Shown here: positions 1 through 64,000 of the stretch, piece by piece | Layout: every line of letters begins with the position of its first letter | How positions within the stretch are numbered: position 1 is the first letter of the stretch | Assembly (NCBI GenBank): GCA_964486045.1 | Contig: CAZALK010000014.1 | Location: forward strand, 1 to 64,000 | Length of the DNA stretch: 64,000 nucleotides | Direction: 5' to 3' | Source of the DNA: an uncultured archaeon | Lineage (GTDB): Archaea > Asgardarchaeota > Lokiarchaeia > Sigyniarchaeales > SOKP01 | Program-made: the position numbers and the translations under genes | Notes under the pieces: model-generated | Database searches by the model: none | What the model saw: the letters and a program-made list of their open reading frames with translations, nothing else | What the model was told of the DNA's origin: nothing

Positions 1-258
1 AGAGTGTTATTGGATTAGCAATAATCTTTTATTTAGTTATAATAATATATTCAAAAAACCACATTTTATATCTTCAATACCAGATACAAGTACACTAAGA
101 GGGCAAAATCTTTAACACTGCTTTTTCTCCCAAATAAGACAAAAAGAATAACAACAGAGACAATTATTAAATGAAAAAATCTGAAAATAGAAAAGAATAC
201 GTATATAATTATTATAGAGGATAATAATTCTTATCAAAGTGAAATGGATTAGAAGACT

Positions 259-1281
259 ATGAGCGAAACCATTATAAAACTAGAAAATTTAAGCAGGAAA
301 TACGGTAATTTTACAGCCTTGGATACTGTAAGTTTTTCAGTTCAAAAAGGTGAAATTATCGGATTAGTGGGGCCAAATGGAGCAGGAAAGACTACACTGC
401 TTAAACTAATAGCTCGCTTGATTAGACCAAATTCCGGAACCATTTTTATTAAAAATATTGATTGTCAATTACAGAACATTCATAAAAATTCAAAAAATTT
501 AATCGAAATGGGATTTTTAATCGATATTCCTCACTTTTATAACACAACCCCGTATTGTTTATTAAGACATATTGCTAACATTAGGAATTACCCAAGGAAT
601 AAAATAAAACTTAGAATTGATAAGCTTTTAAAATCCTTGGATTTATATGATTGGAAATTTAAGAAGTTAAAAACATTTTCAAAAGGAATGATCCAGAAAT
701 TGGGTTTTATGATTGCGATAATTCACGACCCAGAACTAATTATTCTTGATGAGCCTCAAACAGGCTTAGATACAAATGCTCGTATAAAAATAAGAGAACA
801 TCTAAAATCTCTTCAAAATGAGGGGAAAACCATTCTTTTATCGTCCCATTTATTAACTGAGCTAAGAGAAGTATGTGATAAGATTGCTCTAATAAATCAA
901 GGTGTTTTGATTGGATTTGATACAATTGATAATTTGGAGCGGGATTTCAAAACTAAGGAGTTAATTTGTGAAATTATTAATCCAATTCCTAAAGAAAGGG
1001 TAAAGGATTTAATTCTAAGATTGATTCATCAATTAAAACCATTTTTGGAAGCAAAAATGGACCACTCAAATTTTGATGGTTCGATCACTTATAATAACCA
1101 GAAAAAAATTTTTACAATATGCTACGATGGTAAACAAACTTCAAGAAGTGAAATTTTAAACATTTTGTCTACTGAATTCAAATCCGATTTGACCGTAAGT
1201 TCTTTTTACGAACCAAAGATCTCTCAATTAGAAAGCCTATATTATCAAATGATAGAAAAAAATCCTAAAAAACTAAAATGA
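259..1281 (+). CDS. ABC transporter ATP-binding protein (ABC-2/multidrug-type exporter)
   Basis: Walker A GPNGAGKT, signature FSKGM, Walker B IILDEP, H-loop SSH. Confidence 0.95.
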   Translation: MSETIIKLENLSRKYGNFTALDTVSFSVQKGEIIGLVGPNGAGKTTLLKLIARLIRPNSGTIFIKNIDCQLQNIHKNSKNLIEMGFLIDIPHFYNTTPYCLLRHIANIRNYPRNKIKLRIDKLLKSLDLYDWKFKKLKTFSKGMIQKLGFMIAIIHDPELIILDEPQTGLDTNARIKIREHLKSLQNEGKTILLSSHLLTELREVCDKIALINQGVLIGFDTIDNLERDFKTKELICEIINPIPKERVKDLILRLIHQLKPFLEAKMDHSNFDGSITYNNQKKIFTICYDGKQTSRSEILNILSTEFKSDLTVSSFYEPKISQLESLYYQMIEKNPKKLK

Positions 1282-1302
1282 GATTAAATGAGGTTACAAT
1301 AA

Positions 1303-2127
1303 GTGAAAAAATTAGATAATCTATCTGTAAATCTTAAAGTGGTTTCACACACGATATTATTTGAAATAAAACTCCAAAAAAAGAAATTTATTATGTTTTC
1401 AATTATAACGTTTATTTTTTTCTTGTTAAATAGTATAATTCCTTATGTTTTTATCACAAATATGCCCTTACCCAATTCCCAATTTGATTTATATCACGAT
1501 GGAATCGTAATTTTTATGACGATTCTATTCTTAACTACGGTGTTCTTTTTTTCAGGTATTATTTGTACTGAATATAAAAAGAAAACGGGTTTAACGTTGC
1601 TTCCTTTAATTGATAAGCATAATTTAATTATAGGGAAATATATAGCAAATTTTATATTAGTTATAGGAATTGCGGCTATTCAATACTTTCTAATGGCGCT
1701 TTTAAGTTTTTATTTTTATGCTGAGCCCATACCTCCTTCATTTTTTCTTAGTTTTGGATATCTTGCTCTATACATCCTAGCATTAGCTAGCGTTACAACA
1801 TTTCTAAGCTCTTTTATGCCTTCAGCAGGTCCAGTGATTGTAATTATTATTGGCCTCATCTTATTTGGGTTTACAACAATCGATAATTTTGTTAGACCTA
1901 CCAATATAGAGCCACTTTACTCGTTAACTTACTTTTACAATATGATTAGTAATATAATTTATCCTGAGTTCTCCACTATGGAAAGATATAGTGAATATAC
2001 TCAAGATAATATTCTTCATCGATTTTGGAGGTTCCCGTCTGCAGAAGGAGCATTAATAGTTTTAACATTATATACAATTGTTTTTTTCCTATTAGGATAT
2101 TTATTATTTAAAAGAAGGCAATTATAA
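1303..2127 (+). CDS. ABC-2 type transporter permease
   Basis: About 6 TM segments, 'E..KKTG..LL..P....LIIGKY' ABC-2 pattern, directly after the ATPase. Confidence 0.85.
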   Translation: MKKLDNLSVNLKVVSHTILFEIKLQKKKFIMFSIITFIFFLLNSIIPYVFITNMPLPNSQFDLYHDGIVIFMTILFLTTVFFFSGIICTEYKKKTGLTLLPLIDKHNLIIGKYIANFILVIGIAAIQYFLMALLSFYFYAEPIPPSFFLSFGYLALYILALASVTTFLSSFMPSAGPVIVIIIGLILFGFTTIDNFVRPTNIEPLYSLTYFYNMISNIIYPEFSTMERYSEYTQDNILHRFWRFPSAEGALIVLTLYTIVFFLLGYLLFKRRQL

Positions 2128-2179
2128 GATAATTTCAATAAGATTTAGAAAAATACGATGAAAAAAAAATAATAATGTT

Positions 2180-3199
2180 TTGAAAATGTTAAATATTAAA
2201 AAAAAAAAAAAATTAAAACTTATAGTACTCGTGTTTTTAGGCATTTTTATAACAAATTATGAATTTTATCCGTTGGTTTCATCAAGTTCTAATTACACCT
2301 TATCTTTAGATAAGGGATCTCAGATTTTTGAGGTGTCGTATTACGATAAAGAAGCATGGAAAGATATTATTAATGATTCTTCAAATCCTACAGATTGGTT
2401 TAGTGGTGAATCAGATACAATTGGAGCTAAAAGTAAAGCTACTGTATTAGGAGTACATGATGGTGGTAGTAGTACATTAGGCATGTTTGGGATGCTTTTT
2501 TTTTCCTGGTTCGAAGTAAATAGCTCGATTCTTTGGCAATATGGATATTATAAATCTTTTATTGATAGTAATTATCCAAATAATTATAATCTATGGAGAC
2601 CTTTTTTAACATTCTGGCCTTTTGGAACTGAACCATTTGATAATTATCATAATTCTTTTCACTCTATGCCTTTTCTTTTTCGAGAGCCCTTCGATTTTCA
2701 AAGCATTTTAAACAATTATATCGATTTTGCTGCTGTTGTTAATAATGATACCGCTTTGCAAGCATTAAATTTTTCCATACCAATCTTTAGTGGAGATGAT
2801 TTTTTATGGCGCTTTATTTTGGAAAATTATGTGATGGTTTATCCAATTAAAAATTATCTTACTGAAGTTATTAACGCACTTGAATGCGAAAATGTGACTG
2901 TTCAGGATAATAAAATCAAATTTAGGAGATTTGGAGAAAAACCCTACATAACGGAATTTACTTATAATTCCCAAGGATTATTGGATACCGTTGTTGTTAA
3001 AAATAATGATGATAGCTTAATCTATAAAATTACAAGTAGTAATCTAAAATTTGTGGTATACATCATCATTGGAATTAGCTTAAGCGCGATTTTAGGATTA
3101 ATAGGTCTCAGCTTCTATAGGAAAAGACGGTTAACTCTTCTTCTCAAATCCGATAAAATTAAAAGTGATCATAAAAAAATATTAAATGCAGTAACTTAA
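2180..3199 (+). CDS. Hypothetical membrane-anchored extracellular protein
   Basis: Basic then hydrophobic N-terminus; C-terminal TM followed by RKRR. Confidence 0.7.
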   Translation: MKMLNIKKKKKLKLIVLVFLGIFITNYEFYPLVSSSSNYTLSLDKGSQIFEVSYYDKEAWKDIINDSSNPTDWFSGESDTIGAKSKATVLGVHDGGSSTLGMFGMLFFSWFEVNSSILWQYGYYKSFIDSNYPNNYNLWRPFLTFWPFGTEPFDNYHNSFHSMPFLFREPFDFQSILNNYIDFAAVVNNDTALQALNFSIPIFSGDDFLWRFILENYVMVYPIKNYLTEVINALECENVTVQDNKIKFRRFGEKPYITEFTYNSQGLLDTVVVKNNDDSLIYKITSSNLKFVVYIIIGISLSAILGLIGLSFYRKRRLTLLLKSDKIKSDHKKILNAVT

Positions 3200-3347
3200 C
3201 CAAAAACTAACATTTTAGGGTTGTACTTTACAATTTATTTTTATATTGAGATTTTACCAGCTAACATTGACAATTTAATTACCGATCTTTCAGGCACATT
3301 ATTTTTAAAATGCAAGGAATTAAATAATTAAGGCGTATATTATGCAT

Positions 3348-3487
3348 AGACAAAGATTTAAAATCAAATATGATGTTCACTATCCACCCCTGGATTTTTG
3401 TCTTTTGGTAGTGTAACTTGTTACACTTACAATTTCTCACCCTTATATTGGTTTGTCTCTTATTGAGACTCTGGGTAGTGAGCATCA
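3348..3487 (+). ncRNA. Candidate structured RNA/ssDNA element, copy 1
   Basis: 15-bp closing stem 3371-3385/3473-3487 with 2 G-U pairs; inner hairpins GTGTAA-CTTG-TTACAC and GTCTC-TTATT-GAGAC; 3348-3360 also pairs with 3391-3403; homologous to the copy 288 bp downstream. Confidence 0.6.
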
Positions 3488-3635
3488 CCCTTAATATTTT
3501 CAAAGTTAGGGGAATTAAAGACTCAGAATTTTTTAGGAGTTTGTTTGTTTTCAAGAGAGAATTTTTTATTCCAGATGTTTAGTAATTGTTTTTAAAAAAC
3601 AAGCAAATAAATAAGTAAGATATTTTTAGTATAAT

Positions 3636-3779
3636 AGACAAGGATTTACAGCTAACCATGGTGTTCACTGCCTGACCCTGGATTTTTGTCTTTTGGTAGT
3701 ATGGTTTTCCATACGCTAATTTAATCTCACCCTTTGTATTGGCTTAGTCTCCTCTTGAGACTCTGGGCGAGGATCACCA
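3636..3779 (+). ncRNA. Candidate structured RNA/ssDNA element, copy 2
   Basis: Shares an identical 25-mer CCCTGGATTTTTGTCTTTTGGTAGT with copy 1; compensatory stems GTATGG-TTTT-CCATAC, AGTCTC-CTCTT-GAGACT and TGGTG/CACCA. Confidence 0.6.
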
Positions 3780-3907
3780 CCTTTCTGCCTTTTACGAGTA
3801 ATTAAATTAATCAAGGGGTGAAAAGAGAAAAGGTAAAAAAAAAGGAAGATATTAGTGAAGGTTTTTCCTTTTCCACTTTTTTAGATGGGCTTTAAACATA
3901 GAATTAT

Positions 3908-3977
3908 CAATCCCTAAGGAGTTTACGTTATTATTAGGTAACTTGTTACCATCTGCTCGTTTTGGCCTAAGGGATTG
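3908..3977. repeat. Inverted repeat / stem-loop
   Basis: CAATCCCTAAGG (3908-3919) pairs with CCTAAGGGATTG (3966-3977) with one mismatch and encloses the palindrome GGTAACTTGTTACC (3937-3950). Confidence 0.55.
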
Positions 3978-4093
3978 CTGCCACTCATAATACGATTTTG
4001 GTCTCCCCATGAAGAAAAACAAAATCGCCCTACAATTAAATTAGGAGACGCCGACAAATTTTAGTAATTAGCACAATGTTAAAAAGATTATAA

Positions 4094-4693
4094 CTTACAT
4101 ACGAGTTTGGTAGATTTCTCGAGTCTTTTAAAGTTGGAAATGTCTTTGATATAACCCAAACCACTGAATACGAGAATTACCTTAAGGAACAAAGCGAAAT
4201 AGACGAAAAAATTATGAAAAATAGTGAAATTGATTATAGTACAGCAATGAATTTTGTTTCAACCAATTTCCCAAAAGTCATAATTAGAGAAGAGTTTAAA
4301 GACCAAGCAAAGAAAGGAAGTTATGATCCTATATCCCTTAAAATAACCTTGAATGAAAAGACTTCTCAAGCCCTTTTTCATGAAATCGGGCACTATTTAA
4401 CCATAGAAGTTTTAAAGATCGCGGGAGATATCATAAAAGAATACGCAAAAAACGAAGTTCTAGCCGAACTAACCAGCTACCAACTTCTTAAGAAATTCGA
4501 TGAAACCCTTTCCTACAATTTTGCTTATAGCAATGTGTGGGCTGACAAAATAACAGAACTTTTTGAACTAGACGAGTTTATCAAATGTTATCAAGCCATT
4601 TCTAAATATATTGAGGAAAAATTAGTCTTTAAAACATCTACGGGGATATCTGCAAAACTCATATCTTATATCTCCTCATTTAGTTTTTCTTAA
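4094..4693 (+). pseudogene. 5'-truncated ArdC-like antirestriction protein (end of ssDNA-binding domain plus zincin metallopeptidase-like domain); ATG-started part is 4214-4693
   Basis: HEIGH zincin motif, then 'YAKNEVLAELTSY...FAYSNVW' resembling the ArdC C-domain. The frame is open upstream to a TAA at 4091-4093 and reads FKVGNVFDITQT (ArdC-N-like) without an ATG/GTG/TTG start. Confidence 0.65.
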
Positions 4694-4704
4694 TGTATTT
4701 TTTA

Positions 4705-5244
4705 TTATAATTTTTCAATTAAATTTTCTAAAAATTCTTTCCAATCATCATCACTAAGATTCGGTAAACTGAATCTAGCATTTGGATGAGAGTATTTGTC
4801 TAAATCAATGGTTTTTACCCAGTTTGTAAAGTTCTTGATCCTGGATAACGTTTGAGAAACGTAATATACTAAGTGTCCCCCGAAAATAGCCATTGAATAT
4901 TGCCCTTCTCCGTCTAAACCAACCCAATCTTTATCGCATAAGCGATTTGTAATGTTAATCAGCGACATTTCATACAATTTATTCTCAGCAATTTTGTCTT
5001 TCAAATAACTGTATGCATGACCGGTACCAACAACGTGACAATCAATTTTATTTGCGATTTCAATTAAAAAATCAACAATCTTTTTACCATCAAGCTCCCA
5101 ACTTAAAGACTCTGCGCCAATAACTAGAGCTTTCTTCATTGGGCTTTTAAGAAAATTAGCCATTACAACTGGGTCAGAAACAGATGTGCCCATTTCGGGG
5201 CCTGGAATGTTTGCTTTTTGATACGGACGTGTCATATTACTCAT
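4705..5244 (-). CDS. cdhB: CO dehydrogenase/acetyl-CoA synthase complex epsilon subunit
   Basis: PYQKANIPGP N-terminus, W.GLDGEGQY and HPNA.FS motifs. Confidence 0.88.
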   Translation of the reverse strand: MSNMTRPYQKANIPGPEMGTSVSDPVVMANFLKSPMKKALVIGAESLSWELDGKKIVDFLIEIANKIDCHVVGTGHAYSYLKDKIAENKLYEMSLINITNRLCDKDWVGLDGEGQYSMAIFGGHLVYYVSQTLSRIKNFTNWVKTIDLDKYSHPNARFSLPNLSDDDWKEFLENLIEKL

Positions 5245-5425
5245 TTTCCTCTGATTTTATTTTTAGCTAAAAGCTGTAAAATTATTTAGTTGTATAATTC
5301 CTATATTTAGAATTATTAAAGACAGTTTAAAAAAATTGTTCTTATAAAGCTAAACAAAATTAGGAGGGTTAAAATATTATTAATATAATGAGAAATCACT
5401 TTTCTTTGAATGAAAAAAAAAAAAT

Positions 5426-6841
5426 TTATATACATATCCAGAACCATTTTTCATATTGAGGAGATGTAATAATTCTAATATCTGAGGGTATATGAATATG
5501 GTTACCTCTTCTGTCCTCAAAATCATAATCGCCTGCCTCATAAACAAACCCACAACGAGCATATGCTATATCTGCATTTATGCCCTCAACCCAATAACTC
5601 TTTACTTCATCTAATCCTATTGTTTCATACCATTTGAGCTGATATGTAATCAAGCCTTGATCTGCTAAGGATAGGATAACATCTATAGCTGTTATAACTC
5701 CATCTTGAAGGGTATCATTCCTGAGATTATGAGCTGTAACACGTACATTATCAAGTCTTATATTGTTGCGAGGACTTCTAATTGTTATGCTTGGAATAAT
5801 GAGACTACCATTATTAGCATTCAATCTTACAATTTCTCTTCGAAAAGTCTCATAAATATTATTTAAATGAGAAAGGGACGTTTGGAAAAACTCGAAACTC
5901 ATCTTTGACTTATATGGATAATGATCAATTCGAAAAACGTTATTTTCATTTCGTCCCCCATCGTAGTACGAAAAATACCAAAGCCTATCAGTTCCATTAA
6001 TAGAATCTATTATATTTGTATCCATCTCTGCATCAAAATGATATTCCATATCAATTTTCCCTGAATTATCCAAATATACTAAAATATCAAATATAGAGAA
6101 GTGCCCCTCTTTGAATAAATCTGGTCTAACTGTTTCAACCTGTTCTGGATCAAAATTTAAATTTCCGATCCCTGCGATTGTGAACGTATTACTTTGATTG
6201 TCAATAATAATATAGGGAATTATTAAGGGTAAAATTAGGATTGATATGAATATAATTGATGCACTTAAATTCCTTCTTTTTTTGAGATTTATTCTACTAA
6301 ATACCTTTTTTGTTGTTGCAACAAGCCACTTCCAATTAAGGATTATATGTAAAAGAGCAAGAATAGCGAGTGTAATCCCGGCCCAATCGTGGATTACAAC
6401 AAAAAATAACGAATTAACGGAAAGAAATTCCCTGTCAACATCCAATAGGGGAAATTTGATTATCCCGGTAATAAATACTAATGAAAAAGATGTGAGCATT
6501 CCTATATCAATAAAGTATTTTAGCGTTTTTCTATTCCGTTTTATGATTTTAGGAATTTTTTTAGTCATATTAAATATCCATTTCCAATGGAGTGCTAAAT
6601 GAGCTAGAATAAGAATCCCTAATGCGATACCACTCCATTCGTGTAAAGTTGATAAACTTCCTGCAAAAAAATCAAGTAAATCTGTATGAATGTACATACT
6701 AAGGAATTTTAATACACCAGTAGGCAACTGAATTAAAGAGTAAACCACTATGCCCATGTCTACTAAATAATTAAGTGGTCTTCTCAAAATTCTTAAATTT
6801 TTTTTAATTTCCCTCTGTCTAAAGGAAATAAATCTCTTCAT
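5426..6841 (-). CDS. Membrane protein with two DUF4405 (cytochrome b-like) units and an extracellular C-terminal domain
   Basis: Repeated 'H.W.GI.L.IL.L.H..L.WKW' TM units. Confidence 0.7.
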   Translation of the reverse strand: MKRFISFRQREIKKNLRILRRPLNYLVDMGIVVYSLIQLPTGVLKFLSMYIHTDLLDFFAGSLSTLHEWSGIALGILILAHLALHWKWIFNMTKKIPKIIKRNRKTLKYFIDIGMLTSFSLVFITGIIKFPLLDVDREFLSVNSLFFVVIHDWAGITLAILALLHIILNWKWLVATTKKVFSRINLKKRRNLSASIIFISILILPLIIPYIIIDNQSNTFTIAGIGNLNFDPEQVETVRPDLFKEGHFSIFDILVYLDNSGKIDMEYHFDAEMDTNIIDSINGTDRLWYFSYYDGGRNENNVFRIDHYPYKSKMSFEFFQTSLSHLNNIYETFRREIVRLNANNGSLIIPSITIRSPRNNIRLDNVRVTAHNLRNDTLQDGVITAIDVILSLADQGLITYQLKWYETIGLDEVKSYWVEGINADIAYARCGFVYEAGDYDFEDRRGNHIHIPSDIRIITSPQYEKWFWICI

Positions 6842-7175
6842 AATTAGTTTATCTTAACTTCTTTCAAATTTTCTAATTTTAAATCACCCAATAACTTCTT
6901 TGGGTACAAGATAAGTATTCAAATTTTTTTAAAATAATTTGAGATTTTAGAAAATAATATTTCTACCCCCCAAGTTTATATACTATAAGTATTTAGTTCT
7001 TATATTCTTAAAACCGAATCATTTTTTTTTTTTTGGAAAAAGAGCTGATCAATTATTTAAATGATATGTTAGTAGAACTAGTTGATTTTTTAAAAATGCT
7101 TATCAGGCTCCATCGTTTAGATTTAATATATAAATCTAAAATTTTCTCTCTATATTAAAAAGAGATTAAATAATT

Positions 7176-8639
7176 TTAATTAAAGTTTGGCTTTTTGACC
7201 TGCCATGGGGCAATTTCTTCAAAAGCTTGGGAAACCTGAAGAACAGAAACCTCATCAAATCTTTTCCCAATTATTTGCATTCCTATAGGAAGTCCCTCAT
7301 TCGACCAACCACAGGGAATTGAAGCAGCAGGGTGACCACTCATATTGAAAGGATGAGTATATGGTGACCAAGCTCCTAATGAAACCGTTTTTCCATCAAT
7401 TTTAGTTGGGGAGGATACACCTAATTCAAAAGCAGGACATGCCATAGTAGGAGTAATTAAAATATCAAATTCTTTAAAATGTTTGCATATATTCTCATAA
7501 ATGATTTCTCTTTGTATTTCTGCGTTATATATATCTTCTGTGGCAAGTTGAAGCCCAAATTGAGCCAACTGAACTAATTCTTGATCTAAAATATCTCCTT
7601 TTTGCTCTATTATCGGTTTTAGGAAATGTCCAATTCCATATGCCCATAATGTATACCATGTCAAGCTATAATTATTTACATTCACTTGTCCTCTGAGTGT
7701 TTTTCCATTTGATAATAAATTAATGTTACTTTTTTCAACTGACCAATTAAATTCTTCAAATTTTTTCACAGCATCTAATACTGATTTTTCTACTTCAGAA
7801 TGAATAGTTTCTAATCCACCCAAATCTATTGCATATCCTATTTTCAGTTTCTTAGGTGTTTCTTCTAAAGCATTATAGAAACTATAATTTGGCTTTGGTA
7901 AAGAATATCTGTCAATATCATCAGCTCCAACTAAGGCATCAAGCATTAGAGCAGCATCTTTTACATATCTAACTAAAGGTCCCTTTTGAACGTACGTGCC
8001 CATATTACCTTCTATTTTCATTGAAGTTTGTGGTATGCGCCCAAAAGTTGGTTTGATACCATATAAACCACAAAAACTACTTGGAATACGAATAGAACCT
8101 CCTCCATCCGAACCTTGCGTTAAAGGACTTAAACCAGAAGCCGTTGCTGCTGCCCCCCCTCCAGTAGATCCTCCCGTAGTTCTTTCTAAATGCCATGGAT
8201 TTTTTGTTTCACCAAAAATTAAATTTACAGTTACCCCCTTGTACCCAAATGCAGGCATATTTGTTTTTCCTAAAATCACCGCACCCGCTTCTTTCAACCT
8301 TTTGACGGCGATATCATCGTTGGGTGAGATATAGTTTTCAAATGCTTTACTGCCACAAGTAGTTCTAATTCCTTCAATATCAACATTATCTTTGATAGAA
8401 GTCGGGATACCATGTAATAGTCCTAATTTTTCACCCTTTTTAACAGTAGTATCAGCTATTTTTGCCAAATCTCTAGCTAAATCGAATGTAGTAGTACAGT
8501 AGGCATTAATTATTGGATTTATCTTTTCAATTCTTTCAATTATTATTTCAGTAATTTCTTGCGATGATATTTCTTGATTTATAATCTTCTCTTTCATTTC
8601 CCACGCAGGCATAAAACATATATCTTCTCTCTTCATCAT
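7176..8639 (-). CDS. Amidase signature family protein
   Basis: IKD, GKTN, GGSTGG, GSDGGGSIRIP. Confidence 0.93.
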   Translation of the reverse strand: MMKREDICFMPAWEMKEKIINQEISSQEITEIIIERIEKINPIINAYCTTTFDLARDLAKIADTTVKKGEKLGLLHGIPTSIKDNVDIEGIRTTCGSKAFENYISPNDDIAVKRLKEAGAVILGKTNMPAFGYKGVTVNLIFGETKNPWHLERTTGGSTGGGAAATASGLSPLTQGSDGGGSIRIPSSFCGLYGIKPTFGRIPQTSMKIEGNMGTYVQKGPLVRYVKDAALMLDALVGADDIDRYSLPKPNYSFYNALEETPKKLKIGYAIDLGGLETIHSEVEKSVLDAVKKFEEFNWSVEKSNINLLSNGKTLRGQVNVNNYSLTWYTLWAYGIGHFLKPIIEQKGDILDQELVQLAQFGLQLATEDIYNAEIQREIIYENICKHFKEFDILITPTMACPAFELGVSSPTKIDGKTVSLGAWSPYTHPFNMSGHPAASIPCGWSNEGLPIGMQIIGKRFDEVSVLQVSQAFEEIAPWQVKKPNFN

Positions 8640-8677
8640 TTAACCTTACATTTTTATTAATATTTTATTTAACAATT

Positions 8678-10096
8678 TTAATTAAAATTAGGCTTTCTAT
8701 CCTGCCATGGGGCAATTTCTTCGAAGGCCTTTGAAACTTGTAGAATTAATAATTCCTGAAATCGCTTACCAACTATCTGCATACCAATAGGTAAGTTATC
8801 ACTTGTCCATCCACAGGGAATAGAAGCAGCAGGATGCCCCGTAAAATTAAAAGGAAATGTAAACGGTTGCCAATCTGTTGCTCTTACACTAACTCCATTT
8901 ATTTTTTGAGGTGCAGCAATTCCTAATTCAAAAGCAGGTACGGCTGTCGTTGGGGTTACAAGTATATCATAATCTTTAAAAGTCTCATAAACAGATTCAT
9001 AAAATTCAGCTCGAGTTTTCATAGCGAGTGGTAAGCTTGAAGCTGGGAATTGTAATCCTGCTTTGACCCAAGTTAGGAGGGTAGGATCAAGTTTATCTTT
9101 CCAATCATCTAAGTATGGCTGGATTTCATGTCCAAAAGCGACTAACCAATGAGTGCTAAAAGCAAGTGAAGGATCAATTCCTTTAAATTTTGCTTCTTCC
9201 ACACTCCATCCAAGAGTTTCAAATTTTTGAACAGACTTTAATACAGATTTTTCTACTTCAGAATCTATGACATTAGCAAACCCTAAATCTAAGCTATAGC
9301 CAATTTTTAATTTTCTTGGTCTTTCATTTATGTGCTCGAAATAATTGACTTTTTCTTCAGGTAGTGAAAATCTATCACTTTCAGACGGTCCCTTGATTAC
9401 ATCTAGCATTAATGCAGCGTCTGACACATATCTTACAATAGGACCTATAACCGAGAGACCTAAATTAATTTTAAATACTCCTGAATCACGAGGAACCCTT
9501 CCAAATGAAGGTTTTAAACCATATGTTCCACAAAAGCCAGCGGGATGTCGAATAGATCCTCCTCCATCTGATCCTTGAGCTAATGGTCCCATTCCAGAAG
9601 CAACTGAAGCTGCTGCTCCTCCACTAGAACCTCCCGATGTTTTCTCAAGATTCCAAGGATTTGGTGTCACTCCAAATATTTGATTATCGGTTACTCCTTT
9701 GAATCCAAATTCCGGAGTATTCGTCTTTCCTAAAATTACACAACCTGCATTTTTTAAACGTGTAACTGTGATACTGTCTTCATCAGGAATGTTATTCTCA
9801 AATATTTTTGATCCATAAGTAGTTCTTACTCCTTTCACTGCCATTAAATCTTTTATAGAAGTTGGAATCCCATTTAAAGGAGGGATTTTCTCATTTTTTC
9901 TCACTCTAACATCAGCTTTTTTTGCCATTTCCCTTGCTAAGTCAAAAGTGGGAGTACAATAAGCATTGATTATCGGATTTAACCTCTTAATTCTTTCAAT
10001 GAGAACCTCAGTAATTTCTTGTGAAGTCAATTCTTGTGTTTTAATTTTCTCTGCCATTTCCCAAGCGGGCATGAAACAAACATCATTTTCTACCAT
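8678..10096 (-). CDS. Amidase signature family protein (tandem paralogue)
   Basis: IKD, GKTNTPEF, GGSSGG, GSDGGGSIRHP. Confidence 0.93.
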   Translation of the reverse strand: MVENDVCFMPAWEMAEKIKTQELTSQEITEVLIERIKRLNPIINAYCTPTFDLAREMAKKADVRVRKNEKIPPLNGIPTSIKDLMAVKGVRTTYGSKIFENNIPDEDSITVTRLKNAGCVILGKTNTPEFGFKGVTDNQIFGVTPNPWNLEKTSGGSSGGAAASVASGMGPLAQGSDGGGSIRHPAGFCGTYGLKPSFGRVPRDSGVFKINLGLSVIGPIVRYVSDAALMLDVIKGPSESDRFSLPEEKVNYFEHINERPRKLKIGYSLDLGFANVIDSEVEKSVLKSVQKFETLGWSVEEAKFKGIDPSLAFSTHWLVAFGHEIQPYLDDWKDKLDPTLLTWVKAGLQFPASSLPLAMKTRAEFYESVYETFKDYDILVTPTTAVPAFELGIAAPQKINGVSVRATDWQPFTFPFNFTGHPAASIPCGWTSDNLPIGMQIVGKRFQELLILQVSKAFEEIAPWQDRKPNFN

Positions 10097-10327
10097 TTTT
10101 TCAACCTTGAATAAAAATAGTTTTTAAATTATAAAGATCTTTAATTTGTCTTTCTTTAAAAAGAAGTTTCTTCTCTTAATTATGGTAAAAAATAATAATT
10201 AGAATTTAATTGAAACTCCGTTTTTTATCTTGCCAAAGAACTATAATTCAATTAACCAATAAGAATGAAATTATAATACAAATATTACTTCTCATTATTT
10301 AAATAAATTCAGAAAGAAGGTTACAAA

Positions 10328-10630
10328 ATGTGTGAATTTAAGATTATAAAAAGAAATGATGGTTCTCAGATAATGGAAGAAATCGTTATGTTATCTTATA
10401 ATGAAAATAGTGGGTTGGTTTTAAGAGATGTAATTGGGATGGGAGAAATTCTTGACTCTGCCCTAATATTAGATGTAAATACAATGAATCAAAAATGTGA
10501 AATTCTTGAGAATCCTATTATAAAAGATTTTATTAGTTTAATTACTAAAATAAATGTTAATCAAGTAAATAGAATCGATTTTGACAATTTTATTTGTAAG
10601 TTAGAAGAATTGAAAGAAGAACTCGAATAA
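10328..10630 (+). CDS. CooT-family nickel-binding protein with C-terminal extension
   Basis: MCE N-terminus, IMEE and L.DV.G pattern. Confidence 0.65.
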   Translation: MCEFKIIKRNDGSQIMEEIVMLSYNENSGLVLRDVIGMGEILDSALILDVNTMNQKCEILENPIIKDFISLITKINVNQVNRIDFDNFICKLEELKEELE

Positions 10631-10680
10631 TAAATAAACCAGTCGCATTAGAAGGTTTTTTAAGTAATTTTACTTCTTAA

Positions 10681-11556
10681 ATGAATATGAGAGCAATGTT
10701 TTATGAAGATGTCAATAAATTCTATAACCATGTTTTTCCTTTTTTAGTAAAAAATGAGGTTAAAAATAGTCTTCCTTTAACTATTTTGAATTCTCTCAAA
10801 AAAAATATTCAAAGGTATGGGAAAGAGCCACCTCTTATGTTCTCGTTAGCAGAAAATCGATCTATTGAGCTCATATCATTAATGACACCACCACACGATC
10901 TCATTATTTCCTATACAGCTGATTTGAACAATATTAAAATCTTAGTAGAAGAACTTTCAAAACGAAATGTATACTTACCTGGGGTATTAAGTTTTAAAGA
11001 GGCAGCAGATAAATTTTCAAAATTGTGGTGTAAGAAGAATTCTTTGGAATCTCAATTATTGAGAAGAGAAAGATTGTATAAATTGGCTGAAGTCTCAGAA
11101 GAGACATTAGGAGATAAACTATTTTCTGTTGCAACAAAATCAAATCAATCAATAGTTCTTCAATGGGCAAGAGAAATGGCGACTGAAGCATTGGCAGAGA
11201 TAACAGAAGAAGAATTAATGCGAAATATCAAAAATTTCAAGTTTGAATTTGAACAGGATGCTAGTCAGATCTATTTATTATTTGATGATCAAGAACCCGT
11301 TTCAATGGCGAGGAAAGCAGGTAAAAGCCCTCATGGAAATGCTATTAATCTTGTATATACTCCTCCTTTATTACGGAGAAAAGGTTATGCTACGGAATGT
11401 GTAGCAAAATTAAGTAAGTTTCTATTGGAAGAGGGAAATGAATATTGTTTTTTATTTACTGACTTAAGTAATCCTACTTCCAATAGTATTTATCAAAAGA
11501 TAGGGTATCGTTCTATTATTGATGAAAATCACTATAAGTTTTTTTCAAAAAAATAA
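10681..11556 (+). CDS. GNAT family acetyltransferase
   Basis: VYTPP..RRKGYA, LFTD.SNPTSNSIYQKIGY. Confidence 0.9.
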   Translation: MNMRAMFYEDVNKFYNHVFPFLVKNEVKNSLPLTILNSLKKNIQRYGKEPPLMFSLAENRSIELISLMTPPHDLIISYTADLNNIKILVEELSKRNVYLPGVLSFKEAADKFSKLWCKKNSLESQLLRRERLYKLAEVSEETLGDKLFSVATKSNQSIVLQWAREMATEALAEITEEELMRNIKNFKFEFEQDASQIYLLFDDQEPVSMARKAGKSPHGNAINLVYTPPLLRRKGYATECVAKLSKFLLEEGNEYCFLFTDLSNPTSNSIYQKIGYRSIIDENHYKFFSKK

Positions 11557-11726
11557 ATTTGTAAGAATTACTTAAACCGTTGAAAAATTACTAGATTTCT
11601 TTTCGGAAACACTCTCCCATAATATCCTTAATTTTCAATTAATAATAAATAATAATAAACTGATTCGACACTAGTGAAATATTGATATTAATGAAGTTAA
11701 AATGAATAAATTCCTTATTTTACTTA

Positions 11727-13814
11727 TTGATGCCAGTTAAAATCACTGATTTTACAAAGAAAAGTCTCGGAAGATTACTAAAAAAGGATTTAGTCAAATC
11801 TCCCAGTTTAAAAATTATTTTTAAATCAATTAACCAGCACTTATATGGGAAATTAAAGTATACTGATACAGATACTAGAGCACGTTCAAAGCAAATTATA
11901 AATCTTTTGTTATGTAAGTTAGTTGACGAAATTTCTAAGAAACCTGAAGAGGAAGTTGAAGTTTACACTAAGGAAGGCGAATCTCCTAAAGAATTGCTTG
12001 AGAGAATTCAATTATTTTTTGATAATAACGTTAGAGATAAATACAAAGATATAATTGATGAAGATGAACGTATCACCTTAACTAAGGATCTCATTTACTT
12101 AATTATAAGAGATTTAGAAAATATTTCACTTCTACAATCCTCTAAAGATATTTTTAGCGACGCATTTGAGATATTTGTAAGTAAAATATTAAAAGATGAA
12201 GCAGGACAGTTTTTTACACCTCCAAATATAGTCAAATTTATGGTAAATTATTTAGATCCGACAATTGAATCAAAAATTTTAGATCCTGCATGTGGCCATG
12301 GAGGATTTCTTCTTGAAACTAAAGAATTCTTATGGAGAAAATGTGAATCAAAATCTAAAAGAATTAAGATTATTTCTAATTTATTTGGTATTGATAAAGA
12401 CCTGTTCTTAACAAAAATAAGCAGACTATATTTGGATATATTAAGCAATGGAAAATCTAACATTTTTTGTGAAGATTCATTAGATCCAAATAGTTACAGA
12501 GCTCCTGCCATGGAGGCAATAAAAAATGAATCTTTTGATTTTATATTTACTAATCCTCCATTTGGGGTTAAAATTCCTATTAATGAGAGTAGAATATTAG
12601 ATAATTACCAATTAGGTCATGCTTGGAAAAATCAAAATGGTAAATGGGAAACTCAAAACAAGGTGACAAAGCAACAATCCCCTCAAGTTTTATTTATTGA
12701 GAGATGTGTTCAGTTACTTAAAGATGAAGGAAAATTAGGGATTGTTTTACCTGAAGGTATATTTGGTAATCCTTCAGATCGGTATATATGGGAATATCTA
12801 AACTCCAACGGACGAATATTAGGTATAGTTTCATTAGATCAAAATACATTTCAACCTTTCACATGTAATAAGACCAGTATCCTGTTTTTTCAGAAGTTAA
12901 AGACGATTCCAGCTGATTATCTAATAGATTTCGCCATTGTTGATAATGTAGGTCACGACAAGGATGGAAAGGTTTTGTATCAACTAAATAAAGATGGCAG
13001 TAAAAAATTGGATTCTAAGGAGAACCCGATTATTTTTGATGAATTAACAGAGCTTCACAAAAAACTCAGGGATGCAGAAGGATTTAATTATTTAAATGAC
13101 CAAAAAGTTTTTAACATTAAATTCAGCCAGATTAAAAACAATGTTTTTATCCCCCCTTATTATACAGGAGTGGAAAAAATCCTTAAGAAATTATCAATTA
13201 ATGAGAAGTTTAATCTATTAAGTATAAAAGAACTTACAGAAAAGGAGATTATTTATACTAATAAAGGAGGTTACTTACCAAGAGGATCTGAAATTGGATC
13301 TCATGTGTATGGTTTGGGAGATATTCCATTTATTCGAACTAGCGAAATTAACAATTGGGAAGTCAATTTAGATTCCTATAAAAAAACAAGCCAAGAGGTA
13401 TATGAACAATATAAAGATAAGCAAAATATTGAATCGGATGATATTCTCTTGGTTAAGGATGGTGGACCAAATCTTATTGGAAAAACAGCTTATATAACTA
13501 AACTAGATACTAAAATAATAATTCAAAGCCATATATTTCAAATAAAAACCTTAGTAAATGAAGAGTCGATTGATTCTTATCTCATATTATATCTATTAAA
13601 TCTAGACCTTGTACAAAAGCAAATTCAAACATTTACTTTTATTCAAGGAACTATTGCTACAATAGGAAATCGCATAATGGAACTAACTTTACCTTTTCCT
13701 TCTGATTTTTCTAAAAGGAAAGAAATTTCAAAAACAATAAAACAAATTATTGATAGTAAAACAGAAACACGAATAAAAATAAAGAGTCTCTCTCTAGATT
13801 CTCATATTTATTGA
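11727..13814 (+). CDS. N6-adenine DNA methyltransferase (HsdM-like) fused to a single HsdS-like specificity domain
   Basis: GQFFTP, DPACGHGGFL, NPPF; the C-terminal region (IPFIRTSEI, DILLVKDG) resembles a TRD. Confidence 0.88.
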   Translation: MMPVKITDFTKKSLGRLLKKDLVKSPSLKIIFKSINQHLYGKLKYTDTDTRARSKQIINLLLCKLVDEISKKPEEEVEVYTKEGESPKELLERIQLFFDNNVRDKYKDIIDEDERITLTKDLIYLIIRDLENISLLQSSKDIFSDAFEIFVSKILKDEAGQFFTPPNIVKFMVNYLDPTIESKILDPACGHGGFLLETKEFLWRKCESKSKRIKIISNLFGIDKDLFLTKISRLYLDILSNGKSNIFCEDSLDPNSYRAPAMEAIKNESFDFIFTNPPFGVKIPINESRILDNYQLGHAWKNQNGKWETQNKVTKQQSPQVLFIERCVQLLKDEGKLGIVLPEGIFGNPSDRYIWEYLNSNGRILGIVSLDQNTFQPFTCNKTSILFFQKLKTIPADYLIDFAIVDNVGHDKDGKVLYQLNKDGSKKLDSKENPIIFDELTELHKKLRDAEGFNYLNDQKVFNIKFSQIKNNVFIPPYYTGVEKILKKLSINEKFNLLSIKELTEKEIIYTNKGGYLPRGSEIGSHVYGLGDIPFIRTSEINNWEVNLDSYKKTSQEVYEQYKDKQNIESDDILLVKDGGPNLIGKTAYITKLDTKIIIQSHIFQIKTLVNEESIDSYLILYLLNLDLVQKQIQTFTFIQGTIATIGNRIMELTLPFPSDFSKRKEISKTIKQIIDSKTETRIKIKSLSLDSHIY

Positions 13815-13857
13815 TCCTTATCCATAATAAAAATGATTATACTACTTTCTAGTCAAC

Positions 13858-14298
13858 ATGAAGATTGAAAAGTTTTCTATGAAATTCTATGATGAAGTTA
13901 TTGAGTTGTGGAAAAATGCTGGAATTTCTGTTGGTTCTTCGGATTCTAAACATGAAGTAGAGAAAATGCTTAAGAGAAATCCTGATTTATTTCTAATTGG
14001 AACGCTTAAAGAGAAAATTATTTCTGTTGTAATGGGGGGTTTTGACGGAAGAAGGGGTTATATCCATCATCTTGCAGTAAATCCTACCTACCAAAGGAAA
14101 GGATATGGAACAAAGATAATAACTAAATTAATTGAAGAGTTTCGCCAAAAAGGAATCCACAAGATTCATTTGTTTATAGAAAAACGCAATATGGAAGTTA
14201 TGGATTTCTATAGAAATTTGGGTTGGGAGATTAGAGAAGATTTGACAATGATGAGTTTTGTCCCAGATGAAAAACTTTATAAAAGGAAACTCAAATAA
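13858..14298 (+). CDS. GNAT family acetyltransferase (YpeA-like)
   Basis: GFDGRRGYIHHLAV.P.YQRKGYG. Confidence 0.9.
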   Translation: MKIEKFSMKFYDEVIELWKNAGISVGSSDSKHEVEKMLKRNPDLFLIGTLKEKIISVVMGGFDGRRGYIHHLAVNPTYQRKGYGTKIITKLIEEFRQKGIHKIHLFIEKRNMEVMDFYRNLGWEIREDLTMMSFVPDEKLYKRKLK

Positions 14299-14493
14299 AG
14301 AAAATTCATAGAGTTACCAAAATCTGGATATGGTAAGATTCTAGAATAATCATTACGAAATGAAAGAGGTTAACTTTTTTTTAGATTTCACTTTTATTAC
14401 TTATCCGGCCTAAATTTTAGATATCCTCGACCCTAAAAAATGCTTAATCTAACAAGAGGTTATTAAATATAGGAAGAAAGAAAAGAGTATTTA

Positions 14494-15144
14494 CTAAAAT
14501 TTTTCACCGCATTTTTTGCAAACATTAATCTTACCCAACATAGGTTTGTGACCTATGTACCCTAAGATCTTTGATTTATCTTCTTCACTTTTAATGTCTT
14601 TTCCTACAGCACCACAACTTGGGCATATTAAACGATCTTCACTTGCGTATGCTGTTGGTTCGACAGGCTTCAATGAACTTAACTCTGTTTCTGCTTTTTC
14701 AATATGAGCCTTTTGTTCCCCCATTACTTTCTCTTTTTCCTCAAGAGATTTACTAAGTTCTCCTAATTTTGAATCTTTTTCTGAAAGTGATTTGGTTAAT
14801 TCCTCATTTTTACTAGTCAATTCCGCATTTTTACTTGTTAATTCCTCAACCTTTGATGTTAAATTGCTAGCTTCTGATTTCAAATCAACTGATTCATTTT
14901 CTTTTGAGGATGTTAACCCATTAACTTGATTTTCTAAATCAGTTATTTTTCCTTTACTAGATTCTAACTCTGAATTCAGTCCTGCAATTCTTTCATTAAG
15001 TGAATTGAGTTCTCCATCTTTACTTGTTAAAGTGCTCTTAAGATCATAATTTTCAGAGGTTAATACATCATTTTTATTTTTCAAACCTTTAACAATCTTA
15101 TCATCTAATCCTTCGGTTAAATCTTTTATATCGTCTTGAGTAAT
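14494..15144 (-). CDS. Coiled-coil protein with C-terminal zinc ribbon; start may be ATT at 15144 rather than TTG at 15084
   Basis: Heptad-rich body, CPSCG...CKKCG; frame open to 15150 with GGTGA at 15155-15151. Confidence 0.7.
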   Translation of the reverse strand: MTQDDIKDLTEGLDDKIVKGLKNKNDVLTSENYDLKSTLTSKDGELNSLNERIAGLNSELESSKGKITDLENQVNGLTSSKENESVDLKSEASNLTSKVEELTSKNAELTSKNEELTKSLSEKDSKLGELSKSLEEKEKVMGEQKAHIEKAETELSSLKPVEPTAYASEDRLICPSCGAVGKDIKSEEDKSKILGYIGHKPMLGKINVCKKCGEKF

Positions 15145-15349
15145 ATACTTTCACCTTTTTATTAATTATTGATATTACGATAGAATCACAGAATTTAATA
15201 AATTGAATATTATATGACTTTTTTATAAATTCTACAAAAATTTTATAATAGAATTTATATTTAAGTTTTATTTTTAAGATACTTTATGTTAAAAAAAGAA
15301 ATAATGCATTGAATTTTCTACAGTTAGATCTACTCTAAATCAACCTTTT

Positions 15350-15955
15350 TTATTTCTTCGTCATCAAGTAGGTTACGACTCTGGGTATTACCTTAGAATT
15401 ATAATTTTCAACTTTAATTTGCTCGATTTCAAAAAATGATCCAAATCTTTGAGATACTTCACCTGGTTCAAGAGACATTGAACCCAAAATTGGGACTCGC
15501 CGTATTAAACGTTCCCACCATCGAATAGGCCACTCGAAGCAAAAAAATAAGAATTTTGTTCCTTTATGAGTTAATGGAAGAATATTTTTAATAAATAGAA
15601 TTCGGTCTGTTGGGCTTAAATCGTCGAAAGTTCCATAATCAACTAAAAAATCAAAGGTTCCCTTTACATGCTGTAGATTTGTTAAGTCATCAACTATAAA
15701 ATTTACGTGTACGCCCGCCTTTATAGCCATTTTTCGACCTTTTAGAATTGCAGCAGGAGAATAATCAACTCCAGTTACATCAAAACCATGTTCTGCTAAA
15801 AAAATACAATTACTAGCAGATCCGCTTCCCAAATCGATAACTTTGCACGGCTTAATTTTACCGCTTGTAACCAAAGAAACAAGCTCATCTCTAACCCCGA
15901 TATCCCACGGAGCACGAAAAAAACGATACAAAAAGTTATAAACAAATTTAATCAT
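15350..15955 (-). CDS. Class I SAM-dependent methyltransferase (TPMT/TehB-like)
   Basis: PWD, VIDLGSGS, VTGVDYS, FDFLVDYG. Confidence 0.88.
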   Translation of the reverse strand: MIKFVYNFLYRFFRAPWDIGVRDELVSLVTSGKIKPCKVIDLGSGSASNCIFLAEHGFDVTGVDYSPAAILKGRKMAIKAGVHVNFIVDDLTNLQHVKGTFDFLVDYGTFDDLSPTDRILFIKNILPLTHKGTKFLFFCFEWPIRWWERLIRRVPILGSMSLEPGEVSQRFGSFFEIEQIKVENYNSKVIPRVVTYLMTKK

Positions 15956-16171
15956 AATTGTCGAATTTTAGAGTATTATTTCTTGACTTTCTAATAGAAC
16001 TAATTTATTTTTATCTACAAACATTAGATGAGAAGCTAAATCAATTTAAAATCAAATTTCATAATTAAAAATTAGTATTAGATAATTTTCATTATAATTT
16101 AAAAAAAAGTTTTTTATTCCATTGAAAATATTGTATTTTCAATTTATTACAGATTATATTTGATACAAATA

Positions 16172-16456
16172 CTATTCTATGTAATCATTTTTGGATCCCA
16201 TAAGGGTGGTTGTTTCTTCGATCCAATGAGATAAATCTTTATCAATCCTACAGAAAGTCACTATTTTATCTAAATCCTTAAGCTTACTAAATGAACACTC
16301 TACTATTACATCCCAACCTCCGTATATTGGTGTTGCATATGTGATTTTCCAATTATCTTCTGATTCTTCTGATTTTAATCCAGTTAACTTCTCAACTATC
16401 TTCCATTCTGTACCAATTACTTTTAATCGTATTAATATATAACCTCGATAATACAT
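16172..16456 (-). CDS. Stand-alone Lrp/AsnC ligand-binding (RAM) domain protein
   Basis: GYILI...YGGWDVIV...IEETTTL pattern; no HTH. Confidence 0.75.
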   Translation of the reverse strand: MYYRGYILIRLKVIGTEWKIVEKLTGLKSEESEDNWKITYATPIYGGWDVIVECSFSKLKDLDKIVTFCRIDKDLSHWIEETTTLMGSKNDYIE

Positions 16457-16491
16457 TTTAGATTCTCAACCTCATTTTTACCTAAATTTAT

Positions 16492-17748
16492 TTAGTTTAA
16501 AACCTTCTTTGATGATTTTAAAGCATTTTTAACTTGAAATCCAATCTCACTTTGTAAACCCCATAGTGGAATAAAACCGTAACTATATTTTTGATTAAAA
16601 CTGCTACTTGTATCATAAGTTGCTAAGTTAAGATCATATAAACCATAAGGAGATTCTCTTGATACCACATTCACGCTTCCTTTATATAATTTCACCCTTA
16701 CCTTGCCTGTTACCTTTTGATTAATTGTGTTAATAAAAGCTTCTAGGGCGTCCCTTAATGGATCGACCCATAATCCTTCGTACACAAGTTCGGTCCATCT
16801 TTGATCCACCATTGTTTTAAATGAATTCTCATGCTTTGTACAAACAAACTTTTCGAGATCTTTATGGGCTTTAATTAAAATTAAAGCAGCTGGGACTTCA
16901 TACACCTCCCGTGATTTTAAACCAATTGCTCTATCTTCCATATGACCTACTCTTCCTATCCCATGCTTAGCGCCAAGGTTATTTAAATTTTTTATTAATT
17001 CAACCCCTTTCATTTCTTCATTATTTAATTGAACAGGGATCCCATTCTTAAAAAAGATTTCTACATACTCAGAGAAATCTGGAGCTTCTTGAGGTGATTT
17101 TGTCCAAGCGTTACAATCTTCTGGAGCTTCAATTTCAGGATGTTCTAAAATATCACACTCAGCACTTCTTCCAAAAAGATTTTCGTCGACACTATATTTC
17201 CGATTCTCCTCTCTTATTGGGATTCCATGTTGCTGTGCATATAATATTTCATCACTTCTGCCCATGTCCCACTCAATTAATGGCATTAAAACCTCAATTT
17301 GGGGTGCATATGCACTTATTGTCACATTAAATCTAATTTGATCATTTCCTTTCCCTGTACATCCATGAGCTATAGTATCGATTTTTTCTTGTTGTGCAAT
17401 TTTAATAGCTTCAATTGCTATCAATGGTCTCCCAATTGCGGTACTCAATGGATATACTCCTTGGTACAAACCATTTGCCTTGATAGTCGGGAACACATAT
17501 TCATTAACAAATTTATCTTTTAGATCTACTTTAAAATGTTTAACTACACCTAAATTGTAAGCTTTTTCTTCAATTTCTTTATATCTGGAGGGATCAGCAA
17601 ATTCTTGACCGAGATCAGCTGTAAAGGTATAAATTTTGGACTCATATTTCTCCTGTAACCATTTTATCATACAAGATGTATCTAACCCTCCCGAATACAT
17701 TAATAAAATTTTCTCATATTTTTCTTTTTTCGGCCCTAATTGATTCAT
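16492..17748 (-). CDS. argG: Argininosuccinate synthase
   Basis: YSGGLDTS, AHGCTGKGNDQIRF, YSVDENLFGRS. Confidence 0.97.
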   Translation of the reverse strand: MNQLGPKKEKYEKILLMYSGGLDTSCMIKWLQEKYESKIYTFTADLGQEFADPSRYKEIEEKAYNLGVVKHFKVDLKDKFVNEYVFPTIKANGLYQGVYPLSTAIGRPLIAIEAIKIAQQEKIDTIAHGCTGKGNDQIRFNVTISAYAPQIEVLMPLIEWDMGRSDEILYAQQHGIPIREENRKYSVDENLFGRSAECDILEHPEIEAPEDCNAWTKSPQEAPDFSEYVEIFFKNGIPVQLNNEEMKGVELIKNLNNLGAKHGIGRVGHMEDRAIGLKSREVYEVPAALILIKAHKDLEKFVCTKHENSFKTMVDQRWTELVYEGLWVDPLRDALEAFINTINQKVTGKVRVKLYKGSVNVVSRESPYGLYDLNLATYDTSSSFNQKYSYGFIPLWGLQSEIGFQVKNALKSSKKVLN

Positions 17749-17785
17749 ACACTTATCACTTTTTCTTCATTTTTTAAAATTTATT

Positions 17786-18835
17786 CTAAATTGGAAATAT
17801 GGGTATTGAATTTAATCCTGTATTCTCTTTTAAATTAAACATTATATTCATATTTTGGACAGCCTGTCCGGCCGCACCTTTAATTAAATTATCTATTGCC
17901 CCTATAATTATAATTTTATTCGATCTTTTATCCAATGTAAAGCCTATATCACAATAATTTGATCCTTTCACCCATTTTGTTTCAGGGAATACATTTTCCT
18001 TTGTCAACCGAACGAAATATTCATCTTTGTAATATTTCTCGTAAATTTTCTTGATTTCTTCATAATTTATTTTTTGTTTAGGCGTCCCATAAATTGTGCA
18101 TAATATTCCTCTATTCATAGGTAAAAGATGTGGTGTAAAAATTACTGAATTCTCATTTCCAGTAATTTCATTAAGTTCTTGTTCAATTTCTGGTGTATGT
18201 CGATGAGATTTTACACTATAAGGTTTAATTGATTCATTGCATTCAGAGAAATGCGTTGTTAAATTTAGAGATCGACCTGCTCCTGACACTCCCGATTTTG
18301 CATCAATAATAATGTTATTCTCCTCTAAAATTTCTTCTTTAATTAGAGGAAGTAAACTTAATAAAGCACAGGTTGGATAACAACCGGGATTACTAATTAA
18401 ATTAGAATTATTTATCTGGCTCCTCTTCCATTCACTAAGGCCGTATGTAGCCTTGCTTATCAGAGTTTCATTCATATGTCTAAGTTTGTACCATTCCTCA
18501 TAAACTCTTATGTCTTTTAATCGAAAATCTCCACTTAGATCAATAATCTTGACATTATCTAAAACAGAGTCAGTTAATAATTCGAAAGCTTTCCCATTAG
18601 GTAGTGCTAAAAAAACAACATCAAGTTCTTCACTTAAAGTCTCGAGATCCTCCTCCTCACATTTCATTTCGGATATTTTATTGAAGTTTTCAAAAACTGA
18701 ATTGTAAACTTGATCATTATGACTATTTGAGGATAGAGATTTAATTTCTACCTTTGGATGGTGATATAAAATTCTTACTAACTCTGATCCTGAATATCCC
18801 GTTGCCCCTATTATTCCTACCTTAATCATTTTCAA
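17786..18835 (-). CDS. argC: N-acetyl-gamma-glutamyl-phosphate reductase
   Basis: GATGYSG, NPGCYPT, SGVSGAG, DNLIKGAAGQAVQNMN. Confidence 0.97.
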   Translation of the reverse strand: MKMIKVGIIGATGYSGSELVRILYHHPKVEIKSLSSNSHNDQVYNSVFENFNKISEMKCEEEDLETLSEELDVVFLALPNGKAFELLTDSVLDNVKIIDLSGDFRLKDIRVYEEWYKLRHMNETLISKATYGLSEWKRSQINNSNLISNPGCYPTCALLSLLPLIKEEILEENNIIIDAKSGVSGAGRSLNLTTHFSECNESIKPYSVKSHRHTPEIEQELNEITGNENSVIFTPHLLPMNRGILCTIYGTPKQKINYEEIKKIYEKYYKDEYFVRLTKENVFPETKWVKGSNYCDIGFTLDKRSNKIIIIGAIDNLIKGAAGQAVQNMNIMFNLKENTGLNSIPIFPI

Positions 18836-18843
18836 AACCTATA

Positions 18844-20031
18844 TCAGTTAAAGAAATTTTTAAATACATCATCCAATATCGAAATTCCCTCATTTATCTC
18901 TTCCTTGCTAATAATCAGAGGTGGAACAAATCTTATGACGTTTTCTCCAGCACCTAGGATAAGTAAACCATTCTCCATACATTTAATAACAATTTCTTTA
19001 ACCGCACATTTCAATTCCATTCCGATCATAAGCCCATGTCCCCTAACTTCTTCGACTTTTTCATATTTATCTCTTAATTCATTTAATCTTTTTTTTAGAT
19101 GCTTTTCTTGTTTTTGTACATTATCAAGTACACCATTTAAAAGCTTTCTCACAACTACTTTACCTGCTGTACAAGCCAAGGGGTTACCGCCAAAAGTAGA
19201 TGCGTGATCACCTGGTTTAAAAGCATCAGCTTTATTTTGCTTCGCTAACATTGCACCAATTGGAAAACCTCCACCTAAACCTTTTGCCAAAGAAACAACA
19301 TCAGGTTCTATTCCGAATAATTGGTATGCAAATAGTTTTCCTGTTCTTCCCATACCACATTGTACTTCATCAAATACTAAAACTATATCCTTTTTATCAC
19401 AAAGTGCTCTTACTTGTTGTAAGTAATCTTTTTCTGCGGGATGGATCCCACCCTCCCCTTGTATTGGTTCAATAATGATAGCACATGTTTTTTCATTAAC
19501 CGCCTTCTCTAACAAATCAAAATTATTAAATTCAACATATGAAAATCCGGGCATTAATGGATTAAAACCACTTTGATATTTTGTTTGACCCGTTGCTGTT
19601 AAAGTGGCAAGAGTTCTGCCATGAAAAGACTTTTTCATTGTAATAATTTCATAACAATTATCATCATGAACCTTCTTCCCATATTTTCTACTTAATTTAA
19701 TTGCCGCTTCTACGGCTTCTGCTCCACTATTGCAGTAGAAAATTTTGTCAAAGCAGCTATTCTTTGTTAATAATTCGCTTAATTCTATTGAGGGAATCAT
19801 CCAATATAAATTTGAACAATGCTGTAATTTAGCCAATTGATTCGAGATCTCTTTCACATAGTCAAAATCATTATAACCTAAGGCATTTACAGCTATTCCT
19901 GCGACAAAATCCAAATATTTATTACCATTACTATCCCATAGATATACACCATTTCCTTTTTCTATAGTAATAGGGAACTGACTATAAGTATTCATAATAA
20001 CCTTATTTCCTCTTTCAATCCAATCTTCCAT
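18844..20031 (-). CDS. argD: Acetylornithine aminotransferase
   Basis: NSGAEA, FHGRT, DEVQCGMGRTG, AKGLGGG; operon context. Confidence 0.95.
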   Translation of the reverse strand: MEDWIERGNKVIMNTYSQFPITIEKGNGVYLWDSNGNKYLDFVAGIAVNALGYNDFDYVKEISNQLAKLQHCSNLYWMIPSIELSELLTKNSCFDKIFYCNSGAEAVEAAIKLSRKYGKKVHDDNCYEIITMKKSFHGRTLATLTATGQTKYQSGFNPLMPGFSYVEFNNFDLLEKAVNEKTCAIIIEPIQGEGGIHPAEKDYLQQVRALCDKKDIVLVFDEVQCGMGRTGKLFAYQLFGIEPDVVSLAKGLGGGFPIGAMLAKQNKADAFKPGDHASTFGGNPLACTAGKVVVRKLLNGVLDNVQKQEKHLKKRLNELRDKYEKVEEVRGHGLMIGMELKCAVKEIVIKCMENGLLILGAGENVIRFVPPLIISKEEINEGISILDDVFKNFFN

Positions 20032-20064
20032 GATTTAATCTAATCCTTAAATTTATGTTTATAA

Positions 20065-20958
20065 TTAATTTTTAAACATTGTACCTATCCCTCTTGAAGT
20101 AAGTATTTCAAGCAATAAACTGTGCTTAATTCTCCCATCTATTATATGGACTGCTTTTACTCCACAATTCACTGCTTCAACACAACTCTTTACTTTTGGA
20201 ATCATACCATTCGTAATTACTCCTTCTTCAATAAAAGACAAAGCTTGATCAGTTTTCATCTCCGTTATTAGAGATGTGGCATCTTCCATGTCACTTAAAA
20301 CACCTAAGACATCTGTTATATAAATTAATTTTTCAGCGTTTATTGCTTTTGAAATAGCTAGTGCTACATCATCAGCATTTATATTATAAGTGTTTCCTAA
20401 ACTATCTTTGCCTATAGGGGCAATTACAGGAATAATACCACTTTTTAATAATCCTTCTAAAAAAGAAGTATTCACAAAAGTAACCTCCCCAACAAACCCT
20501 AAATCTGTTTCATCAATGATTTTCTTTTTAGCATGTAAAAGATCCCCATCTTTTCCACACAATCCTATAGCATTAACACCTAAAGTTTGAATATCGTTAA
20601 CGATACTCTTATTGATCTTTCCTGCTAATACCATTTCAACTATTTTCATCGTTTCCTTATCTGTAATTCTCAATCCGTTGAAAAATTTTGGCTTGATTCC
20701 TAACTTGCATAACATTTTATTTATGAAGGGTCCTCCGCCGTGAACTATGATAACCTTAATCCCTACCAAATTTAAAGAAACAACATCATCTATAAATCTT
20801 CTCTTAAGCTCGGGATCTTTCATGGCACTCCCTCCATACTTTACTATAATTGTTTTCCCATAAAATTTTTTTATGAATTGAAGGGCTTCAATTAAAATCT
20901 CTGCCTTCTCTAACTTTTCAACCATACTAAACAACTTTTTATGTTCTATAATCTCCAT
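20065..20958 (-). CDS. argB: Acetylglutamate kinase (true start may be ATG 20925)
   Basis: VKYGGSAM, VHGGGP, NINAD, GMIPK. Confidence 0.96.
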   Translation of the reverse strand: MEIIEHKKLFSMVEKLEKAEILIEALQFIKKFYGKTIIVKYGGSAMKDPELKRRFIDDVVSLNLVGIKVIIVHGGGPFINKMLCKLGIKPKFFNGLRITDKETMKIVEMVLAGKINKSIVNDIQTLGVNAIGLCGKDGDLLHAKKKIIDETDLGFVGEVTFVNTSFLEGLLKSGIIPVIAPIGKDSLGNTYNINADDVALAISKAINAEKLIYITDVLGVLSDMEDATSLITEMKTDQALSFIEEGVITNGMIPKVKSCVEAVNCGVKAVHIIDGRIKHSLLLEILTSRGIGTMFKN

Positions 20959-22180
20959 TAATCCTCACATATTCATAACTTAAATCACAGCCCCAAGCAA
21001 TTGCTTCTCCTTCTCCTTCTTTAAGTAATACTTCGACCGTGATATTTGTTTTTTTTAGAATTTTTTTAGCTAATTTTTCATCAAACTTTACTGGAGTACC
21101 ATCTAGCATCAGGTTAATCGAACTTGATCCATTTTTAAAGTTAATAGAAACTCCTGATGGATCAAAATTTCCTCCAGAATATCCCATTGCTGCGAGAATT
21201 CTTCCCCAATTAGCATCCTCTCCAAAGAATGCAGTTTTCACCAAACTTGATGTTATCACAGATTTACCTAAAATTTTTGCATCTTTTTTTGACATAGCCC
21301 CTTTAACATGCACCGTAATAAACTTTTTAGCTCCTTCTCCGTCCTTCACAATTTCCTGGGCTAAAAAAGTATTTACATAATGAAGTGCATTCTTAAAAAT
21401 TTTGTAATTTTCATTTTCTTCTGTAATTTCTGAATTTCCACTCAATCCATTAGCCAATAGAATAACCATATCATTTGTACTAGTATCACCATCAACAGAG
21501 ATCATGTTATACGAATCTTCGCTACTTTCCTTCAATGCTTTTTCTAATAACTCTTTTGATACATTTAAGTCTGTTGTAATGAATGAGAGCATAGTTGCCA
21601 TGTTTGGATGAATCATTCCAGAACCTTTAGCCATTCCACCAATTCTTACTTCCTTATTATCTATGGTAAATTCAACAGATACTTGCTTTGAATGGGTATC
21701 TGTAGTCATAATTGCTTCCGCAGCTAAATTTGCATCATTCTCCGTATTCCCCAATTTTTTAAAAGTATTTTTAATGCCATTAATTATCTTATCAATTGGA
21801 AGTGGAACTCCAATAACTCCTGTAGATGCTACAAAAACTTGTTCTTTTTTTAAACCCAAACAAGAAGCTACCTCATTTGCCATTAATTCTGTATGATGTA
21901 AACCTATCTCCCCTGTACAAGCATTAGCATTTCCACTATTTACAACTATAGCTTGGGTTAGGTTATTATTATTAATTAATTTTTGATTCCAAAGTACTGG
22001 TGCAGCTTTAACAATATTTGTCGTGAAAACACCAACTGCTTTAGCTGGGACATCACTAGAGATTATAGCTAAATCTTTCTTCCTCTTCTTTATCCCAATA
22101 TGGTTACCAGTAGCATGAAATCCCTTTGGACTTGTAATTCCTCCCTTGATTTTCCTTACTTTCGAATCTTTTGCATACAT
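20939..22180 (-). CDS. argJ: Ornithine acetyltransferase / N-acetylglutamate synthase
   Basis: NSGNANACTG, KGSGMIHPNMATML, DGDTSTND, DGEGA. Confidence 0.97.
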   Translation of the reverse strand: MYAKDSKVRKIKGGITSPKGFHATGNHIGIKKRKKDLAIISSDVPAKAVGVFTTNIVKAAPVLWNQKLINNNNLTQAIVVNSGNANACTGEIGLHHTELMANEVASCLGLKKEQVFVASTGVIGVPLPIDKIINGIKNTFKKLGNTENDANLAAEAIMTTDTHSKQVSVEFTIDNKEVRIGGMAKGSGMIHPNMATMLSFITTDLNVSKELLEKALKESSEDSYNMISVDGDTSTNDMVILLANGLSGNSEITEENENYKIFKNALHYVNTFLAQEIVKDGEGAKKFITVHVKGAMSKKDAKILGKSVITSSLVKTAFFGEDANWGRILAAMGYSGGNFDPSGVSINFKNGSSSINLMLDGTPVKFDEKLAKKILKKTNITVEVLLKEGEGEAIAWGCDLSYEYVRINGDYRT

Positions 22181-22223
22181 TTATTAAAACCCTTAAAAAG
22201 TTGTATTTTAATCTTATCTTGAC

Positions 22224-22285
22224 AAAAAAAATAATAAAAATAAAATTTATGAAGAAGTGAAGAAAAAAATTGAACTTCAATTCTT
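22224..22285 (-). terminator. Oligo-U tracts and a weak hairpin between the leader ORF and argJ (candidate attenuator/terminator)
   Basis: Minus strand AAGAATTGAAGTTCAATTTTTTT; U7 (22269-22263) and U8 (22231-22224). Confidence 0.4.
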
Positions 22286-22300
22286 ATTTTTATTAAAGAA

Positions 22301-22372
22301 TTAAAAACCGCGGCGTGACGGTCTTAGTTTATGCGGTGCATTTTGAAACTGTATTCCTACAATTTCATTCAT
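22301..22372 (-). CDS. Putative arg operon leader peptide (MNEIVGIQFQNAPHKLRPSRRGF)
   Basis: 23-aa ATG..TAA ORF 120 nt upstream of argJ, ending AGA-CCG-TCA-CGC-CGC-GGT-TTT; a GC-rich patch in an AT-rich spacer. Confidence 0.6.
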   Translation of the reverse strand: MNEIVGIQFQNAPHKLRPSRRGF

Positions 22373-22423
22373 CAAATAAGCATCGAGTGAGATCAAACTT
22401 TAAAACACCAACATAATTTTAAC

Positions 22424-22456
22424 TTATACCTTAATATAGGTATAATTATATATAAA
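22424..22456 (-). promoter_or_regulatory. TATA box plus adjacent palindromic operator-like site for the argJ operon
   Basis: TTTATATA on the minus strand at 22456-22449; TTATACCT-N6-AGGTATAA at 22424-22445. Confidence 0.5.
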
Positions 22457-22627
22457 TTAAACGATTTTTAATCTTTCAAATCATTTCTAAAAAACTCGAG
22501 TATAAAATTATTATTTCATAAACATTTACACATAATTTCATACTTCCATTAAAAAATTTTTAGGGGGCTTTTTTCTAAATATTAAGCTTATCGGAAAACC
22601 TTGAAAAATTTTCAAATACTAGCTTTT

Positions 22628-24112
22628 TTACGACTTTAAGTCTTTAATAATATCGCCTCGCAAAGACTTTGCTTTCTCAATATTTTCTATTCTATCGAGA
22701 TACAATTTAAATAGCGATTCTTTTCTTTTGTTTAGTATATCAATATTTAATAGAACTTCCTTCTTTGATGGAGAACCTTTGCTAATTCTTTTTCCTAAGC
22801 ATAGATCGAGATTTTTTAAGCTCTGAATTAAATTTTCTGATAAATTAACTTTTTTATTTTGAATTTTATAAATGGCTTCCTCAATATTTTCTTTATTTAA
22901 CATATCTTCAGGCTTTTCTGAATTTTTCACCAGTTGTGCTACTATTATGTGTGATTTTCTAAAAGGAATATTATAATCCTGCACTAGTATTTCAGCTAAA
23001 TCCAAAGCTTGAATGAAACTTTCATCGATCGCCTCTCTCATCTTCTCTTTTTTTAAATTTAAGGTTGAAAATATTCCCTTAAACATTTCAACTATCGAGA
23101 TTACTAGATCAAAAGAATTTTTCAATATCATCTTTAAATCCTGAAAATCTCGGAAATACCCTGTAGGGATTGATTTAATAATCATTGAGCTACTAAATAA
23201 ATTTGAAACTACTTTTGAACTTTTACTCCTTATTAATTCCACTGTGTCTGGGTTTTTCTTCTGTGGCATGACACTTGAAACTGAACAAAATCTATCATCT
23301 AATTCTATAAAGTCAAATTCTTTGGTGGACCAAATTATTAAGTCTTCTGCAATTCTGGAGAATTGAATAGCTAATAAAGAAAGACCCATTAGAGTCTCAT
23401 AAATATAATCTCTCGAACTAATTGCATCAATTGAATTATAAACCAATCCATCGAACCCTAATAATTCTGAAGTTCTAAGTCTATTAATGTTAATACTTGT
23501 CCCTCCAATAGCACAAGCTCCAAGTGGATTCTTGTTAACCCTGTGATAAGTTTCTTCTATTCTTTCCAGAGTTCTTAAGATTTGTGCAATATAATTATTA
23601 ATGTAATGAGAAAATACTCCTAATTGTCCTCGTTGTAGATGGGTGTATAATGGAATGAAGAAATTAATATTATTATTAGAAAGATTAAGGAAAATCTCAA
23701 ATAATGCAAACAACTCTTTAGAAATTCTGTTTAACTCTTTTCTAATTTTCAATCTTAAATCAAGTGATATTTGATCATTTCTTGATCTACCAGTATGTAT
23801 TTTCCCTCCAATTTCAATCCCAATTTCATCAATAACACTTTTTTCTATATAAGGATGAATATCTTCAAAACTCTCGTCTACTTTTATCTGGTTGTTTAAA
23901 ATCTTTATTTTTATGCTTTCAAGAGTCAATAGTATTTTACGGATTTCACTTTTATTGAGAATTTTTTGTTCGTATAACATTATATCATGGACTTCTGTTC
24001 CAATAATGTCCTCTTCAATAATCCATAGATCTTCTTTTAAAGATGATAAAAATTTAAGTGCCTCATTATTGAGCGGAGAATTTAATCCAGACCTATACAA
24101 ATTTTTTCCCAT
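22628..24112 (-). CDS. argH: Argininosuccinate lyase
   Basis: HTGRSRNDQ, YTHLQ, SSVMPQKKNPD. Confidence 0.96.
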   Translation of the reverse strand: MGKNLYRSGLNSPLNNEALKFLSSLKEDLWIIEEDIIGTEVHDIMLYEQKILNKSEIRKILLTLESIKIKILNNQIKVDESFEDIHPYIEKSVIDEIGIEIGGKIHTGRSRNDQISLDLRLKIRKELNRISKELFALFEIFLNLSNNNINFFIPLYTHLQRGQLGVFSHYINNYIAQILRTLERIEETYHRVNKNPLGACAIGGTSININRLRTSELLGFDGLVYNSIDAISSRDYIYETLMGLSLLAIQFSRIAEDLIIWSTKEFDFIELDDRFCSVSSVMPQKKNPDTVELIRSKSSKVVSNLFSSSMIIKSIPTGYFRDFQDLKMILKNSFDLVISIVEMFKGIFSTLNLKKEKMREAIDESFIQALDLAEILVQDYNIPFRKSHIIVAQLVKNSEKPEDMLNKENIEEAIYKIQNKKVNLSENLIQSLKNLDLCLGKRISKGSPSKKEVLLNIDILNKRKESLFKLYLDRIENIEKAKSLRGDIIKDLKS

Positions 24113-24360
24113 TTTAATTCTCTAACATTTTGTAATAAATTGTTTTAATATTAGTTTTTCTTTGCTATAATTTTTAACATTTTAATGGAAATTCTTCAGA
24201 GTTAAAATAAATTTTTGTAAAACTATAGTTATGAATTTGAAAGATCAAAGAAATAATTTCATTTTGTACGATTAATGTCTTTTTCTATCATTTTGTTAAA
24301 AGACCTTTTTCAAACTATTTATAATGTATAAGATTCTCTTACATAATTTTATAAATTTAG

Positions 24361-25419
24361 TTGGTAAAAAAGATGAAAATTGTCGATTTACGATCTGATA
24401 CAATTACAAAACCTTCTCCTGAAATGTGGGAAACGTTACAGTCATTAGATAATACGAAAATAGGAGATGATGTTATGGGTGAAGATCCTACTGTAAATGA
24501 ATTAGAAGAAAAAGCGGCTAAAATTGTTGGAAAAAAGGCAGCGTTATTTGTCACCTCCGGATCTCAAGGCAATCTTGTTTCATTACTTTCTCAAACCAAA
24601 CCAGGTGATGAAATTATGGTAGAAGAATTAAGTCACATCTATGGGCATGAAGTAGGAAGTGCTGCTCGAATTGCAGGATTAATGATAAGAACTTATCCTT
24701 CAAACAATGGAATTCCTGACTTATCTGTGCTTCAAAGTATGATACGAGATAAAGAAGATATTCATGAACCTCCGACGACTCTGCTTAGTATAGAAAACAC
24801 CCATAATTTTCATGGGGGATCAATAATCAATCCTTCGGAATTAGAGAATATTAATTCATTCGCAAAGAAAAATGAGTTGCAATTTCATTTGGACGGAGCG
24901 AGGATATTTAATGCTTCTGTTGCTCTAAATCAACCAGTTACTCAATTTACTAAGCATGTTGATAGCGTAATGTTTTGTTTATCTAAAGGTTTATCTTGTC
25001 CAGTCGGATCTATCGTTGCGGGGTCCAAAGAATTCATAACTAAAGCTCGTAAGTTTCGTAAAATGCTTGGAGGTGGAATGCGTCAAGCAGGAATAATCGC
25101 CTCATTTGGATTAGTAGCACTTGAGCCAAAATGGATTAAAAGATTAGAAGAAGATCACAAAAATGCTAGTATGCTTGCGAATGGCATAGAAAATCTGGAT
25201 TTATCTATAAAAGTTCAAAAATCCAATACAAATATTGTAATAATCGAGTTTTTAACTACCAATAACATTTCTGAAATTATAAGAGAATTAGGTCGGAAAG
25301 GTATTTTAGCGTTTAATATTAGTAAAAAGAAAATACGTTTTGTAACCCATTATGGGATTCAAGAGGATGATATTCAATACGCCATAGAAATAATAAGTAC
25401 TATCATTCCAAAATATTAA
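24361..25419 (+). CDS. ltaE: Low-specificity L-threonine aldolase
   Basis: DLRSDT, GDDV.GEDPTV, HLDGAR, CLSKGL, GGGMRQAG. Confidence 0.93.
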   Translation: MVKKMKIVDLRSDTITKPSPEMWETLQSLDNTKIGDDVMGEDPTVNELEEKAAKIVGKKAALFVTSGSQGNLVSLLSQTKPGDEIMVEELSHIYGHEVGSAARIAGLMIRTYPSNNGIPDLSVLQSMIRDKEDIHEPPTTLLSIENTHNFHGGSIINPSELENINSFAKKNELQFHLDGARIFNASVALNQPVTQFTKHVDSVMFCLSKGLSCPVGSIVAGSKEFITKARKFRKMLGGGMRQAGIIASFGLVALEPKWIKRLEEDHKNASMLANGIENLDLSIKVQKSNTNIVIIEFLTTNNISEIIRELGRKGILAFNISKKKIRFVTHYGIQEDDIQYAIEIISTIIPKY

Positions 25420-25468
25420 TTTATGAAATTAGATATTTAAGTAACAATTCAGCTAAAAGGTCTTAAAT

Positions 25469-26041
25469 TTGAGTTTTTATATTACAGCAACATTACCTAA
25501 AGGAACCCAGAAAGAGAAGATAAGAGAAATTCTTGAGCTTTACAAAATGGAATTTTCCGAAATACATAATCTTACAGTTCAAGCACAATTAAGACCTAAT
25601 GAATTATACTTTCGAGCAACTAAAGATTATTGCGATTGTGATACTGTACTAGGATCTCTAAATAGTCTCCAGGATTTTCAGACGATATCTAAATCAAAAA
25701 AAATCAAAGCTTTGAAAAAGAAAAACTGGTCAGAGGAAGAAATCACCAATTGGATAAACGATAAGTTACAAAGCAAAAAAAACAAATCTGGTAAAAAATT
25801 AGTTCCAGCAGAGAGAATTAAACTATTAAATAGATGGGTTAATTTTTTACATGATTTACTGGATAATAAGAAAGTCTCCCGAATTGGGATTTTAAAGCAT
25901 TGGTATACAAATGGATTAGAAGATGAGGAAATCACCATAATGAAAACTGAAAAGTTTACTATTAATCAAGTTACACCGGACTTAATCCTAAACTTATATG
26001 AGGATACATTATATGAGTTCTTTCCAGTTTATAATTTCTAA
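25469..26041 (+). CDS. Hypothetical protein
   Basis: 190-aa ORF with a YCDCDT motif; co-oriented with ltaE. Confidence 0.7.
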   Translation: MSFYITATLPKGTQKEKIREILELYKMEFSEIHNLTVQAQLRPNELYFRATKDYCDCDTVLGSLNSLQDFQTISKSKKIKALKKKNWSEEEITNWINDKLQSKKNKSGKKLVPAERIKLLNRWVNFLHDLLDNKKVSRIGILKHWYTNGLEDEEITIMKTEKFTINQVTPDLILNLYEDTLYEFFPVYNF

Positions 26042-26088
26042 GTGTTAAGCAAATATTTCAATAAAAGGTAAAAAAATATTAGAAATTT

Positions 26089-26619
26089 TTAATCTTCACG
26101 TAGGTCTAAATCTTCAGAATCATCCTCTATTACATCATAGTATTCAATATCTGTCAACCCACCAGAAGGTTCTTCATTCCAATGCACTTTAACAGGCATG
26201 CCGATGTAAATATCTTTTACGTCAACCTCAGGATTTAATTCTGCCATACTGGTTGTATCAGCCCCATCATGATGAACTAAAACTGATGGACTTTCTTGAA
26301 TTTCTCCGGTCTCTGGGTCTTTTAAATAACCAATAACGAAAGTAGACACTCTTCCCGTGTCTCGTACATCTACCCATCTATCTGGCTTTATTAAACACTT
26401 TCCACAAACAAATCGAGGAGGAAAATATACTGTATTACAACCTGAACATTCTAAACCAATTAATTTTTTCTCCTTCAATTTTGACAAGAATGGTTGCATA
26501 TGAGTTATATTGTACTTATACTTATATTTGGTTAAATACCAGCTACCTGACATCTTTCTTGTTTCTTTATAATTTTCTTTAACATAATCTAAAGATTTTC
26601 TTTGAGTTAGTTTTGACAT
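26089..26619 (-). CDS. DUF35/ChsH2-like Zn-ribbon + OB-fold protein
   Basis: CSGC..VYFPPRFVCGKC, IGMPV; next to a thiolase. Confidence 0.88.
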   Translation of the reverse strand: MSKLTQRKSLDYVKENYKETRKMSGSWYLTKYKYKYNITHMQPFLSKLKEKKLIGLECSGCNTVYFPPRFVCGKCLIKPDRWVDVRDTGRVSTFVIGYLKDPETGEIQESPSVLVHHDGADTTSMAELNPEVDVKDIYIGMPVKVHWNEEPSGGLTDIEYYDVIEDDSEDLDLRED

Positions 26620-26624
26620 TCAAA

Positions 26625-27872
26625 TCACCTCCATTTTCGTTGCGGTTCATCCGATAATACCATCATTGTGCAAAAGTTAAGTGCACCTCCCCATCCATGA
26701 CCAATTGCAGTATGTACTGTTTTTGGAACTTGATTGGCAGCCTTCCCCATTATTTGGAGCGCTGCCACAGCAGGTCTTTCTAAAGCAGAAGCACCGATAG
26801 CATTAGTAGAGTTAACTCCTCCAGAACAACAAACTGGTAATTCACCATTTAAAGCGGTCAAGCCAGTTTCATACATTTGTGGGGCTGTTGTTTCTTCGAA
26901 TAAACCTAATTTTTCAACCCACATTAATTCTTGATTAGGGAATGGAGAATATACCTCGGCATAGTCAATTTCCTTTCGTGGAAATGAAATACCTGCTTGA
27001 CCGTAAGCCATTTCTGATGATTTCATAGCACCTAACTGTTCTGAGGGATCTACTTGTGCTGATCCACTAGCATTGTATCCGAGAATAGCCGTTTCATGTG
27101 CAACGCTAGCAACTCCATTGACATAGGCAGGAATATCACACATATCCTTAGCTTTCTCTTCCGTTGTAAATAATACAGCACACGCTCCATCTGAAGCAGG
27201 ACATACCATACCATATCTTAAAGGATAAGAAATATATGGTGTATCAAGTACTTGTTCAATAGTGAGGTTTGGCATTTTGAGATGAGCCCACCAAGTTTTT
27301 GCGGCATTATGTCTGTTTTGTACAACTACTCTCGCTAGATCCTCCTCACTAATTTTTGATTTACGCATATAATTAGTAGCTTGAAAAGCTGCTGCTCCAA
27401 TTGCAGCACCTCCCGACATGAGACGTCCTACTTGGCCAAAGGGGACTCCCAATTGACTTAATACTGTTATCTCTCCATAAGCTACATTTCCCAGACCAAC
27501 GCTAGTATCTCCCTGTGATTGTTGCTCAAAAGCTACTGCTAAGACAGTATCAATACCTGGTAGGTCTGCTGTTACAGAGTAATATCCTGCGATACCTACG
27601 GAACCTCCTGTCGTTCCACCTGTTGTAACTCTCATTAATGGTTTATTTCGAGCACCAATCCAATCAGTCATCCATAATTCTGGCAAATTAGCACCTTCAA
27701 ATCCAGGCATATTACCAGTTGCATATGCATCGATATCACTAATACTGATGCTAGGAACTTTTTTTAAACAATCCTTAACTGCCTCACTCACTAATTCAAC
27801 AATATTAACGTCAGAACGTTTGGAAGCATGCTCACTAAATCCTGCTGAAACAATTGCTACTTGCCTTCCCAT
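26625..27872 (-). CDS. Thiolase-superfamily (SCP-x/Ltp3-like) protein lacking the nucleophile Cys
   Basis: RVTTGGTTGGS in place of the C-A-S-G loop; CPASDGACA; HGWGG. Confidence 0.85.
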   Translation of the reverse strand: MGRQVAIVSAGFSEHASKRSDVNIVELVSEAVKDCLKKVPSISISDIDAYATGNMPGFEGANLPELWMTDWIGARNKPLMRVTTGGTTGGSVGIAGYYSVTADLPGIDTVLAVAFEQQSQGDTSVGLGNVAYGEITVLSQLGVPFGQVGRLMSGGAAIGAAAFQATNYMRKSKISEEDLARVVVQNRHNAAKTWWAHLKMPNLTIEQVLDTPYISYPLRYGMVCPASDGACAVLFTTEEKAKDMCDIPAYVNGVASVAHETAILGYNASGSAQVDPSEQLGAMKSSEMAYGQAGISFPRKEIDYAEVYSPFPNQELMWVEKLGLFEETTAPQMYETGLTALNGELPVCCSGGVNSTNAIGASALERPAVAALQIMGKAANQVPKTVHTAIGHGWGGALNFCTMMVLSDEPQRKWR

Positions 27873-27874
27873 TC

Positions 27875-29017
27875 TTAATTACCTCCCTCCAATACGAATA
27901 CAATATTATTTTGGGCACACATTCCAATTTGACCTGAGGCAATGGCTTTATTAGCACTATTAACCTGGTATCCGTTAGCTTCACCTTTTAATTGTTTAGC
28001 TGCTTCAATAATCCTTATTAATCCTGTACCACATGGGGGATTACCGCCAATTGCTCCTCCTGATGGATTTATTGGAAGATCTCCTCCAATTTCAGAATTC
28101 AAAATTGTACCTTGACCTTTTCCAGCTAATCCAAGTGCTTCGGAAAAAATAATTTCCTCGTGAGCATATGCTTCAAATAATTCTGCTACGTCAATTTCTT
28201 TTCTTGGATCTATAATCCCCGCTGCATCAAATGCCATTTTACCCGCTAATTCCATTGATTTACTTTCTGCCAAGTTCCGATCTCCTAAATAATAGGTTTC
28301 TTGACAATATCCAACTCCAGTTATCCAAACTGGATTATCTGTAATCTTTAGAGCTTGTTTTTCAGGTGCTAGCAGAAGGGCGGCAACACCATCACACGGT
28401 TGGGCAACCATTAATTCCCTAACTGGATCAGCATAAACATCGGATTCCATTACATCTTTAACAGAAATATTAATATCCTGAGCTTCTTGTAATGCCAATG
28501 GATTTTTTGAAGCGTTTTTCTTGTTTTTAACAGCTGTTTTTGCAATTTCCTCGGAATTAACACCAAATTTTTCCATATATGCTCTCATCTGAAAGCCTGC
28601 TGCTGTAATATCATTTACATAGGAAACTGGTCTTTCCCATGTAGGATCTACCTCATATAATCGAGTAGCATGATAAGGAAAACAAGATGCCATACTACCA
28701 CCCCAAATAAGGGCAAGTTTATGATTACCAGAGAGAATCCGCATTAACCCATATAATACAGCGTGGGCTCCATCCATCTCAACTTTACTCTCATCTGTCA
28801 AATAACCACCTCCAACCTCAACTGTAAAGGCGTTTGAAATTGTGCGTCCGTCATAGTAGTCATTTGTACATGAGATAGCAGTAGTTATATCTTTTTTCTT
28901 CAGACCGGCATCATCAAGAGCACCTCTCACAGCTTCAAAGATCATTTCGTACCTACCATAATTAGCATCTGAATATAACTTGACTTGATTATACCCTACT
29001 ATACCTACTTTTTCCAT
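27875..29017 (-). CDS. Thiolase-superfamily (Ltp4-like) protein
   Basis: DYYDGRTIS, ESKVEMDGAHA, INPSGG, G.IRIIEAAKQL. Confidence 0.85.
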   Translation of the reverse strand: MEKVGIVGYNQVKLYSDANYGRYEMIFEAVRGALDDAGLKKKDITTAISCTNDYYDGRTISNAFTVEVGGGYLTDESKVEMDGAHAVLYGLMRILSGNHKLALIWGGSMASCFPYHATRLYEVDPTWERPVSYVNDITAAGFQMRAYMEKFGVNSEEIAKTAVKNKKNASKNPLALQEAQDINISVKDVMESDVYADPVRELMVAQPCDGVAALLLAPEKQALKITDNPVWITGVGYCQETYYLGDRNLAESKSMELAGKMAFDAAGIIDPRKEIDVAELFEAYAHEEIIFSEALGLAGKGQGTILNSEIGGDLPINPSGGAIGGNPPCGTGLIRIIEAAKQLKGEANGYQVNSANKAIASGQIGMCAQNNIVFVLEGGN

Positions 29018-29032
29018 CTAATTTATCACCTC

Positions 29033-29494
29033 TTATAACTTACTAAACCCTTTGATATCAGAAGGGTGTCCTTTTGGTTTTTCTTCCCAAACAACATTTA
29101 ATTTCATCCCGATCTTTATTGCACCTGGTTCCATATTCAAAAGAGGGTAAATTATTGCTGTATCACCCCCATCAATTCGTACAATTCCAACTATTTGAGA
29201 GTTTTTTCCTTTTCTAGCGGCTCTATCACTTACTTTATATTTAGTTATCGTATAATTAAGTAACGTCCCTGTATCTGGTAAGTCAACCCAATTTTCCTCG
29301 AGTGCAATTTCCTCATTACAACTTCCGCATATTTTTCTTGGTGGAACAAATACTTTCCCACATTTGGGACATTTATTTCCTATAATCTTCTTACTTTCTA
29401 AAGCATCATAAAACTTATCCATGTAACGACCGACCCAAAATGCGAATTCAGCCCTAACAAAACCGTTAGTAGTAACTACCACTTTTTCACTCAT
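29033..29494 (-). CDS. DUF35/ChsH2-like Zn-ribbon + OB-fold protein
   Basis: CPKCGKVFVPPRKICGSC, IGMK. Confidence 0.9.
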   Translation of the reverse strand: MSEKVVVTTNGFVRAEFAFWVGRYMDKFYDALESKKIIGNKCPKCGKVFVPPRKICGSCNEEIALEENWVDLPDTGTLLNYTITKYKVSDRAARKGKNSQIVGIVRIDGGDTAIIYPLLNMEPGAIKIGMKLNVVWEEKPKGHPSDIKGFSKL

Positions 29495-29674
29495 AATTTT
29501 TAATTTTCTTTTTAATTGAAATTTTCGATATGATAATAATAAGATGTACCTAAATAAAACATTGATTTCATTTGAAAAATACTAACCAGAAATTTTAAAA
29601 TTTAAATATTAAAATATACAATACTAAACCTAGTGATTAATAAATCTAAAATGTTGAAATAAAAGTGTTTTAAA

Positions 29675-30589
29675 ATGGTAGAAATATTTGAAAATAATCC
29701 TGAAAATAAGTTAGTAATTTCAGCAGCGTTAGCAGGTGCAGCTACGAGAAAAGACCAAAATCCTGCTGTACCGTATACACCAGAGGAGTTTGGAGATGAG
29801 GCAAAGAAATGTTATGAAGAAGGTGCTGCCATAGTTCATATTCATGCTAGAGATGCGTCAAAAGGGGGTATTCCCACTCCAGATTTAGATATTATTAAAG
29901 CTACTGTTGAAAATATAAAGCAAAAAGCACCAGATATAATAATAAATTTAAGCACCGCAATTAGTCCAATTGCAACAGATAGAGAAAGGATAAAGCCTGT
30001 CAGAACATATAAACCACCGCTCGCATCTTTAAATACTAACTCTATGAATTTCTCGATTGGTGATTTTAGAACTGGAAAAATAGTAATGGCCGCAGGTCAA
30101 ATCTTTGCTAATACATTTTCAACCATCCAAACTTTTGCCAAGCACATGAAGAAATCAGGAACCAAACCGGAAATGGAAATTTACGATCTAGGTGGTATGT
30201 ATAACATGCTCTTCCTTAATAGGCAAAAAGGTCTTTTTGAACAACCGTTGCATTTCCAATTTGTATTTGGAGTTTTGGGTGGATCTCCATTCAGCCCAGG
30301 TTATTTAGAAACCTTGCTTAATCTAAAACCTCCTGAGGCTACGTGGAGTGTGTGTGGTGTTGCAAAAGATCAATTTAGAGGAGGTATGTCCGCTGCTGGA
30401 TGGGGAGGACATATTCGAGTAGGTCTTGAAGATAATATTAAAATGCCAAATGGGGCATTAGCTAAAGGTAGTTGGGAGCAAGTCGAATGGGCTAAAAAAG
30501 TTACTGAACTTTCTGGGAGAGAAATAGCGCAAGGAGAGAACGCAAGACAAATTTTCAATTGTTTGAGAGAAGATATAGAATTAGTGTAA
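29675..30589 (+). CDS. Beta-keto acid cleavage enzyme (3-keto-5-aminohexanoate cleavage family, DUF849)
   Basis: NPAVPYTPEE, HIHAR, KPE.E.YD, GGHIRVGLEDN. Confidence 0.93.
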   Translation: MVEIFENNPENKLVISAALAGAATRKDQNPAVPYTPEEFGDEAKKCYEEGAAIVHIHARDASKGGIPTPDLDIIKATVENIKQKAPDIIINLSTAISPIATDRERIKPVRTYKPPLASLNTNSMNFSIGDFRTGKIVMAAGQIFANTFSTIQTFAKHMKKSGTKPEMEIYDLGGMYNMLFLNRQKGLFEQPLHFQFVFGVLGGSPFSPGYLETLLNLKPPEATWSVCGVAKDQFRGGMSAAGWGGHIRVGLEDNIKMPNGALAKGSWEQVEWAKKVTELSGREIAQGENARQIFNCLREDIELV

Positions 30590-30687
30590 AATTATATAAT
30601 TCATTTTTTTTCCAAAATTTAATATATATCATATTTATTCCAAAAAAATTCTAAATTAAAGTATAAAAAAAGTAAACAATATAGGAT

Positions 30688-31572
30688 GTGGTTAAGATTT
30701 CAGAAGATAAATCTAATAAATTGGTAATAAGTGTTGCTTTAGCAGGATCAGCGACGAGAAAAGAACCGAATCCTGCAGTTCCGTACACTCCAGAAGAGTT
30801 TGGAATTGAAGCAAAAAAGTGTTTTGATGCGGGGGCATCAACTGTTCATATCCATGCAAGAGATGTCAAAACAGGGTATCCTACACCTGACTTAAATCAA
30901 ATCAAAGCAGTAATAGATAGTATTAATGAGAAAGCCCCAGAAATAATAATAAATATTACGAGTTCCGTAGGAATTACGCTCGAGCAAAGAGTTGCTCCTA
31001 CCAATACGTTTAAGCCGTTAATAGCTTCACTGAACACAAATTCAATGAATTTTGGAATTGGTAATTTTAAAACTGGGGAAGTTGTTGCAAATGCGGATGG
31101 TGTATTCAGAAACACTTTTCTTACCATTGAAACTCTTGCTAAAGCAATGAAAGAAGCTAAAACAAAACCCGAATTAGAAGTATATGATTTTGGAGGATTA
31201 TATAACATTTTGTTCCTTAATAAACAAGAAAGTTTATTTGAAAAGCCACTTCATTTCCAATTCGTATTTGGAACTTTAGGTGGTGTCCCTTTTTCTTATC
31301 AGAGTTTAGCAGGCTTTCTCAATTTGATGCCTTCTGGATCTTCGTGGAGTGTATGTGGTGTAGCAAAGGATCAATTTAGAGCTGGTTTATGTGCAGCAGC
31401 AATGGGGGGCCATATTCGTGTAGGGTTAGAGGATAATATTCGTGTTCCAAGCGGACGATTAGCAAAAGGATCATGGGAACAAGTAGAATGGGCAGCACAA
31501 GTAGTAAAACTTGCGGGAAGAGAAGTAGCAACTCCAGAGCAAACTCGCAAAATATTTAATTTACTTCAATAA
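30688..31572 (+). CDS. Beta-keto acid cleavage enzyme (tandem paralogue)
   Basis: Same motifs: HIHAR, GGHIRVGLEDN. Confidence 0.93.
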   Translation: MVKISEDKSNKLVISVALAGSATRKEPNPAVPYTPEEFGIEAKKCFDAGASTVHIHARDVKTGYPTPDLNQIKAVIDSINEKAPEIIINITSSVGITLEQRVAPTNTFKPLIASLNTNSMNFGIGNFKTGEVVANADGVFRNTFLTIETLAKAMKEAKTKPELEVYDFGGLYNILFLNKQESLFEKPLHFQFVFGTLGGVPFSYQSLAGFLNLMPSGSSWSVCGVAKDQFRAGLCAAAMGGHIRVGLEDNIRVPSGRLAKGSWEQVEWAAQVVKLAGREVATPEQTRKIFNLLQ

Positions 31573-31682
31573 TCTCTAAATCCTGTACCTTAAATTTTTT
31601 TTATTCAACTTTTTTAATTAAAAAATGGTTGAAATTGCGTATAATATAAAAGAAAAATGAAAAAAAAATAAAATATACGAAA

Positions 31683-32282
31683 TTAAAATGTAAAACCTTC
31701 AGGAAGCTCAGATTCCTTTGTACCTTCAAGAACAAAAGATAAGTCTGTAATGGTATAAGTGGGATCTTTAGTCCTAAAGATTGGTAATACACGTTTTCCG
31801 AATTCTGGTTCACCAACTGAAAGATAGCTCATTAAAATTGTTACAACAGTATCAAATTCGATATTAATGAATTTTATAGGCGTTTTGAGTGAGTTAAAAG
31901 CTCCAGATCGATGCGTTATTATAAAAGAATGAATTATTGCTGTGTTCCTAGCAATCTCTGTCATATCTATTATTGTTGCCTTTCTTAAACAATCTGGACA
32001 ATATATTCTGAAAGGCATAAAAACTGAACCTTTCGATTCACATTTATTATTATCGCATCTCGTAGCCATAAGTTTACCTTTACTTAGGTTCTCAAAAAAT
32101 GGTGCTTCTCCCCCATAAGAGTGCATGTAAGTCATATCTCTTGGATTAGTAATACCTGCTAAATTACCTGTATCCTTATTGAATATTGGCTGGTTTGCTT
32201 CTGGGATGTGAAATACTCCTCTTGGTTTGTATCTACCATTGATAACATCAACAAATCCTTTTTCCTCTTCTTTTTTTGGCAT
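31683..32282 (-). CDS. DUF35-like Zn-ribbon + OB-fold protein
   Basis: ATRC...C...P.RIYCPDC; downstream of a thiolase. Confidence 0.8.
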   Translation of the reverse strand: MPKKEEEKGFVDVINGRYKPRGVFHIPEANQPIFNKDTGNLAGITNPRDMTYMHSYGGEAPFFENLSKGKLMATRCDNNKCESKGSVFMPFRIYCPDCLRKATIIDMTEIARNTAIIHSFIITHRSGAFNSLKTPIKFINIEFDTVVTILMSYLSVGEPEFGKRVLPIFRTKDPTYTITDLSFVLEGTKESELPEGFTF

Positions 32283-32286
32283 TTTT

Positions 32287-33708
32287 CTAATCCTCCTTTA
32301 TTAACTTATCAGGATCCATTAAAATAGTACAAGTAACGTGAGAACCCACTCCTGCATGGCTTATTGCTAAACCGCGTTTAGCCCCGTTTACCTGCAAACT
32401 TGTCCAATCCTTAGGTTTTTCTCGATTAAAGGCTTCCCATTTTTCTTTAGGTTCATGAATTTCATCCCATCTATTCCAAATGTGGTACCCGATTTCAGCA
32501 ATTTGCATAAGACCAGTTGCTCCTACTGCATGCATACATCCAATTAAACCTCCACATGGGTTGCTTGGTAATTTCCCAGGTTTCTTAGTATTCGGATTAA
32601 TTACATATGCATCTCCGCTCTCAATGTAATCTCTTCCTTCTCCATAAGGTCTAATCCCTATATCTTCATAAGTTTGAATATCACTTATAGTAAACGCATC
32701 ATGAAGTTCGACTACATCAAGATCTTCACCTGGATCAACGACGCCTGACATATTATAAGCATAATAGGCAGACATCCGTGCTGCTAAGAAGCTTGAAAAT
32801 CCGGGATAACGGTCACCCCCGGGAAATCTTTTTCCCAAATCATCGTACTGACCTATTGTTTCATTTGGTAAAAGAGGTATTTGCATATTACGGCGATCTG
32901 CGACTCTTAATGTGTGACTTCCAGCAGCTATGTAAATTCTTAGAGGTTTATCTGTAATCTGATATGCTGTTTTTTCATCACAAACTATTCCACATGCAGA
33001 ACCAACACTCATTAAACAACAATCTAGAGCACGAAGTGGAAATGCAACGACAGGAGAATTGATGACATCATCTACTGTTATCTTCATTGGTCCCTGAGCA
33101 TGAGGATTCATTCTTGCATATCCCCGATTTTTAACAGCTATTTCTGCCATTGTTCTCCGAAATGAATCTTCTTCTTTTCCAAAAACTTTCCAATATCTTT
33201 GAGCCATAACGGCATAATATCCTGTATAAATGTGCCCTAAAGGTGTTTCCCAATCTTTGTCTGCCGCAGCAGAAATAAGATGGTTTCCCTCATCCGTGGG
33301 CACCTCATCCATTCTCTCCCACCCTAATGCGAGGGTACAATCACTATATCCAGAAGCAACTGCTTTTACGGCCTCCCACATTGTGGATCCTCCAGTAGCT
33401 CCTCCCGTTTTTACTCCAATATTTCCAAGGGGATCCAACCCAAGCCTATCGTGGATCACTGATTCTCCTAAGAGTTGATCACCAAAATGATCAGCGAAAT
33501 GACCGTAATAACATGTATGAATGTATTGTTTTAATTCAGAGGGGGTCATATTGACAAAATCTGCGGCAGCTGTAAACGCTTGAATACAAAGCTCCTCAGT
33601 CCGTGTTTCTGGGAACGCTCGATCAAATTTAGACATACCTACTGTAGCTAAATATACCGGTCTCATTAATTTGGGAATTTTTAGTTGTTTATCACTAAAT
33701 TTTATCAT
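32287..33708 (-). CDS. Thiolase-superfamily protein lacking the nucleophile Cys
   Basis: VKTGGATGGS, ELHDAF, GGLIGCMHAVGATG. Confidence 0.87.
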   Translation of the reverse strand: MIKFSDKQLKIPKLMRPVYLATVGMSKFDRAFPETRTEELCIQAFTAAADFVNMTPSELKQYIHTCYYGHFADHFGDQLLGESVIHDRLGLDPLGNIGVKTGGATGGSTMWEAVKAVASGYSDCTLALGWERMDEVPTDEGNHLISAAADKDWETPLGHIYTGYYAVMAQRYWKVFGKEEDSFRRTMAEIAVKNRGYARMNPHAQGPMKITVDDVINSPVVAFPLRALDCCLMSVGSACGIVCDEKTAYQITDKPLRIYIAAGSHTLRVADRRNMQIPLLPNETIGQYDDLGKRFPGGDRYPGFSSFLAARMSAYYAYNMSGVVDPGEDLDVVELHDAFTISDIQTYEDIGIRPYGEGRDYIESGDAYVINPNTKKPGKLPSNPCGGLIGCMHAVGATGLMQIAEIGYHIWNRWDEIHEPKEKWEAFNREKPKDWTSLQVNGAKRGLAISHAGVGSHVTCTILMDPDKLIKED

Positions 33709-34010
33709 TATTAAATCACTACTTAGAATTTCACGTTTTTATTATTTTTAGAATTTAGTTTTCTATTAAATTTGATATTTTATTGTTATGTTTTATTTTG
33801 ATTAAAATATTACTAATTAAACCTAATAGTGAGAAGTGGGAAAAAATTCCTACTTCAATTAACTCAGAAATTTTAGAATAAACTTCCTTCACATAAATTA
33901 CGTTGGTTACCTTAAAGATCTTTAAACCAAGGTAAACCTTTATTTGAAATTCTTTTTTAAATAATATTGTAAAAAATTCATAAAATTCAAAATGTTTTTG
34001 ATGATTAATT

Positions 34011-35345
34011 ATGGATACGAGAATAACAGAATTTAAACCAATAAAAATTGTAAGATATGTGCCGGAATTAGACTTATTAAGTAATCCCATTCTTAATGCT
34101 AAAGAAAAGGAGTTCTTAGCTGATTTATATGATTTCATGGAAAAAGAACTTGATCCAGAATTAAAAAAGTTGGAAGATTTAAATTATTTAGTCGAAGTAC
34201 CGACCCAAGATAAAAAGAGAGACATTGTTATAGGCATAATGAAGAAATTGGCTGAAAATGGGTACTATTCTACTATTCTTAATGCTGAAGATTACGAAAT
34301 AGGAAGAATAGTAAGGAATGCGCTTATAGCGTTCGCTATTTGTGGGGGTAGATGGAGTGATTACAGTGAAAGGTATATAGCTGGAAATTATAGCATAGAG
34401 ATGGGAAGGCTATCAGGTGGTACACTTTACTGTAATCCCATAAATTTTGCTTCTGACGAGTCTCAAAAGGAGCAATTCTTAATACCTGTTGCCAAAGATG
34501 GTCAAATCGGTGCTTCAGCAATGACTGAATTTAATGCAGGTTCAGATATCTTTAGGATGGAAATGAGATTTCATGAGAAGGATAACAAAATAATCGTAAA
34601 AGGTAAGAAACTCTTTATAACCAATGGGATGATTGCTGATTACATCGTTGTATATTGAAGATTAGATAATGGACAACTAGGCGCTGTAATCGTTGACACA
34701 GAACATCAAAAGTTAAAGAATTTTCGAAGTACAAGAGTGAGAACGTATGGGATGACAGATGCTTTTGTCAGTCGTTTAATTTTTGATAAGGTAGAACTTC
34801 CAAAAGAAAATATGCTCCACGGACATGGACTTGATATTGCTTTTCACCAATTGACTGAAGAACGTCTAGTTATAAGTGCAGAAGCTCTTGGAGATGCAAT
34901 GAAAAAAATACTTTATTCTCATGCCTATGCTCTACAGCGCATGCAGTTTGAGAAAAGATTACATCAATATCAAGTTATTCGTTTTCCTATTTCTAAAAAG
35001 ATAAGAGAATTAAATTTAATGTTTTCAGCATTAATCCAATATGCTAGACAAATGGATGAACATCCAGAATTAGCAGATTCAAAATTAATGGCAGCTAATG
35101 CAATGGGATTGAAAATTAGCTCTACAGAATTAGGATTCGAAAGTTCCATTCATTGTTTTAGAACTTTAGGAGGACGCGGATTCACACGACAGTATGCTAA
35201 TGAAATTGGGTTATTAGATTCATATTGTATGCTCCACGGAGGAGGATCTAATTATGTTTTAGAAGATAGTGAATCTAGGAGATTCTTTAAATATAAACCT
35301 ACTCGAGGAGAAGTTGAAGATGTTATTCACAAAATTGATTATTAA
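34011..35345 (+). pseudogene. Acyl-CoA dehydrogenase interrupted by one in-frame TGA (34656-34658); pseudogene, sequence error or recoding
   Basis: AMTE..AGSD, GKKLFITNG, YALQRMQF, LGGRGF; the two track ORFs share a frame and the 26 codons between them are open. Confidence 0.8.
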
Positions 35346-35471
35346 TAGATAATCAAATTTAAGGATATATTTTTCAAATAGCCTTTTTTGTTATTATCAA
35401 TTTCTATTTAGTTTTATTATAAATCTTTAGAGGATAAGTTATTAAATATCTTAACCTTATTATTATAGTTA

Positions 35472-36446
35472 ATGGCTTCTTACGACACTCAAGGTTTCGA
35501 TATAACCCCGTTAATCGAGCAATACCGGGGAAAAAAATTGGAAGAACTTTATCAAGAAAACCATAGAATTGTCAAAAATGGAATGGGAGATTTCATGGAA
35601 TTTTATTGGCGAGAAGAAGATTTTCCCTGTAATATAAATCTTTATCATACAAGAAAAAAGCTACTGCATAACTTAAAGACAGTTCATTATATTGGCGAAT
35701 TTATAGAAAATAGGCTGAAAGGTAGAGGAATAAGATCATTAAGAGACTTGAGATTTTTAAACTTTAGATATAGAGATTCTGCTAACCATATTTTGAAATT
35801 AATAAAATTAAAAGATTATGATAATCTTAAGAAGAATAAATATGTTGATGATTTAGATGTTAGCTTCTGCTTCAATGTTGAAGATTTACTCTTTCTAGAT
35901 ATTGAGACACTAGGGCTATACGATAATGCCATAATTATTGTTGGGATTGGATTTTTTAAAAATAAGAACTTTGAAATCCATCTTTTTTTTGCTCGGAGTT
36001 TAGAAGATGAAATTGCAATTTGTGAGCATTTAAAGAGTGATATTCTTCCCAATTTTAAGTGTTTTGTATCGTACAATGGAAAACGGTTCGATATTCCATA
36101 TATAGCTAATCGATTTCTTTACTATTTTGATGAAAATCCGATGATTTCTGAAAAGGATACACCTTATGAAATCAGTAATACAAAATTCCATCATATAGAT
36201 CTTTATCACATTTGCCGTCGTCGATTTAGGGGCATGTTTGAACGATATACGCTTACAAATATAGAAGAGCAATTGTTAAATATGAAAAGAGAAAATGAGC
36301 TTCCAAGTAGGATGGTTCCTATTTGCTATAAAAAATACCAAAAAAATCCTAACAGATATAGTGGATTAATTAAAGAGTGTATTGAACACAATTACTTTGA
36401 TGTCTATTCGATGCCTCTTATCCTAAATAAATTATTAGAATCCTAG
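35472..36446 (+). CDS. RNase H-like (YprB-type) 3'-5' exonuclease domain protein
   Basis: FLDIETLG, SYNGKRFDIPY, HIDLYH, EHNYFD. Confidence 0.85.
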   Translation: MASYDTQGFDITPLIEQYRGKKLEELYQENHRIVKNGMGDFMEFYWREEDFPCNINLYHTRKKLLHNLKTVHYIGEFIENRLKGRGIRSLRDLRFLNFRYRDSANHILKLIKLKDYDNLKKNKYVDDLDVSFCFNVEDLLFLDIETLGLYDNAIIIVGIGFFKNKNFEIHLFFARSLEDEIAICEHLKSDILPNFKCFVSYNGKRFDIPYIANRFLYYFDENPMISEKDTPYEISNTKFHHIDLYHICRRRFRGMFERYTLTNIEEQLLNMKRENELPSRMVPICYKKYQKNPNRYSGLIKECIEHNYFDVYSMPLILNKLLES

Positions 36447-36565
36447 GTAAAAAATGTATAAAAATAAGAACATAAATCTTTAGTTATACTCACTCAGGAT
36501 TTTAATACACATAAAATAGCTTTATTGATCAATCTGATAATTTTTTTTTTTAGAAAATAAGTAAT

Positions 36566-36946
36566 CTAGTTCTTTTTGTTTTTTATAATTCTTTTAATTG
36601 CGGCAGAAACTTCATCATCTTTAAAGGGCTTTGTAATATATTCTTTTGCTCCTTTCTCTACAGCTTCAGCAATCGAAGATTCTTGACCCATAGCACTAAC
36701 AACAATAATATTGGCAGCGTTATCTAAAGTCACAATTTCATCAATAGCTTGAATTCCATCATGATTTGGCATAACCAAATCCATTATGACTAAATCAGGT
36801 TTTAAATTTTTATATAGTAATACCGCGTCTTCTCCATTAGTCGCTTCTCCAACCACTTGAACAAAATCTATTTTCTCAACTATTTTTTTAAGTTTAATTC
36901 TTACGAAAGTCGCGTCATCAACAATGAGAACTCCCTTTTTCTTCAT
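36566..36946 (-). CDS. CheY-like single-domain response regulator
   Basis: IVDD, MDLVMP, SAMG, KPF. Confidence 0.92.
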   Translation of the reverse strand: MKKKGVLIVDDATFVRIKLKKIVEKIDFVQVVGEATNGEDAVLLYKNLKPDLVIMDLVMPNHDGIQAIDEIVTLDNAANIIVVSAMGQESSIAEAVEKGAKEYITKPFKDDEVSAAIKRIIKNKKN

Positions 36947-37182
36947 TTCATCATCTTTTTTTTTATTAAACGTGCTTTTGACTCAATATTAGTAAAAGAA
37001 GTTCGTTTTAAACTTTGGGTTAATCTCTTATTACGGATACCATGTATAGTACATCTATAGAACAATTAGTTTATACCCAAAAATAATTAATGACAATTTA
37101 GTTTTAAGAAGAATAATTTTACCCAAACTGAAAATGAAAATCAAAGTAAGTTTAATTACCAAATAATCACTTTAAAAATCTG

Positions 37183-38874
37183 ATGGAAATGAATGAATTA
37201 GTCGAAAAGTTATTCGATCAGAAATGGAATTATAAAAATCGCAACAATATAATTAATAGATTACAAGAAAATTACTATGATATTATGGTAATAGGTGCGG
37301 GTATTACTGGGGCAGGAGTTGCTAGAGAAGCAGCATTACGAGGATTAAAAGTTGCTTGTGTGGATATGCAAGACTTTGCTGCTGGTACCTCTTCAAGAAG
37401 TTCAAAAATGGCACACGGGGGTTTAAGATATCTTACTTATGGTGAAATAGATTTAGTGAAAGATGCTACTCAAGAAAGAAATTGGATGCGAGTTCACATT
37501 CCACATTTAGTAAGACCACTTCCCTTTTTAATCCTATTTAAAAAGGAAGGAACATATAAAAAGCGCGTAATACAATCTGCAGTAAAGATTTATGATTTTT
37601 TGGGTGAAAATAATTCAGAATTTAAAAACTTTAAACCATTTAAAGAATACTCCCCTGAGGGAATTTCTGAAATAGAACCTACTTATTTAAATGAAGGAAT
37701 TTTAGGAGGTTATGTGTATTACGATACAAACATAGATGACGCACGACTAACAATTGAGATTTTAAAAGAAGCAATAGTTAGAGGAGCAGATATAGTAAAT
37801 TACTGCAAAGTTATAGACTATACTAATGAAAATGGAAAAGTAAATGGAGTTATTTGTAAAGATTTAGAAAAAGATTTTCAATTTGAAATTAAAGCAAAAT
37901 TAGTTGTTAATGCTACTGGTGTTTGGACAGATCAATTGTTAGTTAATTATCCTGATGATATTCCAAAACCTTTAATTAGACCTACTAAGGGTGTCCATAT
38001 TCAAATTAGACGAGAATGCATAAAAAATAACTTTGCTGTGGTTTTAAGCTCAGTTGATGATAACCGTATTTTTTTTGTCATCCCCCGTAATGAAGATTTT
38101 ACAATAATTGGTACAACTGATACGGATTACCAAGGTGATTTAGCTAATCCTTTCTGTAATAAAGATGATGCTGATTATCTAATTAAATCGACTAAACATT
38201 ATTTTCCAGATGCAAATCTAAGTTATGAAAACATACTTTCAACTTACGCTGGAATAAGACCCCTAGTAAGGCAAAAAGGAAAATTGGAGAGTGAAGTTTC
38301 AAGATCACATATTGTTTTTTTTTCTGATGATGGATTGTTAACAATTACAGGAGGAAAACTGACAGAATGGCGATCCATGGCTGAAAATTTGTTTGAAAAA
38401 ATTAATGAGAAAAAAATTTTAGGGGAGATAAAACGGGAGAAAAATTTTTCAAGAAAAAAATTTATCATTACTTTAGAAAAAGAAGAATGGTTAAATGAAT
38501 TAAAAAACTCAGGAGTTATGATACTTGAAAGCATTGCTGATCACTTATATCAACAATATGGAAAAGGAGCCATAAAGATTCTTGAAATTCTGCAAGAGGA
38601 TGAAACTTTAAAAGAAAAAATTATTGAAGAAAATAACTTCATTAAAGCAGAAATCATCTATTGTCTAAGAAACGAATTAACACCACATCTGATTGATGTT
38701 TTTTGTCGTCGAACTGAAATGTTTCTCTGGATAACTCCGAATTCCGTGCTTGAAGCTACAGAGAAAGTAGCTAAACTTATGGAAAAGGAATACTCCTGGA
38801 CTGAGGATAAAAAGAATCAGGAAATTGAAACTTATCTTGAATACAATAAAAAAACTCTTGAATTTCTACTCTAA
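37183..38874 (+). CDS. glpD: FAD-dependent glycerol-3-phosphate dehydrogenase/oxidase
   Basis: IGAGITG, GTSSRSSKMAHGGLRYL, DDARL, GTTDT, TGGKLT. Confidence 0.93.
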   Translation: MEMNELVEKLFDQKWNYKNRNNIINRLQENYYDIMVIGAGITGAGVAREAALRGLKVACVDMQDFAAGTSSRSSKMAHGGLRYLTYGEIDLVKDATQERNWMRVHIPHLVRPLPFLILFKKEGTYKKRVIQSAVKIYDFLGENNSEFKNFKPFKEYSPEGISEIEPTYLNEGILGGYVYYDTNIDDARLTIEILKEAIVRGADIVNYCKVIDYTNENGKVNGVICKDLEKDFQFEIKAKLVVNATGVWTDQLLVNYPDDIPKPLIRPTKGVHIQIRRECIKNNFAVVLSSVDDNRIFFVIPRNEDFTIIGTTDTDYQGDLANPFCNKDDADYLIKSTKHYFPDANLSYENILSTYAGIRPLVRQKGKLESEVSRSHIVFFSDDGLLTITGGKLTEWRSMAENLFEKINEKKILGEIKREKNFSRKKFIITLEKEEWLNELKNSGVMILESIADHLYQQYGKGAIKILEILQEDETLKEKIIEENNFIKAEIIYCLRNELTPHLIDVFCRRTEMFLWITPNSVLEATEKVAKLMEKEYSWTEDKKNQEIETYLEYNKKTLEFLL

Positions 38875-41800
38875 ATTTTAACTGAAATTAAATAATTCAA
38901 AATTTCTCGAATTACACTATACTTAAAAGGAATATCTTTTATTTTTGATAACGATTGAATGCTAGCATGTTGATTAATACTAAGTTGATTTAAAATCTCT
39001 TTTATTAAAAAAATAAGATCTTTAAAATAAGATGTTAAAGCTTGATAGAAATTATGATCTTTTTTCTTGTCTAGAAGCCAATTCATTAGAAGAATATCAT
39101 TATTTCTGAAATATACTTTTAACTGGTTAATTATAAAAGAGTTTTTTACCTTCACAGAAAAATTAAAAAGTTTATCATACAAGACACCACATATAATATT
39201 TCTCAGTTTTCTTGGAAAAGAATTAATTTGATTAGTACCCTTGTAAAGAGTAATACTTGTGATTTTATTTCTCTCAAAAAAATTATTAGAACCAATCACT
39301 TTTTGTTCTCCCAAATATTGTATTATATACTTCTTTATTGTCTCCTTATCTGGAATAACATTATTACCAATATCTCTTAAATATTCTCTTATTCTAGATA
39401 GATTTCCTAACTTTTTATATAAATAAACATAAAATTTTGCTTTCTCACTTTCATAAGTAGTGTATCGATAAACTAAAGCTTCTGAAATTGCTCTATCAAT
39501 CATATTATCTGTGATCTTTTCTAGGAAAGGATATCCAAATAGATTTTTAATATCATTTCTTAAAAATTCAGTTTCACACCAAACCTTTAGCAGATCTGCA
39601 TTTTTTTTTGTGTACTTGAATATCATTTCATTATTTTTGTTCTTCCATATATTAATTTGATGTTCCATTAATTCCACTATATCTTTACCTAAACTTAGAT
39701 AGATCAATTGACATCCTAAAAAAATTCGTCTTTTTCGTTCAGTTATTTTTTGAGGCTTTATTTTATTAAAAAATTCCTTAATTTGAGACTTACTTGAAAT
39801 ATAAACTTGATATTCCGGATTTCCATTTTCCTTATTAGATTTTATGATATTTCCAGTCTTTATACCTAAAATTGAACACATTTGAATGAAATCTTTGCAA
39901 AGAGGTAGAGAACTATTCGAAAATGCTAAGTTTAGAGTATTTCTATTCTTGATAACAGAAATACTTCCATCAGTATCAAACAAACCTCTCAAAGAAGAAA
40001 TTAAAAAAACTTTGCCTTCAGATTTATCAAAATAAACCCAATCAGGAACGTCTACTTCATTTTTAACTTTATTTCCTGGAATTAATCCTTTCTTTTGAAT
40101 TGATTTTCCTAATTCATAAATTGCATAATGTACCGACTTTCTTTGTGAAATAAGTACAACAGATTTTGGAGAAAGCTTGTGATTGAAATATTCAACAAAA
40201 TTAGAATTTTTTTTGAATAATTTATCAATAATCTCGTGTTTAACATATTTAACATAATCAGGGTCATCAATAATATTGAGTGCAATAGTTGTACTACTTC
40301 CGTTTTTATCGAGATGTCCATCTCCGAGCATTATTGATATGAATTCTGCTGATATTTCGGTTCTTTCTATTGGTATATATTTATCTTGTCCAATATAAAC
40401 ATCATGAGGGATAAAGTCTTGGTTAAATATTTTTTTTAATGTATCTTCTCCAACTAAATTATTCAATTTAAAAAAATTCTCTTCTTTCATGCGACGACCT
40501 TTAGATATTTTGGAAAAATCTTGACCAATAATTTTATTAATTTCCTTGACTCTAATATTTCGATCTTTCAAGATTTCTCTAATCTTACTTAGTACTGAAG
40601 TCTTAACTTTAATCCATTTAGTAGGTAGAACATAAATTTTCTCACCATTGTTAAGAAATCTGTTCTTCTCTTCAGAATCTTTGTATTCTGCTAAATTAGA
40701 AACTATCTCATCTTGACTTATCAATTTTTGGTTTAAAATCTTTTTAGGTTCAATAATATCATATAATCCATTTTTCACATTAGTTTGTAAAACTTGATTA
40801 AAACTTTCTCCTATTAATGAATCAAGTTCTCCAATAGATAGCTTTTTTAATAATAATTTAAGTCTGGATTTATCTTCTTCATTATCTTGTTTTTTTTGAA
40901 TAATTTCAATAATTTTAGATTTCTCATTCATGGTTAATTCTGTAGTTTTATATAAATTCTCCCTTAAAATCTCCTTTAAATTTTGAATTGAAGAAATTTC
41001 TCCATTTAAAATTTGATGGATTGCCTTCTCTTTCTTGATAATTTCTAATTTTTGAGACAAACACTTGACAATCTTGTTTCCTTCCAAGATTAAACTTTGT
41101 TCCATCCAATTTCTACTATAATTTTCATAAATACCAAGAAATCTTTTTAAAATTTCAAATAGTTCAAAAAATCTCGGATCATATTTCTCAATACGTCCTT
41201 GTATGAGTTTTTCCTTATCGTCTTTCAAAATTTTTTTGTTAAATAGGATGGTTCTAATTTCACAATACGTTTTTATTACAGTTTCTAATTCCTCTTTAAC
41301 CTCTTTAGATATTTCCTTGTTCGAAACCTTATGAATAAGATTATTTAGTAAAAGTGCCCATTTTTCTCTTATTTGAAAGGACTTCTCTAGGAATTCTTCA
41401 AATTTTTCAGTATTCTCAGGTGATTTGTCTAGATTTTTTAATTGTTCTGTTCTTCTAGAAATATATGATAAAAACTCTCTGGTTTTTTTTGAAATGTAAA
41501 GATTAGCTACTCTTTTTCCAGATGTTCTAATTATTTCGTTATAATACCTGCGAAACCAATCAAAATTCATAAATAATGGTCTAGCAATATAACTTTTCTC
41601 AATTAATATGTGCTCAAATTTATTTACTTCTTCTTCAAACTCCTCTTCTGAAATTTCTTTAGTTTTTAATTTTTCAAGCAATTCTCTGAGAGTCACATAT
41701 TTCTCAAGGAATTTAATAAGTTTTTCCTTACCATCTTTTGGGAACTCTGATTTTTTAATGCTATTTGCTAAATATTGCGCCCATTCTTCATTAAATTCTC

Positions 41801-43136
41801 GAATTTCTTTTGATTGTTCTTTAGTTTCTTTTTCATTCTTATGTAATGATATTTTTTTTTCTTCTTGATCTTCTTTCTGTTGTTTTAAATACTTCTTCCA
41901 GTTAATAAATCCTTTAGTTTCTTTTCCTGCATATACCGGTCTTCTTCCTGTCTCTTGTTTATATTGTTCTTTAATTTCACTCTCTTTTAAAATCTGATGA
42001 GCTTCTTGAATAGACTTTTGTTCGATCTCTTGGTTTTGCTCTTGGGGTTGTTCTTTTTCTTGAGTAATTTCTCGCTTATTTTCTTGGATTCTTTTCTGTG
42101 AAGATTCTTTTGCCTTTTCTTCCTCATCCTGTTCTCTAATTGATTCAATTTTCTTAATATTATTTTTTCTGGGTGTTTGTGAAATTTCTTTTTGGCTCTT
42201 ATACGAAGGCTCTTGACTTAATTTTTGTTCTTGAGTTTGTTCTATTTTATGATTTGTCTTATCTTCTTCTTGCTCTTGAACTTTTTCTTGTTCCGAATCA
42301 TGTGAAGTTGTTAAAACCTGTTCTTGTTCTAAACCACGTTCTTCATAACTATTAAAGAGTTTTTCCATTTCTTCTTCCAATATTTCCACTTCCATTTCAT
42401 CTTGAGAAGACACATGCTCACCAAAAAATTCCATTGTCTCTGCATCTAAAATAATATTCCCCTCTTTGTCTCTTGAAAATGGTTCTTGGGACTCTTGCTG
42501 GAGGATTAATGTACTTTGGTCTGTTCCTATATTCTCTGTTTCTACACTTGAATTTATTTCTTCCACGTCTTCTTCTGAGTTTTTCTCTTCTCCCCTTAGT
42601 TCCTCATGAACTTCATCTCCTATCTCATCTGGATATTCATCGTGTGGACCTTCATTTGTATGTTCGTCGGGATTCTCATCTAAATACTCATCAAAGGGAT
42701 CGTCATTTGGCTGTGTATTAGGATCCTCATCTGGGTATTCATCAAAGGGATCATCATTTGGTTGTGTATTAGGATCCTCATCTGGGTATTCATCAAAGGG
42801 ATCATCATTTGGCTGTGTGTTAGGATCCTCGTCAGGAAATTCATCAAAGGGATCATCATTAGGTTTTGCGGTAGGATCCTCATCAGGATATTCATCAAAG
42901 GGATCGTCATTAGGTTTTACGGTAGGATCCTCATCAGGATATTCATCAAAGGGATCGTTATTTGGCTGTGTGTTAGGATCCTCATCAGGATATTCATCAA
43001 AGGGATCATCATTTGATAGTTCGCCAGGATCTTCATCTGGTTGTTCATTTGAAATTTCATCTGGTACATCGTTTGGATCACCCTCAGGGATTTCACCACC
43101 GGTGTCGTCACCATATTCACTACCTCCCTCAGACAT
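38871..43136 (-). CDS. Large multidomain protein: acidic repeats, Q/E/K-rich linker, helical trunk, tandem LAGLIDADG endonuclease-like domain
   Basis: AEFISIMLGDGHL (~40350-40312) and SLRGLFDTDGSI (~39996-39961), followed by LAFSNSS; no intein splicing motifs recognised. Confidence 0.8.
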   Translation of the reverse strand: MSEGGSEYGDDTGGEIPEGDPNDVPDEISNEQPDEDPGELSNDDPFDEYPDEDPNTQPNNDPFDEYPDEDPTVKPNDDPFDEYPDEDPTAKPNDDPFDEFPDEDPNTQPNDDPFDEYPDEDPNTQPNDDPFDEYPDEDPNTQPNDDPFDEYLDENPDEHTNEGPHDEYPDEIGDEVHEELRGEEKNSEEDVEEINSSVETENIGTDQSTLILQQESQEPFSRDKEGNIILDAETMEFFGEHVSSQDEMEVEILEEEMEKLFNSYEERGLEQEQVLTTSHDSEQEKVQEQEEDKTNHKIEQTQEQKLSQEPSYKSQKEISQTPRKNNIKKIESIREQDEEEKAKESSQKRIQENKREITQEKEQPQEQNQEIEQKSIQEAHQILKESEIKEQYKQETGRRPVYAGKETKGFINWKKYLKQQKEDQEEKKISLHKNEKETKEQSKEIREFNEEWAQYLANSIKKSEFPKDGKEKLIKFLEKYVTLRELLEKLKTKEISEEEFEEEVNKFEHILIEKSYIARPLFMNFDWFRRYYNEIIRTSGKRVANLYISKKTREFLSYISRRTEQLKNLDKSPENTEKFEEFLEKSFQIREKWALLLNNLIHKVSNKEISKEVKEELETVIKTYCEIRTILFNKKILKDDKEKLIQGRIEKYDPRFFELFEILKRFLGIYENYSRNWMEQSLILEGNKIVKCLSQKLEIIKKEKAIHQILNGEISSIQNLKEILRENLYKTTELTMNEKSKIIEIIQKKQDNEEDKSRLKLLLKKLSIGELDSLIGESFNQVLQTNVKNGLYDIIEPKKILNQKLISQDEIVSNLAEYKDSEEKNRFLNNGEKIYVLPTKWIKVKTSVLSKIREILKDRNIRVKEINKIIGQDFSKISKGRRMKEENFFKLNNLVGEDTLKKIFNQDFIPHDVYIGQDKYIPIERTEISAEFISIMLGDGHLDKNGSSTTIALNIIDDPDYVKYVKHEIIDKLFKKNSNFVEYFNHKLSPKSVVLISQRKSVHYAIYELGKSIQKKGLIPGNKVKNEVDVPDWVYFDKSEGKVFLISSLRGLFDTDGSISVIKNRNTLNLAFSNSSLPLCKDFIQMCSILGIKTGNIIKSNKENGNPEYQVYISSKSQIKEFFNKIKPQKITERKRRIFLGCQLIYLSLGKDIVELMEHQINIWKNKNNEMIFKYTKKNADLLKVWCETEFLRNDIKNLFGYPFLEKITDNMIDRAISEALVYRYTTYESEKAKFYVYLYKKLGNLSRIREYLRDIGNNVIPDKETIKKYIIQYLGEQKVIGSNNFFERNKITSITLYKGTNQINSFPRKLRNIICGVLYDKLFNFSVKVKNSFIINQLKVYFRNNDILLMNWLLDKKKDHNFYQALTSYFKDLIFLIKEILNQLSINQHASIQSLSKIKDIPFKYSVIREILNYLISVKI
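42669..43040 (-). repeat. 51-bp (17-aa) coding tandem repeat, 7 copies, consensus NTQPNDDPFDEYPDEDP
   Basis: TCATCAAAGGGATC recurs every 51 bp on the plus strand. Confidence 0.95.
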
Positions 43137-43153
43137 AAGTAAATCATCTCTAT

Positions 43154-45184
43154 TTAGAAATTACGTTTAACAGATTTAGTATCTTGATCTTCAGATTGCT
43201 TATGGAGATATTCCATAGTATGAATTGAGAATCTACGAGCATTTACTCCGTCAATAACAAGAGCACGCCTACATTTTTGATTAAAAACAGCCTCTTGTTC
43301 TTCTGAATTAAGTCCAAATAGTTGCAGACAACTCATGTCCGTTCTAAACAATATTTTTATATTTGGGAGTTTATAGACTGCTTCAAATAATTTTGAGGGG
43401 AGATGATCGGTGAGCATTAGAGATACACCTCTACTCCTAAATGCCCTTAAAAACGCAGTGAACACAATCTCTAAATGATATTTAGTTACTGTTTCATCAT
43501 CATCAGAATTTTGAGACTGTGGTTTCTCTTGAATTTCACTAATCTCATCTATCATGATCACATTTCTAAGGGTATTTGTTCTCATTTCAGGCATGAGTGT
43601 CCTAATCATTTGAAATATTGCATGAGTTACCAGTCTTTTCCCGTTTTTACTGAATCTTGATAAATCTATAAAAACATTTCGACCCTGTTTCCATTCTTCA
43701 AACCATTGTGGAATCGGTCCTAATTCTAGTATTTTATCGATTGTTGGGGAGGATACCAGTTTGATAACACGATTTTTGATAGCCCTTGTGATATTTGTTT
43801 GATATTTGATGTGGTATGGACGTTTGTCAAACCACTCCAAAAGTTCTGTGAATAGATCCTTTATTTTTTGAGGTGGTGTCCCTTTATTAGAAATATCGCG
43901 AGTTAATACATTTTCCATAATTGTCACAACAACATTTTTTAACCCAAGTGATGCAACTTGATATTCAGCCACTTGTTCACATGTCTCTTCTACATCTTCA
44001 CCCTTAATGAAATATGGAACCCGAAATCTAGGATCTCCTTTTTTTAAAACGATATCAGCATTAAATAACTTATCTTCTGTTTTCTTCACTAGATTGATTG
44101 TAAGAATCCCTACTTCAGGAGCTTTAATTTTAAATTCTTCAAGAATGTGAGCTAAAAATCTTGACTTCCCCACTCCAGATAAACCTGAGATAAATAAGTG
44201 GTGCACAAAATCTTCTAAACGAAAATATGCCTTTCTGTGAGTTTTGACACCATTACGGTATATATTTCCAAGTAAAATTAGTCTTTCATTTTCTGGTGTA
44301 AGAAATGAAAAGCTAATATTTTCTTTGGGAATAACATTTGCCTTTTCAATTGGCATATTACTAGGAATATTAAAATCAATTATATCCGGGTTTATAAAAC
44401 CAGGTCTATCTTCCTCGGGTATGTCCTCTAATATACTTCTATAAAATCTACCAGTATTTTTATTTAAAAGGTTTTTATAAAAAGGTCTTGCTTTTAATAT
44501 TTTACTCCAAGTATCAGAGGGTACATGTTTGAGATAAGCTCGTTCCCCATAAGCATTTTTTATGTTAGTAGTTAGATATTTTAAATAATAATTTAACTCT
44601 ACGCCTTTCAAATTACTTTCGGAGGAAATCACGTTATGTGATTTTGCACCCAAAAAGATTTTTATCTTATAATTCCGATCAGTTTCTAATTCACTTTCCA
44701 ATTCTGTCCCTTTAATTGACTTTATCAGTGAATCATCTTTTTGCCATAGAATATAAACTTGAATTACATCATTTTTATTGATATTGAACAGATTAATGAT
44801 TTTCTTTAACAGAAATATTTTTCCTTCAAATCGTGGCGGAGGGATCACAATTTCATAAATTGGATCTTCCTTGTTTAATTCCTCGAATGTGATTGGCTTT
44901 ACGCTAACTTGTCCATTTATGCCTGGATAAATTTCCATTAGATATGCCATCAGACAGTTACCATCTATTAATGCTTCTTCCTCTGTTTCTGCCTTTAAAA
45001 AAAATTTCCAATTGAAGATTTCATCACTGATTAAAAATTTTGCCCCATATACACGATTATCACCAAAAGGATTACATAACCATGAATTGTTTAGAATTTC
45101 TTCATTAAGTTTTCTTTCTACTTTGGGAATTTGTGTTATATTAATAATAGCCTGCCAAAATTCTGGTTCTAAAACAAAAAACAC
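43154..45184 (-). CDS. HerA/FtsK/VirB4-superfamily ATPase (DUF87-like)
   Basis: HLFISGLSGVGKS Walker A, VFIDLS, VIMIDE Walker B, RAFRSRGV arginine-finger region. Confidence 0.85.
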   Translation of the reverse strand: MFFVLEPEFWQAIINITQIPKVERKLNEEILNNSWLCNPFGDNRVYGAKFLISDEIFNWKFFLKAETEEEALIDGNCLMAYLMEIYPGINGQVSVKPITFEELNKEDPIYEIVIPPPRFEGKIFLLKKIINLFNINKNDVIQVYILWQKDDSLIKSIKGTELESELETDRNYKIKIFLGAKSHNVISSESNLKGVELNYYLKYLTTNIKNAYGERAYLKHVPSDTWSKILKARPFYKNLLNKNTGRFYRSILEDIPEEDRPGFINPDIIDFNIPSNMPIEKANVIPKENISFSFLTPENERLILLGNIYRNGVKTHRKAYFRLEDFVHHLFISGLSGVGKSRFLAHILEEFKIKAPEVGILTINLVKKTEDKLFNADIVLKKGDPRFRVPYFIKGEDVEETCEQVAEYQVASLGLKNVVVTIMENVLTRDISNKGTPPQKIKDLFTELLEWFDKRPYHIKYQTNITRAIKNRVIKLVSSPTIDKILELGPIPQWFEEWKQGRNVFIDLSRFSKNGKRLVTHAIFQMIRTLMPEMRTNTLRNVIMIDEISEIQEKPQSQNSDDDETVTKYHLEIVFTAFLRAFRSRGVSLMLTDHLPSKLFEAVYKLPNIKILFRTDMSCLQLFGLNSEEQEAVFNQKCRRALVIDGVNARRFSIHTMEYLHKQSEDQDTKSVKRNF

Positions 45185-45500
45185 CTCATAAATTTTTTTA
45201 ATAGATCATCTAAATATCACTATATATAAACAAAAAAGATGAAATTATCAGATTAGGATTTTTTATTTCAAGAAATCTCCCCTCTTTTTATTAAATTCAG
45301 AAGGTGGGGCTTAACAAAACCTACTTATTAAAAATTATTCACGAATTCCTAGCAGTTTGATTTAATAGATATTTACTAGGGATTAGATTAACAATTTTAA
45401 TAATTGTTAGATTATATTCTCAACATTAAAAATAACAAATCGAACTATTCATAGGTTTATTAATATATGACTTAAATTTTATAATAATGAAGAAAAAAAG

Positions 45501-47096
45501 ATGAAATCAAAAGCGAAAGCAAAATCAACAATTTTAATCACCTTAGGAATCCTCTTCACCTTCTCACCTACAATAAACAAAAGTTTCAATTTTAATGCAG
45601 GAAATAGTGATAACAGTATGGATTATAACAATGATTTTAAATTAGATAATAAAAATCTAAAAATCTCAGCAGTTTCTGGAAAAATTCATATTGATAACAA
45701 TTGGTCTGCTGCCAAGATTGCGGGAATTTCTACTGGGAATGGCATTTATTCCGACCCTTATGTTATTGAAGATTTGATAATAGATGGTGGAGGTTCGGGA
45801 AATGCCATCTTGGTTGAAAATTCCAACGATTATTTTATCATAAATAATTGTACACTTTACAATGCTGACGTAGGCATAAAATTAATAAATGTCATGAATG
45901 GAGCAATAAAGAATTCCACCATTACAAATAATTTAGGGTTTGGTGCTGATCTTGATCAGAGCTCATACAATTTAATTACCAAAAGTGTTTTTGAATCCAA
46001 TTATTTAGCCGGTATCCGGTTAGATCAGAACACTAACTTTAATGAAATTTTAAATAACAGCTTCATAGATGATTATATGAAATTTAGTAAAAATAACGAT
46101 AATAATACCGTAAAAAATAATAGATTATACGGAGGGAGCATTATTTTTGGTGACCAGTGTGATGGAAATACCATTGAAGGAAATTATATAAAAGATAAAG
46201 GTACAAGCACCGAGGCATCTATCGTGTTAGATTCTCAAAACCATTTTAATATGATACAGAATAATATTATACAGAATGGGTCAGGGATAATATTAGGAGG
46301 TCTTGCCTCTGGGAATAATACAATTATCAATAATACCTCAAGTTTTAATGATTATGGTATTCATATGATTAATATATTCTCAAATCGAAGATCAGATAAT
46401 CTTGTCATAAATAATACATTTCAGAATAATAATTACGGAATACGTGTAGCATTTGCTTCTCATAATAATATTACGGGTAACTTTATGAAAGATAATAATC
46501 TTGGAATAGAGATGTACAATGCTGAGAACAATTCAATTTATCTCAATATATTTAATAATCCTACGAATGCCATTGGGTTTGAAAATAACAAATGGGACAA
46601 TGGTTCAGTTGGAAATTATTGGCGTGATTATATGGGTAAAGATATAAATGATGATGGCATTGGCGATATCCCATATAATATATCAATGTCAGCAGGAAGT
46701 CAAGATAATTATCCCATTTGGTGGGACGGACCAGTAATTTCAATTAATGAACCTTATCAATATGAGATATTTACATCAAATGCCCCAAATTTCAATATTT
46801 CTATAAATGAAGGAGTACCAGATACTCTGTGGTATACTATAGATAGTGGATTAACAAATTATACCTGTTCTGCAACTGGTTCAATTGATTCTGATACATG
46901 GGCTACTTTACCAGAAGGAGAGATTACTATAACCTTTTATGCCCAGGATGAAGTAGGATATATCGGTTTTCAAAGCGTAACTGTTATAAAAAGAATTACA
47001 TCTCAAATAACGATTCATGGTTATAATCTATTCTTTCTGTTTGGCATATTATCGGTTGTAGTAATCCTCATAAGTCAAAAACTGAAGAAATCTTAA
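45501..47096 (+). CDS. Cell-surface right-handed beta-helix (NosD/CASH) protein with Loki-CTERM-like anchor
   Basis: Signal-like N-terminus, GNG.YSDPYVIE, Asn-ladder repeats, GNYWRDY...DDGIGDIPY, C-terminal IHGY-TM-KK. Confidence 0.85.
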   Translation: MKSKAKAKSTILITLGILFTFSPTINKSFNFNAGNSDNSMDYNNDFKLDNKNLKISAVSGKIHIDNNWSAAKIAGISTGNGIYSDPYVIEDLIIDGGGSGNAILVENSNDYFIINNCTLYNADVGIKLINVMNGAIKNSTITNNLGFGADLDQSSYNLITKSVFESNYLAGIRLDQNTNFNEILNNSFIDDYMKFSKNNDNNTVKNNRLYGGSIIFGDQCDGNTIEGNYIKDKGTSTEASIVLDSQNHFNMIQNNIIQNGSGIILGGLASGNNTIINNTSSFNDYGIHMINIFSNRRSDNLVINNTFQNNNYGIRVAFASHNNITGNFMKDNNLGIEMYNAENNSIYLNIFNNPTNAIGFENNKWDNGSVGNYWRDYMGKDINDDGIGDIPYNISMSAGSQDNYPIWWDGPVISINEPYQYEIFTSNAPNFNISINEGVPDTLWYTIDSGLTNYTCSATGSIDSDTWATLPEGEITITFYAQDEVGYIGFQSVTVIKRITSQITIHGYNLFFLFGILSVVVILISQKLKKS

Positions 47097-47217
47097 TTGA
47101 TACATTCTACTCCATCAAGGTTTATTTTTTAAGATGAGAATTTTTTATAATACTAATATACTCTACAATTTTATCTAAGTAATTTAAACAAACCAAATAT
47201 TCAACACGATTAAAATT

Positions 47218-50200
47218 TCATTTATCTTGTATATTAGAGATTCTCAGGGTATTTACATATATTTTATCGTAAAAATCAGATAATAATTCATATAAATCAT
47301 TAGCTCTCTTCTCAACATCATCTCGCTTAGAAAAAATCTGTTTAGACTTTTTATAATAAACTTTCATCTCATTTATAGTAAAAGGAATTAATTTGTAATC
47401 TACTAAATATTCATAAAAGATTTCAGGTTTCTCAAGTTCAGATGTAGGTATATCGCTGATCTTGAGGTAAGATTGATGAAGATTTATTATAAAGTCTCTT
47501 ACTAGGGTTTCTCCGATTTTGAGAGACTTTTCAAACTCATTTCCTATAAGACACTCATAAATCAGAAATAATTCCCGAATCATTTTAGAGTTTTGCTTAT
47601 TTATTATCTTTTGAAATTTCTGTTTATCGATAATGTACTTATTGTCTTGTTCCAGAAATAAACCTAACATTTCAGATTTATTCTCACTGTTTTGTTCTAT
47701 AGCATCAACAGAAATATCTGATAAAGTATCCCCCTTGACACTAAAATAATCTTGTAACGCATCTTTATATTTTGATCCAACGGTATAAGATGTTCTTATG
47801 GATTCAGAACCACTTGCCCTATTTGGATGAGCTTCGATTAAGTAACCATGTTTAACTATCATGTCGAATATCTCGTCTCTTATTTCTTTAATTTGAGCTT
47901 TGTCTTGAACTTTTTTGGAAGCTTTTGAACTAATATAATTTAAAAGCTCACTTTTTACTTTACTTTTATATAAGTTTCCAATTTTATCAACTGTTTTTAA
48001 AGCACTGAGGAAATTTATAATTTCTTCGATAAAATCGGCATAAATTCCAAAATCTTTTTCAAACAGTGTTTTTTTAGTTTTTTCTAACATTTTTTTTTCA
48101 GCAAGTTTAAGTTTATAACCCTGTCTGTCCATATAGGCTATAATTTGTTCTTTAGTGAGAGGAGGAGTGTTATGGAGATTTTTAAACTCAAGTCTTCCTG
48201 GAAACGGTTGATAATTATCAGATCTTTTCACAAGTACTTCTTCATCATGCATACTCATTAAATAATCAATTTGATATGTGTTATTTCGTTTAGAACTATA
48301 GTAACCGGTCCCTTGTAGCTCTTGTAATTTCATTTGATTTTTTAAAACTGCAATATCTCGTGGATCTGTTGCTTGAAGCGATATAATATTGTGAAAATAA
48401 TTAAAAATATGAGGATGAAGATATCGGATTTGGTTTGCAGAAAATACAAACCCAAATCCTTTTTTAAGAAATGGCTCAATGAACTTATCTATTTTTCCAT
48501 AATTTACAGTATTAGAGCTTTTATCAATATAGTATGAATCGAAGAACATATCAACATTAGGAAGAACCATTATTTTTTTATAATAATCTTCCGAACCTTC
48601 GATGTAGTGAATGAATTTAGCTATGATTACAAAAGTTATAAAAGTTTTTTTCTCTAAATCTCTTAAAATGGAAAGGTCAATTATAACGGTCTTATCGTTC
48701 TTTAAAAAATCGATTGGATTGATATCTTCTCCATGTTCAAGGGTATTACTAGAAAATATTTCTCCTTGGTTAGAAAAATCTTTAAACAATGATAATAAAC
48801 TATTAGAAGAGAAAGTTTTCTCCCATTTTTGCTTTAATTGAAGGTTTAACGTAATTGAAGTTAAATCCATCTCGTCATTCTTTAGAATCGTTTCTTTTAG
48901 AACATCAATGTTTTGCTTTTGCTCCTTAAACGCCAAAGCAAATACATCATAGAACAAATTTAAATAATTTAGATTATTTTTATCATATTTTATACCTGAG
49001 TGCTGTATTTCAATACTGAAGGAGGTTCCTAATTTGAAATGTAAAAAATTATTGTAATATTGAGAGTTTTCGAAGAAATGAATGAGTTTTGACCAATAAC
49101 CAGAATAATCAAAAATTATAGACGGAATCTTTAATTTAACTAATTCTGATATTACTTTCATCATCGCATGCTCTCGCTAATAGGGTGCCCCATTTGTTAT
49201 TAGCAATTGCTTTATTTGTTCAGATGTAAAACCTAAAGGAACCTCTTCCTCTAAAAATTCCGTATTAATAGTATGACCAATAGTAATAAAATTGTTTAGG
49301 TGTAATGGAGTATTAAACTCAGCAGCAATCCTTGTTTCAACTCCTTTTTTGAATTCATTCACTACTTTAGCGAGGTCAATTAATCTCTTACCTTGAAAAT
49401 AAAGATAATTTAGATGAGTACCACCTAAGCGAAATTCATTATTTTTAAAAACCTCACTCAAAAATCCAGAAATTTGCAGTTTTTTACTAAGACTTATTAA
49501 TTTGAATCTTGAGAAATTATTTTCAAAAGATTTACTTATTATTTTTGAATTCCTATTTACTTCTTTCTCTAATTCAATAAAATCCTCCATTTCAAATCTA
49601 CTTGACAATTTATAAGATGTTGTTGATAACGTTAAAGTTGTCTTCCAGAGTCCTGATCTCATGTCTAGCCAATTATAGAATTCTTCTTTAGGATATTTTA
49701 CGTTTCTGGCATTTTCACCATCAAGGGTGATAAATACAATCCCCTCAAGTGCATCCACAGTATTTTGGTTTAGGTAATTGGCACATTCTTTGCTAAATAA
49801 TCTCCCATAGACCGGAATAGTATTTAGGTTATAAACAAACGGGATTTTATGGCTAATTAATGCTCTAAAGAATTTATCTGAATAAATTTCACTTGGATAA
49901 CGACTCGCAGTTCTAAGGTTAAACATCTTCTTAGCTAAAAGTAAATGATCATGAATTAAGATAAAAAGACAGTTAGGAACGCTTAAAAATCTAAACTTCT
50001 TAAAAGGATCGACTAAGTTTAATCCCTTAAGGTGATTAAATCGAGATTTTGAGATAATAAACATTAAATCTCTTCCCCATAATGTTGTAAGAAAAAATCC
50101 TAAAATGAGAGCTATAGCTATTATGAAACCAACATGAACATTAAGCAATATTAATAAAAATGATGTTAATCCGATGATAAATATAAAAAGGAGCGTTTTA

Positions 50201-51114
50201 GGAAAAATTTGTAAGAACTGGCTCTTTGACATAAAATAATTGTCTTCTCCATGATCGATTTTAATAGATTGTTCACAAACAACTGATCTTATAGCGTTGA
50301 TTAAATCATTACCAGCAAGTAATGCAATTTTTGTATGATGAAAATTTACGCTAAAATTTGATTTTAGTTCCATAGAATAATCTTGAACTTGCCCCATCAG
50401 TTCCCGCAATCTAGTTCTAGTTAAAATACCTTTTACAACATGATAGACGCTAAAGTAAATAGAAATTCGATAAGAATTGTTGTTATTATAATTTTTAGTT
50501 TGGTGAGGATTTATATGGATGTCCTGCGCTTCAGGTGAGATTAAAGGAATATTAATAATTGGGTTTTGTACTACTTGGTATGTGTATGGAACCCGGGCTT
50601 GATACAATGCCTTGATAAACTGATTTAATGTAGGTTGTACATTTTCAGGAAGTACTTCAATTTTAAATATATGGGTACCTATTGTTATCACATCTTCTTT
50701 ATTCATAATTAATAAAGTGGCAGGGTCATCTTCTGCTATCCAGAATGTAAAGTTCTCAAAAGGGTTTATAACTTTGAAAGATTGAAATATTTTGTTGACT
50801 ATATCTCTAAAATGAAAATGTTTTAAATTAAAAGCCACTGTGAAAAAAACTAATAGAAATGCAGTAAGAATTAATGATGTAGTAATGCTAGTTGTAATGA
50901 TATAAAGCGATATTGAAAAGAATGTAAGAATTATAATTACAAAAACTATCTTTCGAATCCCTCGCTCGATATTGGTGTCTATATATGAAGGAATAACATC
51001 CCATATATCTAAATATTTTTTTTCAGATGATTTCTGCTCCTCTTCAAAAGACATATCTTTTTTATCTTGATCTTGAGATAAATTGCTTCTATCCCTATTT
51101 TTATACATAGTCAT
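47218..51114 (-). pseudogene. Membrane-anchored, degenerate HerA/VirB4-like ATPase (~1298 codons) interrupted by one in-frame TAG at 49179-49177
   Basis: The 645-aa and 648-aa ORFs share a frame and join as LLITNGAPY*REHAMMKVISELVKLKIPSIIFDYSG (Walker-A position, no GKS/T); later VIIDLS and FVFSANQ; two TM hairpins in the N-half. Confidence 0.7.
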
Positions 51115-51228
51115 GGTACTTTTTCCAATAATATACTATTTTTTTAATAACTTCTATTTAAATTTCTATTTAAATAAAAAATTGAAAAAACTCGATTCCA
51201 AAAAAAAGTTTTAAAATTATTTATAAAG

Positions 51229-51372
51229 ATTAGTCATAAAAGAGCTTCTTTAGCAGCAAAAGAGGTTGCTGAATTAATGGCGAAGGAATATTCATGGAGT
51301 GATGATAAAAAAGAAGAAGAAATTGGTGTCTATTTAGATTACATCAAGAAATCTGTTTCATTTATCAAATAA
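51229..51372 (+). pseudogene. Orphan 3' fragment of a glpD homologue
   Basis: ISHKRASLAAKEVAELMAKEYSWSDDKKEEEIGVYLDYIKKSVSFIK* aligns without gaps to the GlpD C-terminus ITPNSVLEATEKVAKLMEKEYSWTEDKKNQEIETYLEYNKKTLEFLL*. Confidence 0.85.
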
Positions 51373-51480
51373 ATACAAATATGTTAATATATAATCATTG
51401 GACTCCCTTTGAAATATATTTTTAAGTTTGTATATACAATATAATAACAAATCTAAATTTATATCTAAGAGTGAAAATAA

Positions 51481-52155
51481 TTGATTTTGCAATTTGACTT
51501 TACAACAAATATTTTAGGACCTTTATCACAATGGGGAGGATTTTTCCTCCTGCTACTTGGTATTATTTGGATCATTTATGCAATATATGAGACAAAAAGG
51601 AGAGGATCTTTCAAAAAACGGAAAGTGGAAACCTGGGATTTTGATGTCACTAAATTTCTTAAAATTTTAACCTATTTCGGGTTTATCGTAGGAATTTTTA
51701 GCATATTGAGCGGAGTTGGAGAGCTAATTCTTGATGTACCTCCAAGTACAGCTTACGCTCTGCTAACCCCTTCGGCTGGTAAGAGCGTTTTTACCGCTAT
51801 TATTCTAATCGTCTTTGGGATTTTTACATTTTTAAAACCTATAAATGATCTCCCAATCGCAAGTGTTATTGGTCTATTGGTTGCTAGTTTAATTATGGCT
51901 ATAATAGCTCTAGCAATCCCCCAACAACTAGTAGAAGTTATCGCAGTATTTATTGATCCAAAGATATTATTAGTAATTATATTTATAATTATCTTTGCGA
52001 TTGTCGCTCTTACGGCAAAATTCTATATGTCTGCAGTAATGGCAGTATCAAAAGCATTATCATGGCCTCCATTAGCATTTATAGTTGCTGCTTTTTGTCT
52101 AATTCAAGGGTTCTTATTATTAGTAGTTGGAGTTTCAATTTCAGGATATTTCTAA
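51481..52155 (+). CDS. Hypothetical integral membrane protein
   Basis: About 6 hydrophobic segments. Confidence 0.75.
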   Translation: MILQFDFTTNILGPLSQWGGFFLLLLGIIWIIYAIYETKRRGSFKKRKVETWDFDVTKFLKILTYFGFIVGIFSILSGVGELILDVPPSTAYALLTPSAGKSVFTAIILIVFGIFTFLKPINDLPIASVIGLLVASLIMAIIALAIPQQLVEVIAVFIDPKILLVIIFIIIFAIVALTAKFYMSAVMAVSKALSWPPLAFIVAAFCLIQGFLLLVVGVSISGYF

Positions 52156-52185
52156 CAAATTACTTTTTTTTCTTTCTTTTTGTGT

Positions 52186-53316
52186 TTAAAAGAGGTTAAA
52201 TCTGTGAGAAGGTGATTTATTAATTTCCCCGATTATTTGATTTTTCAATTCATAGGAACACACGGAGCATTTTCTGTTATCTGTAACATTTATTTTCTTA
52301 AAGGTATATCCTCTTCTTTCTATTAGTACAAATCCACAATGTGGGCAATATGTATTACTCCCTTGCTCATGGTTAATATTTCCTATATATGGAAAATATA
52401 ATCCAGCTTCTTTGGCGATTTTATAAGCCTTATCTAAAGTTTCGTAAGATGTCCTCTTCATAGAAGGCATTTTAAAATCAGGATGATAAGCAGAAAAATG
52501 GGTGGGTGTGTCTTTCCCTAAATTATCAACTATCCAGTTACAAAGTTTCTCGATATCTCTTTTACTATCATTTAATTCAGGTATGATTAAATTTGTAATT
52601 TCAACATGCATACCATTAGATTTAAAATATTTAGCAGTGTCTAAAACAGGTTGAACAGATTTAGCACCACATATTTTCTTGTAAAATTCATCTTTCATAC
52701 CCTTTATGTCAATATTTGCGGCATCTATTCCTACTTCAATCAATTCTTTAGACGCTTCTGGAGTAGAGAATCCATTTGTAACTAAAATAGTCTTAATATT
52801 TTTCTCTTTCAGCAGCTTTGTTGTGTCTATAATCCATTCATGCCAAATTAAAGGTTCATTATATGTATATGCTAAGGTTTTTGCACCACTTTTTATCACT
52901 CTTTTTACCAATTCCTCTGGAGTCATCTCAAATAAGGACATTCCTTCCTTTTCATATCCTTTAAGATCATAAAACCCATCCTTTCCATTATCTGTTGGAT
53001 TTGCTTGAGAGATTGACCAATTTTGACAATTTTGACATCGAAAAGAACATCCTATTGATGCAATTGAATAAGCTGTTGCACCTGGCCAAAAATTATAGAG
53101 AGGCTTTTTTTCAATTGGATCCAAACTTCCAGAAGAAATAAGGGATCCATATATCAAGGAGTATAACTCACCACCAAAATTCTTTCTAGTTCGACATACT
53201 CCAACTTTGTCTAGGACGATTATACATTCATTAGCACAAACATGACATTGAACTTTTTTATCACTGAGTTTATCGAATAGTCTTGCTTTAATTTTCACAA
53301 CTATTACCTTCTCCAA
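52186..53316 (-). CDS. amrS: AmmeMemoRadiSam system radical SAM enzyme
   Basis: DPIEKKPLYNFWPG, CSFRCQNCQNWSISQ, AYTYNEP. Confidence 0.92.
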   Translation of the reverse strand: MEKVIVVKIKARLFDKLSDKKVQCHVCANECIIVLDKVGVCRTRKNFGGELYSLIYGSLISSGSLDPIEKKPLYNFWPGATAYSIASIGCSFRCQNCQNWSISQANPTDNGKDGFYDLKGYEKEGMSLFEMTPEELVKRVIKSGAKTLAYTYNEPLIWHEWIIDTTKLLKEKNIKTILVTNGFSTPEASKELIEVGIDAANIDIKGMKDEFYKKICGAKSVQPVLDTAKYFKSNGMHVEITNLIIPELNDSKRDIEKLCNWIVDNLGKDTPTHFSAYHPDFKMPSMKRTSYETLDKAYKIAKEAGLYFPYIGNINHEQGSNTYCPHCGFVLIERRGYTFKKINVTDNRKCSVCSYELKNQIIGEINKSPSHRFNLF

Positions 53317-53420
53317 ATCGACAAATTGTAAATAGATTCTCTAAATATATAATAGATATGCAATTTTATATTTTTTATATATTATAACAATAAAATATTT
53401 TTGAAGAATGGATTGATGAA

Positions 53421-53855
53421 ATGTCAAGAATAGAAGAAGCGGTATCTTGCTTTACCGATGGTTTTTCTTGTAGTCAAGCAATACTTTCTACTTATGGTAC
53501 AGAATTAGGACTGGATCGCAAAAAAGCTTTAATGATTGCTACCGGCTTTGGTGGGGGTATAAGCCGACTGGGGGGTACTTGTGGAGCGGTGACTGGAGCT
53601 ATTATGGTTATTGGTTTAAAATATGGAAGAGCTAAAATCGAGGATATGGGATCAAAAGAAAAAACATATGAACTTGTAAGAGAATATTTAGAAAGTTTTA
53701 AAAGCATCAATGGTTCAACTATTTGTAATAAATTAATTGATTGCGATATCAATACTCCTGAGGGGATGAGGCACGCAAATGATAGTAATTTATTTAAAAC
53801 ACTCTGTCCTGATTTCGTCAGATCGTCAGCCGTTATTCTGGAAAAGTTACTATAG
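53421..53855 (+). CDS. C_GCAxxG_C_C family putative redox protein
   Basis: CSQA, GFGGG, CGAVTGA, STIC, CP. Confidence 0.9.
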   Translation: MSRIEEAVSCFTDGFSCSQAILSTYGTELGLDRKKALMIATGFGGGISRLGGTCGAVTGAIMVIGLKYGRAKIEDMGSKEKTYELVREYLESFKSINGSTICNKLIDCDINTPEGMRHANDSNLFKTLCPDFVRSSAVILEKLL

Positions 53856-53898
53856 ATATTAAGATTTGTAATAAAATTTATCCTTTCTTTATTTCCTC

Positions 53899-54816
53899 AT
53901 GACTGAGAATGAGAGTAAACTATCCGAAGAAAATTTAAATCAAATTTTAAGGAAGAAGATAGAAAACCTAAAAATTTTAGAGCAAAATGGGAAAGATTCT
54001 GACTACATTAAGGAATTAAGTGATATATCTCTTTTACAATTGCAACTAAAAAGATATGAAGAATCAGAAAATAACTACAAAGTATGTCTTGACCATTTTA
54101 GAAAACAAAAAGACAGATTAGGCCAAGCAGCAGTTCATGGCGTTTTAGGAATTCTACTTTTTGAGAAAGGTGATTATTCAAAATCAATTGAATTCTACGA
54201 AAAGGCACTTACCATTTATAAAGAATTAAATCAAACTCAGGAACAGATCACTTGCTTAAAAGGAATAGGAAATAATTATATTAAACTAAACAAGTTAGAT
54301 GATGCATGTGATGTTTTCCTAAATTGTAGCTCAATATGTTCAGACTATAACGATATTTATAGTTTTTTAGATTGCCTTGGTAGCTTAATTTACATTCATG
54401 AACATACTGAACAATGGGATATTGTTTTCGACTTATATAAGAAAACATTGAAATCTTTTAAAGAACTTAAGGATAGTAGAGGAATTATTACTTCATATTT
54501 TAATTTAGGAATTCTTCAAAAGAAAAACAATAATTTAGAAGATGCGGTAAGATATTTTAAAAAAGGAACAAATGTATCAATTGATTCGAATTATGCAGAG
54601 TTAATCATTAAAGGTTTAAGCTATGTTGGGGAGACTTTATTCTATTTAGGCGAAAAGAAGGCAGCTAAGAATCAATTTATAAAAGCCCTACATTTAGCAC
54701 AAAAAGTTAAGGCAGAAAATGCAATAATTCAATTACGCGTTTTATTGCAATCATTAGGGTTACAAGACAAGCATATTCTTGATGAATTAAGAAGATATGA
54801 AGAAAACAAAAGCTAA
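53899..54816 (+). CDS. Tetratricopeptide repeat protein
   Basis: Repeated LG....G.Y..A...Y.KAL helices. Confidence 0.85.
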   Translation: MTENESKLSEENLNQILRKKIENLKILEQNGKDSDYIKELSDISLLQLQLKRYEESENNYKVCLDHFRKQKDRLGQAAVHGVLGILLFEKGDYSKSIEFYEKALTIYKELNQTQEQITCLKGIGNNYIKLNKLDDACDVFLNCSSICSDYNDIYSFLDCLGSLIYIHEHTEQWDIVFDLYKKTLKSFKELKDSRGIITSYFNLGILQKKNNNLEDAVRYFKKGTNVSIDSNYAELIIKGLSYVGETLFYLGEKKAAKNQFIKALHLAQKVKAENAIIQLRVLLQSLGLQDKHILDELRRYEENKS

Positions 54817-54821
54817 TGCAA

Positions 54822-55595
54822 TTATGTAAATTTTGAAAAGTCAGGCTTTCTATGCTCAAAAAATGCTTTAAAGGCTTCTTGAGCTTCTTGAGATTTTTGT
54901 CTTCTGAAGAATTCTGCTCCTTCTTCTGGCATTAATTTTGAAAGAACTCCCAAGTGATGTTTTTTAATTAACTCTTTTGTTTTTCTTAAAGCTCCTGGTG
55001 GTTTTTCCGCTAATTTTTCCGCTAACGAGACCACTTCGGTTATTAATTTATCTTCGGGGAAAATCTTATTTACCATTCCCATCTTCTCAGCTTCTTCAGC
55101 AGTAAACCAATCTCCAAAGAATAATAATTCTGCCGCACGTTGATGTCCAACCAATTCTGGTAAGTTAAAGGTCGAGCCGAATTCTGGTACTAAGCCTAAA
55201 TTCACAAATGGAAATTGAAATCTGCAACCAGTGCCAGCATAGATTAAATCGAAGTGTAGTAACATAGTAACACCAACTCCAATTGCGTATCCATGGACCG
55301 CGGCTACTATCGGTTTTTTAGCTTTGAGAATCATTTCTGTCCAACTCACTGCTGGTCTTGTAGAGCCAGTTCCCCACTCCAGATCTTGAAAATCTTTTAA
55401 GTCATTTCCTGCACTAAAGCATTTGCCATTTCCATAAATTAATATCACTCTGATTTTTGGATCTTCTTCAGCCATTTCTATCCCTTCAGCGATTCCCGCG
55501 TACATAACTCTTGTAAGAGCATTTCTTTTCTCGGATCGGTTAAAAATGATGTGTTGTACACCATTTTCTGATTTTGTGATTATTTGTTCACTCAT
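54822..55595 (-). CDS. Enoyl-CoA hydratase/isomerase family protein
   Basis: FSAGNDL, KPIVAAVHGYAIGVG, PFVNLGLVPEFG. Confidence 0.92.
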   Translation of the reverse strand: MSEQIITKSENGVQHIIFNRSEKRNALTRVMYAGIAEGIEMAEEDPKIRVILIYGNGKCFSAGNDLKDFQDLEWGTGSTRPAVSWTEMILKAKKPIVAAVHGYAIGVGVTMLLHFDLIYAGTGCRFQFPFVNLGLVPEFGSTFNLPELVGHQRAAELLFFGDWFTAEEAEKMGMVNKIFPEDKLITEVVSLAEKLAEKPPGALRKTKELIKKHHLGVLSKLMPEEGAEFFRRQKSQEAQEAFKAFFEHRKPDFSKFT

Positions 55596-55775
55596 TTTTT
55601 CAAACTCTTTTGTACTTTTTTCAGATATTTTTATATTTATGTATTATATTAGATTACTTTAAAAATATTTAATAAAACTTTTGCAGAAAGGAGTTGCATT
55701 AATTGCTTTTTTTCTCTAAAACTTAAATGGAGTTTTAGTCTTACGATCTAATAACTGTCTGCTAGTAAAACAATT

Positions 55776-55928
55776 TTACTTTCGATGATTCTTATAATCT
55801 TCTTTCTTAGCTTTTCTTAAGGAGGACTGTTCTCCACATTTGTCACAAAAACTGTGTTCTGTGTAAGCAAATTCTCCGCAAGAACTACAAATGAAAGGAT
55901 ACGTTTTTTTAAAGAGCTTAGTGTCCAA
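55776..55928 (-). CDS. Small (50 aa) zinc-ribbon protein, below the ORF-track cutoff
   Basis: TTG start; MDTKLFKKTYPFICSSCGEFAYTEHSFCDKCGEQSSLRKAKKEDYKNHRK with two CxxCG motifs. Confidence 0.7.
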   Translation of the reverse strand: MDTKLFKKTYPFICSSCGEFAYTEHSFCDKCGEQSSLRKAKKEDYKNHRK

Positions 55929-56063
55929 TAATTTTCACATCTAGTTTATAATTTTAATAAAGAAAAAATTGTTCTCTTTTATTTCTTATTAAAATGATTT
56001 ATACATTTCATAGTTTCTTGAAAGAAATGAATATTTAAACAATAATAAAAATTTTTTACTTTA

Positions 56064-56225
56064 ATGATAGAGTTATCAAGCACGATGTAAGCTGATCCAA
56101 TTAGCTATGCTCCAAGCACTCCTCTTAATGAAGAGATAATAGAAAATGGATGGATTCCGAAAGATTTTCAATGAGAAAAATGGGGATTTTTACCTGTCAT
56201 CGGAACTCCTTTAAGGATTAAATAA
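56064..56225 (+). pseudogene. Degraded fragment resembling the C-terminal part of a B12-binding radical SAM protein
   Basis: One frame reads MIELSSTM*ADPISYAPSTPLNEEIIENGWIPKDFQ*EKWGFLPVIGTPLRIK*, resembling the 'P.PGTPL...GW' region. Confidence 0.35.
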
Positions 56226-56295
56226 TTATAAATAAGCTAATTTTCTCTTATTATTCAGAGGATTTCACAAAAAATCAGATTAAAATTTCATATTT

Positions 56296-57738
56296 ATGAA
56301 AATCTGCCCGTATTGCAATGAAATACTTGAGGATGAGTATCCTTATTGTCCACATTGTAATAAACCTTTAATTTCTAATCTTAGGAGTGGAACGAATGAA
56401 AGTTTGAGACCTTACTATGAGAAATCTAATATATTCTCTCAAAATTGGGAAGAGATTGAAGAAAATTATGAAGAAACTTTAATCAAAGATGATCAAATTG
56501 AACGAAAAATACAGAAGATTGATGAGATCTTAGAGAGGAAAGAAATCTTAGGAGATCCAATTCCTGGAACACTGTTTTTAGATAAATCAAGTTTGTACTA
56601 CAAAATGAGGGACATACAAAATACTTTGAATAACCTCGAACTAGCGTTAAAAAATTTTGAAGACGAAGATGATACATATAATATGGCTATTTGCCACAAT
56701 GAAATTGGCTTAATTCAAGAAGACACTGGTTTTTTTGATCAAGCAATTTACCACTTTAATAGATCTCTAGAAATTCTTAAAGAGGTAAGTGATTATCAAA
56801 AAATAATCAAGGTGTTAAATAATTTAGGAAATATCTACTTTTTAATTAAGGATCTAGAACATTCCTATGAGTATTATCAAGAAGCTCTTGAATTATCTAA
56901 AAAAGAAAATTTAATGCTTGAGGAGATTAAAACTTCCAGCAATTTAGTTGAGATTCTCTTCGAATTGAGAAATTTTGAGAGAGTCGAAAAAATTTTGTCT
57001 AAAAATGCCGAATATTTCAAACAGAATGATGATATTTATGGTGTAATAACCAATGAAATCAAACAAGGAAAATTTTATTTTCTACAAGGTGAAGATTTTG
57101 ATCTAGCCTACCAACATTTAAATAGTGCATTAGGATTGATCGAAAGTATAAAAGAAACTACCACAATTTATATTCGATCAACATTAGAATGGGAATGTTT
57201 TCTTTTTCTAGGGAAATTACACTTAATTTGGGAAAATATAATCGAAGCAGAAAATCTACTAATACAAAGTCTTAATTCTCTACGAATCTTCAGTATTGAT
57301 GAAAATCTCTATGAAGGAGATATTTTAGAAAGTTTGGCAGAGTTATATTACGTAAAAGAGAATATGGACAAGGCAATAGAATATTATAACTTGGCCTTTG
57401 ACATATTCTATAAATATGGCGATAACAAGAAATGTGCTGATATTAAAAGCAAAATTGGTACTATTCTCGTAGATTTTAGATTAGATAATTCACTTTCAAT
57501 TAAATTTTTTGAGGAGTCATTGGGTATTTATGAGGATCTGAATTATTTTAAGGAAGCTGCAGACATTTTGCTTAAATTAGGAGAAATTTATACTCACAAA
57601 GGAATGATTGAAATGGCTTTGTCAAATTTAGAAAGAGCTCAAGATTATTATGAAGAACTTCAAGATAATATCAACTCCAGGATGATTCAAGAAAAAATAA
57701 AAGCTCTAAATAATCTGAATGATGTTGTTGATTTTTAA
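56296..57738 (+). CDS. Zinc-ribbon + TPR protein
   Basis: CPYC...CPHC N-terminus, multiple TPRs. Confidence 0.85.
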   Translation: MKICPYCNEILEDEYPYCPHCNKPLISNLRSGTNESLRPYYEKSNIFSQNWEEIEENYEETLIKDDQIERKIQKIDEILERKEILGDPIPGTLFLDKSSLYYKMRDIQNTLNNLELALKNFEDEDDTYNMAICHNEIGLIQEDTGFFDQAIYHFNRSLEILKEVSDYQKIIKVLNNLGNIYFLIKDLEHSYEYYQEALELSKKENLMLEEIKTSSNLVEILFELRNFERVEKILSKNAEYFKQNDDIYGVITNEIKQGKFYFLQGEDFDLAYQHLNSALGLIESIKETTTIYIRSTLEWECFLFLGKLHLIWENIIEAENLLIQSLNSLRIFSIDENLYEGDILESLAELYYVKENMDKAIEYYNLAFDIFYKYGDNKKCADIKSKIGTILVDFRLDNSLSIKFFEESLGIYEDLNYFKEAADILLKLGEIYTHKGMIEMALSNLERAQDYYEELQDNINSRMIQEKIKALNNLNDVVDF

Positions 57739-57767
57739 AAGAATTCTACCTTTTCAATTGCTTTATA

Positions 57768-58448
57768 CTAATTAACAATTTCAAAATCATCCTTTCTGTA
57801 AATTCTCCTCTTATATTCATCAAATCCAATCCCTTTCATAAATGCATATGAAACCTTATTATCCTGGTATACTTCAGCTCGAATTTCTTTAACATTGTTA
57901 TAATTTTGTTTTAAAAAGTTCCATATGTAAACTCCTAAAATTTTTCCTACTCCTCGTCTTTGGAATCTTGGAAGAACTGCCAACGCAGCAATTACAGCGA
58001 TTTCTTTTTCTTTTCCCTCAAAGTCTAGAAGAACAAAGGCTGCATCAATCCCATAAACTTTTGCTATGAGAAAAACGGTGTCACCATGTTCAAGTATTTT
58101 TATAAGATCCGTTTTCGTTATAGGTCGAAATGGTGTATTACTCGTTAACCATGCTCGATTATATATATATTTTAAGGAGTCAACGTCTTCCTTTTTTGCT
58201 TTTCGAACAACTGATTTGACTATATTTTGTTCAATTTTATCTTTTAACTTTTTTTCGAATTCTTTAGTAATTTTTTCTACAGGAAGTCTCATTTGGATAT
58301 AGACCATTCCATCTTCATATAATTCTTCCGTTGATTCATCAACAGGTTCTTCCTTTTTTTTTTTTTTTTCTATGGAGAGAAAAAAAGCTCTAATTCTCCT
58401 CTTTTTGAGATCTAATTTTTTTATACTTCCTAATTTAGAGGACGGCAT
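57768..58448 (-). CDS. GNAT family acetyltransferase
   Basis: LAVLPRFQRRGVG, N..S..F...GF. Confidence 0.85.
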   Translation of the reverse strand: MPSSKLGSIKKLDLKKRRIRAFFLSIEKKKKKEEPVDESTEELYEDGMVYIQMRLPVEKITKEFEKKLKDKIEQNIVKSVVRKAKKEDVDSLKYIYNRAWLTSNTPFRPITKTDLIKILEHGDTVFLIAKVYGIDAAFVLLDFEGKEKEIAVIAALAVLPRFQRRGVGKILGVYIWNFLKQNYNNVKEIRAEVYQDNKVSYAFMKGIGFDEYKRRIYRKDDFEIVN

Positions 58449-58473
58449 AATAAAAATAAGAAATAAATACTCA

Positions 58474-60105
58474 CTATAATAAATTAAGATTCTTGCGAAT
58501 TTTATTCTCGATGTTTTCGTTAATAACTGCCGTTTCCTTAAGTTTTGAAAGGCCTAACTGGATTCTCTTTTTAAAGTTTGGATCTTTTATTAAATTTTTA
58601 TTTTCGGTGGAAAACTCGAAATTTGACCTAATAGCCATATTATCTTCAATTATTTCACTTACTAATTTTTTTAAGCTTAAAACAGAATCTGAAATGAATT
58701 CATAAACATTATCTGGATTGTTTGTCAAATACCCTGGAAATACTACATTCATATATTCTTCCATGGTCTCTTCATTCTCTATGAACATGGTATATATAGG
58801 CATATAAATCCATTGAATAGGTCTAGAAAACAATTCTGATTGATTATCATTCATAGACCATGTAATTAACTCTTGAGATTCTTGTAAGCACATTTTATGC
58901 TTGATATCGATGAGTTCTTTAATTTTATTAAAAAGAATTTCAACTTTTTCTTTTAAAACTACTAAGCTTGATATTTTTTCTTGTTTTTCACTCTGGAATT
59001 CTAATAATAATTTGTCTCTATCTCTCAATTTTAAACTCAGCGATTCCTTGAGTTGTTTTAATCTTATTTTAGCCTCTTTTTCGATCGTTACAGCTCTTTC
59101 TTTTAGATCTACAAATCTTTTGTTAAGTGCTTCTACAGATTCTAAAAATTTTTGACCCTCATTTCTCAGATAGTTAAAATGATTCTGAAAATTAGGGATA
59201 ACGTCTTCAAACACCCTACTTTTTAATGAATCCCCTCTTACAAAAAATTTATTTTTTTTAATTACGTCCTCTAGACTCCTTTCAGTTGTTTTAAACAAAG
59301 TTGAGATACTTTCAATAATTTTCTTTTTTTCTTCTACACTCCACTGATCAATTTTATCTTGTTCTAATTTCACTTGGTAGTCAATTTGAGTGGGATCAAT
59401 CGTTGAAGAGGTCTTATTTATCTGACTAGAATATCGTTTCTCAAGATCTTTTAATTGTACATTTAAATCTACAAGCCATTTTCCTATTTCTCTTTCTATC
59501 AATTCAATTTGAGATTTCCACCTGTATGCATTACCTTTCATTGTGTTTACTATTTCTCGAAAATTATCAGCAATATTTAGAGCCATTTCTGTATTTATGC
59601 TATGATCCAAAACGGTATAATCAATGATAGGTTTATATTCTATTAATGGGATAATACTCATCAATGTTTTTAGAAATTCAGGATTTATTAAACCCTTAAT
59701 TTTAAGTGTATGATATTCAGATTCCTCTCCCTCTCCAATTTCTTCTGCTTCTATATCTCTATATGTTAAAATCTCTACTAATTTGTTCAATTCTTCTAAC
59801 TTTGTTCTATTTTCTACATTCCTTAGAATGTGGCCAATTAAAGGCTGGCGCGGTGGATTTGAAAATTTGTCACTCTTACTAAATATATTTAATCCATCCA
59901 ACATTATGTGTGTGCTAAGGACTCCCTGAATACTTAATATCGGCCAGAGAAGTCTTGAGAAAGATACGATTTTTTCATTATTACCTAAATTATGTGTTAA
60001 AAGATAAAATGAAAGTGTAATTTCATCGTTTCCTTGAACAACTGGCCGTTTTGTAACTTTATTTATAAAAAATGGTAAAAGATGTTGGTTTCCATGCACT
60101 GACAA
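58474..60105 (-). CDS. Hypothetical protein with long central coiled coil
   Basis: 543-aa ORF with a heptad-rich middle flanked by globular ends. Confidence 0.75.
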   Translation of the reverse strand: MSVHGNQHLLPFFINKVTKRPVVQGNDEITLSFYLLTHNLGNNEKIVSFSRLLWPILSIQGVLSTHIMLDGLNIFSKSDKFSNPPRQPLIGHILRNVENRTKLEELNKLVEILTYRDIEAEEIGEGEESEYHTLKIKGLINPEFLKTLMSIIPLIEYKPIIDYTVLDHSINTEMALNIADNFREIVNTMKGNAYRWKSQIELIEREIGKWLVDLNVQLKDLEKRYSSQINKTSSTIDPTQIDYQVKLEQDKIDQWSVEEKKKIIESISTLFKTTERSLEDVIKKNKFFVRGDSLKSRVFEDVIPNFQNHFNYLRNEGQKFLESVEALNKRFVDLKERAVTIEKEAKIRLKQLKESLSLKLRDRDKLLLEFQSEKQEKISSLVVLKEKVEILFNKIKELIDIKHKMCLQESQELITWSMNDNQSELFSRPIQWIYMPIYTMFIENEETMEEYMNVVFPGYLTNNPDNVYEFISDSVLSLKKLVSEIIEDNMAIRSNFEFSTENKNLIKDPNFKKRIQLGLSKLKETAVINENIENKIRKNLNLL

Positions 60106-60326
60106 TGATTTTCTCCCACGATTTAATTCTTATATTTAAAAAATTATTCTCAATTATTAAATTTAAAGAGATTCAGTTTTAAAATTTTAATCTTTTTTTC
60201 TATTGGTGAAAAATTATGTTTAAAATGTTTAAAATTGCTCTTTAAATTAGAAGAATGAAAATGAGAAATGCATTGATTTAAAAATAAATTGAATTTCAGA
60301 AGTTAACAACATTAGGTAAATCTATG

Positions 60327-61199
60327 TCATTTGAGCTGTTCGTAATTATTAGCAATTACCAATATCAAGAGTGCCAACAAGATTATTAAAGGGGGCAAAC
60401 TCGCTCTTAAATGGGGTAAAGATGCAACATCCAGTGCACCCTGTAGTATTCTTCCAAGGAAATATAGAAGGAAGCCAATAGCATTTAAAGCATAAGACTT
60501 TCTTAGAACCCCAAAAGTTTTCCATGCAAGGTAAATAAAAATAAAAGGTATAAATACTACAGATAGAGGCATAAAGATGAAATTCAATAGAAACCTTCCA
60601 ATGGGATATGACCATGAACCAAATTGTATTAATTCTAACTCAACACTAATGCCATAACCACCTTCGAGTACAGGTTTTACAAAATCTGGGTCCATGAAAA
60701 GATTATCCGGTAAAACTAATGCTAGAATCCCGATTATTATCGGTATAAATATTATAACGACCCGGATTAAAATTTTCTGATTATTTTTATCCTTAAACCA
60801 TCCCCCCTCTGATTTACCTTCAGTTTTCTCTGGGGTTTGAGTATCTGGGGGGAGTAGTAATATCCCAAGCACTCCAACGGCACATGCTGTTCCCATCCAA
60901 GTGAAGAACGTTGCCAAGCGATAATTAAACATCAAAAATGCCACAACTTCAACACCATTAGTTCCAGTAAATAATTCTGGTGCGTAAAAATAATATACTA
61001 TGAAAAATACTCTTCCTAAAGCAAAACAAACAAAAAATAAACTGAAAAATAACCAATATGGTTTCTTTGAAGTTCGATACCGCAAGAACAGGAAATAAAA
61101 GAACAATAAGAAGAAATATCCTACTATAATAAAATATAGACCCATCTCGATTCCATCCCAGAACGAGAAATATTGAAATGGAGTTTCTTGAAAAATCAT
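60327..61199 (-). CDS. Hypothetical ~7-TM membrane protein
   Basis: Seven hydrophobic segments counted by eye. Confidence 0.75.
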   Translation of the reverse strand: MIFQETPFQYFSFWDGIEMGLYFIIVGYFFLLFFYFLFLRYRTSKKPYWLFFSLFFVCFALGRVFFIVYYFYAPELFTGTNGVEVVAFLMFNYRLATFFTWMGTACAVGVLGILLLPPDTQTPEKTEGKSEGGWFKDKNNQKILIRVVIIFIPIIIGILALVLPDNLFMDPDFVKPVLEGGYGISVELELIQFGSWSYPIGRFLLNFIFMPLSVVFIPFIFIYLAWKTFGVLRKSYALNAIGFLLYFLGRILQGALDVASLPHLRASLPPLIILLALLILVIANNYEQLK

Positions 61200-61346
61200 A
61201 AATCTTCAGCTCATTTTTTAATATTTGTTAATATTATTTTATTTTTGAATTAAATTATAATTATTATCTTCTACTATTATAAAAATTTAATTTAATTTTC
61301 ATCATTCCTTAAAATACAAATATTATAAATTCTTTTTAAAAACAAC

Positions 61347-62840
61347 ATGATAGTTGACGATACAATTGATACTTTTAACTCACTGGTGAAGAGAAGGGGT
61401 TTCATATGGGGTCCTTCTCCAGAAATTTACGGCGGATTAGCTGGTTTTTATTCTTATGGTCCTGCGGGAATGAGACTCAAAAATAATATACTCAACTTAT
61501 TTAGACGTGAATTGCGTTATTTTGGATTTGGTGAGATTGAATGTCCAACTATTATGCCAGAAATAGTATGGAGGGCGTCTGGGCATTTAGAAAGATTTAT
61601 AGACCCGGTACTGAAATGTGAAAATTGTTTTACAATATATCGAGTAGATAAGTTCCTTAAGGAAAATCTTCCTGATCTTATGATTGATGGACTATCCATT
61701 GAGGAAATGGAGATGCTGATTAAAAAACATGAAATAACCTGCCCGAAATGCGAAACAACTTTCTCTAAAATTGAGGAGTATAATTTAATGCTAAAAATTT
61801 CAGTGGGAAATAATGTTACTGCTTACTTACGCCCAGAGACAGCTACTACTACATATTTACTCTTTAATCGGTTGGATCAAGATGCACGAAGGCAGTATCC
61901 AATAAAAATTTTCCAATATGGAAAAGCCTATAGGAATGAAATCTCTCCTAGGCAAGGAGTTCTACGAATGAGGGCATTTGATCAATTTGAGTTGCAAATT
62001 TTTATAAGCAAACAACAAGAAATGGAATTCGAAGATTTTGAGGAAATAAAACACAACATAATTCCATTATTAGATTGGAAATTACAAGAAAAAGGTATAA
62101 ATAAACCAAACTTTGTATCACTTGATAGAGCGATATCAGATAAAATTCTTAAAAAGCCGGCATATGCGTACTGTCTGTATATAGGGTATTATTTAACGAA
62201 GATACTTGAAATTCCAGAAAATGTTGTTCGTTTTAGGCAACATTCAATAAACGAACGAGCACACTATGCTGATGATGCATGGGATATAGAAGTTAACACT
62301 AGGCAATTCGGTTGGGTTGAGATATGTGGAATACACGATCGAACTAATTATGATTTAAGAAGACATGGTGAGTTTTCTAAACAAAACTTTGAAGTTAGTA
62401 TGGGTTCCGACCCTAGTATTAAGGAAATTCCTCAAGTTCTTGAAGTAGCTTTTGGAATTGATAGAATTGTGTATACATTACTTGAAACTACCTTTAATGT
62501 TGAAGAGGGAAGAATAATTCTTAAACTTAATTCCATATTAGCCCCAAATACTGTAGCAGTATTTCCACTTGTGAAAAATAAAGAAAATATTAGAAGATTA
62601 GCATTAAATGTTCACAGAGAATTGTTAAAAAACCGTATAGCTTCTTTTTTTGATGCTGCTGGTTCTATCGGAAAACGGTACAGAAGACAGGACGAATTAG
62701 GTACAAGATGGTGCATTACTATAGATTATGAATCTTTGGATGACAGGACAATAACAATTAGAGAACGTGATTCAATGGAACAAACGCGAATAAAGATATC
62801 TAATCTCTCTCAAACTATTCAAAGGAAGCAAAAAGAATAA
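61347..62840 (+). CDS. glyS: Glycine--tRNA ligase (archaeal/eukaryal dimeric type)
   Basis: KRRGF, YLRPETA, GKAYRNEISPRQG, GSIGKRYRRQDELGT. Confidence 0.96.
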   Translation: MIVDDTIDTFNSLVKRRGFIWGPSPEIYGGLAGFYSYGPAGMRLKNNILNLFRRELRYFGFGEIECPTIMPEIVWRASGHLERFIDPVLKCENCFTIYRVDKFLKENLPDLMIDGLSIEEMEMLIKKHEITCPKCETTFSKIEEYNLMLKISVGNNVTAYLRPETATTTYLLFNRLDQDARRQYPIKIFQYGKAYRNEISPRQGVLRMRAFDQFELQIFISKQQEMEFEDFEEIKHNIIPLLDWKLQEKGINKPNFVSLDRAISDKILKKPAYAYCLYIGYYLTKILEIPENVVRFRQHSINERAHYADDAWDIEVNTRQFGWVEICGIHDRTNYDLRRHGEFSKQNFEVSMGSDPSIKEIPQVLEVAFGIDRIVYTLLETTFNVEEGRIILKLNSILAPNTVAVFPLVKNKENIRRLALNVHRELLKNRIASFFDAAGSIGKRYRRQDELGTRWCITIDYESLDDRTITIRERDSMEQTRIKISNLSQTIQRKQKE

Positions 62841-62971
62841 AATTTCACATTTTTGCCTAATATTAAGATCTTTTTAATCTCATCAGAAAAAATTTTAAAG
62901 AGAAGGATTTTTTAAAAATATAATTTAAAAATATATCTCTTGTTAAAAATATTAATCTTATTCAAATTATA

Positions 62972-64000
62972 ATGAGTTTTTCCAATTTTTTTTCCATCGG
63001 AAAGAAAAGAAACCACCAAAAGCAGATTGTGAAAATATTACTTTGTATTTTCTTTATCCTAATCTTTTCATTCAATATTTTGAATATTATTAATTCTCCA
63101 ACCCAGAAAAATTCCTCTTATGAAAATGTTGATAAAAACGAGACTTCGTTTAATTTTGGTCAAGAAAACCTTGAAACTGCAACAGATCTTTCAATACTTC
63201 AAAATCCCTATAGAGTAAACTTTGATAATATCCGTATTTTCTTTGAAAATAACTATAAGTCTGATTTAAATCCTGATACAACAACCTACTTTAGGTTTGG
63301 AAGTGAAAATGGGACAATCACGGATGATACTGTATACTCAGAAGATAATTTACTTATTTATAATTCATTGTTGAAATCAGAAATTAACCAAACTGCAATG
63401 TTTGATAATTATCTCAAGTTAAAATCAACTCCTTTATGGTATGAGGATACAAGTGAACAGTATGAATATGGTTTTGTAAAGTCTGTTGATAACTCTACAG
63501 GGATAGTAACAGATAGTAATCGGTATTTGGGTGATAATTTATTACCAATTTTCCTATTAATTGACAATATAGGTGAAAATATTGATATCCTTTCTATTAA
63601 TGGACAGAAACCTAAAGAATTGATAGACGAAATATTTTTGCTTATAAGTTCTTCTGAATTTTGGGATAATACTTATAAGGGATTTAAACACTATAATTCG
63701 ACATCGGACAAATATTCAGAAAGCAATTTTTTAAGCATTTTAGCAAATTTACTAATTCATCGCACATATCATCAACTCAATTTGGATGAATCTACTAAAA
63801 TATTGTCTTATTTTTTAGCAAATGAGACAATGGTTTCAATGGATACTAATATGTGGGATATTACAGATAAAGCCTACTATTATTGGGGTGATGAAGACTG
63901 GAGCACCTTAACAGGAGGACAAAGATATATCCATTTAGATGTGAATGCTTTAGGAATTATAACGTTACTTGAATTTTGGATTGAAACTGGTAAGGAAGAC
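62972..64000 (+). CDS. Partial large secreted/membrane-anchored protein (runs off the window)
   Basis: ATG 62972, MSFSNFFSIGKKRNHQKQIVKILLCIFFILIFSFN signal/TM; only the N-terminal part of the frame was translated by hand. Confidence 0.65.
   Translation, partial: MSFSNFFSIGKKRNHQKQIVKILLCIFFILIFSFNILNIINSPTQKNSSYENVDKNETSFNFGQENLETATDLSILQNPYRVNFDNIRIFFENNYKSDLNPDTTTYFRFGSENGTITDDTVYSEDNLLIYNSLLKSEINQTAMFDNYLKLKSTPLWYEDTSEQYEYGFVKSVDNSTGIVTDSNRYLGDNLLPIFLLIDNIGENIDILSINGQKPKELIDEIFLLISSSEFWDNTYKGFKHYNSTSDKYSESNFLSILANLLIHRTYHQLNLDESTKILSYFLANETMVSMDTNMWDITDKAYYYWGDEDWSTLTGGQRYIHLDVNALGIITLLEFWIETGKED

Follow-up and report, generated by a model that had tools for sequence, protein, structure and literature searches.

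Tandem copies of a structured element in a Lokiarchaeia genome, very probably genes of an undescribed small RNA

Introduction

Asgard archaea are the closest prokaryotic relatives of eukaryotes, and to our knowledge very few structured noncoding RNAs from them have been described. Several systems from other organisms offer points of comparison for such RNAs. The Sm-class RNAs, comprising the U1, U2, U4, U5 and U7 snRNAs and the U-rich RNAs bound by SmAP or Hfq, carry a single-stranded RAUUUUUG-type run between helices with a hairpin close after it. Qrr1–5 of Vibrio are sibling regulatory RNAs encoded by separately promoted paralogues, and they share a ~30-nt absolutely conserved single strand. 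OLE, ROOL, GOLLD and raiA, which are orphans of Rfam, are known from covariation-backed structure and lineage-wide conservation, and they have no fixed partner gene.

The window considered here is a stretch of 64,000 nt, positions 1–64000 of contig C14 in a Lokiarchaeia genome of 5.18 Mb in 45 contigs (99% complete, contamination 7.8%). It contains two copies of an element that resembles each of these systems in part. Like the Sm-class RNAs, the RNA has a U-rich single strand of the same type between helices and a hairpin close by, and it contains a 7-mer, UUUGUCU, that presumably also occurs in the U7 Sm site; however, its invariant block of ~25–30 nt is far longer than an Sm site, it has no homology to the Rfam snRNA models, and in the subfamily of the window its leader can sequester the site. 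The likeness to Qrr1–5 lies in paralogous genes, some of them in tandem, with an invariant single-stranded stretch and diverged stems and flanks, whereas the domain of life and the fold differ and no target with conserved complementarity was found. With OLE, ROOL, GOLLD and raiA it shares the kind of evidence by which it is recognized and the lack of a fixed partner gene, but it is much smaller, multi-copy and confined to one archaeal family, and it matches none of them. The two copies are very probably neighboring genes, each with a promoter of its own, for a small structured RNA that is undescribed and characteristic of one Lokiarchaeia family; this confidence concerns what the RNA genes are and how they are built, and not their mechanism. 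The RNA is new in the limited sense that no known RNA family or class can be assigned to it; its mechanism is not known to be new.

Organization of the tandem locus

Positions 3346–3500 and 3634–3793 of the plus strand are diverged copies of one element with 74% identity, and both reading of the sequence and a repeat search place their starts 288 nt apart in direct orientation. An exact 25-mer is common to both copies (3388–3412 and 3676–3700); with three mismatches allowed, none of 100 shuffles of the window contained any match to it. A second shared block, TCTCACCCTT, lies at 3435–3444 in copy 1 and 3725–3734 in copy 2. The stems differ between copies in a compensatory manner: hairpin P2 is formed by GTGTAA/TTACAC in copy 1 (3411–3416/3421–3426) and by GTATGG/CCATAC in copy 2 (3699–3704/3709–3714), and the closing stem P1 begins with TGATG...CATCA in copy 1 versus TGGTG...CACCA in copy 2. 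A 13-mer, AGACAARGATTTA, at 3348–3360 and 3636–3648 ends exactly 10 nt 5' of the closing stem and can pair at all 13 positions, by Watson-Crick or G-U pairs only, with TGGATTTTTGTCT (3391–3403 and 3679–3691), which lies within the 25-mer. The sequence features named in a preliminary description were all recovered, its helices at the places given there. With leader and tail counted, however, a unit measures ~145–160 nt and not the ~140 nt of that description. The features are listed below with scores from two covariance models, R1, built from seven copies of the window's subgroup, and R2, built from 102 homologues.

3280–4131, plus strand: duplicated module, comprising both RNA genes and ~350 nt downstream
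3298–3345, plus strand: promoter-like upstream block of copy 1, AT-rich, ~45 nt, with purine-rich CAAGGAA followed by TTAAATAA at 3320–3327
3346–3500, plus strand: RNA gene copy 1, 180.6 bits (R1), 140 bits (R2), helix columns from alignment A5
3346–3370, plus strand: copy 1 leader, with the 5' strand of helix P0 at 3348–3360
3371–3385 and 3473–3487, plus strand: copy 1 P1, 5' and 3' strands
3386–3410, plus strand: copy 1 invariant junction J1/2, with the 3' strand of P0 at 3391–3403
3411–3426, plus strand: copy 1 P2 hairpin
3427–3454, plus strand: copy 1 junction J2/3
3455–3469, plus strand: copy 1 P3 hairpin
to 3500, plus strand: copy 1 tail, ACCC and then a U run
3585–3633, plus strand: promoter-like upstream block of copy 2, with TAAATAAG at 3608–3615
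3634–3793, plus strand: RNA gene copy 2, 149.6 bits (R1), 119.3 bits (R2)
3636–3648 and 3679–3691, plus strand: copy 2 P0, 5' and 3' strands
3659–3673 and 3765–3779, plus strand: copy 2 P1, 5' and 3' strands
3674–3698, plus strand: copy 2 invariant junction
3699–3714 and 3747–3761, plus strand: copy 2 P2 and P3 hairpins
to 3793, plus strand: copy 2 tail, CCTTTCTGCCTTTT

Each gene is preceded by its own promoter-like block. In copy 1 TTAAATAA lies ~24–27 nt 5' of a conserved start, [AG]TAGA, at 3346, and alignment shows that the block is kept in copy 2 and in the genome's remaining group A and group B copies; repeat search and alignment give the copy 2 block 83% identity to 3298–3345 over 35 nt. 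Judged by known archaeal promoter architecture, these blocks would be BRE/TATA promoters. Because a quick EM motif search gave scattered positions, the promoter assignment is kept as provisional. The TATA-like box would start transcription near 3346 and 3634, and the short U run would end it; the start, the end and even the expression of the RNA are thus presumed from sequence. A run of four or more T follows the RNA in 56% of homologues versus 33% of control sites.

Copy 1 has a predicted folding energy of −42.8 kcal/mol (z −5.4 relative to shuffles). The value for copy 2 is −38.8 kcal/mol (z −1.6), with three mismatches among the 15 pairs of P1, and this weakened closing stem could reflect decay. 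A covariance model search with filters off found no third, degenerate copy in 3780–4200. Within that interval, at 3908–3977, a 12-nt inverted repeat, CAATCCCTAAGG/CCTAAGGGATTG, surrounds a palindrome, GGTAACTTGTTACC, whose central 12-mer is identical to the P2 hairpin of copy 1 (3413–3424); it lies in the part of the module that is duplicated at 149.5 kb of the same contig, and the covariance model finds no third RNA copy at 3908–3977.

Comparison with known RNA families

The window has no match to Rfam 15, whose 4227 models include ribozymes, riboswitches, snRNAs, sRNAs and tRNA. When both copies, two other subfamilies and the sister-family homologues were searched permissively (E up to 10), only chance-level matches were obtained (E 0.4–8), far under the gathering scores. 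A full-text search of the literature likewise found no description of this RNA family.

The RNA does recall a tRNA in several respects. Its terminal stem is followed by unpaired ACC(C/U), a 5-bp hairpin adjoins the 3' strand of that stem, its UUGGUAG recalls a D-loop, and it belongs to a multi-copy family with external promoters. However, it has only two inner hairpins where a tRNA has three, lacks a T-loop consensus and has a P2 loop of 4–6 nt; ARAGORN predicts 0 tRNA genes in the window, and the Rfam tRNA model has no match there even at E up to 10. A Y RNA was also considered and rejected: the TROVE domain (Ro60), the partner expected of a Y RNA, is absent from this 99%-complete genome, and no part of the RNA varies more than its lower stem, which in a Y RNA would be conserved and bulged. 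An rRNA guide was rejected too: against 16S and 23S rRNA, each taken with flanks of 400 nt, the invariant strand forms no better duplexes than shuffled queries do. A genome-wide complementarity scan returned just G-U-rich chance matches and no convincing target.

Secondary structure and covariation

Comparative alignment shows the predicted fold of the RNA to be a three-way junction with a closing stem P1 of 12–15 bp and hairpins P2 (6 bp) and P3 (5 bp). Enclosed by P1 are, in order, a U-rich strand of ~25 nt that is invariant (CCCUGGAUUUUUGUCUUUUGGUA), P2, a strand rich in pyrimidines (UGAUUUC..CCUCC-like) and P3. Both alignments used to assess this fold were fitted to the model, which inflates the fraction of paired cells in the three nested helices: 94.8% in alignment A7 (102 sequences), compared with 70% when partners are shuffled, and 94.6% in alignment A8, a second sample of 73 sequences drawn by an exact-word scan. 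Double compensatory changes occur at 24 of 26 pairs in A7 and at all 26 in A8. The covariation scores are 0.588 and 0.548, respectively, and the A7 score falls to 0.05–0.11 when the 3' partners are slid by one to three columns. Given the slid-partner controls and the diversity of pair types, the structure is the only reasonable reading, despite the fitting of the alignments.

Non-canonical pairs within the helices are G-U in 114 cases versus A-C in 35, and this excess indicates that the functional molecule corresponds to the plus strand of the window. The single-stranded plus-strand molecule and the new structured noncoding RNA proposed in the preliminary description thus both find support, the latter from very strong covariation in >170 homologues and the lack of an Rfam family.

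Across the subgroups of the genome the core CCCTGGATTTTTGTCTTTTGGTAGTGTAA..TTACAC is unchanged, whereas the closing stem and the 3' hairpin are wholly rewritten with pairing kept; examples of rewritten closing stems are GATGTTCACTATCC/GGGTAGTGAGCATC, GACTCCTACCA/TGGTAGGAGTC and GCCTCCTGCC/GGCAGGAGGC. In at least 12 genera neither the U-rich junction strand nor the P2 stem beside it changes, whereas P1 and P3 covary. Almost all of the invariance falls on the one strand, J1/2, and J2/3 and J3/1 differ between subfamilies.

The element could instead be a cis-acting leader (riboswitch, attenuator or thermometer) or a peptide gene of ~14 codons that starts at a conserved AUG. Of 161 homologues, 127 have an AUG at the opening of P1; in the two ancestral types this codon begins a 14-codon frame ending ...LDFCLLVV, and a radical-SAM gene follows on the same strand in one syntenic locus. 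However, AUG-to-stop frames cross the invariant core in all three phases (75, 25 and 27 cases), 34 homologues have no AUG, the invariant region lacks synonymous variation, and the apparent codon changes are compensated in the 3' strand of P1. A cis-acting leader is further opposed by downstream genes that are unrelated or convergent and by the tandem arrangement of copies. The chances that either of these accounts for the element appear slight indeed.

Leader helix

The 13-bp pairing between leader and junction, helix P0, had been put forward as a pseudoknot or alternative fold. In the subgroup of the window all 13 pairs are formed in each of the seven copies, and the variation is limited to two one-sided changes, both A-to-G opposite U, that keep pairing. 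A double compensatory change is not possible in P0 because its partner strand is invariant, and none occurs. The strands follow one another along the RNA in the order P0 5', P1 5', P0 3', P1 3', and P0 and P1 together would thus constitute an H-type pseudoknot; by our estimate the 10-nt linker should be long enough to span P1.

Support for this helix does not extend to the family as a whole. Group B copies could form an equivalent of 8–10 bp in a shifted register, and nothing like P0 is seen in the two widespread ancestral types. Over 100 homologues the leader pairs with the invariant strand at −8.2 kcal/mol, compared with −6.8 for shuffled leaders and −7.2 for upstream DNA (mean z −0.6), so that family-wide leaders barely exceed shuffled ones. 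P0 is thus a real possibility for this subfamily, but the family is not defined by it. In copies of the window's type the leader can pair through its first 15 nt with the invariant strand over 13 bp; the resulting H-type pseudoknot would cover that strand and mask the junction surface.

Possible function

The U-rich strand and P2 are frozen while P1 and P3 covary, a pattern that points to a molecular partner reading the junction. A trans-acting role, as a small RNP or a regulatory RNA whose junction serves as a platform for protein, for pairing or for both, is tentatively favored, although with appreciably less confidence than the identification of the genes themselves. The invariant single strand would be the working surface, most likely as a platform for a uridine-binding, Sm-like archaeal protein, as a pairing seed, or as both, and the stems would be no more than its scaffold. 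Some 30 nucleotides that never change amid covarying helices, nearly universal in one Lokiarchaeial family, are the mark of a precise molecular partner.

Archaeal SmAP rings bind uridine-rich RNA (PMC12817955). Three Sm-like proteins are encoded in the genome. The invariant GAUUUUUGU lies between P1 and P2 and may be compared with the single-stranded, helix-flanked RAU(4–6)GR site of Sm-class RNAs; its last position is U rather than a purine, it is too short for significance in an AT-rich genome, and in the window's subfamily it is able to pair with the leader. The Sm-like gene that was tested gives no phyletic discrimination because it is present across the whole order, with or without the RNA, and no Sm-like paralogue that tracks the RNA was found. 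A stricter proposal would make the invariant AUUUUUGUCUUUUGG platform the genuine site at which an Sm-like ring assembles, and the RNA a lineage-wide, multi-copy component of an Sm-class small RNP in Asgard archaea, a prokaryotic counterpart of the snRNP core, with access to the site controlled in some subfamilies by a self-masking leader; it is judged unlikely. If the partner is an Sm-like protein, the RNA would bear on the form that Sm RNPs had before the spliceosome.

The same conservation might alternatively mark a catalytic or ligand-sensing RNA, for example a new class of self-cleaving ribozyme or an orphan aptamer, with the invariant junction as its core and the stems as scaffold. Invariant junction nucleotides, freely covarying stems, numerous and partly tandem copies and a possible pseudoknot form a ribozyme-like pattern. 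However, no ribozyme or riboswitch in Rfam 15 matches at E up to 10, the invariance lies nearly all on J1/2 while J2/3 and J3/1 vary between subfamilies, and there is no conserved downstream gene for a switch to control; a catalytic or sensing function is judged unlikely. If the RNA is catalytic or regulatory, it would represent a new class.

Distribution in Asgard archaea

The RNA is nearly universal in one taxonomic family and scarce outside it. Within the genus, 32 of 36 species have a match to R1, with 1–6 copies each. With R2, it is detected in 123 of 131 sampled genomes of the family, representing 12 of its 13 genera, with 1–12 copies; most of these genomes carry only 1–3 copies in conserved syntenic positions. 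R2 also finds it in 2 of 14 genomes of the sister family and in none of 5 from two further families of the order. In a phylum-wide draw searched with model R3, all 25 genomes of the family were positive, compared with 1 weak match among 124 from other families. Hundreds of intergenic loci that are now blank, in genomes of Asgard archaea and in metagenomes from sediment, could be annotated with the covariance model.

Single-contig genomes of the sister family each contain one faint homologue (27–41 bits) with the same three-helix layout:

L368, 1501–1652, minus strand: sister-family homologue
L369, 1501–1654, minus strand: sister-family homologue
L370, 1501–1657, minus strand: sister-family homologue

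These homologues keep AUUUUGUCUUUU(U)GG and UGAUUUC..CCUCC, which are thus the most deeply conserved segments. In L368 and L369, the two that were compared, the RNA is convergent with a frame of ~190 aa, itself preceded by one of ~247 aa; in L368 the two frames encode THUMP-domain and Sua5/YrdC-like proteins, both of tRNA-modification families, and this context is absent from the window's family.

Exact-word searches give a similar picture. A 19-mer of the core occurs in >117 contigs of a species-genome collection, and among the 80 matches listed almost all are from Promethearchaeota (Asgard) or "uncultured archaeon" MAGs; an exact 27-mer occurs in >120 contigs of a metagenome collection. The 19-mer also occurs in four IMG/VR contigs. 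Two of these are coding coincidences within long reading frames and one is weak (23.8 bits); the sole real copy lies at a contig end, and virus-borne copies were rejected as an explanation. That copy (L124, 40–165, minus strand) is full-length and divergent, scores 50 bits and derives from a contig of 224,826 bases catalogued as viral; it lies within ~170 nt of the low-coordinate end of the locus cut from that contig.

Copies within the genome

BLAST and model R1 identify 19 matching places in the genome, corresponding to 18–19 copies: 15 are intact and form about four subgroups, another is a variant whose junction carries an extra hairpin, one is split in two and one is 5'-truncated. The unit of duplication is either a promoter-like block with its gene (200–300 bp) or the whole pair. 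By blastn, a second copy of the paired module lies 146 kb away on the same contig at 148993–149851 (82% identity over 870 nt), and contig C35 carries the pair a third time, in rearranged form.

Several of these copies have unusual structures. On C35 (L011, minus strand) a copy-2-type gene at 13200–13253 and 10395–10516 is split after CCCTG by a 2.7-kb insert that encodes, on the opposite strand, a PadR-family regulator and a HAAS-domain protein of 643 aa; this insert occurs nowhere else in the genome and contains no recombinase. A 5'-truncated copy on C22 (L017, 36664–36773, plus strand) begins before CTGGATTTTTG, at the same position as the 3' half of the split copy, and ~70 nt located 500 nt downstream of it resemble one end of the C35 insert at 77% identity, a likeness that may be the trace of a shared rearrangement. 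The variant on C4 (L021, ~180960–181110, minus strand) has an extra hairpin of ~35 nt in the invariant junction, between CCCCUGGAU and AAUUUUGUCUUUUGG, and an intact closing stem, GGTTCCTGTCAA/TTGGCAGGAACC. Also on C22 (L018, 64492–66766, minus strand), two nearly identical group B genes surround a 403-aa Schlafen/AlbA_2-domain gene. An 893-aa frame upstream of this locus recurs beside another RNA copy on the small contig C37 (98% over 1.66 kb), which could represent a repeated element or strain heterogeneity in the assembly, given its contamination of 7.8%.

Such copies raise the question of whether the element is part of a mobile element, as a MITE-like or IS-end repeat, or a tRNA-like attachment site for Asgard viruses and plasmids. 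Spread of 18–19 copies as gene-sized units, the split copy, the shared start of two 5'-truncated copies before CTGGAT, the truncated ArdC-like gene of a repeated element that abuts the window pair, and the real copy at the end of a 225-kb IMG/VR contig are all compatible with such a role. However, the repeat search found no terminal or flanking inverted repeats, the duplicated unit corresponds to a promoter and its gene, and no transposase, TnpB/IscB, integrase or reverse transcriptase was seen beside any of the ~18 copies. Most genomes have few copies in syntenic positions, the C35 insert is unique and has no recombinase, two of the four matches to viral contigs arise by chance, and a truncated copy in another genome breaks elsewhere than the two same-site truncations here, so that a shared integration site was rejected. 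A mobile or attachment function is therefore considered very unlikely. A guide RNA of TnpB, IscB, IS110 or a retron was rejected as well, there being no such protein beside the copies.

Genomic context

No constant neighbor gene was found for the RNA copies. To one side of the window pair are an ABC-transporter operon and an unknown frame of 339 aa, and to the other are genes for a CO-dehydrogenase epsilon subunit, a membrane protein and two amidases. Other copies in the genome have mutually unrelated neighbors, among them TPR proteins, a solute-binding protein, a radical-SAM enzyme, a Schlafen/AlbA_2 protein, a methyltransferase and a Ras-family GTPase.

Comparison of species reveals two syntenic loci. 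In the first, a radical-SAM gene whose product has an N-terminal zinc ribbon follows the RNA on the same strand, and the copy at C1:51,216–51,362 of the present genome is its orthologue. In the second, the RNA is convergent with a 290-aa frame beside a thioesterase. These loci indicate vertical inheritance as one or two core genes, together with lineage-specific expansions. Synteny yields no partner protein; the divergent neighbor in the ancestral locus is a small membrane protein.

An ArdC-like frame at 4127–4693 (plus strand) follows the pair in the window, and had suggested that the element is a folded ssDNA signal, such as a priming site or hairpin promoter, in a conjugative leading region. 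The restriction of non-Watson-Crick pairs to G-T on one strand is compatible with this. However, positions 4127–4630 correspond only to the C-terminal 168 residues (125–292 of 292; 68% identity), and the ArdcN ssDNA-binding domain (Pfam) is present at three other places in the genome and absent from the window. The leading-region reading is unsupported because the adjacent ArdC-like gene is only this 5'-truncated fragment. Full-length ArdC-like genes on C13 and C19 have no RNA copy beside them, and the element, with a promoter-like box of its own, folds as a three-way junction rather than as one long hairpin. The distribution of the element, in conserved chromosomal loci by housekeeping genes in >100 genomes, already contradicts an ssDNA signal, which is the least probable of the alternatives considered. 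The cut in the ArdC-like gene, at ~4131, coincides with the end of the duplicated ~850-bp module; the pair of RNA genes thus marks a rearrangement scar within a mobile-element gene and does not lie in a functional leading region. Further ArdC-like fragments are present on C5, C1 and C21.

Other parts of the window are also paralogous. The ABC-transporter block at 202–3134 (plus strand), which contains an ATPase, an ABC-2 permease and the unknown 339-aa frame, has a copy on C16 (121355–124294; 87.6% over 2.9 kb), ~8 kb from a further RNA copy (C16:113506–113654). The adjacent amidase-family genes at 7176–8639 and 8678–10096 (minus strand; 487 and 472 aa) are paralogues in tandem, and their first 300 nt are ~71% identical as DNA.

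Follow-up and report, generated by a model that had tools for sequence, protein, structure and literature searches.

A conserved, probably arginine-sensing leader ORF upstream of the argJBDCG operon in a Lokiarchaeia genome

In the attenuators of enterobacteria (trpL, hisL, pheL, leuL, thrL and ilvL), a short leader with cognate codons near its end precedes a biosynthetic operon, and the position of the ribosome chooses the structure of the RNA. The leader found upstream of argJ in a genome of the Lokiarchaeia is similar in these respects, with the choice of RNA structure by ribosome position being predicted. It differs from the trpL and hisL leaders in its archaeal host, in the amino acid (arginine), in having no conserved pair of GC terminator and antiterminator and in having no match to an Rfam leader family. 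Also, a stalled ribosome in the argJ leader is predicted to permit a hairpin that hides U-tracts, whereas in trpL and hisL stalling prevents the terminator hairpin. We did not assign the argJ leader to the trpL/hisL family, because no conserved GC terminator and antiterminator were found, even though the sensor is alike.

Factor-dependent leaders of bacteria (the Rho-dependent tnaC and speFL, and the actinobacterial cys leaders, 10.1101/834739) are comparable in another way: translation of the leader sets the access of a termination factor or downstream signal, with no classical terminator involved. The factor for the argJ leader would be the nuclease aCPSF1/FttA, while it is Rho for tnaC and speFL. 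The TnaC and SpeFL peptides sense free ligands through their sequences; the argJ leader peptide, by contrast, is not well conserved. The fungal arginine attenuator peptide (AAP; Neurospora arg-2 and the yeast CPA1 uORF) is encoded by a uORF of similar size at a gene of the arginine pathway. The AAP senses free arginine through its own sequence and blocks scanning, whereas the argJ leader conserves Arg codons and RNA structure.

With respect to Archaea, an attenuator-like leader was reportedly once proposed for the trp operon of Thermococcus kodakarensis; the paper was not found in the literature that we searched. This literature, which most subscription papers lie outside, gave no published example of leader-peptide attenuation that was archaeal, Asgard or arginine-related. 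A paper of 2021 stated that no archaeal mechanism of attenuation or antitermination was known (PMC8448881); the initial annotation of this DNA described such control as scarcely documented. Translated uORFs have been described in archaea, with no attenuator role ascribed to them (PMC11456600). The closest archaeal process is termination at U-tracts by aCPSF1/FttA (PMC8716108, PMC11616081, PMC8448881), and both the U4 tracts and the gene for aCPSF1 are present in our case; promoter-proximal termination by aCPSF1 has been proposed, though in the cases known it is not a leader peptide that decides whether termination occurs.

The leader ORF upstream of argJ and its homologs

The window (the whole stretch of 64,000 nucleotides that was analysed) has on its minus strand a 447-nt gap between argH (22628-24112) and argJ (20939-22180), and the leader element is situated in this gap. 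The argH gene lies upstream on the same strand as the argJ operon. The genes said in the initial annotation to follow downstream (argJ, argB, argD, argC and argG) all had NCBIfam matches above the cut-off. Coordinates of the features are given in Table 1. No match to the ArgR repressor (PF02863) was found in this genome, which is 99% complete. We also noted, 36 nt past argG, a 94-aa ORF (16172-16456, minus strand) that by eye resembles a stand-alone Lrp/AsnC ligand-binding domain; it had no significant Pfam match.

Table 1. Features of the argJ leader element (positions in the window) and of the other cognate-codon uORFs of the genome
Feature	Position	Strand	Conservation or evidence
Candidate promoter, conserved block with terminal TATA-like TTTATATA (22449-22456)	22449..22466	-	consensus match only
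Shine-Dalgarno (SD) GGTG of the leader ORF	22406..22409	-	invariant, 16/16; 8-9 nt before start (9 nt in the window)
Leader ORF, 31 codons, TTG start at 22396, end ...RPSRRGF-stop	22301..22396	-	frame open, 16/16
Arg control codons: codon 25 AGA, codons 28-29 CGC CGC; codon 30 Gly here	22307..22324	-	conserved; codon 30 Arg in most homologs
Helix P1: SD region 22404-22416 with codons 19-23 (22329-22342)	22329..22416	-	core found by RNAalifold; 87% of cells paired; 5 pairs changed on both sides
Hairpin P1a inside P1, codons 11-18	22345-22366	-	conserved helix
Small GC hairpin P2 over the Arg codons (second GC stem of the initial annotation)	22304..22325	-	hairpin predicted in all homologs, registers differ
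Hairpin P3: A-rich 5' arm 22275-22295 with U-rich 3' arm 22232-22254; pyrimidine-rich loop with U7	22232..22295	-	all homologs
U8 tract past P3, candidate termination/cleavage site	22224..22231	-	U-run kept in core homologs; function suggested by PMC8716108, PMC11616081
Regulated operon argJ-argB-argD-argC-argG	16492..22180	-	NCBIfam matches above cut-off; argJ start 120 nt past leader stop
Cys, Trp, leuA, leuS and ileS uORFs (L113, L114, L115, L116 and L117)	contigs C25, C17, C34, C21 and C1, respectively, own genome		

Homologous loci were gathered by ArgJ protein search only, never by the leader sequence. This search produced 16 distinct upstream regions from one Promethearchaeota clade, with ArgJ identity of 61-100%; the gap-free aligned set has 13 members. 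The nearest ArgJ relatives carry the names Promethearchaeota or Lokiarchaeum. Loci L095 and L096 were left out, as their sequences end too near argJ. A check set beforehand concerned uORFs upstream of orthologous argJ genes, and we found the Arg-enriched leader in front of argJ in all 16 loci of the clade (the window and 15 relatives). Since these loci are kin, the counts show maintenance of the leader and not independent origins. The gene upstream of the leader is argH in 14 loci. The leader is kept also where this gene is argG (L099) or where there is no upstream gene on the same strand (L092), and for this reason we attribute it to argJ and not to a trailer of argH.

The initial annotation had proposed a 23-codon uORF. 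This frame does exist on the minus strand, from ATG at 22372 to TAA at 22301-22303; its ATG is codon 9 of the longer ORF, is present in only one of the 13 aligned homologs and gives way to the upstream TTG as the conserved start. All 16 loci have TTG or ATG at the start position, and the ORF length varies from 27 to 35 codons, with 31 codons in twelve loci. The two remaining sense frames are closed in 12 of 13 and in 13 of 13 aligned homologs, none of 300 column shuffles left every leader frame open, and a 12-nt deletion in the leader of L100 is in frame. The SD is complementary to the 3' end of the 16S rRNA of this genome (GAUCACCUCCU). The TATA box placed upstream earlier is a candidate by match to the consensus only. 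A block resembling the promoter candidate precedes most of the homologous leaders, and its TATA-like position would set transcription start near 22425.

Searches beyond the clade had the following outcome. At four further Asgard argJ loci, the leader profile search found no leader. We rejected the idea that the leader came with the operon from a bacterial donor: the profile search of 79 mostly bacterial argJ loci, L107 and the four Asgard loci had a best E-value of 0.17, and the nearest bacterial sisters have argJ within argCJBD, with the reservation that the donor may be unsampled. No second copy was found in the own genome, a pattern scan of metagenomes returned only duplicates of L087 and L089, and a loose pattern had as many matches across the phylum as its control. 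A Promethearchaeota argJ locus outside the clade (L102:4747-4821) has a different uORF of 24 codons with five Arg codons and an SD-like word GGGG; this single sequence is possibly an independent Arg leader.

Cognate codons in the argJ leader and in other leaders of the genome

Arg28 is invariant in the 16 loci and is encoded by CGT, CGC, CGG and AGG. Arginine takes 57 of the 128 positions in the last eight codons (45%) compared to 10 of 346 (2.9%) elsewhere in the leaders and 3.85% genome-wide; as a point against the sensing model, just two of the last four codons are Arg in some leaders, that of the window among them. Three Arg codons (AGA, CGC and CGC) are present in the last seven, as initially reported. 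As to the CGC-CGC pair, which had been called unusual, CGC makes up 4.2% of the Arg codons of this genome, and AGA 49%.

Genome-wide, 3736 candidate uORFs were taken from 2141 upstream regions. Only 24 of them (0.6%) have at least three Arg in the last eight codons, and five of the 24, including the argJ leader, have an SD-like word. The regions in front of argS, argH and the two carbamoyltransferase genes of this genome showed no Arg-rich uORF, which counts against the model. On contig C17, a uORF ending in TTTRRPR lies 164 nt upstream of a gene at 79263 that has a DHG motif, by eye typical of class I aldolase-like enzymes of aromatic pathways.

Another check proposed at the outset concerned leaders before other amino-acid genes, and in the own genome cognate uORFs were observed for four further amino acids. 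The uORF scan ranked first a Cys run (7 Cys) before a cysteine-synthase-family (cysK-family) gene and second a Trp-rich uORF (4 Trp) before trpD. Leu runs before leuA (6 Leu) and leuS (5 Leu in the last eight codons) were in the top 60, and an Ile-run uORF precedes one ileS. The sequences of these leaders are unrelated to the argJ leader.

The principal claim of the initial annotation, an Arg-codon leader coupling ribosome position to argJBDCG, thus gains support from the SD, start, frame and Arg28 kept in 16 loci and from the cognate leaders before other amino-acid genes. We consider the element to be a real, conserved and very probably arginine-sensing leader, and sensing of arginine through its codons to be likely, as judged from sequence comparison.

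In bacteria, a uORF of about 20 codons that encodes RRRLIR, with a GC hairpin and a U-tract after it, was observed before argC in Gastranaerophilales of the Melainabacteria (L022:4766-4828; likewise in L020, L023, L027, L029, L032 and L057). It looks like a classical Arg attenuator and is unrelated in sequence to the archaeal argJ leader.

RNA structure and a model of the output

The drawn structure of the leader RNA has 42 pairs, with 85.6% of cells paired and 14 pairs changed on both sides compared to 5.5 in shuffles (none of 500 as high); slid controls had 43-55% of cells paired and 7-11 such pairs, and it should be kept in mind that the structure was derived from the same, related sequences that were used for the counts. 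RNAalifold recovered the P1 core and the inner register of P3 and missed the outer P3 stem, which is 89% paired with 4 pairs changed on both sides. The folding z-scores varied from -1.5 to -4.8 for the 5' domain (P1) and from -0.8 to -5.9 for P3. The A-rich arm of P3 begins 0-8 nt past the leader stop; in L092 and L099 the hairpin is built of largely different sequence.

The two GC stems that were initially proposed as a mutually exclusive switch at the Arg codons are not conserved. The loci of the window and of L103, its nearest relative, are the only ones with a complete ACCGC/GCGGU stem, and the others have 1-4 of its 5 pairs; the ACCGC segment instead has a conserved pairing with the SD of the leader itself. 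The stem AAGACCG/CGGUUUU has 7 of 7 pairs in the window and L103, 5-6 in seven other loci and at most 4 in the remaining seven. The meaning of the respective hairpin P2 is uncertain because CGN runs are self-complementary. No conserved pair of a GC-rich intrinsic terminator and an alternative antiterminator fold was found; the only terminator-like GC stem sits within the leader ORF in a register that is not conserved, and the conserved hairpin is A/U-rich. The latter is the hairpin past the stop, which had been seen earlier and called weak; it is present and is the conserved P3. The U7 (22263-22269) and U8 tracts listed with it are present as well.

The model that we propose is as follows. The first ribosome would load on the nascent leader, with P1 shutting behind it and restricting re-loading. 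With Arg-tRNA scarce, this ribosome would stall at Arg28-30 and leave the A-rich arm free; the arm would then zip the U-rich segment on its exit from RNA polymerase, too little single-stranded U would remain for aCPSF1/FttA, and transcription would continue. With arginine plentiful, the ribosome at the stop would cover the outer part of the A-rich arm, so that the U-tracts would be single-stranded and transcription would end some 70-90 nt past the stop, ahead of argJ. P3, if it is the switch, should be the read-through form: were it the terminator, relief would come only once the ribosome had reached the stop, and a biosynthetic operon would then respond with the wrong sign.

The requirements of the enzyme set the frame for this model. 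aCPSF1, including the Loki ortholog, requires two U4 tracts (PMC8716108), and on the nascent transcript aCPSF1/FttA binds at U-rich positions -30 to -36 and cleaves near -23 (PMC11616081). In 12 of 16 loci, the last 30 nt contain two or three U4 tracts; the four homologs with one tract carry a 13-nt deletion. In predicted folds, P3 forms both in free RNA and in RNA with a ribosome at Arg28. When ribosome masking was modelled, the U-rich arm was unchanged for an A-site up to the last Arg and opened at the stop: the number of its unpaired nucleotides rose from 9.9-10.7 to 15.9 of 24 with the 3' edge of the footprint at +16, a gain of more than 2 nt in 15 of 16 loci. With this edge (counted from the P site), the number of loci with two free U4 tracts increased from 1 to 10 of 16, and an edge at +14 raised it from 1 to no more than 2; ribosome footprints of Haloferax permit either value (PMC7261190). 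Folding beyond the U-tract reversed the masking effect in 6 of 16 loci, and P3 with U8 likewise resembles a plain terminator. The output step hinges on a 2-nt assumption about the footprint. We regard the geometry as fitting and the energetics as marginal, since the masking switch depends on the footprint edge and on the extent of the fold.

A variant suited for testing the stop-position model was observed in L088 (1251-1462), where a 4-nt insertion at the leader stop adds four codons into the P3 arm and the four Arg codons are kept.

Output through termination gated by aCPSF1 is, as modelled, the best account that we have. We favor, with moderate confidence, an attenuator that senses charged tRNA-Arg and gates read-through into argJBDCG by archaeal U-tract termination instead of a bacterial GC terminator. 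Premature termination as the output is moderately probable in its own right; the exact route by P3 masking is put forward tentatively and may well be wrong in detail.

Alternative readings, and the origin and meaning of the leader

A stall at the same Arg codons may have another output, such as cleavage or altered stability of the mRNA (P3 being a processing or stabilising element), steric exclusion of aCPSF1, or changed translation of argJ. The evidence for sensing is independent of the output and the U-masking result is fragile; moreover, exclusion of FttA by the ribosome is already a published hypothesis (PMC11616081). Against this, the predicted access to the argJ start is the same in both ribosome states (mean change of 0.00), so that translational occlusion of argJ was rejected, and the leader stop lies 106-146 nt from argJ across the 16 loci, too distant for simple re-initiation. 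A ribosome at Arg28 falls short of the U-tracts, and the P3 arm is placed between the two modelled ribosome positions, the Arg codons and the stop. All in all, another output appears rather unlikely to us.

The peptide itself could act as a sensor inside the ribosome tunnel, responding to free arginine or to an intermediate of the pathway similarly to fungal AAP, SpeFL and TnaC, with the ribosome held at the stop at high arginine. The length of 30-31 codons in most homologs would agree with such an arrest peptide, as would the register of [AT]20-P21 and Arg28, which holds even in the most distant homologs. The peptide pN/pS of 0.65 points in the same direction; however, this value is within the range of column shuffles (36 of 300 were as low). 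Compared to argJ, the leader is about twice as variable in second codon positions (0.115 vs 0.052) and less variable in fourfold third positions (0.165 vs 0.297), and this points to constraint at the RNA level. The conserved residues 11-17 and 19-22 coincide with P1a and P1, the peptides of L092 and L099 have little else in common, and the sister leaders of the genome use runs of cognate codons. Selection acts on the frame, the Arg codons and the RNA structure or nucleotides, whereas its action on the peptide is not clear. This pattern fits a classical leader better than an arrest peptide, a reading that we find improbable.

It is very unlikely that the element is a riboswitch or protein-binding RNA leader with an incidental ORF: conservation at the RNA level is strong and helices covary, yet there was no match to Rfam families of T-boxes, riboswitches or leaders (the best hits, at E 0.21 or worse, were unrelated and all below the gathering score), and for an incidental ORF one would not expect a constant distance to the SD, a start that changes between TTG and ATG, a frame that stays open, a deletion that respects this frame and an Arg preserved under four different codons. 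Just as improbable is a non-regulatory element, which would either belong to argH as its 3' region or terminator or be a small gene of its own whose Arg codons are due to chance; argH does precede the element on the same strand in 14 loci, the U-tracts are those of typical archaeal terminators and, with shared ancestry, 16 loci are not 16 independent cases, but the element stays with argJ where argH is absent, equally Arg-rich uORFs are rare, the peptide is not protein-like in conservation and has no Pfam match, and four other amino acids have the same cognate design in the genome.

As to the operon that the Arg-codon leader precedes, ArgJ of the leader clade is patchy among Asgard relatives (5 of 54 genomes of the genus, 12 of 161 of the class), and the next relatives beyond the clade are Bacillota and Melainabacteria proteins at 60-68% identity. 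The leader-bearing ArgJ sequences formed one branch (SH-aLRT 90) among bacterial sequences in a quick tree whose root was not tested. Because of this patchy occurrence, the bacterial next relatives and the placement in the tree, we read the argJBDCG operon as horizontally acquired and of bacterial origin. The argJBDC block in 16492-22180 is bacterial-like, occurs in only about 10% of the genomes of the genus and has a gene order unlike the usual bacterial argCJBD.

A broader view is offered tentatively: Loki may have a leader-peptide attenuation in which stalling gates aCPSF1/FttA through an A/U hairpin, fitted to an acquired arg operon as one of several such leaders across the genome, for Arg, Trp, Cys, Leu and Ile. 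If true, this would be a first case of attenuation in which the transcribing machine resembles RNA polymerase II and the nuclease belongs to the CPSF73 family, and it would come from the lineage closest to eukaryotes. The compact element of 200 nt, with its natural compensatory variants, makes it a testable question whether ribosome position controls termination by aCPSF1/FttA. Asgard genetics would not be needed, because Loki aCPSF1 is functional in Methanococcus maripaludis reporters (PMC8716108). The argJ leader would imply functional coupling of transcription and translation in Asgard archaea, and a transferred bacterial operon would have been placed under control of the host type.

Follow-up and report, generated by a model that had tools for sequence, protein, structure and literature searches.

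A 12.4-kb island at the end of glpD in a Lokiarchaeia-type Asgard archaeon carries a VirB4/HerA-like ATPase gene and a giant gene with a LAGLIDADG tip

The window, which is the whole stretch of DNA analysed here, comprises 64,000 nt (positions 1-64,000 of contig CAZALK010000014.1, assembly GCA_964486045.1) of a Lokiarchaeia-type Asgard archaeon. It includes glpD (37183..38874, plus strand), which encodes an FAD glycerol-3-phosphate dehydrogenase with Pfam DAO and DAO_C, and three minus-strand genes, designated here C (38871..43136), B (43154..45184) and A (47218..51114). An earlier interpretation, made from the letters alone and called below the sequence-only reading, described a run of three co-oriented genes. 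The ORF coordinates bear out the common strand, but A and B are separated by a plus-strand gene (45501..47096) encoding a NosD/beta-helix surface protein of 531 aa, which has a signal-like sequence at its N-terminus and a TM segment at its C-terminus. Gene C starts 17 nt past the stop of B and shares its last 4 nt with the glpD stop; the spacing and the overlap were both described originally. What is left of the native glpD tail (…ISHKRAS…VSFIK*), found by tblastx on the plus strand at 51214..51375 (46% over 54 aa, E 6e-11), marks the right end of an island. The Rfam search of the whole window gave no match.

The 676-aa product of gene B possesses the intact motifs attributed to it earlier, Walker A (GLSGVGKS, residues 334-341) and Walker B (IMIDE), and residues G334, G339, K340, D546 and E547 are kept across an alignment of 27 homologues. 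A Foldseek search with the AF2 model of B (pLDDT 86) returned TrwK/VirB4 (2.6e-15), HerA (4d2i) and the VirB4 C-domain (TM 0.69), and the neighbours of B in the structure atlas were DUF87/TraG/TrwB-type ATPases of Bacillota and CPR bacteria (TM 0.73-0.76). The Pfam DUF87 model scored 22.1 bits, under the cut-off of 23.2. The predicted P-loop fold and intact Walker A and B motifs place B in the VirB4/HerA clade of the FtsK-HerA superfamily, and, as judged from motifs and model, B is an intact VirB4/HerA-fold ATPase.

Gene A encodes a motor-dead VirB4/HerA-like protein with four TM segments, paired in hydrophobic hairpins at residues 51-100 and 300-354. The sequence-only reading took it for one protein of about 1300 codons lacking GK[ST]; the hairpins and the missing motif were confirmed, but an in-frame TAG (49177-49179) interrupts the gene and leaves one ORF of 645 aa and another of 648 aa. 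This codon sits within the degenerate Walker A stretch, where intact homologues carry Q or S. Pyrrolysine decoding was rejected, since the genome has no PylB above the cut-off and no tRNA-CUA, and the TAG is thus a real stop, barring an assembly error. Throughout the A family the lysine of Walker A and the glutamate of Walker B are missing, and all aligned members have NG….RE and hP.hD.FF at the catalytic motifs. No PDB sequence matched a profile of the A C-half, and hhalign related A to B with a probability of only 15%. The suggested HerA/VirB4 fold with dead motifs is supported by structure matches of the C-half of a paralogue, P0040 (HerA 4d2i, 4.7e-11; DndH-C, TM 0.64; VirB4-C, TM 0.63). 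In the closest relative (L025), A is deleted save for its last ~210 nt. Elsewhere in the window's own genome, the core copy of A functions in the absence of B, which speaks against the membrane scheme proposed below. Compared with L025, dN/dS is 0.18 for B and 0.34 for C. Gene A is decaying in the window, while purifying selection acts on B and C.

The 1421-aa product of gene C agrees with its first description as a protein with an acidic N-terminus and a two-motif LAGLIDADG domain. Residues 1-200 contain 40% D+E and seven DPF motifs, and this part is encoded by seven 51-nt tandem repeats (42573..43082, minus strand; tandem-repeat family D1). A conserved E/K-rich trunk (residues ~380-800) follows, and then the tip module (residues ~804-1421; 38871..40727, minus strand), whose catalytic domain lies at ~39747-40349. 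Its two motifs, at residues ~932-940 (…LGDG) and 1049-1057 (LRGLFDTDG), retain the acidic residue and are those of a LAGLIDADG homing endonuclease; Pfam LAGLIDADG_3 matched C with 2.7e-13 and the tip alone with 2.7e-15. Residues 800-1421 had no match among PDB sequences, and the structure-atlas feature search with the trunk gave no usable match. An intein was also considered and rejected, as no Hint or intein family matched residues 800-1421 even at E-values up to 5.

The C family has the constant trunk with variable C-terminal domains that the sequence-only reading had anticipated. The tips include LAGLIDADG, HNH_3, GIY-YIG, DUF4379, CapR, zinc fingers, HTH and TFIIB, and the proteins range from 1000 to 2400 aa. 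Such a constant trunk with exchangeable nuclease domains, together with a membrane-anchored dead ATPase and a live one resembling EssC-type machines, might suggest that the ATPase pair exports C as a polymorphic nuclease toxin into competitors. However, no copy examined is followed by an immunity gene; convergent host or unrelated genes come after C, which in the window abuts glpD. C has no signal peptide, TM segment or known toxin-delivery domain, HTH and TFIIB occur among the tips, and the LAGLIDADG tip is bound to a precise chromosomal insertion site. The effector delivery proposed earlier is therefore not upheld, and we regard toxin export as barely tenable.

The genes co-occur in other Asgard genomes, in accordance with the synteny expected at the outset. 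They stand in a row as A-B-C in L022, L032, L033 and L045 and are near-contiguous in L044, all five being other Promethearchaeia genomes. The order in L045 is F2-A-B-C, where F2 is a polytopic HExxH membrane protein and C has a LAGLIDADG tip; the membrane partners of the module are A and/or F2. The window's own genome contains eight B paralogues, mostly arranged F2-B-C. Within its own family, 29 of 68 genomes contain gene B, as against only four of the ~230 other genomes of the phylum, and many copies are broken. The A/F2-B-C module, one copy of which lies on the glpD island, is confined to one family of Promethearchaeia, where it is patchy and multi-copy. HMM searches with B and the A C-half retrieved no hidden copies in the loci examined. 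No relative of B was found among IMG/VR viral contigs and phage collections, and plasmid collections yielded a single match (23%, Exiguobacterium plasmid).

No described system of this architecture emerged at the system level from PADLOC, NCBIfam, Pfam or the literature searched, as the sequence-only reading had supposed. NCBIfam gave no match for A, B, C or F2. Among the neighbours at nine loci, Pfam detected no type IV secretion or relaxase families that would mark a conjugation system, and a Pfam search of neighbours detected no NurA that would complete a HerA-NurA pair. A defence function was among those first proposed, and the PADLOC search suggested for the locus was positive for B (mad8, 1e-13; HerA, 4e-11) but not for A, C, F2 or the NosD protein, so that the matching partners of known HerA-based defence systems were not found. 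The module could still be an anti-virus or anti-plasmid defence in which a HerA-type ATPase scaffolds a nuclease-tipped effector with a membrane sensor, in the manner of Sir2-HerA, DUF4297-HerA, TdpAB or DndFGH, the whole merely riding on or adjoining a homing endonuclease gene. Structures of Sir2-HerA, DUF4297-HerA, TdpAB and the DndH C-domain are among the best solved matches, and the patchy, multi-copy, pseudogene-rich distribution with swapped effector tips is in line with defence. Against this, several of the tips only bind DNA (TFIIB repeat, HTH) and are not nucleases, the LAGLIDADG, HNH_3 and GIY-YIG tips are homing-type, site-specific enzymes, and over its whole length the fold of B is nearest to conjugation-type DUF87/TraG/TrwB ATPases. 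On balance, a defence role seems rather unlikely.

An island of 12.4 kb, from 38.7 to 51.2 kb, has been inserted at the end of glpD. It enters after the codons …RRTEM(S/F)LWI, and the last ~47 codons of glpD (from ~38731) are an island-borne substitute tail ending in ...LEFLL*. The native tail has been shifted downstream, where the relic resembles the glpD tails of empty-site genomes. In 13 genomes of the same genus the site is empty, with glpD followed directly by a gene for a 224-aa protein; the distance from glpD to the rSAM gene is ~815-866 bp in 11 of these 13 and 13.3 kb in the window. The new tail is common to the carriers only, namely the window, L025/L026 and G013. The G013 version is minimal and comprises the tip module, the new tail and the relic; here the module forms a separate gene of 657 aa, located at the identical site in glpD, whose product has a winged-helix-like N-terminus of its own.

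Over the last 350 nt of glpD, nucleotide identity to the carriers is 85-89%, an abrupt rise from ~70%. The dS values of B (0.21) and C (0.18) are well below those of 13 flanking genes (0.46-1.48), and a low dS by itself could also reflect recombination. The jump in identity and the low dS support recent movement of the island, which is much younger than the chromosome around it. Unlike B and C, the NosD gene has a dS of 1.15 relative to L025; this indicates that the island is a mosaic, and the NosD gene, inside the island, is probably outside the module. Presence/absence polymorphism at one site (three carriers versus 13 empty genomes) with co-conversion of the flank is the pattern sought as the mark of a homing endonuclease. 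It seems that the island, whole or as tip and tail alone, has moved from lineage to lineage and entered one and the same site. No duplicated target-gene tails were found at 12 other module loci, and the footprint is seen only in the glpD LAGLIDADG lineage.

Integrase-mediated elements typically duplicate the 3' end of their target gene. The duplicated glpD 3' end, together with a short TGGAT(A/T) common to both island junctions, would fit an ordinary integrative element that entered by means of a site-specific recombinase since lost, the LAGLIDADG domain being uninvolved in insertion. However, no recombinase family is represented among the island genes and no integrase gene or remnant was found in the three carrier versions; in the genome-wide search, tyrosine integrase (PF00589) was absent from this contig and matched on other contigs only. 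In G013, the inserted coding sequence is just the LAGLIDADG gene and the new tail. Loss of a recombinase is a very unlikely explanation.

The interpretation that we favour, with moderate confidence, is a homing-type mobile island whose cargo would be a membrane-linked DNA-handling module. Homing is its probable route of arrival: the tip of C, whose LAGLIDADG domain retains the two catalytic Asp residues, would cut a conserved native glpD site, the predicted target being GARATGTCTCTNTGGATWNNTCATAAA, and repair would copy the island from a carrier, whose own site is disrupted. In the weakest part of the scheme, B would be a motor docked to the membrane through A or F2, C would deliver specific DNA to it, and the module would translocate or process this DNA at the membrane, possibly in aid of the element's own transfer. 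Such a role at the membrane is suggested by fold likeness and domain content; a complex prediction for B and residues 436-755 of the C trunk gave a score of 0.00, which carries no weight either way. The sequence-only reading of a membrane-associated translocase with a nuclease-bearing partner thus finds partial support, and the glpD island with its homing-type footprint was absent from it. A bolder version, which we consider decidedly unlikely, would make F2/A-B-C a new class of archaeal mobile elements, in which a VirB4-like membrane machine carries DNA of the element from cell to cell, the giant protein serves both as DNA pilot and as the homing endonuclease directing insertion to a chosen site in the chromosome, and exchange of the LAGLIDADG, HNH and GIY-YIG tips retargets it.

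Asgard archaea are the closest prokaryotic relatives of eukaryotes, and to our knowledge almost no mobile elements or DNA-transfer machinery have been characterised in them. Should the favoured interpretation hold, the glpD island offers a clear example, and one that can be dated, of horizontally acquired DNA entering a protein-coding gene of a Lokiarchaeia-type genome at a specific site with no integrase. It would also tie this event to a conserved gene set that had not been described, consisting of a VirB4/HerA motor, a pseudo-ATPase and a giant protein. Homing activity of the tip would mean that such an enzyme can drive a 12-kb cargo island, beyond what homing enzymes are known to mobilise, and a module that does handle DNA at the membrane would be a candidate route of gene exchange in Asgard archaea. 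The predicted target site and the pairing of B with C make the proposal directly testable.

Among known systems, the module resembles VirB4/TrwK and VirB3-VirB4 fusions of type IV secretion in that B matches full-length TrwK and the VirB4 C-domain, and in A this fold comes after TM hairpins at the N-terminus. It differs in that no A member retains the lysine of Walker A or the glutamate of Walker B; other parts of type IV secretion were not found near the module, and the partner is a giant nuclease-tipped protein instead of a relaxase. HerA-nuclease pairs (HerA-NurA, Sir2-HerA, DUF4297-HerA, TdpAB and DndFGH) also comprise a HerA-fold ATPase gene adjoining a nuclease-bearing partner, and solved HerA structures are among the best matches of both A and B. 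The module differs from them by its membrane components, its large partner with swappable tips in place of NurA, Sir2, DUF4297 or Dnd proteins, and PADLOC matches limited to B.

In its mobility, the island can be compared with HeimM2 of Heimdallarchaeum, an 8-kb mobile element located between a 16S rRNA gene and a tRNA gene, which carries an LRR protein and a homologue of homing endonucleases that has been proposed to make its insertion site-specific (PMC8813620). Both are Asgard mobile elements bearing such a homologue; an ATPase module and a giant protein are not reported for HeimM2. In fungal mitochondrial DNA, C-terminal gene duplications occur beside LAGLIDADG and GIY-YIG ORFs (PMC6279837). 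As in the island, the endonuclease gene adjoins its target (cob, atp6) and provides a substitute C-terminus, and the original is left downstream as a relic. The fungal genes are free-standing and insert at the 3' ends of their targets, whereas here the enzyme is the tip of a 1421-aa protein encoded on an archaeal chromosome, within a 12.4-kb insert that carries ATPase cargo.

The 3' end of glpD (37183–38874, plus strand) is occupied by an island of four genes. Gene C, encoding a giant protein with a variable C-terminal tip (38871–43136, 1421 aa), gene B, encoding an ATPase with intact motifs (43154–45184, 676 aa), and gene A, encoding a membrane ATPase relative (47218–51114), all lie on the minus strand, as the sequence-only reading had proposed, and the stop of B is located 17 nt ahead of the C start. 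The three genes are not contiguous, however, since a plus-strand gene of a NosD/beta-helix surface protein (45501–47096) is placed between B and A. The 3' end of C and the stop of glpD have 4 nt in common, in agreement with the overlap reported earlier.

The last 54 codons of glpD (38716–38877) are duplicated in a diverged form at 51214–51375 (46% identity, E 6e-11). In 13 genomes of the same genus, a 224-aa gene directly follows glpD, and in 11 of them the gap between glpD and the radical-SAM gene is about 815–866 bp, versus 13.3 kb in the window. The downstream copy belongs to the native tail type (…ISHK…VSFIK*), and the new glpD tail (…TPNS…LEFLL*) was found only where the site is filled: in the window, the metagenome loci L025 and L026, and genome G013. 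The codons …SLWI immediately precede both junctions, and the native sequence around the insertion point is conserved in the empty-site genomes and disrupted in carriers. The duplicated tail was absent from the other module loci checked, and no tyrosine integrase was detected on the contig. The carrier L025 lacks A save its last ~210 nt. G013 contains only the new tail, the relic of the native tail and the tip module. In G013, this module forms an independent gene of 657 aa that has a winged-helix-like N-terminus of its own and matches C residues 804–1388 with 89% identity. The G013 version seems more likely to have been reduced or rebuilt than to be ancestral.

Over the glpD body, the window shares about 70% nucleotide identity with the carriers, as much as with the empty-site genomes; in the last 350 nt, its identity to the carriers increases to 85–89%. 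In the comparison with L025, the dS values of B (0.21) and C (0.18) contrast with 0.46–1.48 for 13 flanking genes; the dN/dS values are 0.18 and 0.34, respectively, and both genes are under purifying selection. Unlike B and C, the NosD gene shows a dS of 1.15 and is old, so the island is a mosaic. In L025, the NosD counterpart has a length of only 349 aa and has diverged strongly, and genes for NosD-like and LRR surface proteins are found again next to other copies of the module (L033, L013, L022 and L045). The glpD body (37183–38730) shows a dS of 1.9–2.0 against L025 and G013, versus 0.46–1.03 for 13 neighbouring genes, and may have been replaced in an earlier event or be a conversion tract connected with the homing site. 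The acyl-CoA dehydrogenase gene (34011–35345) is divided into two ORFs of 215 and 202 aa, whereas the syntenic L025 gene (17110–18405) encodes a single 431-aa protein; it is probably frameshifted or broken.

The acidic N-terminus described previously for protein C contains seven 51-nt repeats and seven DPF motifs, and both LAGLIDADG motifs of its tip, likewise confirmed, retain the Asp. The 23 relatives of C share a common trunk (about residues 380–800, 60–70% identity) and are divergent beyond it. In a census of 28 C-type proteins, the tips included DUF4379 treble-clef fingers (six proteins), LAGLIDADG_3 (three, plus L038 and L045), CapR (two), and HNH_3, GIY-YIG, Jiv90 and an iron-repressor-type HTH (one each), while C of L032 carries a TFIIB repeat with an HTH. 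Three of the classical homing-endonuclease families are represented among the tips, and this domain content suggests that the variable end of the C family cuts or binds DNA. Tipped C proteins are also encoded in B–C lineages away from glpD (L042, L045 and L038), so the fusion of trunk and tip is old. The sequence-only reading had also considered polymorphic effector delivery, with C as a toxin delivered by the ATPase machinery, but no immunity genes were seen downstream of the copies examined and no delivery domains in C, and this explanation is unlikely.

In the window's own genome, contigs C28 and C41 each end in a B gene together with the initial acidic repeats of C, and contigs C20 and C31 start within C genes, the assembly breaking in the acidic tandem repeat. 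On contig C1, the 5' end of a C gene (507668–508480) is present a second time, in inverted form (495015–495485), at a distance of 12 kb from the full gene; the intervening segment has the opposite orientation to that in locus L041 of a related genome. A 2437-aa C-type gene represented at the metagenome loci L024 (2788–10090) and L023 (12005–19318) is called as a single gene in one of the metagenomes and as two genes (519 and 1929 aa) in the other, which suggests that the repeat region contains a frameshift or was assembled differently.

Both Walker A and Walker B of protein B proved intact, as stated before. Its AlphaFold model (pLDDT 86) matches full-length TrwK/VirB4 (2.6e-15), HerA (4d2i), the VirB4 C-domain (TM 0.69) and the DndH C-domain; over the whole length, B most closely resembles ATPases of the DUF87/TraG/TrwB type from Bacillota, Actinomycetota and CPR bacteria (TM 0.73–0.76).

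In A, the two predicted TM hairpins were found, but not the single gene of ~1300 codons, because an in-frame TAG (49177–49179) leaves two ORFs (645 and 648 aa). Alignment with an intact paralogue (contig C1, 215701–219492, 1263 aa) and an intact homologue in L022 (1271 aa) placed the TAG in a degenerate Walker A stretch, at a variable column occupied elsewhere by Q or S. Neither PylB above the cut-off nor a tRNA with anticodon CUA was found in the window's genome, so the TAG is a nonsense change or an assembly error. Aragorn predicted a tRNA-SeC (anticodon tca) in this genome; pyrrolysine machinery was not found. The P-loop ATPase fold expected for the A product was recovered in a model of the C-half of the intact paralogue (pLDDT 78), matching HerA (4.7e-11), DndH-C and VirB4-C. 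In every A-family member aligned, NG….RE replaces GxxGxGK[ST] and hP.hD.FF replaces hhhhDE. Together with the fold matches, this suggests that A, a 4-TM protein, has the fold of B but is motor-dead.

The A-family proteins form two groups. Of 18 same-genus genomes, 16 have the core copy, which also occurs in genomes bearing the labels Thor-, Hel-, Hermod- and Hodarchaeota and whose operon includes an HhH-bearing membrane protein; members of the separate clade containing the window copy are located directly upstream of B. At L016 (contig C1, 212045–219848), the core copy belongs to an apparent five-gene operon whose products have lengths of 712 aa (a membrane protein carrying HhH DNA-binding motifs), 219 aa (4 TM), 287 aa (2 TM), 1263 aa (A) and 119 aa; a homologue of the 119-aa product also precedes A in L022. 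This type of operon may encode a conserved Asgard membrane DNA-binding complex.

The co-occurrence of A, B and C is not limited to the window. The genes are arranged in a row in L022 (1271, 645 and 1599 aa), L032 (1279, 631 and 1673 aa) and L033 (A of 1260 aa, B, and C of 1590 aa); in L044, a 2-kb gap separates A from B–C. The window's genome contains eight full-length B paralogues (28–39% identity), usually arranged as F2–B–C, F2 being a polytopic membrane protein (230–258 aa) with an HExxH motif and a weak likeness to Peptidase_M50B. The order in L045 is F2–A–B–C, and its C likewise combines acidic repeats at the N-terminus with a LAGLIDADG tip of two motifs. Within its own family, B was detected in 29 of 68 genomes, versus only 4 of ~230 other genomes of the phylum, with a patchy distribution, 0–8 copies per genome and many copies broken.

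We infer that the B–C module, with its partners A and F2, would handle DNA at the membrane. B would act as a membrane-docked motor of the VirB4/HerA type, partnered by A and F2, and C as its giant DNA-binding or DNA-cutting partner. Such handling could serve the element's own transfer or, as the main rival explanation holds, defence.

The footprint at glpD is like that known from mitochondrial genes of fungi, where free-standing LAGLIDADG and GIY-YIG genes lie at the 3' end (PMC6279837), and in Asgard archaea an element that has co-opted a homing endonuclease was proposed earlier (PMC8813620). On the basis of this likeness and this precedent, the stretch is read as a homing-type island whose putative endonuclease is the tip of C.
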